This document shows positions 1-64,000 of a stretch of DNA of 64,000 nucleotides, in pieces. A program made the translations under genes and the position numbers. The first letter of the stretch is position 1, and each line of letters opens with the position of its first letter. This stretch comes from Eledone cirrhosa (lineage: Eukaryota). The notes beneath the pieces are model-generated. The model had not been told where the DNA came from, made no database searches, and saw only the letters and a list, made by a program, of their open reading frames with translations. The stretch is from NCBI GenBank assembly GCA_964016885.1, contig OZ024745.1, positions 31,124,001 to 31,188,000 on the forward strand, written 5' to 3'.

Positions 1-13644
<13,644 letters not shown>

Positions 13645-14058
13645 TGTTACTTTCTACTATTCCACTGATATAAACAATATATGCAGTAGTTTATTTTGAT
13701 AGAAAAAAGAAATGGTGGGGGGAAAGACACAAAATTAAAGTCCTACAGAACAATTTTCTTTTTTTTTTTTCATTTTCATCTAAAATCAAACTTCAGAGAG
13801 GAATATTATTTGAATTAGATGTTGTCAACAATGGTTTGTTGAAGCAATAAATATATCTCTTCTTTTTTTAGGTAATAAAAACTGTCAATATCATAAGGAT
13901 AAAGAAAAATAAACAAATTTCCATGTTTTATTTTGGTTTAATGCATTTAGTATTTTATTGTTTTACTATATTTAATTTCTGCATCAGTCTCATTCAGTGG
14001 GTATTTATGTTGTGTGAGACATCACCTTTAACATGAGAGGAACCTCCACCAAAATATA

Positions 14059-14485
14059 CCGTATTTGATGGCTTATAAGATGCACTTTTTTTTCAAAAAT
14101 ATGTCCCAGAAAATCACCGTGTCTTATAAGGTCATGGGTCAGTTTGGGTTAATGGCTAGTAGAGTTCTAGCGCTGCAGTGACCACAAACATCTCAGCAAA
14201 TGTAAACATGGTGGCGATCGTTTCTACACCAACAATGGCAACTCTTTTCTAATAAAAGCTACAATTTTAATAAATTTTATGATGAATAAAATAAATTTAT
14301 TTTCACTTTCTTTTGTTTTAAAAATGTACTAAAATATTGCAGCTAGAATTATGATGTAGAATGATAATAAAAATACAATATTTAAACTTTATACCCTTCA
14401 CCTAACATTCGTAATTTAAACCCATTTATTTATTTATTTAATGCCCGCCCAAATTGAGGTGTGTCTTATAAGCCGTTAACTACAG
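14059..14485. mobile_element. pogo/Tigger-type MITE
   Basis: TA|CCGTATTTGATGGCTTATAAGATGCAC ... GTGTCTTATAAGCCGTTAACTACAG|TA; imperfect TIRs and TA duplication. Confidence 0.7.
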
Positions 14486-15494
14486 TATATATATATTTTT
14501 TTTATTTAGAAATTTGGTTTTTACATCCAGTAGGTTTTTTTCATTATATTGCGATTTGAAATTATTTTGACTATTTTGGTAATAAACATCATAATATTTT
14601 CTAGCTTTCTTTACAGTTTCTCTTTCTAATTTATACCAATATACTTTGTAGTCATGAGATAACTTACACAGTCAAATTATCATTCACTGTAAACAGAGCA
14701 TTAAAACCCACTGCAGAGAATAAATATTTATGAAAACAAGGACCATGCTAGTTCATGCTCTTAACCAGTGCAATACTTTAATTTGATTATCATAAAATAA
14801 TGTTAAAGAAAAATATACATCATCCTCATTGTTGTTTTTACGTCTCCTTTTCCATATTTACATGGGTTTGACGGGTCCATTTTAGCACAGCATCTCTTCA
14901 TTTGTTGCAGTCCTTTGTCATCTCTACCAAGACCCTTTAGTTTGGTAAGTTTTATAAGTCACATTTGTATGTCTCTTAGACAGCTAGTGCGAATGCATTT
15001 GAATGAAGAAAACAAAGAAAATAAATAAAAGAAGCTTGTCAACGAATTCCCTAGGGAGATAAAAGAAAAACAAAAGAAATTAAAGATGAACATAAGGACA
15101 ACGTCAACTTTTACAACAGTTACAAGAACAATTCAACAGAAATGACAACAAAAAGAAGCAATGGTGATGAAAGGTGTGGGTGTATACATATACATACATA
15201 CGAACATACACACATACATACATGCACACACACACACACACGGGCTGGCCTTAGAGTTTGATGAGGTTGAGAACCTGGTCAGCTTTCAGCCAGAGCTGTG
15301 GTATTTAATCTCCCTAGGTAATAAAATCTGGAGACAATTTTCTCCTTATCCCCCCCCCCCCATAAATCATGTCAACATCCTTACACACTTAAATATAAAT
15401 ACATGTATATATACAAATGTATAAATGCATAGCTATATACATACGTAAATGTATATATGTAGATTTATATATATATATAAATCTACATACAGAT

Positions 15495-18148
15495 AACAAT
15501 AACACTAACCATGTTAGGGCTGCGCACGGTAGTGGGGTGGCTAGTGAGGCCATGTGTGAGAAACCCACGACCGTCATCAAACAATTGCACAACAGGAAAA
15601 AGAACGAGACGTTGCATCTCAGAGTTGCCACACTTAATGTTGGCACTCTAACAGGTAGATCTGGTGAGATAGCGGAGATGCTGGAGAGGAGGCATGTGGA
15701 TGTGTGCAAGAGGTGAGAGTGAGAGGTGCCTCTGCAAGACTAATCGCGGGCAAACATCGTAGTTATAAGCTTTTCTGGGTGGATAATGATGATGGGTTAG
15801 GTGGGGTGGGCATATAACTGGCTGAGAGGTGGATCAATAAGACAATAGAGGTAGTTAGAGTTAGTGATAGAATAATTAAGCTTAGATTAGTTGTAGGCAG
15901 GAGACTACTGACAATCATCTCTGCCTATGCTCCCCAGGCAGGCCTAGGTAAAGAAGAGAAAGACTGCTTTTACGACCAACTTTTACAAACAGCCACAATG
16001 ACAGAGGACAGAGACATCGTTATGCTAGCAGGGGACTTCAATGGACATGTTGGACAGCTCCAGGATGGATGGGGTACATGGTGGGCACGGTTACGGCTCA
16101 AGAAATGAAGAAGGAGTGAGGCTTCTTCAATTTTGTGATGCAAATGCACTAACCATTTGCAACACTAACTTCCAGAAGCCTACCAACCACTTAACCTACA
16201 AATCAGGTGAGCACATAAGCCAGATTGACTTGCTGCTAGTTAGACAGCAAGACAGACAGATTGTGTCAAATACTAAGGCATACCCTAGGGAAGAATGTAC
16301 CCCACAGAATAGGTTAGTTGTTAGTGACATCTCAGTAAGCATGAGAAAGAAGGAGACATACAGGAAGGTGTGGAAAAGAAAGGTCTGGCAGCTAAAAGTC
16401 CTTTCATTAAAATATAAATTTAGCAAAGCCCTTCAAGACATGTATGACGAAAAAGAAGACGATTTAGAGTTGTATGACATAGATGATAACTGGACTTTCT
16501 TACGTGACAACTTACTGCAGGCTACTGAAGAAACTTGTGGTTGGGGCAGAGCTTCAACCAGACAGAGAGTGACGTGGTGGTGGAACAGCATGGTAGATAG
16601 CGCCATTAGAGACAAAAGACCGGCATGGAAGGCTTGGAAAAATGGTGGGAGTAGGGAAGGATACACAGCTGCTAGGGGAGAAGCTAGACGTCAGGTGTAC
16701 TTAACACGCAGGGAGGCTGAGAGTAGGAGGTTTGCCAATGTTCTGCGACAGGAAGATCAGAGACGTGCGGTGTTCCGCATTACAAGGCAGTGTGCCAGTG
16801 CAAATCAGGATGTTGTTGGAAATAAGTGTGTCCGGAATGATGCTGGTGTACTTAGTGTCATGGATGATAAAAAAATGAGAGACTGATGAATGTGGAGAAC
16901 GAATGGGACAGAGAGAAATTACCCTCAGTAGACCCAACAGAGGGACCAGTTATTGAGATTGATGAATATAGGCTACAAGAGGCAATTAAAGAAATGAAGA
17001 ATAGTAAAGCTGCTGGACCATCGGGGATAGTTGCTGAGATGCTGAAGGCATCAGGTGAAGTAGGCATTAAACTGGTTGCACGCATCATCAATCAAGTTAT
17101 ATATGGTGGTGTCATATCCAAAGACTGGTGCAGCTGTATTCTCATAAATTGCTACAAAAGTAAAGGGGATTCTCTAGAGAGGAGCAATTATAGGGATATA
17201 AAACTGATGGATCAGGTTATGAAAGTGGCAGAGAGAATATTAGCGCAACTGATTAGAGAAAGGGTCAAATTAGATGAGATACAGTTTGGTTTTGTGCCTT
17301 GGAAAAGTACAATAGATGCTCTCTTCTTAGTGAGGCAACTACAAGAGAAGTTCTTAGAGAAGAATAAGCCACTATACTTAGCTTTTGTTGACCTAGAGAA
17401 GGCCTTTGATAGGGTACCCCGATCTGTCATCTGGTGGTCCCTAAGGAAACTAGGTGTAGAGGAATGGCTTGTGAGGGCAGTGTAAGCTATGTACAGGGGT
17501 GCTGTCAGTAAAGTGAGAGTAGGTATGGAGTTTAGTGAGGAATTCCAGATACAAGTAGGTGTACATCAGGGTTCGGTCCTCAGCCCGCTCGTTTTCCTTA
17601 TAGTCCTCCAAGCCATAACAGAGTAGTTTAAGACTGGATGCCCATGGAAACTTCTCTATGCTGATGATCTGGCTCTTATAGCAGAATCAGTAGAGGAGCT
17701 AGAGAATAAATTCTGGCTATGGAAACAACAGTTGGAATCAAGAGGACTGAGAGTGAACATAGCTAAGACAAAAGTGTTGATAAGTAGAAGAGAGGACAAT
17801 ACTCCGATTCCATCAGGGAAATGGCCATGTTCGATATGTAGGAAAGGAACTGGCATAAATTCCATAAAATGTACGCAATGCAGATCTTGGGTACACATGA
17901 GATGTAGCGGGATAGCAGGCAAACTAACAGGTAGGGAAAATTACATATGCAGTAGATGTACGGGGAAAGTTGGCAGTATTAATCGCAGTAATAGACATAT
18001 TTTTCCAATGCAGGTGGGTTCTATAGAAATGGTTGATAGCTTCCGGTACCTAGGTGATCAGATTAGCATGAGAGTGGGGTGTTCTGAGGCCATAGTATCT
18101 AGAATAAGGACGGGTTGGAAGAAGTTTAGGGAGCTGTTCCTTTGTTGA
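15495..18148 (+). mobile_element. RTE-clade LINE (APE endonuclease + RT + C4HC3 PHD-like finger), frameshifted and 3'-truncated
   Basis: RVATLNVGTLTGRS, ISAYAPQ and GDFNGHVG endonuclease motifs; KAAGPSGI, FVDLEKAFDRVPR, GVHQGSVLSP and LYADDL RT motifs; several stops and frameshifts. Confidence 0.93.
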
Positions 18149-18270
18149 CAAAGGCCGTAAATTCCCAGAACAATGTGTCCGTGGACGGAGTACCACGTCA
18201 TGTCCTGGATGTCCGTAGAATCACCGTGTCAACTGACTCTGAGGAAGAGGAAACTCAAAGTGCCGCCCCC
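18149..18270 (+). mobile_element. Probable Gypsy LTR-retrotransposon pol C-terminal fragment
   Basis: KAVNSQNNVSVDGVPRHVLDVRR...DSEEE resembles the post-integrase tail of invertebrate Gypsy elements (recall only). Confidence 0.5.
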
Positions 18271-18492
18271 AAAATATAGGTGGCCCTTAAAAGGGCCAAA
18301 TTAGAAAACAAATTTGATTATAAAACTTAAATTTATAAATGACTTGTTTTCTACATTGATAACCATGACTTGTTTTCTAATTTGGCCCTTTTAAGGACCA
18401 CCTATATTTTCATTTAAGTAACTCCACTTACATCGATATGCTTTATAACCATGACTTGTTTTCTATTTGTTTTCTAATTTGGCGCTTTTAAG

Positions 18493-18580
18493 TCTTCCCT
18501 CTCTCTCCTCTTCCCTCTCTCTCTCCCCTCTCTCTCCTCTTCCCTCTCTCTCTCTTCCCTCTCTCTCCTCTTCCCTATTC
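18493..18580. repeat. CT-rich microsatellite just upstream of the AS3MT start
   Basis: Arrays of CTCTCTCTCCTCTTCC-type units. Confidence 0.9.
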
Positions 18581-18669
18581 CCCAACGAATAGCGTTGTAG
18601 CGCCCAGAGTTATCTGTACTTATTTTCACTATCTCTTTACTTATTTTTCCTCAAGAAATAGGAATAAAC

Positions 18670-18842
18670 ATGTGTGATGCAAATAAAGGAGTAATTCACG
18701 ATCAAGTGAAAGAATATTATGGGAAAACCATTAAAACAACCGACGATCTAAAACTGAGTTCATGCAGTATATCGCTCGGCAAAGGGCTCAGTTCCCGAAT
18801 AAAGAATACAATTGTCTCCGTACACAAGGATGTTCGCAAAAA
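18670..18842 (+). CDS. AS3MT: AS3MT coding exon 1
   Basis: MCDANKGVIHDQVKEYYGKTIKTTDDLKLSSCSIS...VHKDVRK|gtaagt. Confidence 0.92.
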
Positions 18843-21800
18843 GTAAGTAATTGTTATAGATAATTGTTGTTGGGGTCGATTAATATCGAAATAGGTCAGA
18901 GTTATCTGTTTACCTATTTTTAGCTGGATATGGCAAATTTTTGTTTTGAGCAAATGTAATAAAATAATTTGGTTTTCGTGTATTACTTTTTTGTTTAGGG
19001 CGGGGCTGCTTTCAAATTAACTAAGTTTTTTTAAAAGTAATATACGCACTTTTAAAATGAAATTAATTTTATTATATACTTTAAACGTTAAATATATTTT
19101 GTGTGAAAAGATGACATTTTTATTACAAATGTAAATGGGATAGTTTTAACCTCACATCTATTTTTTAATATCTACAAAGCAGGTTTCACAAGATCAACTT
19201 TTTTTTTGCCAAAATTCAATACATATATCTCAATTACTTAATTTCATATTTCACATGAAAATATAGAATCAAAATGAAAGAAAATATTAAGTCAACTATA
19301 TTTCATTATCTTTACCAACTGAGGGCGGTGAATTGTCAGTATCGGTAGAAAGTTGGACGCCATGCTTTCCAGCATAGTTACGTCCCTTTACGGACTGAGT
19401 TCAAATCCCGCCGAGGTTAATTTTGCCTTTCATCCTTACGGGGTCGATAAAATAAAGTACCAGTAATACACTGGAGTAATTGCTGGCCTTGTGCCAAATG
19501 TAGAAACAATTATCTTTACCAACTGGGCTATCGCTATTATGAGCAAATGGGGTCCCACAGGTGGGCGTCAATCAGGCCCAGTCTGCTCGTGAGGGTCTTC
19601 AGCTGGTGGATCGGTAACCCAAGGATGAGAACATCCTCTTTAGGAGGTCACCTGTACCTGCAGGAAAACAGATCGCACGTCCGAGACGGAGGCTGCAAAA
19701 AGGTAATACACGAAAACCAAATTATTTTATTACATAATTGAAATTAGTGCATGCAAGATTTCACAGCTCTAGCATCACTCCTTTATAATCAGCCTATGAA
19801 CTTTTCAGCCCACCCTTGTAAGTCTTTCCTCCACACCGCCCAGATTGTTCAAGGGAAATATCAGGGTTGATATAGCTTGGCACCCTGGAATTTTACTATA
19901 TTTAATGGTCTCAAAAAGATACAAAGTTGAACATGGCATTATTTGTTAAAACACACACGGTAAAACTAAATATGATTATTAAATGTTTGGGGCATAGGTT
20001 AAGTTTAACGTCCGAGATAATGAAAGTATATTTTCTGACAAGTGAATGTGTTTGTTTTGTTTTTTTACAGTGACAATTACGATACAGTTTGTTTATTTAC
20101 AACAGGTCTCTATAGTGATATGGTGTTAATTAGTATTGTGTGTGTGATTATTTTTCCTTTTTCTTTTTTTGTGTATTGTGTGTACGGAAAATGACATTGT
20201 GTGTTGAAAGAAATACATTTTTTAAAAATAACTACATAGTTAGACGTTTGTTGCATATAACATATAAATTGACGTACCTTATCAATATCCTTATTAGACC
20301 GTCTAACTATGTAGTTATTTTAAAAAAAATTCTTTCTTTCAACACAATGTCATTTTCCGTACACACAATACACAAAAAAAGAAAAAGAAAAAATAATCAC
20401 ACACACAATACTAATTAACACGATACCACTATAGAGACCTGTTGTAAATAAACAAACTGTATCGTAACTGTCACTGTAAAAAAACAAAACAAACACATTC
20501 ACTTGTCAGAAAATATACTTTCATTATCTCGGACGTTAAACTTAACCTATGCCAATGTTTGGTTGTAATTCTGTTTAAAAATTATATATGAAGGGCTGAC
20601 TGAATATGCGCATATATATATTTTTTTCCCCCCAGTTCTTTCTTCTCACTCTCTATCTTTCTATTTCATCTTTTATTTTTCATTCTATCTTCTGATGAAG
20701 GACTAGTGTCTGAAATGTTGACTCTTTTCCTGTTATTTCAAGCATTAAACTAATATATTTTTTCATTGCACTGTGTTGTTTGCTTTGTTATTTATGTTTA
20801 CTTTTTACATACCGTATTTCCCGGCGTCAAAGACGCTACTTTTTTTCTAAAATGTTTCAAAAATCTACCATGCGCCCTGGAGGCCGAAGGTTGTTTATTA
20901 TTTTTTTCAAATTTTTGGTTGTCAAAATTAGGGTGCGTCCTCAAGGACAAAGCGTCTTCAGCACCGGGAAATATAGTACATATACATATATATATATTCA
21001 GATATTATGGATGTGGATCCTGAGTGCCTGTAAGGCATGGACATTAATGAACTGCTGGCTTACTTACTATTTATATATTCAGATATTATGGATGTGGACT
21101 TGTGATTCCTGAGTGCCTGGAAGGCATGAAAGTTCTTGATTTAGGAAGTGGAAGTGGACAGGATTGTTTTGTTTTATCAAAACTAGTTGGAGCTGATGGT
21201 TTTGTTATTGGTATTGATATGACACAAGAACAGGTGAATTCTTTCTTCATTTTTCTGGGACTTGGTTATTTTTAGGGTGTTTCTTTTTTATTTATGTTCA
21301 TGCATAGGCTGGGTGAAATGCAAATCTGTATTTTATGTGTAGTGAATGTGGCTTGCTGCTGTTGAATGTGATATTGTCATGTGTCATGTCTTAATTATTT
21401 TCCAGTATATCAAAGCATGGTGGGCGGAACTGATTATATTTATGAAAAAACATTCAAATTTTTCCTTTTATAACTGTATTGATCATATTCATTGTCAATA
21501 AAAGGCTGGAAGAATGCTTTAGTTGTGTCAAGGGCATGGCAACCTTGCTAGTGTTGGTGATCTATACAATAAATGCACAAAGTGCACTATAGGGGTTGGT
21601 GATGTGAAAGGCATCCGGCCTTAGAAAACCTACCAAACAAAGATATGACAACCACCTTAGTGCTGATACCATGATAAAATGCATGCAGTAGCTCAGTAGC
21701 TCCCAATTGAGAATTGAGTCTGTGAAGACCCATCCAACCTTTGCTAGCAGGGAAGATGTATATTAAATGATGATCTACATGAGTTTCACAGTACCACAAG

Positions 21801-24800
21801 ACTATCTTAGCTCTCTTAAATATTATATATCCAGCTTTAAGAGTTTTTGAGATACTCAGTCTGTTCAACATCATAGAATATTAAACATGATTAAGTGTAT
21901 TGTTCATCCTATGATGTGTTTTACCCACAACCACTAACCTTCAAAAGTTGGGGCTGAACATAACCTATGTGTAAATAATCTTAGTGTAAGAAACCTTTTT
22001 GCACTCAATATATTCTTCTAAGGGTTCCCATCATAAGACTGTGACCATGCTGGGGCACTACCATCAAAGATTTTAGTCAATTATATTAATCATAGTATTT
22101 TGTCTATAATTTTTTTACTGTTATAAGATCATTTAAATAAAGTCTACCTATAACAGAAATGTTTAGTAGTAAAATATATTGTAAATTCACCAGAATATAA
22201 ATCTTATATATCTATATTTTCATTATTTCAGCTTGATGTTGCTAATCAGTATATAGACTACCACACCAAACTCTATGACTACAAAACCCCTAATGTTAAG
22301 TTTGTTAAGGGCTATATTGAACAACTTACAGATGCAGGCCTTGAGGAAAATTTTTTTGACATCATTATGTAAGTATACAAAGTTTTATTTTAATCATTCC
22401 AGAATCTTTTTTTTAAGTCCAGAACATTATTTTGTGGATGTTTTATAAGTCACAGTTTTCTCATTAGCTTGAATATAAAATATGACCATAATCCAGTTTG
22501 TTACTCAGTTGTTGATTTTGTTTAGATCCAGGTCAGTCTTTATGAAAAGCATTCTGACCACAACCATATTATCTTGTTTTCAGATCTATGGCAACATTAC
22601 TCAATACACTCTTCTTGTTTTAATGATGGTAGGTAACGGGTGTGAATTGAAAGGAATTTGGTTATTATTTCCAGCAGGTTGAGTCATCGCATTGAGATTC
22701 TCTTATTTGTAATAAATAGTATGCTGTGCAGATACAATACTCTGCTTTAAAAGCAGGTGTCATTTTATTAGTTTTTAACAGTCAGTCCGTGTCCTTAAAC
22801 TCATTACAAACAGACATCAACGACGAGGGTCAAATATACTGTTTCAAAAAAAATCAAGTAAAATAAAAATATAAAGTATTTATGTTTTACACAGATATTC
22901 TGCAGTATTTCAGTTGACCTTCTGTATCAACCTCTACAAGCTAATTAGGCTAATCTGTCTCTCTGACATTTTTGTGCTAGAAAGAAGAGCAGACATTTTT
23001 AAGAATCAATATCATCACCTTTTAAGCTCTATTTTCCATGTTTGCATGGGTTTGATGGGCTGTCACATTATGAGACTGAGACAAAATTGATATTATATTT
23101 TGCTGAAAACACACAATACTGTATGTGTTGAATATTTCTTTCTAGCATTGACACAAGGTTAGACAGATAAGGTGACCATTTCTTGCTAATAAGTTCTGTT
23201 TTTGGCTTTTACAACTTGATTCCTTCCTAATGCCAACCACTTTACAACATATGCAGAGAGCTTTTATCATGGCACCAGCACTTCCACCTTACATGGTGGA
23301 GTGAGTGCTTTTTGTTGTGGCACCATCATAACCACTTTTCCAGGTGCAAGTATGGTTATGTGATTGTAAATTTGCTTTGGAACCACATAAATTTGGGTTC
23401 AAACTTGGGCATATTTTTTCCACTATAGCCCACAACTTAACCATTGCTTTGTGAGTGAATTTGGTAAATAGCAATTGTTGTAGGCCCATCATTCATGTGT
23501 GTGTGTGTGTGTGTGCGCGCGCTAGTCAGGGCAAATGTTATATCAACACAATTTAAAACCTGTGTTGACAGCTGTTTATGTTTCTCTAAACTATATCTGA
23601 CAGCTTTACAGTTATGATAAATGGTTATATACCACACTTAGAATGAGGTATGGGTTGGTGTCAGAAGGGGCATCCAGCCATAGAATATTTTACAGAAAAG
23701 AGATCACTGAACCCATGCTAGCACGGGAAAATAAACATAAAAACAATAATGATTATTGTTTTTTTTGTTTGTTTTTATTTTATTTTTTATATCATAAAAA
23801 TGGATCCATCTTTAGTTCAGAAACTTAAATAGTTTTTGTCATTAAAGGGTTAAAAACAAACGTTTTTAGTTTAAATCCAGCTGAAATTTATGCATATCCA
23901 TAAAAATAAGGTATCTGAATACTTTCAAAGAATATGGTTATTGGGATTAGTCCAGGAAAACCATATAATAAACCATGCATGTTTACCTAATAAGAACTAC
24001 TTTTATGTTCTAATTATAGCTCCAATTGTGTCATCAATTTATCACCAGACAAAAGAGCAGTGTTGACCCAAGCCTATAAGACACTAAAAGTAAGTTCTTT
24101 TTTTTCTTCACCTTCTTATTCCTGAGAGTCCTTCAAACATTCCTTCCAGCAGGTCCTGCCAGAGCAACTATTTCCAACTAATCCGACTGGATCCTCAAGC
24201 GAGACCAGCCAAGCTCATGGATGATATTCAACCATCTTGCTCGGGGTCTACTCCTGGGTCTCCTGCTGGTTGGTTTTGCCATAAAACCTGTCCAGTCATT
24301 CTTTCCTGAGACATTCTAACCTCATGCCCATAGTATCAGAGCTGTGATCTCTCAATTCAGAGAAGTAGCGGCTCCACCTGGAGTGCCTCTCTGATCTCCA
24401 AGCTATGCACTCTGTTGAGAAATGTTACTCCAAAGAGCCTTTGGATGAACCCTATTTCAGTTGCTTGTATTTACGAGTGTATTCTAAGTTTAAAAAAAAT
24501 TTTTCAAAGTTTCCTTATAAAATATTTTGATAAATAAAAGCTTGGATTGTAGAATTCCAAACTGGATACTTTATTGCGGTTTGTTTGGCACCTCATTATT
24601 CTGTATTTAACCCTTTAGCATTTAAACCGGCCATATCTGGCCAGAAATTTCTCACTTCTTTCTGTTCAAACAGGCCATAATCAGCTGTTCATACTTATGT
24701 TAAGGTATTGTTCTCAAAATAAGGTGTTGTTGTCAAAATCTCATAGATTCGATATTATGTGAGATGAAGCCTTTACTGTGAAAATACAATAGTAAATATA

Positions 24801-27800
24801 AAGTAATGTAAATGTTAAAGGGTTAAATAATTTCAGGGTTGACTTTCATTCTTTTACTGTTAAGATAAAGTAAAAACTAGTATTGTATTAAGGTTGATTC
24901 AATCCATAGTAACTACTACATATGTCAGATAGATTACAATATTCATTATTACAAATACTTTGACTGTTCCCTGACTATTACCAGCTTCAACATAAAATTA
25001 CTTTAACAAAGTATATTTGATTTTCGCCAACGAACCACGTGTGGACATGAACGGAAAAAAAAAACTCACTACATCCTTTAGGGATCATAGTAAGTACTTC
25101 ACAAAATCTATAAACAATATACACACAGATTTATATATAGATACATACCATACACACAAGTGAAAAGAAACCACACTATTTCGTGTGAGACACTATACCG
25201 GCCAATCTTATGTACATTTGTAAAATCTTTCTGAACACTGACTTCGCTTCTAACCCACATACACCTTTTAATTATATATATAATTATATATTTGTGTGCA
25301 GATCTTTCTGCATGTGGATATGGTGTGGTGGTGTGGAGGAGGTGACCGGAAGCTGGGGACGCCTGACCGGAGGCGGAAGAGGAAGTGATGTGAGATGTGT
25401 TCCCAGGAGCATCTGGGGGTTCTCTTTCGGCTATGACTCGCGATGGACAGACGTGCGAATGCGAGCTGCAACTTGGCGAACGGACTATACCCACGTGGAT
25501 GAGGCTAGCTCGCTGAGTGAGCTTGCAGAATTGCAGTAAGTGCAGTAGCTTTCTCATTACAAACTATTTCGGCATCTGAAGACTTACAATTGAAAAAAGG
25601 AAAAAAAGGAAGATTTTTTTTTAAAGACAAAGCTACTGGAAAACAGAGAGGATTCTGTTGTTTGTTACTTTCCGCAGGACTAAGGAGATGGCGACGAGAT
25701 TACGGATGAGCGGAGAAGTAATTAGAGCTTTAACCGGTGAAGGTGACGTTGTCGCCTGGATGCGAAAGGTTCGGCTGGTCGCTGAGCTACAAAAGATAGA
25801 CGATGTAGAGGGCCTCATCGCACTCGAGGGTGACGCGCTAGCGTTGTACCTCGAGATGGATGCGCAAAATATTGAGCAGCGTATGATGGAACCGTTCGCG
25901 GAAGGACCGCTTACCACGTTTTCTAAGCTGGCAAGGATTAGGTGGAACGGTGAGCGTGTGGATATTTTTGCAGCGGAGATAAGGCGATTGGCCATGCTGG
26001 CTGGGTTTCAGGTGGAATGCGAACATGCGGTGCGGTTGGCGTTCATAAACGGATTTCCGGATGACATGGCGGTGAAACTGCAGCAAATACCTGGCCACAA
26101 GAAAATGGAGATGCGTGCACTGGTAGAGCAAGCCCGCATCATAGCAGAGGATGCCAAGAAGAGTGTTGCGGCAATAACAGCGACGGAGGCCCGGGGCTTG
26201 TGTGTCTGCCTCTACCATTGCTGCTGAACAACAACAACAAAAACCGACAATCGTGTCTTCTTCTACCATTGTTCCTGAACAACAGCAAAAACCAACGACT
26301 GTAGCTTCCGCTACTACTCCTGTTGAAGGACATCATTAACAACAGCAACCCATGTCTTCCTTCCCCGTTACTTTTCAACAACAACAACCGACGACTGTGT
26401 CTTCCCCTACCATGCCTGTTGAAGGAGAAGAACAACAACAAAAATCGACCGTCAATACGGAGTTTGTGGAAGTACGACAAATGATTTCCGCTTTAAGCTG
26501 AGAAATAGCAGGAATCAAATCAAGCGTTCGTGTAGAACCCCACAGTGAGGGATCTTACCCGAGTGACTTGTTAAAAAATCTCCGCGTACCTCATGTTGAA
26601 CCTAGATGCATTGAGAATGCCACTGAATCTGCAAACCACGAAGTGATTGCCATTGGTGTACCAGAAGACATAGTTGATCTTCAGAGATTTGCTGCCAGTT
26701 CATCCAAAGACTTGGGCGGTGCGCCCCCGAAGGTTGCACTACGCCTTGGCTGGCCAGGTCCGAAACCCAGGCTAATTAGGCTATCTTTTGGCCTCTGATA
26801 AAGCTAGGCGTGAAAGTCGGATTGCCTTCCAAACACACCCTGGTCTTCCACCTGATGTCCGCCCAAAGCTGCGTGCTGCAGCTTCCTTAAACCGCATCTT
26901 GGCAGAACATAAAAGCTTCAGCCTATGTGATGATGGGCAGATATGGAAGTTTATTAAGGCTGGTGAAACATGGAAAAGAGATACCAGCTGGTCTGAAAAC
27001 ACTGTACCCACAACTGGTAATAAAAGAACTGGAAAAACTCTGGGAAACTAAATCAGAACAACCTGCCATCCCCTGCACATAATCATAGACTGGAATCAAG
27101 GTACAAATTGTCCTTAAATGCACGTAGTCTATGCAATAAGATACATCTTTTTGACTCTTACGTCTAAAGTATCGACCCTGACTTCATTACAGTCACGGAA
27201 ACATGGGCACATTCCTTACTCTGTGATGGAGTTTTCAGCATAACTGGCTACAACTTGTTCGTAAAGACCACATTAATCATCGTGGTGGTGGTGGTGTAAT
27301 GGTCTACGTTCGGTCAAATTTTTAAGCAATTCCTTGTGTTGATTTGAACCAATCGCAGCAAGAAGTATTTTTTTACAATATATGTATTGACCATGTCAAC
27401 ACTGCTACTTGGAGTCGTTTACCATCCCAAAAATTACCATCAGGACACTCAACTTTGTGATATCCTCAGAGTTGGACGCTCCCCTGGAAAATTCAAGGAC
27501 AATATGGGCGCCTACTCAGAAGAACAAGGCGAACGATTCCACCAAGATGTGAGAGAGATAGAGCGGAGGTACTAGGGCCACTACAATGAAAAAATGACGG
27601 GGGACTATATCTGGGGGCTAGTGCGGGAATGCGACCTGGACTACAACCGCAAATCCAGGAAATCCAGTCATCTCTGACGTGTATAAGTTGCTTTATAAGT
27701 GTTATTTGTTTTTACTTGTTTGCTTTTGATAAGCTTGTGTAATAAAATAAATATATACTCTGTTGATTTAATTATATGAACTGATAAATTTTAAAAAAAA

Positions 27801-30800
27801 GTGTTTTTTCTTGAAAAATATGAAAATTTCGACATATCAAACTCCTGACCACAAACCCAAACTTCTGATTAAATAATAGTGTTTTTTTTATAATAATGGG
27901 ATATAACAAACCAGGAAATGACACTTCGAACCGGGGAACAAAAAATATGTTACACAGTGTTATTTAACATACACAGTATTGTGTATTTTCAGCAAAATGT
28001 ATCATCAATTTTGTCTGTCTCATTCTAGAAAATATACCAAATATACTGAAAGAAATTCCCAACATCAGTTAGATGTAAGTTACAAGTTGGCATAGCCACA
28101 CATCTCTCAATCTCTATTAACTTTTGAAAATTATAAAACTTGTGAAACCCACACTGTAGATAAACTTTAAAGATTTATATATAATTAGGAGACAAAGCAA
28201 GTTGAATAGAACAGACATAGCTTCGGCCGGTTCTGATATATATATATATATATGGCATGATCAAAAGACAACAGATGATTAAAGCTATTCACTGAATGGA
28301 GACTTAATAAGTTTATGGATTAATGTGGCACAGAATAGGAACAATGGGAAGGCCTTCACTTTGAATTGAGCAGGAAAGGGTTGAGAATGATGATAATGAT
28401 ATAAATATGCTGTAGCTCCATTACCAATCTCATGTATACTTACTTCTGTTTCCCTGTTATGTGAATTGTGTTTCTGTTCTTGTAACAATTAATTTATTAT
28501 TTATCTCTAATATGCCAGGAAGGAGGAGAGTTATACTTCAGTGACATGTATGCTGACCAAGAAATCCCTGATGAAATAAAATCTTATAAAGAACTATGGG
28601 GTCTGTCTTTCTTTCTCATTATTGTTTGTATTTTAAAGCATATAATTCATTATTATTTGTTTAATTTATGTTTATTTCATGCTGATATGGTATGGGCTAG
28701 TCTATAGTAAAAATAACTATTTAATATTGACGATGGCTCAATCCAACTATAAACTTGGATATTTGTTTGTAACAGAGGTGTATATGAAGATATATATATA
28801 TAAACATATATAATATGTTTATATATAATAAATATATGGGTAGCCTTGCTGCTGAAGAAAAATATTGAAACAAAAGGAAAAGAATCATATTTTCCTCTAT
28901 GAATATATCCTAGAGTTGCCAGCTTATTCTGAGAGTGTCAGACCATGCTGTTTCAAGATTCATCAGTGACACTCACTCAAAACATACTGGCATGAAATTG
29001 ATTATAGTCTATATAGTATTTTGTGTGATGATCACCTGCTGGGGATGCTTATTTACATATAGCAAATAGATAACATCGGCTGGAAGGGGTCATTTGCATA
29101 TAGTGCAAGCTTGGTTGGTTATAATTAGTTGGCAGTAGCATTAAGAGAACTTTTAAGCATAACAGAGGTGTATATGAAGACATACATAAACATGTATAAT
29201 ATGTTTATATACAATAAATATATGGGTCTCACTGTCAAAGAAAAATATTTTTTCTGAACAAGACAAAAATGAAATGAAACTTGTATTATCCTATATAGTT
29301 CTATAGAAAGGAAATACTGATATTTGGATTAGAATAGCACAACATTATTGTCATGTTAGTGTTTATTCACAAATCTATATAATAGGCTCACCTCTCTAAA
29401 CAAATTAATATATTTTGAATGTAAGACTTCCTAGGTGTAGCTCCTGATGATTTCATACAAATGAAACAGTTCTAGTCTTGTAGAAGTCATTTCTATCATC
29501 ATCATCATCATTTCATTTTACGTCCACTTTTCCCTGCTTGCAAGGGTGGGACGGGAACTGATTCTGGCTTGATTTCTACAGCTGGATGCCCTTCCTAACA
29601 CCAACCTCATTTACAGTGAGTGCTGGGTGCTTTTTTGCCGTGGCACCTCCACGTCCACTTTACAGTGAGTGCTGGGTGCTTTTTTGCCATGGCACCTCCA
29701 CGACCACTTTGCAGTGGAATGATAGGGACCCAAGTCCCTATCATCTCATTTCTACAGCTGAGTAAACTGGAGCAATGTGAAATAAAGTGTCTTGCTCAAG
29801 GAAACAACACATCACCCAGTCTGAGAATTGAACTCACAACCTTTCGATATACATAATAAAGATATCTATACTCTCCCAATGTATTGAGTACTTTTTTTAA
29901 CTGTGGTTTACTCCCAACACAACTTGGGAATCTACATATTGAATTGTACATTTTTTTTTATTGAAATTTTAGATACTATAAATTATTTTTTTTATAAATT
30001 TCCAATTTTTCATCTGAAGGTGAAGGCCTTGCTGGAGCACTTTACTGGAAACAGCTCAATGCCATAGCTGAAGAAATTGGATTTAGTCAAGTTTATATTG
30101 TCAGTGTTTCTGACATACCAGTTGAAAATGAAGATTACAAAAAAATTATTGGTAATAAAATTATTTCATATACTTTAAAAATAAAATAATCGATTTCTAC
30201 AGGATTTGCTTCATGAGATTCTTTAAGAATATTCCCTTTGTGTAATCTCATACTTCTTGCTCTTGTTCAACAAGGCCAGGGTCATCCTAAGCCAGCGATC
30301 CCAAAGCATTGTCATGCGTAGAGCAATCCAGGTCCACCAGTGCTGGTGGTCCTATGTCAGCTCCTCTGCATCCTTGAAGGTGATGTTGAGCCTCCAGGGA
30401 TCTACCCTGATGATATCCAGCCATCTGGTGCAAGATCTGCTGTGTGGCCTCTTCCAGTTTGCAGCCACTGCGTTGAACAAGAGTAAGGACCTGGTAATCT
30501 CAGACCAGGCAGTGAATTGGCAGAGTTGTTAGAATATCAGATAGAATGTTTTGTCGTATTCATTTTGGATCTTTATACTTTGAGTTTGAATCTCACTGAG
30601 ATAAACTTTGCTTTTCATCCTTTTGACATTGATTTAAAAAAAAGTATTTGGGTCAGTTCTTCCTCACCTCCTCTCTATTACTTTCTACTACTCTGGAAGA
30701 AATCGGCTGGTGTGTTCAGGCTTGGAGAGGGGATGGTCTCTGCCAGGTTTAAAATGTCCAAGACACACTGTATATCACTACTGCATCCCTGTGACTCCAA

Positions 30801-33213
30801 TTGTTATGGGTGCATACATACACACACACACATGTACACACACATACATATGCATATATGTATGTAGGTCTGGGATCTAGTTAATCATGCAAAAAAAAAA
30901 AAAAAAAATTAATTTAAATCTCCCAACATAATTTTAAATAATTTAACATGGTTCAGACTTTTTTTCTAAAATATAAATATCTATAAAATAATAAGGAATA
31001 AGTGGATGAAGAAAAAGAAGAGATGTATATATACTTATTCCCTGAGTCATAAAGCTCTTTTCTTAACTTTTCAGGTAATATAAAGTATGCTGCTGTAACA
31101 TGTCGTCTTTTTAAATTACCAAAGAATTTCAAAACGGCTCCTATTAAAGTTGTCTACAATGGAGGAATTGTTGATCATGAGGAAAATCTGAGATTTAGTC
31201 ATTTCATAACATTCCCTGTAAGTAAATAATCATGAACTTTGCATTGAAAAAAATTAAGTAGATTTACGGTAGTTTATATAATGTGCACCACTTGTTACAA
31301 TCCTTGTGTGACTTTGGTCAATGCTAGAAGTTAATATACGTATTTCTTTGGTTATAATAAAGACTTCTTTAATGAGTCATTTGTTTTAAAATTATATTCA
31401 CCTTCATGTCTTTCCGTGAATGACTGACTGACCATGGGTTTGTTTCTCAAAAATACCAGCAATGTCAGTCTCCTCTCTCCATGACTCTGATGTTGTCTAA
31501 GGGAAAGGCAAAGGCTGATACAACTAGGCACCAGTTATGTCTTGCTCAAACACTCAATGTGTTGGCCAGTCAAAGTATCAAAATTATGACCTTAGGATCA
31601 TGAGCCCAGCACCTGCACTAATAAGCCTCTCAATTTTACAACCTTCAAATGAGTAAATGGAAAACAGTAGAGTTAACTGTCAATGATATTGTTTTCTATT
31701 TTCAGAGCAAAATACCTGTGTTTGTTGACTCAGATTTACATGCTGTCCTGAGATATTCTCGTTTTAGAGAAACATTTAACATTGGTGAACAAATGGTAAG
31801 TTATGAACTCTTTGACTGGTAAAAAAATTCTGACATTACTCTACTATGTTATGATATTTGTTAGTTTGTATAATGTTATAGTATATTACAAGGGGATTTC
31901 AAAGGGTCATTATATTCTGGAGGAGTTGCACAGCAGACCATAAGTGAGAGGTGATAGTGATTTCCACCAGTTATAACGTTAATCTACAATACAGTTGATA
32001 GGATAATATAACTGTAACACAGGAATAGAGAGAGAGTGGGAGGGAGAGAGAGTGAGAGGGAGAGGTGGATTGGCAGTATCGGTAGAGGGTCGGACGCCAT
32101 GCTTTGACACAAAGAGTTACAGCCTTTTCCATTATGAGTTCAAATCCCGCCGAGGTTAACTTTGCCTTTCATCCTTACAGGGTCGATAAAAATAAAGTAC
32201 CAGTAATACACTGGGTAATTGCTGGCCTTGTGCCAAAAGTAGAAATAATTATTTATTTCATCAAATAAATGTGCATATGATAGTGGGATATGTGAATTAG
32301 TACAGAATGTTGGAACAAACTTTTCTTTAATCCTGTTTTTTTATTTCACTTTTTATAAATTCCATTTTATTAATTTTATTGTATATCGTCGGTAAATTGC
32401 AATATATTGTAATATAAATATTATTAAAACAACGAAAATAAGTTTAAAGAAATAGATATCTTAAACATTTTATATGGTATTTCCTACTGTAGACACAATG
32501 TTAGGGGTTATAACTTAATATATAACAGATGAGTTGTCTCCCTTGCAGACCTGACGAGGTTGACACAGATTGCACCTCATTGGCGTACACCCAGAGCTCT
32601 TTCTACTGAGGAACTGCTTCGTCCTCCACAAACTTTTCTTCACACTGTATGTTGCACCATGTCACCCGTTCACAGATTGCCTTCAGTGAACTCTGTGCCA
32701 GCTGAGCTGAATTCATCTGCGATGTTAGTTTCGACAGCACCAGCTGGCAAGACAAAACTTCCATGAAATTCAACCAAAGTTGGTCCAGTGTGAGCTGGAG
32801 ACGATCATCTGCTCTGTCTTGTCTCACATGTGGACAACTCGTCTAACCCATGCTAGCATGGAAAAATGGACGTTAAACGGTGATGATGTGTATCTATATA
32901 TATGGAAAAAAAGCACCCAACACTCACTGTAAATGAGGTTGGTGTTAGGAAGGGCATCAAGCCAGAATCGGTTCCCGTATGAGCAATACAAGGTCAGCCG
33001 ACCGGACACTGCCCATAACAGGACAACCCATCTAACCCATGCTAACGTGGAAGAACGGACATAAAACGGTGATGATGATGATGATGATGATGCGTGTATA
33101 TATATATATTTTTTTTTTTAATTTCTTTTCAGATTATCAATCCATTTGAATTACTTGAAAAGCTAAAGACAATAAAAACAACAGGAACATCTTGCTGTAG
33201 TGGAACTAAATGA
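18670..33213 (+). CDS. AS3MT: Arsenite methyltransferase-like protein, 352 aa; join(18670..18842,21083..21233,22232..22368,24020..24089,28519..28600,30020..30151,31075..31217,31706..31795,33133..33213)
   Basis: VKEYYGKTIKTTDDLKLSSC...KYYGCGLVIPECLEGMKVLDLGSGSGQDCFVLSKLVG...VIGIDMT...FVKGYIEQL...FDIIISNCVINLSPDK...GGELYFSDMY...WGEGLAGALYW...RLFKLPK...SRF...IINPF...CCSGTK*. SAM-binding motif and AS3MT signatures are present; all junctions are GT-AG and in phase; 1059 nt total. Confidence 0.95.
19322..19508 (+). mobile_element. SINE family B with 17-bp TSD
   Basis: ATTATCTTTACCAACTG at 19305-19321 and 19509-19525 flanks a full head-core-tail copy. Confidence 0.88.
19991..20553. mobile_element. 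Mutator-like (MULE) foldback element, ~255-bp TIRs, 9-bp TSD
   Basis: Arms 19991-20246 and 20300-20553 are reverse complements (GGCATAGGTTAAGTTTAACGTCCGAG...); AATGTTTGG is duplicated at 19982-19990 and 20554-20562. Confidence 0.9.
20812..20976. mobile_element. pogo/Tigger-type MITE
   Basis: TA|CCGTATTTCCCGGCG...AAGACGCT ... AGCGTCTT...CACCGGGAAATATAG|TA. Confidence 0.75.
21083..21233 (+). CDS. AS3MT: AS3MT exon 2
   Basis: YYGCGLVIPECLEGMKVLDLGSGSGQDC...GIDMTQEQ|gtgaat. Confidence 0.96.
22232..22368 (+). CDS. AS3MT: AS3MT exon 3
   Basis: LDVANQYIDYHTKLYDYKTPNVKFVKGYIEQLTDAGLEENFFDII|gtaagt. Confidence 0.95.
24020..24089 (+). CDS. AS3MT: AS3MT exon 4
   Basis: SNCVINLSPDKRAVLTQAYKTLK|gtaagt (holds the Cys156 equivalent). 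Confidence 0.95.
24611..24822. mobile_element. piggyBac-type MITE (TTAA TSD)
   Basis: TTAA|CCCTTTAGCATTTA ... TAAATGTTAAAGGG|TTAA; same family in opposite orientation at 39889-40092 and 42970-43190. Confidence 0.8.
25332..26198 (+). mobile_element. Gypsy LTR-retrotransposon 5' fragment: putative LTR (~25332-25588) and truncated gag (~25688-26198)
   Basis: GC-rich TG...TTACA segment, then IRALTGEGDVVAWMRKVRLVAELQKIDDV...LEGDALALYLEM...WNGERVDIFAAEIRRLA...AFINGFPDD gag-like ORF; no clear PBS or pol. Confidence 0.7.
26200..27470 (+). mobile_element. 5' portion of the CR1-group LINE (ORF1 and start of endonuclease), degenerate
   Basis: 26548-27470 is a close reverse-complement homologue of 58855-59818; the upstream Q/P/S/T-rich stretch is in frame with ...[11 protein letters not shown]. 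Confidence 0.85.
27471..27959 (+). mobile_element. Chapaev3-like DNA transposon 3' end (transposase C-terminus + right TIR)
   Basis: KFKDNMGAYSEEQGERFHQDVREIERRY*GHYNEKM.GDYIWGLVRE and terminus ...GGGAACAAAAAATATGTTACACAGTG; superfamily name from recall of the GERFHQD motif and CAC/GTG ends. Confidence 0.65.
28519..28600 (+). CDS. AS3MT: AS3MT exon 5
   Basis: EGGELYFSDMYADQEIPDEIKSYKELW|gtctgt. Confidence 0.93.
28933..28974 (-). ncRNA. Minimal type I hammerhead ribozyme-like motif
   Basis: Minus strand GAGTGTCA-CTGATGA-ATCTT-GAAA-CAGCATG-GTC-TGACACTC: complete core, 8-bp stem I, GUC cleavage triplet; stems II and III are vestigial. Confidence 0.6.
30020..30151 (+). CDS. AS3MT: AS3MT exon 6
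   Basis: GEGLAGALYWKQLNAIAEEIGFSQVYIVSV...KKII|gtaata. Confidence 0.94.
31075..31217 (+). CDS. AS3MT: AS3MT exon 7
   Basis: GNIKYAAVTCRLFKLPK...VVYNGGIVDHEENLRF...TFP|gtaagt. Confidence 0.94.
31706..31795 (+). CDS. AS3MT: AS3MT exon 8
   Basis: SKIPVFVDSDLHAVLRYSRFRETFNIGEQM|gtaagt. Confidence 0.9.
33133..33213 (+). CDS. AS3MT: AS3MT last coding exon
   Basis: ttttcag|IINPFELLEKLKTIKTTGTSCCSGTK*, with the C-terminal CC pair typical of AS3MT. Confidence 0.88.
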   Translation: MINPFELLEKLKTIKTTGTSCCSGTK

Positions 33214-33894
33214 TTTTTCCATCTGTATCTGTTAATTATGAAGATGACTTGATTTGAATTTCATTTGTTCTTTACTCTATTATCTAAATAATTATAATAA
33301 TAATGATTTCTTTATTATAATAATAATACCTTTAACACCAATAAGAATATTACATCACAATATTATAGCCAAGTAATACAATAAAATACGATGAGAAATC
33401 AGTAATGTGGTCACCTAGAAATGGGCATACATAAGAAGTAATAGAGATAACTGTCAAATATCCCTAAAATCACAACCTATTCTCTTAAAAAGAAAGGCAT
33501 GTTGGATAATGTAGTCTTAGTTATATTGTCTGGAAAAAGAAAAAAAAAGGTAGCCTTTGATCATGTCTGCTTCATCTCAACTGAACTAAACAGAAATGGC
33601 AACATCATTTGTAATATAAAATACCATTTGAGAAAGACATGAATATTATAGCTCACATTTTCTTTCTGTTAATTGAAGTTAATAGAGCTAATTATTACAC
33701 TTTTAACACAGAATTTCTAACAATTGTCTATTACTGTTTAAGAAAAACATCAGATGAATATTGCCTGATGTGGTTAGTTAGTTGGTTGGTTTGTTGGCAG
33801 TCCAGATTTTGAGAAGCCTAGCCATTGGATTGTGTTGGCCATAGTGAAATCCAAATAGACAAAATTGTGAAACTGAACAAAAGTACAAAATGAT

Positions 33895-34440
33895 TCTATT
33901 AACACTTATCACATACCTTTGTCATCTCTGTGACCTTCAGTGATTTGAGATCAGCTCTAACCACTTCCATCCAGGTTTTCCTTGGTCTTCCTCTACTGTG
34001 GCTTCCCTCTATTGGGATTACTTGCCACTTCTTCATCCAACAATCATCCATGCACATCACGTCCATACCAACACGGTCTCCTCTCCTGCACATCTGATTC
34101 TTCTTATACCCAGTTTCTTTCTTAGTTCATCCATGCTTTGTTGTTCTCGCACATCCTTCGAAGCATTCTTGCTTCATTTCTATCCAGCTTTCATTGCCCA
34201 TGTCTTACTATCATGAAGCATCGCACATAGGCGTTATACCTTTAGTTGTCAACAGAAGTAACAGTTCCCTAAACTTCTTCCATCTTGTCCACTCGGAGCA
34301 CACTCTTCCACTGCTAATTATATCACCTAGGTAGCAGAAGTGATCATCCATAGATGTGGTTGATATCTTTTGCTAACTAGGCGATATAATTAGCAGTGGA
34401 GGAGAGTACTCTGAGAGCATAATAGCTAGAATAAGGATAT
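33895..34440 (-). mobile_element. Degenerate RTE 3' fragment with an inverted segment
   Basis: IEGSHSRGRPRKTWMEVVRADL on the minus strand; 34292-34340 is mirrored at 34367-34415. Confidence 0.7.
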
Positions 34441-34827
34441 TAGGGAACAAATACAGTACTCAAGTTAAATGTTGTAAAAAAACATTCTCAATTATCTACA
34501 ATTTGGTGTATAATACATTTAAAAGTCATAAACAACAGAATTTCAAAGTCTCAAACATTTATAGATTTTAACAAGAGAAGAAAAACCTGCAAAAACGATT
34601 TTTATTGAATTGTTTAAGAGTTTATAGGAATATAAGTCCATTTTGTTAAAAAAAAATATATGAACATTTATACCAACAAAAGAATATGATTTTATTGTTT
34701 ATTTATAAAATAAAATTTCAAAAATGATATTTCACTTTTGGTTTTTACTTCGTCAACTTTTTCCTATTATACATAAAAATATTCATATAAATGTATGTTT
34801 TGCAAGATTCTTGACGTTGAAAACAGA

Positions 34828-35062
34828 TATTTGGGGATGGTCATGTTGCTAATTTTACCAATAAAAACATACACACTATTTACTTTCACTTCAGCTTTAT
34901 TATTATTATTAGTTATTGGTTAGTCAAAGACCAGGAAGAAGAGGAGGCACAAAGAAATAGTCTTTGAAGAGGTCACAAAAAGAGCTTTGACAAACCAAAA
35001 TCTAATAATAATAATAAAGTCTGTGTGTTTTTAGTGGCAAAATTGGCAACATGACCAAATAT
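34828..35062. mobile_element. Palindromic MITE between the AS3MT and SLC39A13 3' ends
   Basis: GGTCATGTTGCTAATTTTACCAATAAAAACATACAC...TTATTATTATTAG...GTCAAAG is mirrored by CTTTGAC...CTAATAATAATAATAAAG..GTGTGTTTTTAGTGGCAAAATTGGCAACATGACC. Confidence 0.65.
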
Positions 35063-35584
35063 AACAATATTCATATGAATATTTATATATATGAACATAA
35101 ATAGTAAATAATGCTCATACACATGTATTTAGTATATAGCACTTTAAAAAAAATATAACAGATATACAGTGTATATACCACAGTATAATATGCACTGAAA
35201 AAAGGATAGACTTAGTTTTTCAAGGATATTTCAGCAGGAGAAAGATTTACTTTTTAATTATATAATATAGCATCAGAGGATAAATCTTTGGTCATTCAAA
35301 ATGGTGTGTGTCTGTGTGAAGGTGTGTGGCTGAGTGGTTAGAGAATTGGATTCGCAATCATGAGGTTGTGAGTTTGATTCTCAGACTGGGCAAGACACTT
35401 TATTTCACACGTTACTCCTTCTACCTGGAGTTGTGACCAATGGAAAGATCGTTTCCTCGGTCAGATTTGATGAAAGTCAATCGACTGGCATATATATATA
35501 TATATATATAATATAATATACGCACATATATGTGTGTATGTATTTTCTCTTACCGGTTTCATTTGTTAGACCATGGCTATGCTA

Positions 35585-35619
<35 letters not shown>

Positions 35620-36924
35620 GACAGTTTATGCTGCTGAATAAAAATCAATATTGTATAAAAATGAATAGAGAGATATGCAATTTGGATTTTTTTCTAATGA
35701 TTAGGTTCTGACAGCAAGCCCCATAACATGTCTAAAATTGAACACCTAAGTACTAAGTAGATTTGATTTATCATTTTTAAACATGTGATTTTACAACTGC
35801 CAAAAAAAAAATGAATGGTTTAAAAATACCAATAAATTAAACTAATAAAGCTTTTTGATTTGAAAGAAATACTAAATTTTCAAATTAGGATGTTCTGTTT
35901 ATGTGTGTATGGTGTATACATTTTGAAAATAAAAAAAATGACAGTTTTATATTTTCTTCATTAACCATATTTTCTTTTGTGGTAAGAAATAGCATCTAAA
36001 TATAGTGATGGGAGTGATTTATATCTGTGTTGCTCTGAAGTACATAATATAATAAAGAAGACTCAAGTAAAATATACAACCATATTTCGTACTTATTACT
36101 GTTGTTTGTTTGGGAAGAAAAATATTTCACAATTTCATATAAGTAGGGTAAATTTGTAGCATAGAACAGTCCTTTCTACATAATATAGTATTTCAATATT
36201 TTTAAATTAATTTTAAAAGATTTTAAATTATAAAAATAATGTTCTTTTTTTTGTTATTCTTGAATGAACCATTCTGAAAAAACAATTCTTCATAAAAGTT
36301 GTTCTAGGTATATTATCAATCACATTGAACTAAATTTGTCATAAAAACTCAAGTGAGAATCATTAATAGGTTATAGCTTACACCTTTTTATTAAAATTCA
36401 TCAAGAAGTATTCGAAAATTATTTCATGATTCATATTTTCCCAACTTAATGAAAGCAACCTTTCTGTAGTCGGACGAAACAATTTATAAATATTTGGATC
36501 ATATACAATTATTATGTACATATTTTTGGGGGATATTCAGGATCAGTTAATATAGCCTGTATATGGCATATGAAACAGATAAAGACAGCTCATTTGCTGG
36601 TTTTATGAATTTCAAAAACTAAAAATATTTTTTCAACAAAAATAATTTTTTTTTCTTTGTAATACTTTAACATCTTGTTATTTGAAACAAAATATACAAT
36701 TATATATATATATATATATATACATATACTAATGTAGCTTCAGTTTTTTTTTTGTTGTTTTTTTTTGTATTTTGAAAGAATAGATATGATTGTTATTGTA
36801 GATGCCCTACAATAGATATTTTCGAAATTTAATACAGACTTCTGCACAATAAAGCATCTTAGGTATATGGATGGATGGAAACTTGAAAGACAGGAGATGT
36901 CAACATAAGTTGAAATGGTAGCAC

Positions 36925-37000
36925 TTATTCAAAAATTAAAGTGACCACAAGCATACAAGCAATACCTGCACATATGCAAAGTATTTGTTTGAATGACTGC
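36925..37000 (-). CDS. SLC39A13: SLC39A13 last coding exon
   Basis: ttacag|[24 protein letters not shown]. Confidence 0.9.
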
Positions 37001-40000
37001 CTGTAATAAAAAAAAAAAAGAAAATGTATTAAAGATATCTGAAGTGCAAAATTCAAAATGAAAAACATTTGTTTATTTAAATTGACTTTACGTTAAAAAT
37101 GAATAATTTTATATACACATTTCTGCTATGAACATGGATTTATGCCAAAAGAAAAACATATATGTATATATAGCATTAATGTTTATTTCAATGTATGTCA
37201 CCATTTATTTCATACATTCTACTGTGTTTAAACTATTTTTTATATATTATTGCTCTGAAATTCTATTTTATTGAGTTCTTTGCAAAACTCTTCACAAAGC
37301 ATTATTCTTGCTTAATCAACAAAATATTTTTCTTTTATCAGTTCACAGTGTGAAGTAGTAATGCTGATGCCATGATAATTACACCCAGTGCATCCTGTAA
37401 AGTAGTAGTAGCAGAGCTATGATAAAACACTCCTGGCACACACTGTGAAGTGGTTGGCATTAAGAAGAACATCCAGCCACAGAAACACTGCCTATAATTT
37501 CTTAAATAATCAAGAATAAAAGAAATTTAAAAGTTAAAATTTAAAGAAATATAAATTTACTTTGGTTCAGTCTCTTCAACAAGTTCTGGTACAATGGACA
37601 CAAGAGCAATATAAATAAAGCCCCCAGATGTAAATGGCAAAATCCAAGCCGTCTTCATACCTGTTTAAACGAAAAAAGAAAAGAAAGGAAAATGTATTAT
37701 AGATGCAATCTTCCTAATGAAACAACTACAGAAGTACTTAGCAAGGAATAAGTTACTAGACATAGCATTTGTCTATCAGGGAAGGAAGTTTGACAGGAGG
37801 ACATGCTCTATGATCTGGTGGGTGCTAAGGAAGATAGGTGTAGATAGGTAACTTGATAGAGGTGGGCAAGCCATGTATAGAGAGGCAGTCAGCAATATGC
37901 AAGTAAAAAAGTAGTTTAATAATGAACTTAGTGTGTAGGTAGGGATCAATCAAAGTCCACTCCTCAGCCCCTTGGTATCTATTATAGTCCTTCAGGCCAA
38001 ATCAGAAGAGTTTAAGATTGGTTGTCCATGGGAACTTATATATGCAGATGACAGATGATGCCTTGCTCAAGGACAAATTCACGACCTTACAATCATGAGC
38101 TAAACAACTAACCCACACATCAACTGGTGCTCAATTTATAATTTAACTGGAGTAATGACTGTTAAATGAAATATTACAACACTTATCATAATGATAGTAT
38201 GGTGAACTAAAAAGGTTTTATTTCTCTCACTGAAAATATCAATTGTTTTTCATTCATTCATGTAAGTTACCTGCTTCTTCAATGGAATCAGCACTCAATG
38301 CTGTTAACGTACCCAGCAGTCCACCTGAGGCTGTTAAGATCTAAAAGTAAAAATAATAGGAATAGATAATCATTAGAAATGAATAACACTGATTACATGT
38401 TTTGGATATAGATTTAAAGAGGAGGAATATAATTACTTGATTTGACCCTCAAATGCATGCTGGGTATTTTATATCATCAATACCCAGAGTGGTGAAAAAC
38501 AAAATCAATATCTTGCAGGATTTGATTCTAGAGTGTAAAAGGACTAAACACTGAAAAATATGCTGTAAAACAGTAGAATCCATGGAAACTAGTAATGATC
38601 TGCATCAGCAAAAAATTATACAAATAATATAAACAATGGAATAAACTGTATGTTGTAAAGAAGTCTATTATTTTAGGTAGAACCCTTTGCTGAATGGAGA
38701 TATGGAGTTTGATGCAGCACTATTTCTGTCAAGACACAGCCATAATAATGATATTCTTGGGGCATGTTTCAATCTGCAATCCCTCAGTTTCCAAACGATC
38801 TGGTACAAGAAAGAAGAGTTTTCTTACTTTTTCAATTTGAATGAGTGTAGATGCTTGCAATATCAACTTTTGAATATATTTAATATAATAACATTTTAAG
38901 GTGTTATAGATGATCTTTGGAAAGGCACAATCCTTAAGCATACAGTTTGAGGATTTATGCAATTATACATTGGCTGTTGGGGAGGGGTTGGTCAACACAC
39001 TCACACATGCTTTGATGTCCAAGCCGTGCTAGAATGAAAAGCCAAGTACATCCAACAATATTCTGTCAGACACACCACACTCTTTTCAAGTCCACCTTCA
39101 TGACCTGATACTTGCTCTCTCATGGTAGGATGAACCCTTCCTTGGCAAACAGTGTGTAGCTTGTCCTCCCTTTCATCTTATACCCTTGGTCTTGGACACA
39201 TCACCTTAGGGTTGTAATGAGGTAGGACTGGTAGGTCATGATAAAACTCATTCCCAGCCCATTATGTAAAGTGGTCATACTGGTGCCATGATAAAAAGTA
39301 CTCAGTCCACCCTATAAGATAGTAGAGCTAGTGTCCTGATGAAAATCACCCAGTCAACACTGTAAGGTGGTAGGGATAGTAACATAACAAAAAGTACCCA
39401 GTACTCACTGTATGGTTGTAGTGCTGGAGCTATGATAAAATGCTCCAAATACATGCTGTAAAGTAATTGGCATTAGGAAGAACATCCAATCATGGAAACT
39501 AACCACAAAATGGATTGTATGACCTAACCAGCCTAACCACAGAATATGACAACCCCCTAACCCAAGCAAGCATGGAAAATAGATGTTAAACAGTGGTGGT
39601 GGTGATGATGGTAAACCTACATTTAGAAACTCCTGGAAAAAGTTCAACATTATAGATGCTGCAGATAATATAGCTGAGTCATGAGATTGAAGTGTAGTCC
39701 TCAGCTATGAATGGCGTTTGGAAAAAGAAAGATATTGTGACATTGGCAAATGATGTAGGATCTGAAGAAGTTATACAGGATGATGTGATTGAGTTGCTAG
39801 TGTCCCATAGAGAAAGTTTGTCTAATGAGAAGCTAATACTTATAGAACAAGAACAAGCAGCAATGTGAGAGGAGAATACAGGAATTAACCCTTTAGCATT
39901 TACATTACTCTATATATACTATTATATTTTCATGATTAATTATCTCACATAATATCAAATCTATGAGATTTTGATATTATTTATTTTGAGAACAATACCT

Positions 40001-43000
40001 TAATATCAGTATGAGTGGCCAGTTACAGCCAGTTTGATCAGAGAGAGGTGAGAAAATTCTGGCCGGATATGGCCGGTTTAAATGCTAAAGGGTTAAACCA
40101 ACTCTGTTTAAATTGACAGCAAAGAATATTACTAAAGGGTTGGGATTTATTAATGAGTGTCTGCAAGTTTTTGCTGATAACAATCGTAATTGTGAACATA
40201 CTATAAAAATTACAAGAGGAATTTGTATTGAGCTCAGTTTCTACACTAAGCTGTACTAACAAATTCAAATCAGTTTTTTATTCCTGCCGATGCAGATATT
40301 GATGATGATGAACTATAGACCAGAAGATAGGGTCTGTCCTCCTTCTAGTAACCCGCTCCCTTAACATAGCAGTGAACATCCTATTATCATATTACGATTC
40401 TTATTTCTTCATTAATGTATTTCTCACCAAATGTTTTAAAACACACTTATTTTACTTTCTATATTTAGAAATTGTTCTTTTTATGCATAAAAATGGTTGT
40501 ATTGTTTGTTTCTTTTTTTTTTTTTTTTGTAAAATTCCATTGGAGTGCATCTCACTTTATGACATGAAATTCAATTGGAAAGTAAGCTTTGTGTAATGGA
40601 ATTCCATGTTATGGTAAGATCTTCAGAAACACAATACATCTGTAATGTAAAGGATTCTTGTATTGTGTTTTATACACAGAATAGAAAATGTGGCATAGGA
40701 AGAAAAACTGTAGAAATATATAATAATCACCTGCTGAATAAATGACCCTAGTAAGATAATTGAACAAAACAAAATAATAATAATAATAATTAAGAGAGAA
40801 TGCACACAATTGAAAATGAAATTTCTTGTCCGAAAGAAAAGGTTTTTATAAATATTGTGGATAAAAAAATGAAATATCAACATTTTTTTTTTAAGTAGAA
40901 AAAATATACGTGAGGTCTGTGAAGATTTTGAAATCAGTGCAAAACAGATCCAATGGTTGTTTTTCCTTGATCAATAAAAATAAGTGCATTGCTATTTCAA
41001 AAGCTTAACACATTCTCTTGTACATATATAATAAATAAACGCAACCATGCCTCTCCTGGTCTTGATGGTGTTACGTACCTGCTTCTTAAACGTGGTGGGT
41101 ACTTCCTTCTACACCAGTTATCACGCTTCTTCCAATTCTGTCTGAACAACAGTGCTACTCCAGAACAGTGGAAAACTGCCAGTGTAATTCCTCTGTTCAA
41201 AAAGGGTGACCGCACATCACCTGTGAACTATCGTCCAGTCAGTCTTACTAGTTGCATCGCCAAACTGATGGAATCCTGTGTCAGAGAAACACTTTGGAAC
41301 TTTTGGAGCTCTCACAGTCTTATCCGGCCTTCGCAATTTGGATTTATCCCCAACTCCAGCTGCTGTGATCAACTTATAGAGTTTCTTGAGGACATCACCC
41401 GGATCACTGATGGCGGCTCATGGGTGGATGTTGTTTACCTTGACTTTGCGAAGGCCTTCAATTCTGTGCCGCACAAAAGGCTTATGGCAAAACTCTCTGC
41501 AATGGGTGTGAAGGATGATCTTTTTAACTGGTTGAAGTCCTTCATTCTCAGTCGAAGAGAGGTAGTCACGGTTCTGGGACAGCATTCCTCACCATATGAG
41601 ATGTCATCTGGTGTACCTCAGGGATCTGTTCTTGGCCCCCTTTTGTTTGTGGCATATATTAATGACATAGATGCCAACTTAAGGAATGCCACAGTACTAA
41701 AGTACGCAGACGACATCAAGCTGTACCTTGAGATAAAAAGGACAGATCCTGAACACTATAGATCTTGCTTGCAGTCTGACCTGGACACAATGCAACAGTG
41801 GATCTCAGACTGGCAACTCAAGCTAGCTGTGGACAAGTGCACCACCATGCATTTTGGGAGTAAAAACCCAGCGTCCACATACTCCCTCCACAGCACTAAT
41901 ATCAAGAAGTCTTCCTGTGAACGTGACCTGGGCATTACGGTCAGCAGCGATTTGCGTTGGACGAGGCACGTCTCTAAAATTGTCAAGAGGGCCGAGGGTG
42001 TCTTAGCATCACTCAGCAAGACCTTTGTCAGCCGCTCTCCAGATATCTATTTAAGGCTGTATACAGCTATGGTGCGACCACACTTAGAATTTGCATCACC
42101 AGTCTGGAACCCCTATCTTGCTCAGGACATTGACCGCCTGGAAACTGTTCAGAGACGTGCAACCAAGCGAATACCCTCCATCAGGCATCTACCATACTCT
42201 GATCGCCTTGCTTCCCTGGGCATGGATTCTTTGAAGCTCCGACGCCTGGCAACTGACTTGGTAAACACCCACAAAATTGTTAACCATGTTGCCAACAACA
42301 ACCCTGAGTGCCTTTTCGATTTCCATGTGTCTAACACACGTGGACATGCCCACAAAGTAAGAAAACAGCACAGTTCCCATGACTTTCGGAAACATTTTTT
42401 CACGCTCAGAGTTGCTGAAGCATGGAACAAACTACCTGCATCAGTTGTTAGCTGTCGAGACACTGCATCCTTTAAGGCCTCCATGCTTCCCGAGATCCGC
42501 CAACACTACAGCTAACACATACAAACATGTACTTCCCTGGCATTTGTGTATTATTCTATGTACTATATTGACGAGTTGTAGTGCACCTGAGCACTTTACA
42601 CAATAATTTCATTATTATTATTATTATTATAATAATACAGCCTTTAGAAATGAAACTTAAAAAGCAGAAGGCAAATTCAGATATGTTACCACAGTAGAAA
42701 ATAATTTTAGAGATGATGCAGTAGTTAAAATTATAACAGATCAATATTTATATTTTGTCTTGGATAAGGATAGAATTACTAGTCATTTATTGCTTTATAA
42801 AACTATTTTAAGGAAGACTTCTTTCTTTTCTTTACCTTTTCATCAGCATATATGAGATATGTTCTTAAAGATTCTCTATTTGGAAAATAATTAGTATCTG
42901 TTATTGTTTAACCTCTCTGATCCTGCAAATCTATGAACAAAAGCAGCCCCAAGCCAATATGTTGTTTAACCCTTTAGCATTTACATTACTCTATATTTAC

Positions 43001-46000
43001 TATTGTATTTTTGCAGTAAAAGCTTTACCTCACATAATTATCTCACATAATATCAAATCTACGAGATTTTGATATTGTTTATTTTGAGAACAATACCATA
43101 ACATTGGTATGAGTGGCTGGTTACAGCTGGTTTGAACAGAAAAAGGTGAGGGAATTCTGGCCGGATATGGCCGGTTTAAATGCTAAAGAGTTAACCTGTT
43201 ACAAGAGTTTAGAACTGAAAATCTCAGGAGAGAACACCAGCAATATTGATATGTAGTTCATCTCCCTTCATTAATATATAAGAGGAGTTTAAGATGGTGG
43301 TTGGAAACAGAGTTGGTGTTTAAAATGACAAAGTTCACACCAAACAATCATTAAGCTAACTATTACTATAGATTATGTGGTTAAGTGAGAAACTGTCTTT
43401 CTCCATGTGACAGCAACTGATGAGATGAGCAGTTGCTGAAATATCACATTTGATATGTGTAGTTTATTTAATGTTTGCCTCAGTGTTTAAATACCTTGAT
43501 TAGACGAACTAGAAAATTTTACCATCAAAGTCCATGTGAATTTATCTATTAGACTTGTCTACTGACAGAAATAAATGATGGCTATAAACAAAAGTGTGTA
43601 GAAGTTCTTAATAATAAGGTATTCCAGTTATTCCACCTTTCTCAGCTGCTGCCTCCATCTTCACCTCATCCCTTAAAGTTTCTGCCTCTACTTCCACTCC
43701 ACCACTCACCTCTTCACCCTTTATTGAACCCATCCTCACCCATTTTCCCTGGCTTCTCATGTTTGCCACCCACCACTTTTCCCAAATTTACACCAATGAC
43801 AGCAACCTCCCCTCCTTAAACTGTTCTTCATTTGTCATCCTCTCCTCACTCACTCAATCCTTTCTTTCATCCAATACCTCAGTTGCCTACATTTTCACTT
43901 CCTTAACTCTACAGATTCATTAACTTCTCTCCTTAACAGCATCCCTGCAAATACTGCTTCCAGCCCTTTCCACATCACCCCAGTCCTCTTGCACATATCT
44001 TTCTTACACCCACCTAAATCCTCAACAACCAACCTCCCCTGCATACTTCGACTCCATCCCACTCATGCAGAGTTCTCCATTCAAAATCTTCACCCAGTTT
44101 TCTGCCCAGTTAAAAAAAGTCCCTATGCTTGGGTTTTAAGGGCATAAAAATGAAGTTGTCCCCAGACATCACCAGACCTCTGCATTCCACTACCACATGC
44201 CATCCCATATTCATGATACCAACCAAGGCCTTTGTTTGCTCCCTGGTCCATCCCACCTCCTCTTTATCCTTGACATCAAGTCCTTATACATATGAGAGCC
44301 ATTGTTTTCCAAGACTTTATCACTTAATACTAGACTGCTAAGACCTGCACCTCTGCTGTTCTTTCTCTTTTTGTGTATATGTATGTATGTGATATAAATT
44401 GATATAAGTAAACTGTATGTGTGCTTTTGTAAGCAGAATTGTGTTTGTTGATGGTAGACTAAATTACGTGTGCATCCAAGTGAAGTAAGAATAATGTTGA
44501 TAGGGAAGATGGTTGTGTAAACATAGCATAATTTCACAATATATCGTATAGTTCTTAAGGAGAATAAAATATAAGAGAAATATACATGTTGAATGTATAA
44601 GGCAGGAAGTAGAAGTATAGATACAGCTGCATGTGGTTTACAAAGAGATGAGTTAGTCAGCCAAGACAACAGTGTGGTGAGGAGGTGGAAGGTAGTCCAG
44701 CTTCAGGTAGTGCGTATATGTAATAACACAAACACACATATATTACATTAACTATGTGACACCCACTGCTGAAGCAACACTGCCAACATCATCACTTCCA
44801 CTAACACCACTGAAATGTAAAACATTCTCATTTAGTCTATTCAAGCATTAAATTAATAGCATTTATCATCCTGTGTTGCTTCCCTGTGGCTTTTTTGTTT
44901 ACTGTTATATATTGTTTTTGTTCTTACATTGTGTGTAACGTAATAATCCATAAGTAGTGAAAGAACTCTATATGAGTAGAAGAACCATATATTTACATAA
45001 TACTGATATACAATATTATGCTGGCTACAACCTGGTTTCACATTTAAGCATATCATTTTATTACAGATAATACACCCCAATATATACTCTGCCTTCCTTA
45101 GATGTTAATATTTATAAATTGGAGATGGTAAAAATGTGAGAAAAATGAGAGAAGACAAGAATTGCTTAAAATTAGTGAGCTGAAAATGGTAATCCTTATG
45201 CGTATGGTATACTTAAAAACATGTACAAATAATTAAGACAATATTACTTCAAGCATATATATTCTAATTATGAATTAATTAATTGCTAAGATATTGAAAG
45301 TGATATTAAACATTACAAACATCAGTTTGAGACAGAAAAAGAAAATATACAGAACCTATATTTAAATTCTAAAAGATTAAATACATTGTTTTAAATCTGG
45401 GGTCTCCAACATATGGCCCATGAGCCGCATGCACCATGAAAACCACTTTCCTATGGCCCACAGCAGAATAGTTTTGTTTTCTGTTTTAATATTCAGATTA
45501 CAATATATTGCAATTTGCCAATGGAATATAATCAAATGAAAAAAAAGAATTTAACAAAAGTGAAAACGGAAAATTTGAAAGAGAAAATGCCCCACCCTCC
45601 CAATATTTTGTACTAATTCACATATCCCACTATCATATGTGTATTATCTTGAAAAATAAATAGCATCCTATGAACTGTATTGTAGATTAACATTATAACT
45701 GGTGGAAATCACACTATCACCTCTCATCTTACTTTTGGTCCACTGTGCCACTCCTCCAGGGTGTAATGACCCTTTTGAGCCCTTGAGGTTGAGGCCCCTG
45801 GTTTAAATAGACATTATATTTGTTGATAAGTGATTTATAAAGAATAGCATATTAATGTTCTCACCTGTGCTTTTGCAGCTTTCCACCTGTCAAAACCAGA
45901 ACGCAGCAATATGGCAAAATCCCCAACTTCATGAGGGATTTCATGTACTAGGATTGCAAATGTCGTTATAATTCCGACCTGAATAGAAAGGTTAAAATGT

Positions 46001-49000
46001 TTCTATTTCTTCTTTTAAATATTAATTTTTTAAAAAAGTATGAAAATTTTGATATAAACAAAATTCAAGTCGCTGAATATAAAAGAGTCAATCATAAATA
46101 ATAATTTCAATGTAACATTTTCATGATTTGAAATATAAGATATACCTTTTGTTATAATAAACATATAATTTGAGACTTACTTTAAAAAGTAAAGAAAATA
46201 GCTATACAACTGGTGAAAAGTTGGGTTTGACCTGACTATTTTTTCTCTTAGATCTGACAATGAAAGAATACCAACCTTTTGTCAACACAGAAATAAACTC
46301 TGTTGTGTAATCAATTTGCTTGCTTCCCACAGATTGTATAAAATTGTATAAACATTAGAAAAGGTGTAGCTTCCATTTCAAATTATCCAAAACCAATGTA
46401 CAATGCATTATGAATTCATTAATGTCTTTATAGTACATATAATTTTGTGCATCATTTTATACTAGACCGGAAAATACGGGCGCATGTGTATTAATATTCT
46501 TAAATAATAATAAACCTGGAAAAGTACAGGACAAGTAGAATTAACTCTTAAAATATTGAAGCTGGAATTGGAATTTGCTGAATTCAATGTACAGTAAAAT
46601 TAGCAATGCCAAGAGATAATAAGAAATAATAATGAATTAGGGGATTTATTAGATATTAAGTCATCAGTTTGCCTAAGTCAGCAATCACCATTTTGCCAAC
46701 CAAATGCAATTAATGTCATCAATCTTTTGTACATAAATTGTCAGTTCATTTAAGTTGTCACTTTTTTTGTCCCTTTAGTGGGTTAATTATACTGTATTAC
46801 TTTAAAAATAGACATTAAAAATTAATTGAAATTAATAGTAAAAAGTAATAAGCTAAATTTTGCATAAATTGTCATCATATTAAAATTATTAATCTAATTT
46901 CATTTTAAAAAAAGTTAAGCCAAAATTTGTCAAGATCGAATTACAGTTGACTCTCCCTAATTGTCAGCGCCATTTTTGGCCCAACTTTTATTTTTTGTGA
47001 CTCTCCCTAATTGTCAGTCATTTTTACAGTTCCTTTGAGTGACAATTAGAGATAGTCAACTGTATTTCAAAAAGAAAATTTAGTGATCAAGTGCGATATC
47101 ATTCTGATTGATAATCTGGATTACTGTTCCTTTCTTATGAGGAAAGCAGAGACTATCTTTTACAAATTAGCACCAAAGATTAACTAGGCCATTCCTAATG
47201 AATCAAGGTGATTTCTAGACCGTTTCTAATTATTTAATTAATAATTAAAGTAAAAAATTATCTTGGTTGTCTTTAGGTCATTCTTGTGTTATTCTAAATC
47301 TATCCATGAAAGAGCTAGGAATGACCATTCCACATGCCAGTGCCGAAATACTGGCACAGAAATGCCTGCACCGAAACGTCCTGTTCCATGCCATCTTAAC
47401 AACCTTCACCTCCTTGTGATTAAGTGTGATGTCATAGGCTTATTATTGTACATTTAATTCATCAAATTCAAATTCCAGCTTCAATATTTTAAGAGTTAAT
47501 TCTACTTGTCCTGTACTTTTCCAGGTTTATTATTATTTAAGAATATTAATACACATGCGCCTGTATTTTTCAGTCTAGTCCCCCTTTTTTTAAGGCATTG
47601 CAGCAAATTATTTTATTTAAATTACCTTTACCATTTGCTAAGGCATTTACAATCCTTTTTTCATCAATAAAAATTAATTTTTCATTTCAATATTTCTATA
47701 AAATCCAAAATATTAAAATTGAAAAGATTTTTGTATAATATAATCAATAGAGACATTTGCCTTTTCTGAACACCCTTACTACAAGCCTTCAGGTGTGCCC
47801 ATAGAGACAAAGCTATAATTGACTATACTCTAATGATCAATTTAGAGTTTAACTTAACAAGTGAAGTTATTAAAGATGCTAGAAAAAAAAGCAATTAAAA
47901 TAAGTGAGTCAAAAATAAATAAAATTAAGTAGTAAATAAATAAAATGCCAATAAACAGTGAGCTCAAATTCAACAATAATTTGTCCAGAATTAGCATTTG
48001 GTCCAAAATAAAATTATGTAGTCGAAAATCAGCATTTAGTCCAAAATAATCAGCAAGTAGTCCAAAACAAAATGATGTAGTCCAGAATTAACAGTAGTCC
48101 TAATTATAAGTTGGTAGTCCAAGATCAATAGTCCAAAATCAAAAATCTAAATTTTTTCCATAAACAATACAACCACATTAGGTAACTTAGGAGGAAATTT
48201 ATTGTGCCTTTTTTTGATAATGTTGTCACTAATTTCATCCCAATTTTCAGCACCACTTTTTACCAGACAAGTATAATGGCCTGCCGTAGATGATACTCCT
48301 TCATGAAGAATAGCAGCTTTTAATGTGAAATGTGTGCCATATATTTGCTGCTTTTTTGAGCTAAAGTTCATAATATCACAATTAATTCTTTGTTCTCCTT
48401 CATTATTAATAAAAAATCAACTAATTGAGATGACAAGATATTTGAAATCGTTAGTAAATTCAATTCTTGAAGTTATTTGATGCTCAGTATTTTCAGAACA
48501 AGTATCACAGTATTTAGTCAAAGTATTTGTTGTTGAAAGTAGAGATTTAAATTGTTGTGTGCCATTAATAGGATTTAATATCAAATCCTCTTTTATTTGA
48601 AATGGAAGTTCAGATTCTATACCACATCCAGGTCTTGAATTACAATTGCAAACATTTAAAGCTTGGCAATTTGTTTGATGCAATCGGATGCATCTAGTAT
48701 GATCAGTTTGAATAAATTGAAGTTTTTCTCTAAATACCAAGTGCAAATGTAGAGAGAGTTCTTTCCAAAATTCATGAGCACATTGCTGATTTCCATCATG
48801 AAATCTTCCTCCAATTCTTCTTCTTAAGTTAGCGACATTATTATGATTATTAAAAATGATATTGCTTAATTCTTGATGAATTCCATTCATGTTGTTAAAA
48901 TTATGCAAATACTCTACAAATTCAGGCAATTGATTCAGTGATTGCACAACTGAATTTGTAAAACAAGCATTTCTTTGGTTGATCAATTGATGTTTAGGGA

Positions 49001-52000
49001 TTAAAGTTTGGCTGTTTTGATTTCTTTTCTTCTTTTTGGCAGGTTGGTTTGAATTTTCTTCCAAATTAAGTCTTTTAGTTCTTTTCTTGGGCATGCTAGA
49101 AGCATTTGCCAAGCAAGGATGCTTTTTCCTGCAAGGTGGCAATGGAGGCAAATCTGCTCTTCCAGTACTAGCCCGTAGTTTGTTGTACTCTTCCCATGCA
49201 GATTTGTCAACCATGATCAATGATCTTGGATCGAAGTCACAGAGATACACATTGAAAAGTTTTCTGGCTCTTGAAAGAGCCACATAAGCTTGACCATCAG
49301 AAAATATCTGATTTCCTAAATCAGCAATTATTCCATCCATAGAAATTCCTTGTGATTTGTGAATTGTTATAGAGTAAGAAAGAGACAATGGAAATTGTGT
49401 TCTGGTGATAAAAACACCAGGAGAAATTTCATAGTCTGCTTGAACTCTTCCAATGGAAATGGGTTTGTCCTTTTTGGTATCAAAAGACACCAAAATTTTG
49501 TCAACATTGCTTCCATTCCCAATTAATTCAATAACTGTTCCTTGATCTACATCAATGTTTCGTTTCAACATCACTCTTGCTCCAATTCCAACATTTAGCA
49601 AAGTTTCTAGTCCAGCAGTATCAGAAGTTTTCTTGCTTTTGCCTTTTTCAACATTTTTCTTTTTTCTTCCATTTACTTGTCTCATACCAGAATCTTTTGC
49701 AGCAAGTTTCACTGCATTTATGTTGCATTTTTTAATCATTTCATTATTCAACTCAACAACAGCTTCATTCAAAGGTAAAATGCATACACATTTTAATTCA
49801 GGAATAGAATACAATTCAATCAATGTTTTAGCAATTTCTTCAACAGATGCTTTTCTATCAGGAAATAGGCATCTTTTTTGAAGAATGCTAATATCAGAGT
49901 CTGATGGGGAACCAATCCTAATTCTTCCCAAAATATCAACATAGTTGTCTTTGTCTTCTTTTTGTCTCATATTAATGGTTAGCTCATCATATTGAAAGTA
50001 TTTCCTCAATGAATGCCCACTAATGCCAATTTCTGTTCTTTTGGCATCATATGATGAACTTCTAGAAAATACTGGTTTTTCATTTACAGGTGGCAATTGC
50101 ATCAAATCACCAAACAAAAGAAGATTCATTTTTCCAAAAGGATATGCCATTTTTTGGGGATCTCCAAAAATTTCATCAAGCCTTTTGTCACACAACTCGA
50201 TTTCTATGGCACCAATCTTTTCAATATTGACAAATTTCGATTCAGCTTATCGAGTTTATATTCAAAATTTAAAAAAGTTATGATGAGCCAAAGTCAATGA
50301 GGGGCCTTATCCTCCACTACTTGACCACACATATTTTAGCGTAACCTTTTTTCTACTGACCCAAATTTCAATTTTCTTATACCAAAATGTAGCCTGGGAT
50401 GAGTCCATTCTAGTGCAAAAAACCTGATCAAATTTGGTTGAGAATGAATTAGTGACAAGTCTTAGAAGTGGCTGTCGTTGGGAAAAAGTTGACCTTAAGA
50501 ATATCATTCACACGCTACTGTGTGTGAATGATAGGTTTAGATGTAATTTTGCACATATAAACTTGCACATCTGATGAGATGTCAAGGCAGATTCAGCTGG
50601 TCATTATGATTGTACCCTGAGCTGATCAATATTGAAACAATTGTAATAAGACAAGTTTATATATATATGGTGCAACATTGACTTTACTTCAGCTTACTTT
50701 TATTTATATTCTGCACACCACAGCAGCCTTAACCCTGGAATACAACCCAACACAAAGTGGACGTGTAGGTGCCACGGAAAAAAGCACCCAGCACTCACTG
50801 TAAATGAGGTTGGTGTTAGGAAGGGCATCCAGCTGTAGAAATCAAGCCAGAATCAGTTCCTATATGAGCAAGACAAGGTCAGCCAACCGGACACTGCCCA
50901 CAACAGGACAACCCGACTAACCCATGCTAGTGTGGAAGAACGGACGTAAAACGGTGATGATGATGATGATATATGTGTGTGTGTACGCGTGCACGTGTGT
51001 GTGTATTCAATGGGCTTCCACACAGTTTTCATATACCAAATTCTACTCACAAGGCATTAGTCAATCAAAAACTATGGTAGAAGAGCCTTGCTCGAAGTGT
51101 AGCTCAGTGGAATCATATGGTGTACAACATGACTGAAGCAAACGCCATAGCCACAATGAAATGCCTACTCCCATACTTAGATATTTTGATATAAAATATT
51201 AAGACTAAAATATTAATTGTTTCTACAATAGGCACAAGGCCAGCAATTATCCCAGTGTATTACTGGTACTTTATTTTATCGACCCCCGTTAGGATGAAAG
51301 GCAAAGTTAACCTCGACGGGATTTGAACTCAGAATGGCAAGGGCCGTAACTCTATGCATCAAAGCATGGTGTCCGACCCTCTACCAATACTGCCAGTTCA
51401 CCGCCCTTTAAGATTAAAATATTAATGTAAGCTGAAAAGTTTCCTGAAGATGTTTGAAAAAAAAACTGATTTGATATCATTTAGGATGGAAAATAAACAG
51501 AAAACAATCATCAACAAATAATTGTGAATTTGTGGTAAAAATAGAAGTAAAGGATAGAAATATCATTTAGTTAATAGACTATGCTTAAACAGACATGATA
51601 ATGCATGATCAATTTTGACATTTCCCAACCACTTTAAATGAATGGTGTATATAGTTTGTGTAAGAAATCATTAATAACAATGACAGAGGAGCTTAAAACA
51701 CTGAACAGGCAGCTAGTTTTAAAAGCAGCTATGGTTAATTGCTAAGCAGAACAATGCAATACAGTCTTATCTCTGTCATAAGAAGTAAAAATAATACATC
51801 ATGAAAATAAAATAAGATTTATGCCATAGAGAGTATTTGGTAGTAAACTGGCAAAAAAAATCAGAAAGTGCATTAAAAGGACCTAATGAATACAAGATTA
51901 TTTATGAGAAAGGTGGTGGGTGAAAATGGCTAAGATGGTTGTGGGTGAACAGGTCTGCTTTGAATATGTGCCTACAGGTTGTGGATAAATGGAACTTGTC

Positions 52001-52302
52001 TTGGATAGTTGAAGTAGTGCAGAATTTTGTGTAGGGTTTTCTTGATTGGCCCCACAATATAACAGATGATGATGATAATGATTATGATATATATACACAC
52101 ACACACACACATATATGTAGAGAGAGATATTTACCCACTCTGCATCTCCTCATGCATCGAATACTTCAGACTCTCGCCCCCCCCCTCTATATGTATATAT
52201 ATCATCACCGTTTTTAAGCATGGAAAAATGGATGAAAAAATTATGATGATATATATATCATCATCATCATCACTTAACGTCTATCTTCCACGCTAGCATG
52301 GG

Positions 52303-52358
<56 letters not shown>

Positions 52359-55300
52359 CAAATCGTATATGGGAACTGAAAGATAAAAAGACGCCATACA
52401 AAATTAAATGAGACATCCTGAATAAGTTATGTCCTTACATTAAAAGAACAAAGAGGTGTTCGCTTTGCCTAAGTGAAAAATTAAGGATATTACAGAGGCT
52501 CAAATCCTTTGATTAATACTTAAACACTAAATATGAATTATTTAGAGGATGCCTACATATAAGATAAAAAATATCCTCTCAGTATGGAAGAATACTAACC
52601 CAGACACACAAAACACCACAATCTTACACCGACCATAGTCCACTAAATTGGTCACAGGTCTACACATACATCACACTGCACCGAAACACAGTTAAATACA
52701 ATAAGCTATATAAATAATATACACATAAATAACACATATACCTTTAACAAAGCACATATCACACTCCACCTATATTAATAATATACACATAAATACACAC
52801 ACACAAACATATACATATTTAACAATATCCTACACCTTAAAAGAAACATGCATTCACTACAATAATCCATATAATTATACATAGGAAAACACAACATACA
52901 CACAATACAGACACTTTAACAATTACAACCATATTCAAATATATAAACTGACAAACAGGAGTTACTCCCCTGAATAACAAAAACACCAAATTTATTGTTA
53001 CATTATTATTACCTCCCTTGCATTTGACGAGATCTCGTGTATGAAATAACGTCGGCCATCTTGTATTGCCTGAAAGATAATTAACACTAGCAGATATACC
53101 GTCTCTATGATCTATGCAAGAGTAAGCATTGAAACCTTAGGTAGCATGCATCTGTGTTGAGATTTTATTTATAATAATTGTTTCTACTTTGGGAACTAGG
53201 CCAGCAATTACCCCAGTGCCTTACTGGTGCTTTATTTTATTGACCCCGCAAGGATGAAAGGTAAAGCTAACCCCCTACGGGATTGAACTAAGAACGTAAA
53301 GGGCCATAACTCTTTGCTGCGAAGCAAGGTGTCTGATGCTCTACCGATATTGCCAATCCACCATAACAATACACTCTAGCTCTGTACTTAACATAGAGAG
53401 CTCTTTTTCCTTTATCTAGTCTACAGAAACTATTGATATTACACCTCCCCCACACACACGTATATATATCAATGAAATGTACATTATTCATACTTCAGCT
53501 TCACCAATTGCCAGACATTTAATGAATAATTTGCTTAACTTAGAAACTTTAAAAAAAGCAGGTTAAAGAAGATGAGAAATATAAACAAAAGCACCCCCTC
53601 CCCATCCATAAAAAAAAAACAATAACAAAAAATATATATATTTTCTAAAATGTCATAAAAGCAATATTTTTTTTTTTTTTACAGCGTTGGAAATTTGTCT
53701 GTTTCTTATTTGAAAGTGTCTTTTCTCATTACTCTGCTTGTCTTGTCTTGGTAATTAAGGAAATATTTCAAATGAAGGCAACAGGTATGTTTAAGTTACA
53801 GTGTAAGCATTTAAGAAGTATGTGACAGTTATAGCGTCTGCTATAGTGGTTAAGAAACACTAGTGGATTAAGGGAAGATGTATCAAGATGATGAGGATAT
53901 ATAAAACAAACAAAAAACTTATTACCCTCTCTCTGTATATGTGCATGTATGTATACACATATAAGGGAAGTCTCTCTCTGTATATGTGCATGTATGTATA
54001 CACATATAAGGGAAGTATGTTTAGAAAACGACGTGTGGTGTTTGAAAATTACAAATAGAAGGCTTCCCTGTAATGTTTTGACTAAATAAAATAATCTAAT
54101 AATAATTGTTTCTACTTTTGGCACAAGGCCAGCAATTACCCAGTGTATTACTGGTACTTTATTTTATCGACCCTGTAAGGATGAAAGGCAAAGTTAACCT
54201 TGGAGGGATTTGAACTCAGAATGGCAAGGGCCGTAACTCTATGCGTCAAAGCATGGCGTTCGATCCTCTACCGATTCTACCAATCCACCGCCCTTCTAAT
54301 CTAGTAATAATGGGGCATATAAACCCACTGAAAAGAAAAAAATGGGCATCAGTGTACATGGAAGTCAAACCCACACCTCTTGTTTGACGAGTAGTGTGGG
54401 TTCGACTCCCATGTGTGCCAAGGCCCATCTAAGTGTTGATGTTTTTATTATTATTATTATATATATATAAACAACAATATATGGAGGAAAAGGCAATACA
54501 TTTAAAAACAAGATTTATTTCTTACACAGTGTTTCATCTAAAGTACAATTACAATATAACAGGTTGATACATATGTGTTTGCATATATATTACAATGCTC
54601 ATGTACTTAAGAATCTTCAGAGAAGAAACATTTTTGTCTTTAAGGATGTTGATGGAGGGAAAGTCCAATCTGTATGACAGTGAAGCAAAGCTACCCATTA
54701 ATGGTATAATTATTCCTTCAGAGGAATGCTTAGAGGAATATATATATACATTGTCATTACCTGCTATGATGTCTTCTTTTCAAGTCCAATACCAGAGAGG
54801 TAAGACATTGTATATTTAACTGCAAGAATTATGCTTGAATAATATGTTCCAAACAAATAAAATCTGTCAGTTTTGAAGTATACAAAGCATGTAAACAAAC
54901 ATATGGAGCAGATCAACTCCTCTGAAAATATGACTTAATATTTTAAGACAGATGATATTTAGTGATATAATTATATACATACCTTATTGCATACCAGAAA
55001 ACTTCCACCAACTGCAAGCCCATGAGTGAAATTATCTACAATGTTGGCAAGAAGATTTAAATAACCACTAATCTGAAAAATACAAAAACAAAAATAGAAA
55101 TATTATGTTAGTGAAAAGCATATATATAATCTATATTGTAACAAGAGCCATCTTTGTCTGACTATCACAAGAATGCTGACAATGTAACTAAATTGTTCTA
55201 TTTTGCTGTTTTCATTTATGTCAGAGTTCAATGTTATATATACCAAAAGTATTATTTGTCTATTTTTCTAGCTTTTTTGTATCTCCCCTCTATGCACCCC

Positions 55301-58300
55301 CTCTCTCTCTATATATATTTGCTATCCTCACCATCATTACACCCTATGTTAATGTCCTCAGTGGCTACTCTCTCCATCCCTGTGCATCCCCAACTCCACT
55401 AGTACACCATAGCTATTCTCACCATCACTATATCCCACTTTTAAAAATCCTGACACACCTGTTACTCCTCCTATCCCTACTACTCATCACCTGTCAAATC
55501 TGCCACACCTGTAAAACATTATACTTTTCTTCCCTCTCTTTCTTGTTCCCCCTCATCTCACCAAGTGGAGAGGGCTCTCCATTTGGGTCAATAACCAACA
55601 ACCTCTCTAGTGCTGGTGCCACAAAAATGCAACCAGTACACTCTAAGGTGGTTGGCGATAAGAAGAGCACCCCATTTGAGAAACTATGCCAAAAGGGGTT
55701 GGGAAGACCCTTCAGTTATGTTAACAGTGTGACAACCTCTCTAGTATCAGTGATCTACACAATAAACACATCCAATACACAATGTAATGTTGTTGGTAAT
55801 AGGAAGGGAATCCAGCTGTAGAAAGCTTACCAAATGAAGGGTAGGGAGGACCCTTCAGTTGTGTAAAAAACATGACAATCTCTCTACTGCTGATGTCAGG
55901 ATAAAATGCACTTCATAGAGCGTGGGATCGCATGTAAGTGAGATATGGACCCCTGGCCCATCTCAGGGGTCAGTAGCTTCACTTCAGTATTGACTTGGTC
56001 TGTATAAACCCATCCAATCCTTGCTACCAGGAAAACAGACGGGAAATAATGATGATAATGACACACACTCAAATATATGTATGTGTGTCATTAATTAATT
56101 ATTTATATATATATATATCATCATCATTGTTTAACGTCTATCTTCCACGCTAGCATGGGTTAGACGGGAATTGTCCCATTTGAGGCAAGATTGGTCAGGT
56201 AACTGTGTCACGCTCGTATAGGACTATCTGGCAGGTTTTCTGCAGCTGGATGCCCTTCCTAACACCAACCACATTTACAGTGGACTGGGAGCTTTTTACC
56301 GTGTTACCTACACGACCACATTAGAGCGTGGACTGTGTGTTTTTTTTGTTTATATATATATAATAATAATAATAATGAAATTATTGTGTAAAGTGCTCAG
56401 GTGCACTACAACTCGTCAAAGGTGTAGGTATAGTACATAGAATAATATACAAACGACAGGGAAGTGAATAGTGTATGAGTCATGATATACATGAATCTCG
56501 GGTAGCATGGAGGTTTTAAAGGATGCAGTGTCTCAACAGCTAACAACTGATGCAGGTAGTTTGTTCCATGCTTCAGCAACTCTGAGTGTGAAAAAATATT
56601 TCCGAAAGTCATGGGAACTGTGCTGTTTTCTGACTTTGTGGGCATGTCCACGTGTGTTAGACACATGGAAATCAAAAAGGTACTCAGGGTTGTTGTTGGC
56701 AAGATGGTTAACAATTTTGTGGGTGTTTACCAAGTCAGTTGCCAGGCGTCGGAGCTTCAATGTATCCATGCCCAGGGAAGCAAGGCGTTCAGAGTATGGA
56801 GGGTATTCGCTTCATTGCACGTCTCTGAACAGTTTCCAGTCAGTCAATGTTCTGAGCAAGATAGGGTTTCTAGACTGGTGATGCAAATTCTAAGTGTGGC
56901 CGCACTATAGCCATGTACAGCCTTAAATAGATATCTGGAGAGCGGCTGACAAAGGTCTTGCTGAGTGATGCTAAGACACCCTCAGCCCTCTTGACAATTT
57001 TAGAGACGTGCTTCGTCCAATGCAAATCGCTGTTGTCCGGTCACGTTCACAAGAAGACTTCTTGATATTAGTGCTGTGGAGGGAGTATGTGGACGCTGGG
57101 TTTTTACTCCCAAAATGCATGGTGGTGCACTTGTCCACAGCTAGCTTGAGTTGCCAGTCTGAGATCCATTGTTGCATTGTGTCCAGGTCAGACTGCAAGC
57201 AAGATCTATAGTGTTCAGGATCTGTCCTTTTTATCTCAAGGTACAGCTTGATGTCATCTGCGTACTTTAGTACTGTGACATTCTTTAAATTGGCATCTAT
57301 ATCATTAATATATGCCACAAACAAAAGGGGGCCAAGAACAGATCCCTGTGGTACACCAGATGACATCTCATATGGTGAGGAATGCTGTCCTAGAACTGTG
57401 ACTACCTCTCTTCGACTGAGAATGAAGGACTTCAACCAGTTAAAAAGATCATCCTTCACACCCATTGCAGAGAGATTTGCCATAAGCCTTTTGTGTGGCA
57501 CAGAATTGAAAGCTTTCGCAAAGTCAAGGTAAACAACATCCACCCATGAGCCGCCATCAGTGATCCAGGTGATGTCTTCAAGAAACTCGATAAGTTGATC
57601 ACAGCAGCTGGAGTTGGGGATAAATCCAAATTGCGAGGGCCGGATAAGACTGTGAAAGTTCCAGAAGTTCCAAAGTATTTCTCTGACACAGGATTCCATC
57701 AGTTTGGCAATGCAACTAGTAAGACTGACTGGACGATAGTTCACAGGTGATGTGCGGTCACCCTTTTTGAACAGAGGAATGACACTGGCAGTTTTCCACT
57801 GTTCTGGAGTAGCACCGTTGTTCAGACAGAATTGGAAGAAGTGTGATAGCTGGTGCAGAAGGAAGTACCCACCACGTTTAAGAAGCAGGTACATAACACC
57901 ATCAAGACCAGGAGAGGCATAGTTGCATTTATTTTTTAGGTGACGTCGCAGCATTGCAGGTGTAAATTCCATGGTTGTAATAGAGTCCGGTGTCATAGGT
58001 GGTGGAGATGGTACACTCTGGTCTTCAATAGTGAAAATGCCTGCATAGCAATCAGCAATTAGCTCTGCGCATTCCTTGGGGTCGTCAGTAACCTGGCTTG
58101 TGTGGGGATTGCGAAGAGGACCAACTGGAGAGTGAGGCCTCTGCTTTGAGTGAACATACTTCCAGAACACCTTACTGTCAGGGCTGGTTGTTATACGCTG
58201 CTCAAATTGAAGCACTGCCTTTTTTGTCACCTGTTTGAGGTGGTTGGACAATTTATTTCGCCTCTTCCTATTGATGTCTGATTTGTGCAGTTTGTACTCA

Positions 58301-61300
58301 CGTTCAGCATTGCGACGTTCTTTTCTGGCAAGAGATGGACTGCTGCAGTCTCCCAAATTGCACTTTTGGGATGTTTTTTTCTGCTTACGTGGCACCGATG
58401 CTGCACATGCTGTCCATATTGAGCTCAGGATGTTCTGGAGTACAGTGTTGACATCTCCAGAGTCGTAGAACTCAAGCCAGTTTGGCCGTTGTAACTCGGT
58501 GCAGTAACAGTTCGAGTCTGCTTTATTCCAGTCAAAGTGAGCAGTTTGGAGATGATTGTGGTTCTTGTTACTGCCCATGAGGGATAGATTGGCAATGATC
58601 ATAGCATGATCAGAGTCACCTAAAGGTTCCTCAGTAGTAACACTAATGACCGTTTCAGGAGTAGTGGTGAAGAGTAGGTCCAAAGTGTTGTCACCTCTTG
58701 CTGGGGAGGTGACTACTTGGGACCAATTCGAGTCCCGCACTAGCTCAAGGAAGTCATTTGCACTTGGCAGCCATTGAAAGGTTTCCCAGTCAATCTCAGG
58801 GTGATTGAAGTCTCCTGCAATAAAAACATAAGTGGCTATTTTCCTGGCAGCAGCTCTGAGGATATCACAAAGTTGAATGTCCTGATGGTAATTTGGGGGA
58901 CGGTAAATGACTCCAAGTAGCAGTGTTGACATGGTCATACGTATATCGCAGAAAAAAACTTCCTGCTGTGATTGGTTCAAATCAACACAAGGAATTGCCG
59001 ACAAATTTGACCGAACGTAGACCATTACACCACCACCACCACGATTAATGCGGTCTTTACGAAACAGGTTGTAGCCAGTTATGCTGAATACCCCATCACT
59101 GAGTAAGGGATGTGCCCAAGTTTCCGTGACTGTAATGAAGTCAGGGTTGATACTTTTGACGTAGGAGTCAAAAAGATGAATCTTATTGCATAGACTACGT
59201 GCATTCAAGGACAACAATTTGTACCTTGATTCCAGTATATGATTATGTGCAGGGGATGGCAGGTTGTTCTGATTTAGTTTCCCAGAGTTTTTTCAGTTTT
59301 TTTATTGTCAGTTGCTGTGGGTACAGTGTTTTCAGACCAGCTGGTATTTCTTTTCCATGTTTCACCAGCCTTAACAAACTTCCATATCTGCCCATCATCA
59401 CGTAGGCTGAAGCTTTCATGTTCTGCAGAGCTGCGGTTTAAGGAAGCTGCAGCATCCAACTTTGGGCGGACATCAGGTGGAAGACCAAGGCATGTTCGGA
59501 AAGCAATCCGACTTTCACGCCTAGCTTTATCAGAGGCTACAAGGTATGAACGTGCCTCAGTTGAGTTTGAGAAAGACAGTCTAATTAGCCTGGGTTTCGG
59601 ACCTGGTCGGCCAAGGCATAGAGCACCCTTTGCGGGAGCACAGCCCAAGTCTTTGGATGAACTGGCAGCAAATGCCTGAAGATCAGCTATGTCTTCTGGT
59701 ACACCAATGGCAATTACTTCGTGGTTTGCAGTGGCATTCAGTGGCATTCTCAATGCGTCTAGGTTCAACATGAGATGCGCGGAGATTTTTTAACAAGGCA
59801 CTCCGGTAAGATCCCTCTTTATATGTGAAGTCAAAGTGGTCGTGGAGGTGCCACGGCAAAAAAGCACCCAGCCTACACTGTAAGGTGGACGTGGAGGTGC
59901 CACAGCAAAAAAGCTCCCAGCACTCACTGTAAATGAGGTTGGTGTTAGGAAGGGCATCCAGCTGTAGAAATCAAGCCAGAATCAGTTCCTGTATGAGACA
60001 AGATCAGTCGACCGAACCCGCAACAGGACAACCCGTCTAACCCATGCTAGCGTGGAAGAACGGACGTAAAATGGTGATGATGTGATGATATATACAGAAA
60101 CTGTCAACAACAGACTCAACAAGCTAATTACCGTTAAACTAACTACAAGCAGTAAACCAAACGTCTGACAATTCATCCAACCTTTATTAGCAGAGAAGAT
60201 AGATGTTGAATGATAATAATAATTGTTTCTACTTTTGGCAGAAAGCCAGCAATTATCCCAGTGCATTACTGGTACTTTATTTTATCGACCCCGTATGGAT
60301 GAAAGGCAAAGTTAGCCTCAGAGGGATTTGAACTCAGATCATAAAGGGGCGTAACTCTATGCTGCAAAGCATGGCATCCGACTTTCTACCGATACTGCCA
60401 ATCCACTGCCCTGATAATAATAATTGTTTCTACTTTTGGCACCAGGCCAGCAATTATCCCAGTGCATTACTGGTACTTTATTTTATCGACCCCGTAAGGA
60501 TGAAAAGCAAAGTTAGCCTCAGAGGGATTTGAACTCAGATCATAAAGGGAGGTAACTCTATAATGATGATGATACATACATATACACATACATACACACA
60601 CATACATATATACATACATACACACAGATACATACGCATACACTCATACACACATTATATTGTATACTGGATGTATGAAAACAAATGAACGACATTGCAG
60701 TAGTGATATTTGTACTTTAAGAATCATCATCATCATCATCATTTCATTTTACGTCCACTTTTCCCTGCTTGCAAGGGTGGTATTAAACTATCTCTTGCTC
60801 ACCAACCTTTATAGATCTAGTTTTTTGTACAGGCTCCACATGATTTGTGCAGGCCACATCATGATTTTGTATATGATCTAATTCTTCTATGTGCCTGTCT
60901 GTAGACGAATTTCTGGTTTCTTTCTCTGAGTAATCATGCTTTCTTTCTTTGGTTTCTTCCAATTCCTGCAAAACAAATGTAATAACAATTAACAGACTTA
61001 CAAACAAGAGCATACCTAAAAGAGGAAAAATTAATTCACAGAAAATCAATACCAGATGAGGATCCATCAACATTGGTGTGATCAACTGAAGCCTTTGTTC
61101 TCTTGTTTTGTTATCATTAACATAAGTTTGATGTGTTTGCAAGTTACTAACATCTATAAGGAACTGGATTTGGCATTATCTTTTAGTATTTTATTATTTC
61201 TTTCAAAATTTCATATGTATATATAATGAAGGAAGTGTGGTAAGGAACCAGATGGACCATAACGCACCAGAAATAGCTGTCAGGGTTAAACATTTTCCTA

Positions 61301-63320
61301 TATATATATATATTGGGACATCCCATAAATAATGGTTTCTGCTTTAGGCACAAGGCCAACAATTTTTGGGAAAGGGAAAGTCGATCAAATTGACCCCAGT
61401 GCATTACTGGTACTTTATTTTATTGACCCCGTAAGGATGAAATTAAAGCTAATCTTGGCAGGATTTGAATTCAGAAGGTAAAGGGCCATAACTCTATGCC
61501 ACAAAGCATATTGTCCGGCGCTCTACTGATACTGCCAATAATATGTTTTTTCTTATACTCCTTTTATTTAAAAAATTAAGATTTTCAAATCTTTCACTAA
61601 GAATAAGGACAAGGTAAATTTAATACCTGCTTTTATAGCAAATTTAAGCAAGCGTTTATCCCCACCCCTCTGATTTTTATTGTATACAATTGAAAAAAAA
61701 ACATGCATTATATATGGGATGACCCAATACAACAAGTGTTTTAAGGCCATTTTTCTTGCTAACTAAAGCAGGGGTTAGTCTTGTGAGCCACTAGATAAGA
61801 CTCTCCATTTTTTTCCCTATCATCTGCATCCTCCCTCACCAATCCCCTGGTCCTTAATTCCTCCTGCATCACTTTTAGCCAGGTCTTTCTTGATCTTCCC
61901 TTTCCACTGCTTTCTTCCACTTTCATCCTTTCTCTACACATGTCCCATCCATCTCATACTATTCTCTTCCCAACGTTCATCACTGGTACTATTCCAACCA
62001 TTCCCAGCAATTTATTGTTTGTCTTCCTCTCTCAGCAATACTCCACTCATCAATTGGGACCATTTTCATTTCTGTTCTTTCCAGCCTTCTCTCTAACTCC
62101 ACATTCATCACCCATGTCTCACTCCCATAAATCATGGTTCTTCTCACACATGCTGCTTTAGTTTCAGCAACACTCCCCTCCTTATTACCACACGATTCAG
62201 TTCCTGGAAAGCCTTATATGCACTCATTCTAGATACTTTTCCAGAGTCTGATCCATCCTCTTCATTCAACATATTTCCAAGGTAACAGAACGTTTTCATG
62301 CCATTCCCTAAATCCAGTTCAACATCCTTTCTATACACAATTTACACTTAAATTGACTCCAGTGCATTACTGGTACTTTATTTTATTGATCCCGTAAGGA
62401 TAAAATGGAAAGCTAACCTTGGCGGGATTTGAATTCAGAAGGTAAAGGGCTGAAACTCTATGCCACAAAGCATGTTGTCCTATACTCTACCGGTACTACT
62501 AATCCACCAACTTTTTTCATAATAATAATAATTGGACAATATCAATAAATAGATAGAATTAGCAAGCAATAATACATCTGAGATAAAGTGAGATGTCAAT
62601 AATAAAATCAATGTTTTGTTCTAGAATACATTCGTTATCTGTGAAAATGAAAAACTTTGTAACAAAAACTGTCTGTTACAAAAACAAACATGTACTTCTT
62701 CAGCAATCTGTTATGTTTGTTTATAGAAATCCTAGGCTTATCTGATGAAATATGTTATATAAAACAACAACATAATATCAAATTATTTATCTTTCAAATT
62801 CATTGCCAATATAATTATTTGGTTTATTTGTGAATGAATTAGTAAGATAAATATTAATGACTTGTTAAATGGTGAGTAATTGCAATCAAAATAAAACAAA
62901 ATTAAAAATTACTGTAAATACTTGAAATTAAGCAGATTTGAAAATAAGCCACTCCCCTCCCCAATCTTTTGTCTGAGAAATGGGCAACAATCCAAACCCT
63001 GTTTATAAACCAAGGCAGATAATCAACACATTGTTTAGATGTTGTATATAAGCACCCCCACCATTTTACCTCTGATTCTTTGGTCACAGATTCCTCAACT
63101 TATATTCAAGTATATACAGTACTTTTACATGTTTATATGGAATGATTATTTTTTTATTGGTTCAGAATATTTAAATCCAATTGAAGATTTTGAATCCAAA
63201 TTGCATGAAAACAATATTTTAATCTTACCTTAATTCGAGACTCATCACCCATAATTTTTTCAATAAAAAGGAACAGAAGCAGTCCTGTTAGGACCCATTT
63301 TCCTGTCCATATATAGTCAT
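36925..63320 (-). CDS. SLC39A13: Zinc/iron transporter ZIP13 (LIV-1 subfamily), 3' part; complement(join(36925..37000,37561..37660,38271..38340,45865..45978,54983..55072,60807..60965,63229..>63320))
   Basis: [17 protein letters not shown]...[79 protein letters not shown]...[54 protein letters not shown]. The DNFTHG TM4 motif favours ZIP13 over ZIP7; junctions are in phase. Confidence 0.94.
37561..37660 (-). CDS. SLC39A13: SLC39A13 exon
   Basis: [32 protein letters not shown]|gtaaat. Confidence 0.95.
37690..38055 (+). mobile_element. Highly degenerate RTE RT fragment
   Basis: [11 protein letters not shown]...[11 protein letters not shown]...[11 protein letters not shown] remnants. Confidence 0.7.
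38271..38340 (-). CDS. SLC39A13: SLC39A13 exon
   Basis: [23 protein letters not shown]|gtaact. Confidence 0.93.
39620..39880 (+). mobile_element. Tigger/pogo transposase C-terminal relic
   Basis: [16 protein letters not shown]...AMNGVWKK...DDVIELL remnants with stops. Confidence 0.55.
39889..40092. mobile_element. piggyBac-type MITE
   Basis: TTAA|CCCTTTAGCATTTA...TAAATGCTAAAGGG|TTAA. Confidence 0.8.
41030..42630 (+). mobile_element. Young 5'-truncated CR1-group LINE: uninterrupted RT to C-terminus, 3' UTR, (ATT)n tail
   Basis: [98 protein letters not shown]; ~490 codons with no stop. Confidence 0.95.
42970..43190. mobile_element. piggyBac-type MITE
   Basis: TTAA|CCCTTTAGCATTTA...TAAATGCTAAAGAG|TTAA. 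Confidence 0.8.
45397..45800. mobile_element. hAT (Charlie-like) MITE
   Basis: CTGGGGTCTCCAAC ... GTTGAGGCCCCTG termini; 8-bp flanks TTTTAAAT and GTTTAAAT. Confidence 0.7.
45865..45978 (-). CDS. SLC39A13: SLC39A13 exon (TM5, HEIPHE motif)
   Basis: [38 protein letters not shown]|gtgaga. Confidence 0.97.
46461..47579. repeat. 137-bp inverted repeat pair (46461-46597 / 47443-47579) with ACTAG...CTAGT ends
   Basis: Reverse-complement match read directly, few mismatches; no TSD. Confidence 0.9.
46944..47062. mobile_element. Tc1/mariner-type MITE nested between the inverted repeats
   Basis: TA|CAGTTGACTCTCCCTAATTGTCA ... TGACAATTAGAGATAGTCAACTG|TA. Confidence 0.75.
48147..50195 (-). pseudogene. 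5'-truncated PIF1-family helicase fused to a USP (peptidase C19-like) deubiquitinase domain; probably Helitron-encoded; one in-frame TGA at 48417-48419
   Basis: Helicase motifs [63 protein letters not shown]; then Cys box [24 protein letters not shown] and His box [15 protein letters not shown]...WDEISD. The 592-aa and 74-aa ORFs share a frame. Intronless, inside an SLC39A13 intron. Confidence 0.85.
52355..52570 (+). mobile_element. Penelope-like element GIY-YIG C-terminal relic
   Basis: [23 protein letters not shown]...[14 protein letters not shown]...[13 protein letters not shown] (CxLCLxEK...LN...EL...CxH pattern), followed by an AC-rich 3' region. Confidence 0.65.
54983..55072 (-). CDS. 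SLC39A13: SLC39A13 exon (TM4)
   Basis: [30 protein letters not shown]|gtatgt. Confidence 0.97.
56360..59818 (-). mobile_element. Near full-length CR1-group LINE (partial ORF1; ORF2 endonuclease + RT of 748 aa, then frameshifts; (ATT)n tail)
   Basis: [48 protein letters not shown] and LGDSDH endonuclease motifs plus a full RT; small deletions near 57030 and 56800. Confidence 0.95.
60218..60560 (-). mobile_element. Tandem pair of SINE family B copies (second one 5'-truncated)
   Basis: 60214-60360 is repeated almost exactly at 60414-60560. Confidence 0.85.
60807..60965 (-). CDS. SLC39A13: SLC39A13 exon (variable cytoplasmic loop)
   Basis: ttttgcag|[16 protein letters not shown]...VQKTRSIK|gttggt; phase 0 on both sides; hydrophilic loop ending SIK before the TM4 exon. 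Confidence 0.8.
61760..62340 (-). mobile_element. Degenerate RTE 3' fragment
   Basis: FCYLGNML...AFQEL and [15 protein letters not shown] remnants. Confidence 0.65.
63229..63320 (-). CDS. SLC39A13: SLC39A13 exon (TM3)
   Basis: ttacag|[30 protein letters not shown]|gtaaga. Confidence 0.9.
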
Positions 63321-64000
63321 CTGTAAATATATATGTAAATTGGAAATAAAAGTAAATGTATTTTAAAGAATGATTCAAAGGTTTTATCATTTGTTAACAC
63401 CAATGATGAAGCTTATTGAAAGCATTAACTAGGCTTTAATATGAACACATAGATGAAAAAGAATTGTAGACAAGCTAAAGAAGAAGCCTCAACATGACCA
63501 TTTGATTTGCTAGACAAAAGTAGCCAAATTTCCCTGAAATCATACTCTACCATCCTAAAAAGATGAAATTTGTGAGGCCAGGATATTGTATATGTTAAAC
63601 AAAGATGGGATGACCAAGATTCAAATGCCTTAGTTTATAAGAAAGCTTGATTAGGTCTGACCTTGGGCTAAACAACAACAGAACTGTAGATATGTTATAC
63701 ATGTAGTTGCTTAGCCTCAGACCAGCTCTGATCATAGACCTGTCACAAAAGATGAGGGCAGAGGGAAAACGCTGGATGCGCCCTCTCCATCACTTTTTAA
63801 TGGTTCACTCTCAGATTTAGAAAAATTTACAGTGATTTGCTTATTCCAAAACTCCATCTCTTCCTCTCTTCTCTTCTACTCTGAATTCACTTAAAACATT
63901 TTTAATATCAAAATATTAAAAAATCGTAAATATTTTCTCCACTCATGGGAGTTTCAAAACTATGCCATAATGTGTCAATTAGCTGCCTTGGCTTATAAAC

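Follow-up and report, generated by a model that had tools for sequence, protein, structure and literature searches.

Several kinds of deubiquitinase domain have been linked to Helitron transposons in the literature. The HELIANO survey of 2024 lists UCH as a stable domain of HLE2 elements, one of 17 domains "encoded in different ORFs", with subgroups c and d coming mostly from lungfish and axolotl, and it reports no proto-Helentron-like animal element in 404 species (PMC11417382). According to the proposal of Erven et al. 2022, a deubiquitinase of some kind is required by Helitrons, more than one DUB class can fill the role, and Helitron VTD domains, which are proven K48/K63 deubiquitinases, confer protection from proteasomal degradation; USP does not figure among the Helitron domains in the available part of that paper (PMC9741609). 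The UCH-HLE2 association itself is thus partly known, whereas the first-pass annotation of the locus described here knew of no described C19/USP fusion. No description of a same-chain Helitron USP, or of ends such as those reported below on this type of element, was found in the literature consulted; Repbase, Dfam, subscription reviews, figures and bioRxiv supplements may hold one. What this analysis adds is the fusion of the USP to the transposase in the same chain, the replacement of the tail slot at least five times with apparent dead-USP intermediates, and a proto-Helentron-like terminal layout in an animal.

The window analysed is a stretch of 64,000 nucleotides from Eledone cirrhosa (Table 1). 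It contains an ordinary dead insertion, internally deleted, of a Helitron2-group (HLE2) element that encodes no working protein, and the identity of this insertion as a copy of an HLE2-group Helitron whose transposase (DUF6570, HUH Rep, PIF1) ends in a USP is almost certain. The element lies between two exons that match Pfam Zip on the same strand, in agreement with the intron location first reported; the gene, to judge from its motifs, is presumably SLC39A13. A genome search with Pfam Zip, in which 75 of 179,780 candidates were scored, missed the short exons of the window.

Table 1. Features of the element and its host gene, in window coordinates.
Feature	Position	Strand	Remarks
Host ZIP zinc-transporter exon, upstream of element	54980-55072	-	Pfam Zip E 0.0011
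Whole non-autonomous HLE2-type element	46462-50531	-	4070 bp, 5'-TC...CTAG-3', between A and T; copy similarity ends at both points
5' end, TC then hairpin	50504-50531	-	~10-bp stem; same layout in two sister families
Left 12-bp subterminal inverted repeat	50495-50506	-	One mismatch in window copy; pairs with 46492-46503
Non-coding 5' segment	50189-50494	-	About 100 bp lacking at 50188/50187
C-terminal half of PIF1-like helicase of RepHel transposase	49173-50188	-	Private 21-bp in-frame deletion after 49542
Linker with two basic clusters	48996-49172	-	Clusters at 49071-49091 and 49023-49040, NLS-like
USP/C19 domain	48147-48995	-	Asn-x4-Cys box, QQCAHEF, four-Cys fingers; Cys 48963-48965, His 48276-48278, Asp (WDEISD) 48225-48227; private TGA 48417-48419; natural stop 48147-48149
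Degenerate short tandem repeats past stop	47970-48140	-	Number varies among copies
Inverted internal copy of element's 3' end	47443-47579	+	137 bp, 95% to terminal arm, ends in CTAG
Terminal arm	46461-46597	-	Right 12-bp inverted repeat 46492-46503, GC-rich stretch, ATTTT-type run, CTAG 46465-46462
Host ZIP zinc-transporter exon, downstream of element	45865-45978	-	Pfam Zip E 5e-10, over cut-off

Translation of the minus-strand frame (50195-48147) gives PIF1 followed by USP with a single internal TGA, as the first-pass annotation had claimed, and the catalytic Cys and His codons are where it had placed them. The two listed ORFs are indeed one frame broken by this stop, but the CGA>TGA origin that the first-pass annotation suggested is ruled out: of 20 aligned copies, 18 have AGA at this position and one has AAA, with TGA in the window copy only, so the stop arose from AGA and not by a CpG change. 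The short in-frame deletion noticed in the helicase was confirmed as the loss of 21 bp from the LCNGVIG region; it is private to the window copy and ruled out as a family-wide trait, since 17 of the 19 other copies keep all 21 bases and one keeps part of them. Helicase homology begins near 50188 (KRLDEIF), and the first codons of the frame as originally drawn are non-coding 5' DNA brought in by deletion; at 50188/50187 the window copy lacks about 100 bp and the common deletion junction. The N-terminus is therefore absent, as had been observed, by internal deletion of a copy that has both ends and not by truncation. With X at the stop, Pfam UCH matches 282 aa (E 1.5e-14; 54.6 bits, the cut-off being 23.9), which bears out the C19 assignment; PIF1, Herpes_Helicase and UvrD_C_2 match the upstream part, each below its Pfam cut-off. 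The basic clusters of the linker are NLS-like, and relatives have basic linkers too. A TAA at 48359, found in eight of 20 copies, may or may not be a founder mutation: its distribution does not follow that of the remaining variants common to several copies, and it adjoins a run of A.

The window family consists of dozens of dispersed, neutrally decaying copies with common ends and many stops. Its longer copies keep the anticipated upstream HUH Rep; the EYQxRGxPHxH and YxTxYxxK motifs found in them and in an intact sister frame are deleted in the window copy, and the DUF6570 region of the intact sister is matched at 49% by one long copy (L036). Intact relatives, which the first-pass annotation had proposed to seek, were found in a sister family, where unbroken Rep-PIF1-USP frames of 2230-2245 aa are present in seven of 15 loci examined in this genome. 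All four domains of the intact sister exceed their Pfam cut-offs (Helitron_like_N, REP_ORF2-G2P, PIF1 and UCH are among the matches), with E 2.2e-17 for DUF6570 and 39.6 bits against the cut-off of 23.9 for UCH. Four intact sister elements, 99.0-99.4% identical over about 12.9 kb, are young; no accessory SET frame was seen among the ORFs of one sister element. Helicases of the PIF1 type and USPs are both found in giant viruses, but that the locus represents an endogenous virus, a chance juxtaposition, an assembly chimera or a domesticated host gene is hardly credible given the number of dispersed copies with common ends, their neutral decay, the Helitron Rep upstream in long copies, the intact frames and the recurrence of the fusion in all 24 long homologues described below. 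A viral origin was also rejected by a search of 80 viral loci kept of 304, in which the USP profile had no matches and only the helicase matched.

To judge from substitutions (dN 0.49 versus dS 2.39 between families), the USP is under purifying selection between families while the window family decays neutrally. The ratio is about 0.20 for the USP versus about 0.12 for the helicase, and the lesser constraint on the USP was counted against the self-protection reading discussed below. One close pair has a USP dN/dS of 0.56, with a dS that also points to recombination.

The TC...CTAG ends for which copies were to be searched are present in the family: 19 of 21 5' ends begin at A/TC (the slash marking the junction), and at the 3' side CTAG is found in 17 of 18 ends, as is the T that follows it. 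The left inverted repeat starts about 25 nt inside the 5' end. A 12-bp repeat pair occurs in the window and L031 families and a 10-bp pair in the L021 family, all three of which have 5' hairpins; as a 3' hairpin after the right repeat, only stems of 2-5 bp are predicted or visible. Both sister families have 3'-end duplications analogous to the inverted internal copy; a free MITE consisting of the 3' 1.1-kb inverted-repeat unit was rejected, with no match spanning arm to arm in the 40 of 227 candidates scored. One sister-family copy splits a tandem-repeat unit (TATA/TATA) with no bases added, and this insertion, together with AA/TC and CTAG/TC junctions, rules out a TA target-site duplication. 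The traits of HLE2 found in these elements are HUH Rep and PIF1 in one transposase, DUF6570, short asymmetric inverted repeats and the 5' hairpin.

Scored as sequence positions among aligned relatives, the catalytic Cys is conserved in all 27 rows and both His and Asp in 26 (the remaining row is truncated), along with the oxyanion Asn and the finger cysteines. In the window lineage (6/27 rows) Cys replaces the Asp of the QQDA box, a change that could weaken ubiquitin binding or alter the modifier recognised. A structure model of the intact sister USP domain (286 aa, 42-44% identical to the window USP; pLDDT 90.5) resembles USP21 (E 4.9e-20, TM 0.80) and USP2 (Z 26.4, rmsd 2.2 over 259 residues). 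None of the cellular USPs stood out as the nearest, and a search for short stand-alone USP relatives (365 candidates; an insensitive search) gave one match, an Octopus bimaculoides fragment at 70%. The tail is probably an active deubiquitinase in intact copies. It could instead process its own chain as viral papain-like proteases do, either cleaving the 2230-aa polyprotein or freeing itself from it; coronavirus PLpro has the same fold class (Z about 13) and proteolytic processing was proposed for Helentron OTUs, but cellular USPs are far closer, the fingers are intact, and each swap among OTU, VTD and Ulp1, whose specificities differ, would need new cleavage sites, all of which makes this improbable.

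The fusion, with its catalytic triad conserved, extends to ants, a sponge, Rhodnius, Artemia, sturgeon and nematodes, and UCH is C-terminal to PIF1 in one chain in all 24 long homologues, which were chosen by a precomputed UCH tag. Because the query included part of the USP and 120 of 270 matches were listed, USP is over-represented in this set and the ancestral state deduced from it could be biased. In the endonuclease-less clade, 76 of 87 rows have USP, OTU, VTD or Ulp1 after the helicase and none of the 87 has an EN profile match, the USP occupying the usual EN position; 17 rows of the EN-bearing group have EN only. The many Helitrons without a protease tail indicate that the tail is not needed for rolling-circle transposition. 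Trees were built with FastTree and from a hand-picked 33-row subset (P0122, which has no helicase, was excluded); they contain search hits only, with the clade set against EN-bearing Helentron-like rows and without labelled HLE1 references. On the 33-row ML tree there are at least five tail replacements, by OTU three times, VTD and Ulp1, and OTU monophyly is rejected (p-AU 3e-6). VTD and Ulp1 are each called in the tail slot of one protein (P0071 and P0028, respectively), and the triad of the latter, a SUMO-protease type, is present by eye. At 27 metagenome loci, which gave OTU-tailed relatives, no element ends were definable.

Six proteins carry a further protease after the USP, and in every one of them the USP in front has lost its catalytic Cys and His; among full-length domains, dead USPs are found ahead of a protease that has catalytic residues. 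These proteins appear from their sequences to be intermediates in tail replacement. The retention of dead USP folds in six proteins, the Asp-to-Cys change in the QQDA box and the neutral decay of the window family would suit a captured passenger or a non-catalytic ubiquitin-binding module, but the triad is invariant at about 20% overall identity, the dead domains have a catalytic protease behind them and selection between families is purifying, which leaves such a role very improbable.

The likely function of the USP tail is protection in cis, sparing the transposase ubiquitylation and destruction. Stabilisation of the transposase, one of the roles suggested in the first-pass annotation, comes close to the proposal of Erven et al. 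2022 for Helitron VTDs. HUH transposases are covalently joined to DNA via 5'-phosphotyrosine (PMC5876387), and cells remove covalently bound topoisomerases along a route that leads from SUMO through ubiquitin to the proteasome (PMC7673754). By an analogy with topoisomerases only, a protease tethered to a DNA-bound Helitron transposase would strip its SUMO/ubiquitin marks for long enough that the helicase could unwind about 12 kb. The parent element would have moved by rolling-circle transposition, and its 4-kb derivative would have been mobilised in trans via its ends. The presence of a SUMO-protease type, Ulp1, in this slot is consistent with an attack by SUMO and ubiquitin. Alternatively, the substrates of the USP could be host factors close to the donor or target site, such as ubiquitylated histones H2A/H2B, PCNA, or proteins of repair or silencing; the USP would then open chromatin or direct repair synthesis, and the fusion would serve for delivery. 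Fusion to a DNA-bound enzyme, the NLS-like linker, a fold shared with USP1, USP16 and Ubp8 (as for all USPs) and the suggestion of chromatin signalling for Helentron OTUs by Thomas 2014 favour such substrates, but four unrelated interchangeable folds suit a generic proximity-driven job better than one host substrate and the domain is a minimal 286-aa core without a substrate-binding extension, so this is unlikely. We slightly favour the explanation as a whole, a dead HLE2 copy whose USP tail likely protects its own transposase in cis; whether self-protection is the main role of the tail is evenly balanced. A broader proposition is offered only tentatively: that an endonuclease-less HLE2 clade with proto-Helentron-type ends, widespread in animals, has an obligatory C-terminal slot for a de-modifying protease, which held a USP at first and later took up OTU, herpes-like VTD or SUMO protease via dead-USP intermediates, because hosts handle the transposase covalently attached to DNA as a crosslink, to be destroyed through SUMO, ubiquitin and the proteasome.

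Scattered observations of Helitron proteases thereby become one testable pattern. That unrelated ubiquitin/SUMO proteases have repeatedly filled one slot implies that hosts exert a steady pressure on the protein itself, a form of transposon defence that has received little study next to RNA silencing. Since the genome has natural full-length frames in copies that are almost identical, activity and effect on transposition can be tested without rebuilding an ancestor, and if the slot is obligatory and hosts clear the crosslink, the young intact Eledone cirrhosa family would be a natural, unreconstructed tool for such tests. The ends show that an animal element with an HLE2 transposase can have terminal signals in the style of HLE1, and annotation tools based on ends would misfile such an element.

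Cellular USPs (C19: USP2, USP21, USP12/46) share with the Helitron USP the palm-thumb-fingers fold, Cys/His/Asp triad, oxyanion Asn and four-Cys fingers, but it is about 20% identical to all of them and has QQCAHDF for QQDAxEF. HELIANO subgroups c and d have the HLE2 transposase, DUF6570, no EN and the stable UCH link, with no catalytic analysis in the main-text account (PMC11417382); in the elements described here, from invertebrates and a fish, the transposase chain itself ends in UCH, which corrects the published placement of UCH in a separate ORF. The VTD/OTU Helentrons of Erven et al. 2022 likewise carry a deubiquitinase within the RepHel frame (PMC9741609), but they bear EN, and in the mapped examples VTD is upstream of Rep, whereas the protease here is at the EN position; Helentrons have an AP endonuclease after the helicase where this element has the USP. 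Canonical Helitron2 elements insert between T and T or T and C with the left repeat 0-2 bp from the end, unlike the window family (A/TC, about 25 nt). Canonical HLE1 Helitrons resemble the element in 5'-TC, CTRR-3' and A/T insertion with no duplication, but are without the inverted repeats, 5' hairpin and DUF6570 that this family has. The proto-Helentron of Phytophthora is alike in its HLE2 RepHel without EN, 3' CTAG and A/T insertion without duplication (PMC4067079, PMC11417382), and the element also shares with this group, which includes HLE2-reverse/FoHeli, a 5' stem-loop lying upstream of the left inverted repeat of 12 nt; FoHeli elements have ATTTT or CTCCTGT ends (PMC11417382, PMC5148889). 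In place of the 5' TT of proto-Helentrons (PMC4067079), the element described here has 5' TC at 19 of 21 ends, and it differs further in its animal host, its C-terminal USP and its inverted 3'-end copy 0.75-1.1 kb inside.

On translation, the minus-strand frame at 50195-48147 is the helicase-USP fusion that the first-pass annotation described, broken by a single TGA. With that stop rendered as X, the final 282 residues match Pfam UCH, the USP/C19 deubiquitinase model, over the full model length (E 1.5e-14; 54.6 bits against a cut-off of 23.9), and the Pfam scan gave weak PIF1-type matches upstream of the USP. The short in-frame helicase deletion noticed earlier is 21 bp long and private to this copy; the stop had been ascribed to a CGA>TGA change, but the codon is AGA in 18 of 20 aligned copies. 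The fusion is not confined to this locus, as many copies occur in the genome and others in different species; the element is genuine and represents a widespread HLE2 variant. The window family has 113 DNA matches in its own genome (best 40 of 97 candidates scored), the long ones mostly 91-96% identical; there are 143 candidates for the 5' end alone and 227 for the 3' part.

The window family is decayed, and the copy in this window is dead. A deletion junction joining the 5' 450 bp to mid-helicase is common to 14 of 19 other copies (3 retain more helicase and 2 are unscorable), and the window copy has lost 100 bp more, up to that junction. The HUH Rep region anticipated upstream is kept by three longer copies (L036, L037 and L038), with the motifs EYQxRGxPHxH and YVTxYQTK, and is interrupted in them by frameshifts and stops. 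Variation among 20 copies, which differ from the column majority by 1.9% on average, is neutral: pN/pS is 1.63 in the helicase and 1.03 in the USP, and stops occur at or above the neutral rate. The catalytic Cys and His persist in 20/20 and 17/20 copies.

A full-length-homologue search of the same genome yielded 25 matches (best 22 of 5404 candidates scored), and 7 of 15 fetched loci carry unbroken frames of 2230-2245 codons. The frame of this intact sister family encodes, in succession, DUF6570, Helitron_like_N, REP_ORF2-G2P, PIF1 and UCH, and shares 46% identity with the window protein; four intact elements are 99.0-99.4% identical over ~12.9 kb, and a fifth 94-99%. A third family (L031) is 53% identical to the window protein, with two copies 99.4% identical across 11.2 kb; several of its copies have the same open stretch of 507-508 codons over the USP, as if a lineage amplified not long ago had one upstream stop in common. 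Between families the USP is constrained: window versus L031, dN is 0.49 and dS 2.39 in the USP, and 0.30 and 2.44 in the helicase, with dS near or at saturation. In one close pair the USP values are 0.10 (dN) and 0.18 (dS), and this dS, lower than that of Rep and helicase, suggests recombination.

Features of the window element, its relatives and its host gene
Feature	Position	Strand	Basis
USP catalytic Cys codon	48965-48963	(-)	sequence
USP catalytic His codon	48278-48276	(-)	sequence
USP catalytic Asp codon	48227-48225	(-)	sequence
3'-arm pair, window element	46461-46597 and 47443-47579		
Sister-family elements with an inverted duplicate of their own 3' end	G000:C5 ~5366.5-5379.4 kb; G000:C13 ~18885-18896 kb		
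L031-family copies with 507-508-codon stretch	G000:C13:18892742-18893584; C10:33079323-33080165; C12:22466704-22467543		
Pfam Zip exon	54980-55072	same as element	Pfam
Pfam Zip exon	45865-45978	same as element	Pfam
Pfam Zip exon	37560-37652	same as element	Pfam

The AlphaFold model of the intact sister USP domain (26-row alignment; pLDDT 90.5) matches USP21 (E 4.9e-20, TM 0.80) and USP2 (Z 26.4, rmsd 2.2, 259 aligned), and giant-virus USPs match it equally, not better. The Cys is invariant in 27 aligned USP domains, the His and Asp in all 26 that reach those positions, and the Asp of QQDA is replaced by Cys in 6/27, all three local families among them.

Long homologues number 270, the best 120 of which were examined; in this sample, biased toward USP by the query, UCH follows PIF1 in the same chain in 24/24 proteins with a precomputed UCH tag (named hosts include Linepithema, Nylanderia, Dysidea, Rhodnius, Artemia, Acipenser and Caenorhabditis). 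A FastTree of 123 helicase regions places the window inside an 87-row clade (support 99), the tails of which were classed by our own profiles as USP, whole or partial (39), USP+USP (2), USP+OTU (4), OTU (24), OTU+OTU (5), VTD (1), Ulp1 (1) and EN (0), with 9 tails under 130 aa and 2 of no class that weakly resemble the Ulp1 tail; P0087, a strong USP row on a long branch, is not part of this clade. In an IQ-TREE of 33 rows, with four EN rows as the root, the deepest branches are USP, VTD and Ulp1 are each sister to a USP row (100/100 and 100/99), and OTU occurs in three places, one of them the dead-USP+OTU pair, which falls within USP rows (100/98), which amounts to at least 5 tail changes. A single OTU clade is rejected (p-AU 3e-6), as is a single USP clade, in a test that is not blind because the first tree supplied the groups. 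In 6/6 proteins with a second protease behind the USP, the Cys of the first USP is replaced by Ser or Gly, or missing in one case, and the His is lost; the distal USP or OTU retains its catalytic motifs. P0004, P0005, P0006, P0008, P0010 and P0011 hold a whole, catalytically dead USP fold between the helicase and a predicted working USP or OTU; the retained fold may bind ubiquitin. A metagenome Helitron-like locus distant from the clade (L085:11437-14499) carries OTU in frame behind its helicase. Among the homologues examined, other domains at HLE2 N-termini are a PHD finger (P0047) and STPR repeats (P0095, P0106).

The element is 4070 bp long, similarity to other copies stopping sharply at 50531 and 46462. 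Most window-family copies holding ends have 5' TC and 3' CTAG: A|TC occurs at 19/21 5' ends, one of them an internal repeat of the end (25 loci examined), and CTAG, like the T that follows it, at 17 of 18 distinct copies (19 rows, 23 loci examined). A TA target-site duplication, considered because the flanks are mostly TA-rich, is excluded by a sister-family copy that splits a tandem-repeat unit (TATA|TATA) with no bases added; AA|TC and CTAG|TC junctions also occur. At the 5' end of the window family TC is followed by a hairpin and a 12-bp repeat, the inverse of which lies ~30 nt before the 3' end, and the last 137 bp of the window element recur inverted ~1 kb inside. The three local families have in common TC, the 5' hairpin, a 10-12-bp inverted pair, a CGCATTTTTC-like run, CTAG and the inverted 3'-end duplicate (137, 190 and 221 bp), which is 95-99% identical within an element and only patchily similar across families. 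These duplicates, CTAG included, sit 0.75-1.1 kb inside in families sharing little 3' sequence; the arms appear homogenised within each family and possibly form a single-strand panhandle or a second terminator. Between the arms of the window element, 46938-47068 holds short repeats, direct (20 bp) and inverted (29 bp). An 11-bp stretch flanks one L031-family copy on both sides (3' flank in L070, G000:C10; 5' flank in L069, where it is displaced by a few bases); no other copy showed it.

Zip exons on its own strand lie on either side of the element, which places it in an intron of a ZIP transporter gene; we take the gene, from its motifs, to be SLC39A13. The genome searched is 3.0 Gb, and among named proteins the closest, at 70% identity, belongs to Octopus bimaculoides, which suggests an octopod host. 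Introns of this gene also hold two retrotransposon copies, presumably of the non-LTR type, at 40971-42515 (+; reverse-transcriptase frame of 514 codons) and 56971-59292 (-; 773 codons, endonuclease-like start); a 171-codon frame directly upstream of the latter's pol frame, at 59274-59789 (-), is probably its ORF1. A short interspersed repeat, present at 51210-51402 and 53171-53362, also seems to interrupt the inverted arms in several window-family Helitron copies elsewhere.

The role proposed for the USP tail is self-protection in cis. HUH transposases link covalently to DNA as 5'-phosphotyrosine (PMC5876387), and a route that runs through SUMO, ubiquitylation by RNF4 and the proteasome clears covalently trapped topoisomerases (PMC7673754). 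By analogy, a transposase held on DNA through this bond would be exposed to the same removal, and a ubiquitin or SUMO protease tethered to it would oppose this. The main rival is that the USP acts on host chromatin or repair proteins. Self-protection, by opposing the removal route, would account for the fusion of protease to transposase, for the interchangeable folds, Ulp1 included, and for the loss of the older active site after a new one is added.

The first-pass annotation knew of no described C19/USP fusion; the link of UCH with HLE2 is in print, as is the idea of a Helitron deubiquitinase, and what stands is that a same-chain USP was not found in the literature searched, nor were a tail-swap history with dead intermediates, proto-Helentron-like ends in an animal, or a young intact USP-Helitron family. 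A Helitron USP is not named in the accessible parts of PMC6431247, PMC13085455, PMC12001565 and PMC8788227. Erven et al. report that zebrafish Helitron VTDs are active K48/K63 deubiquitinases, with OTU beside or in place of VTD, and propose shielding from proteasomal degradation (PMC9741609), and Thomas et al. report OTU in Helentrons (PMC4067079). The HELIANO study puts UCH and Ulp1 in a set of 20 stably captured domains and finds UCH nearly confined to HLE2, where it is enriched in subgroups c and d (PMC11417382); it places UCH in a different ORF (preprint wording the same), whereas here UCH follows PIF1 in the same chain. Thomas et al. also describe a Phytophthora proto-Helentron that inserts between A and T and has TT at its 5' end and CTAG at its 3' end (PMC4067079); HELIANO adds its 5' stem-loop and 12-nt repeats, and reports nothing similar in 404 other species (PMC11417382); CTAG and A|T are common to it and the window family, which begins with TC instead of TT.
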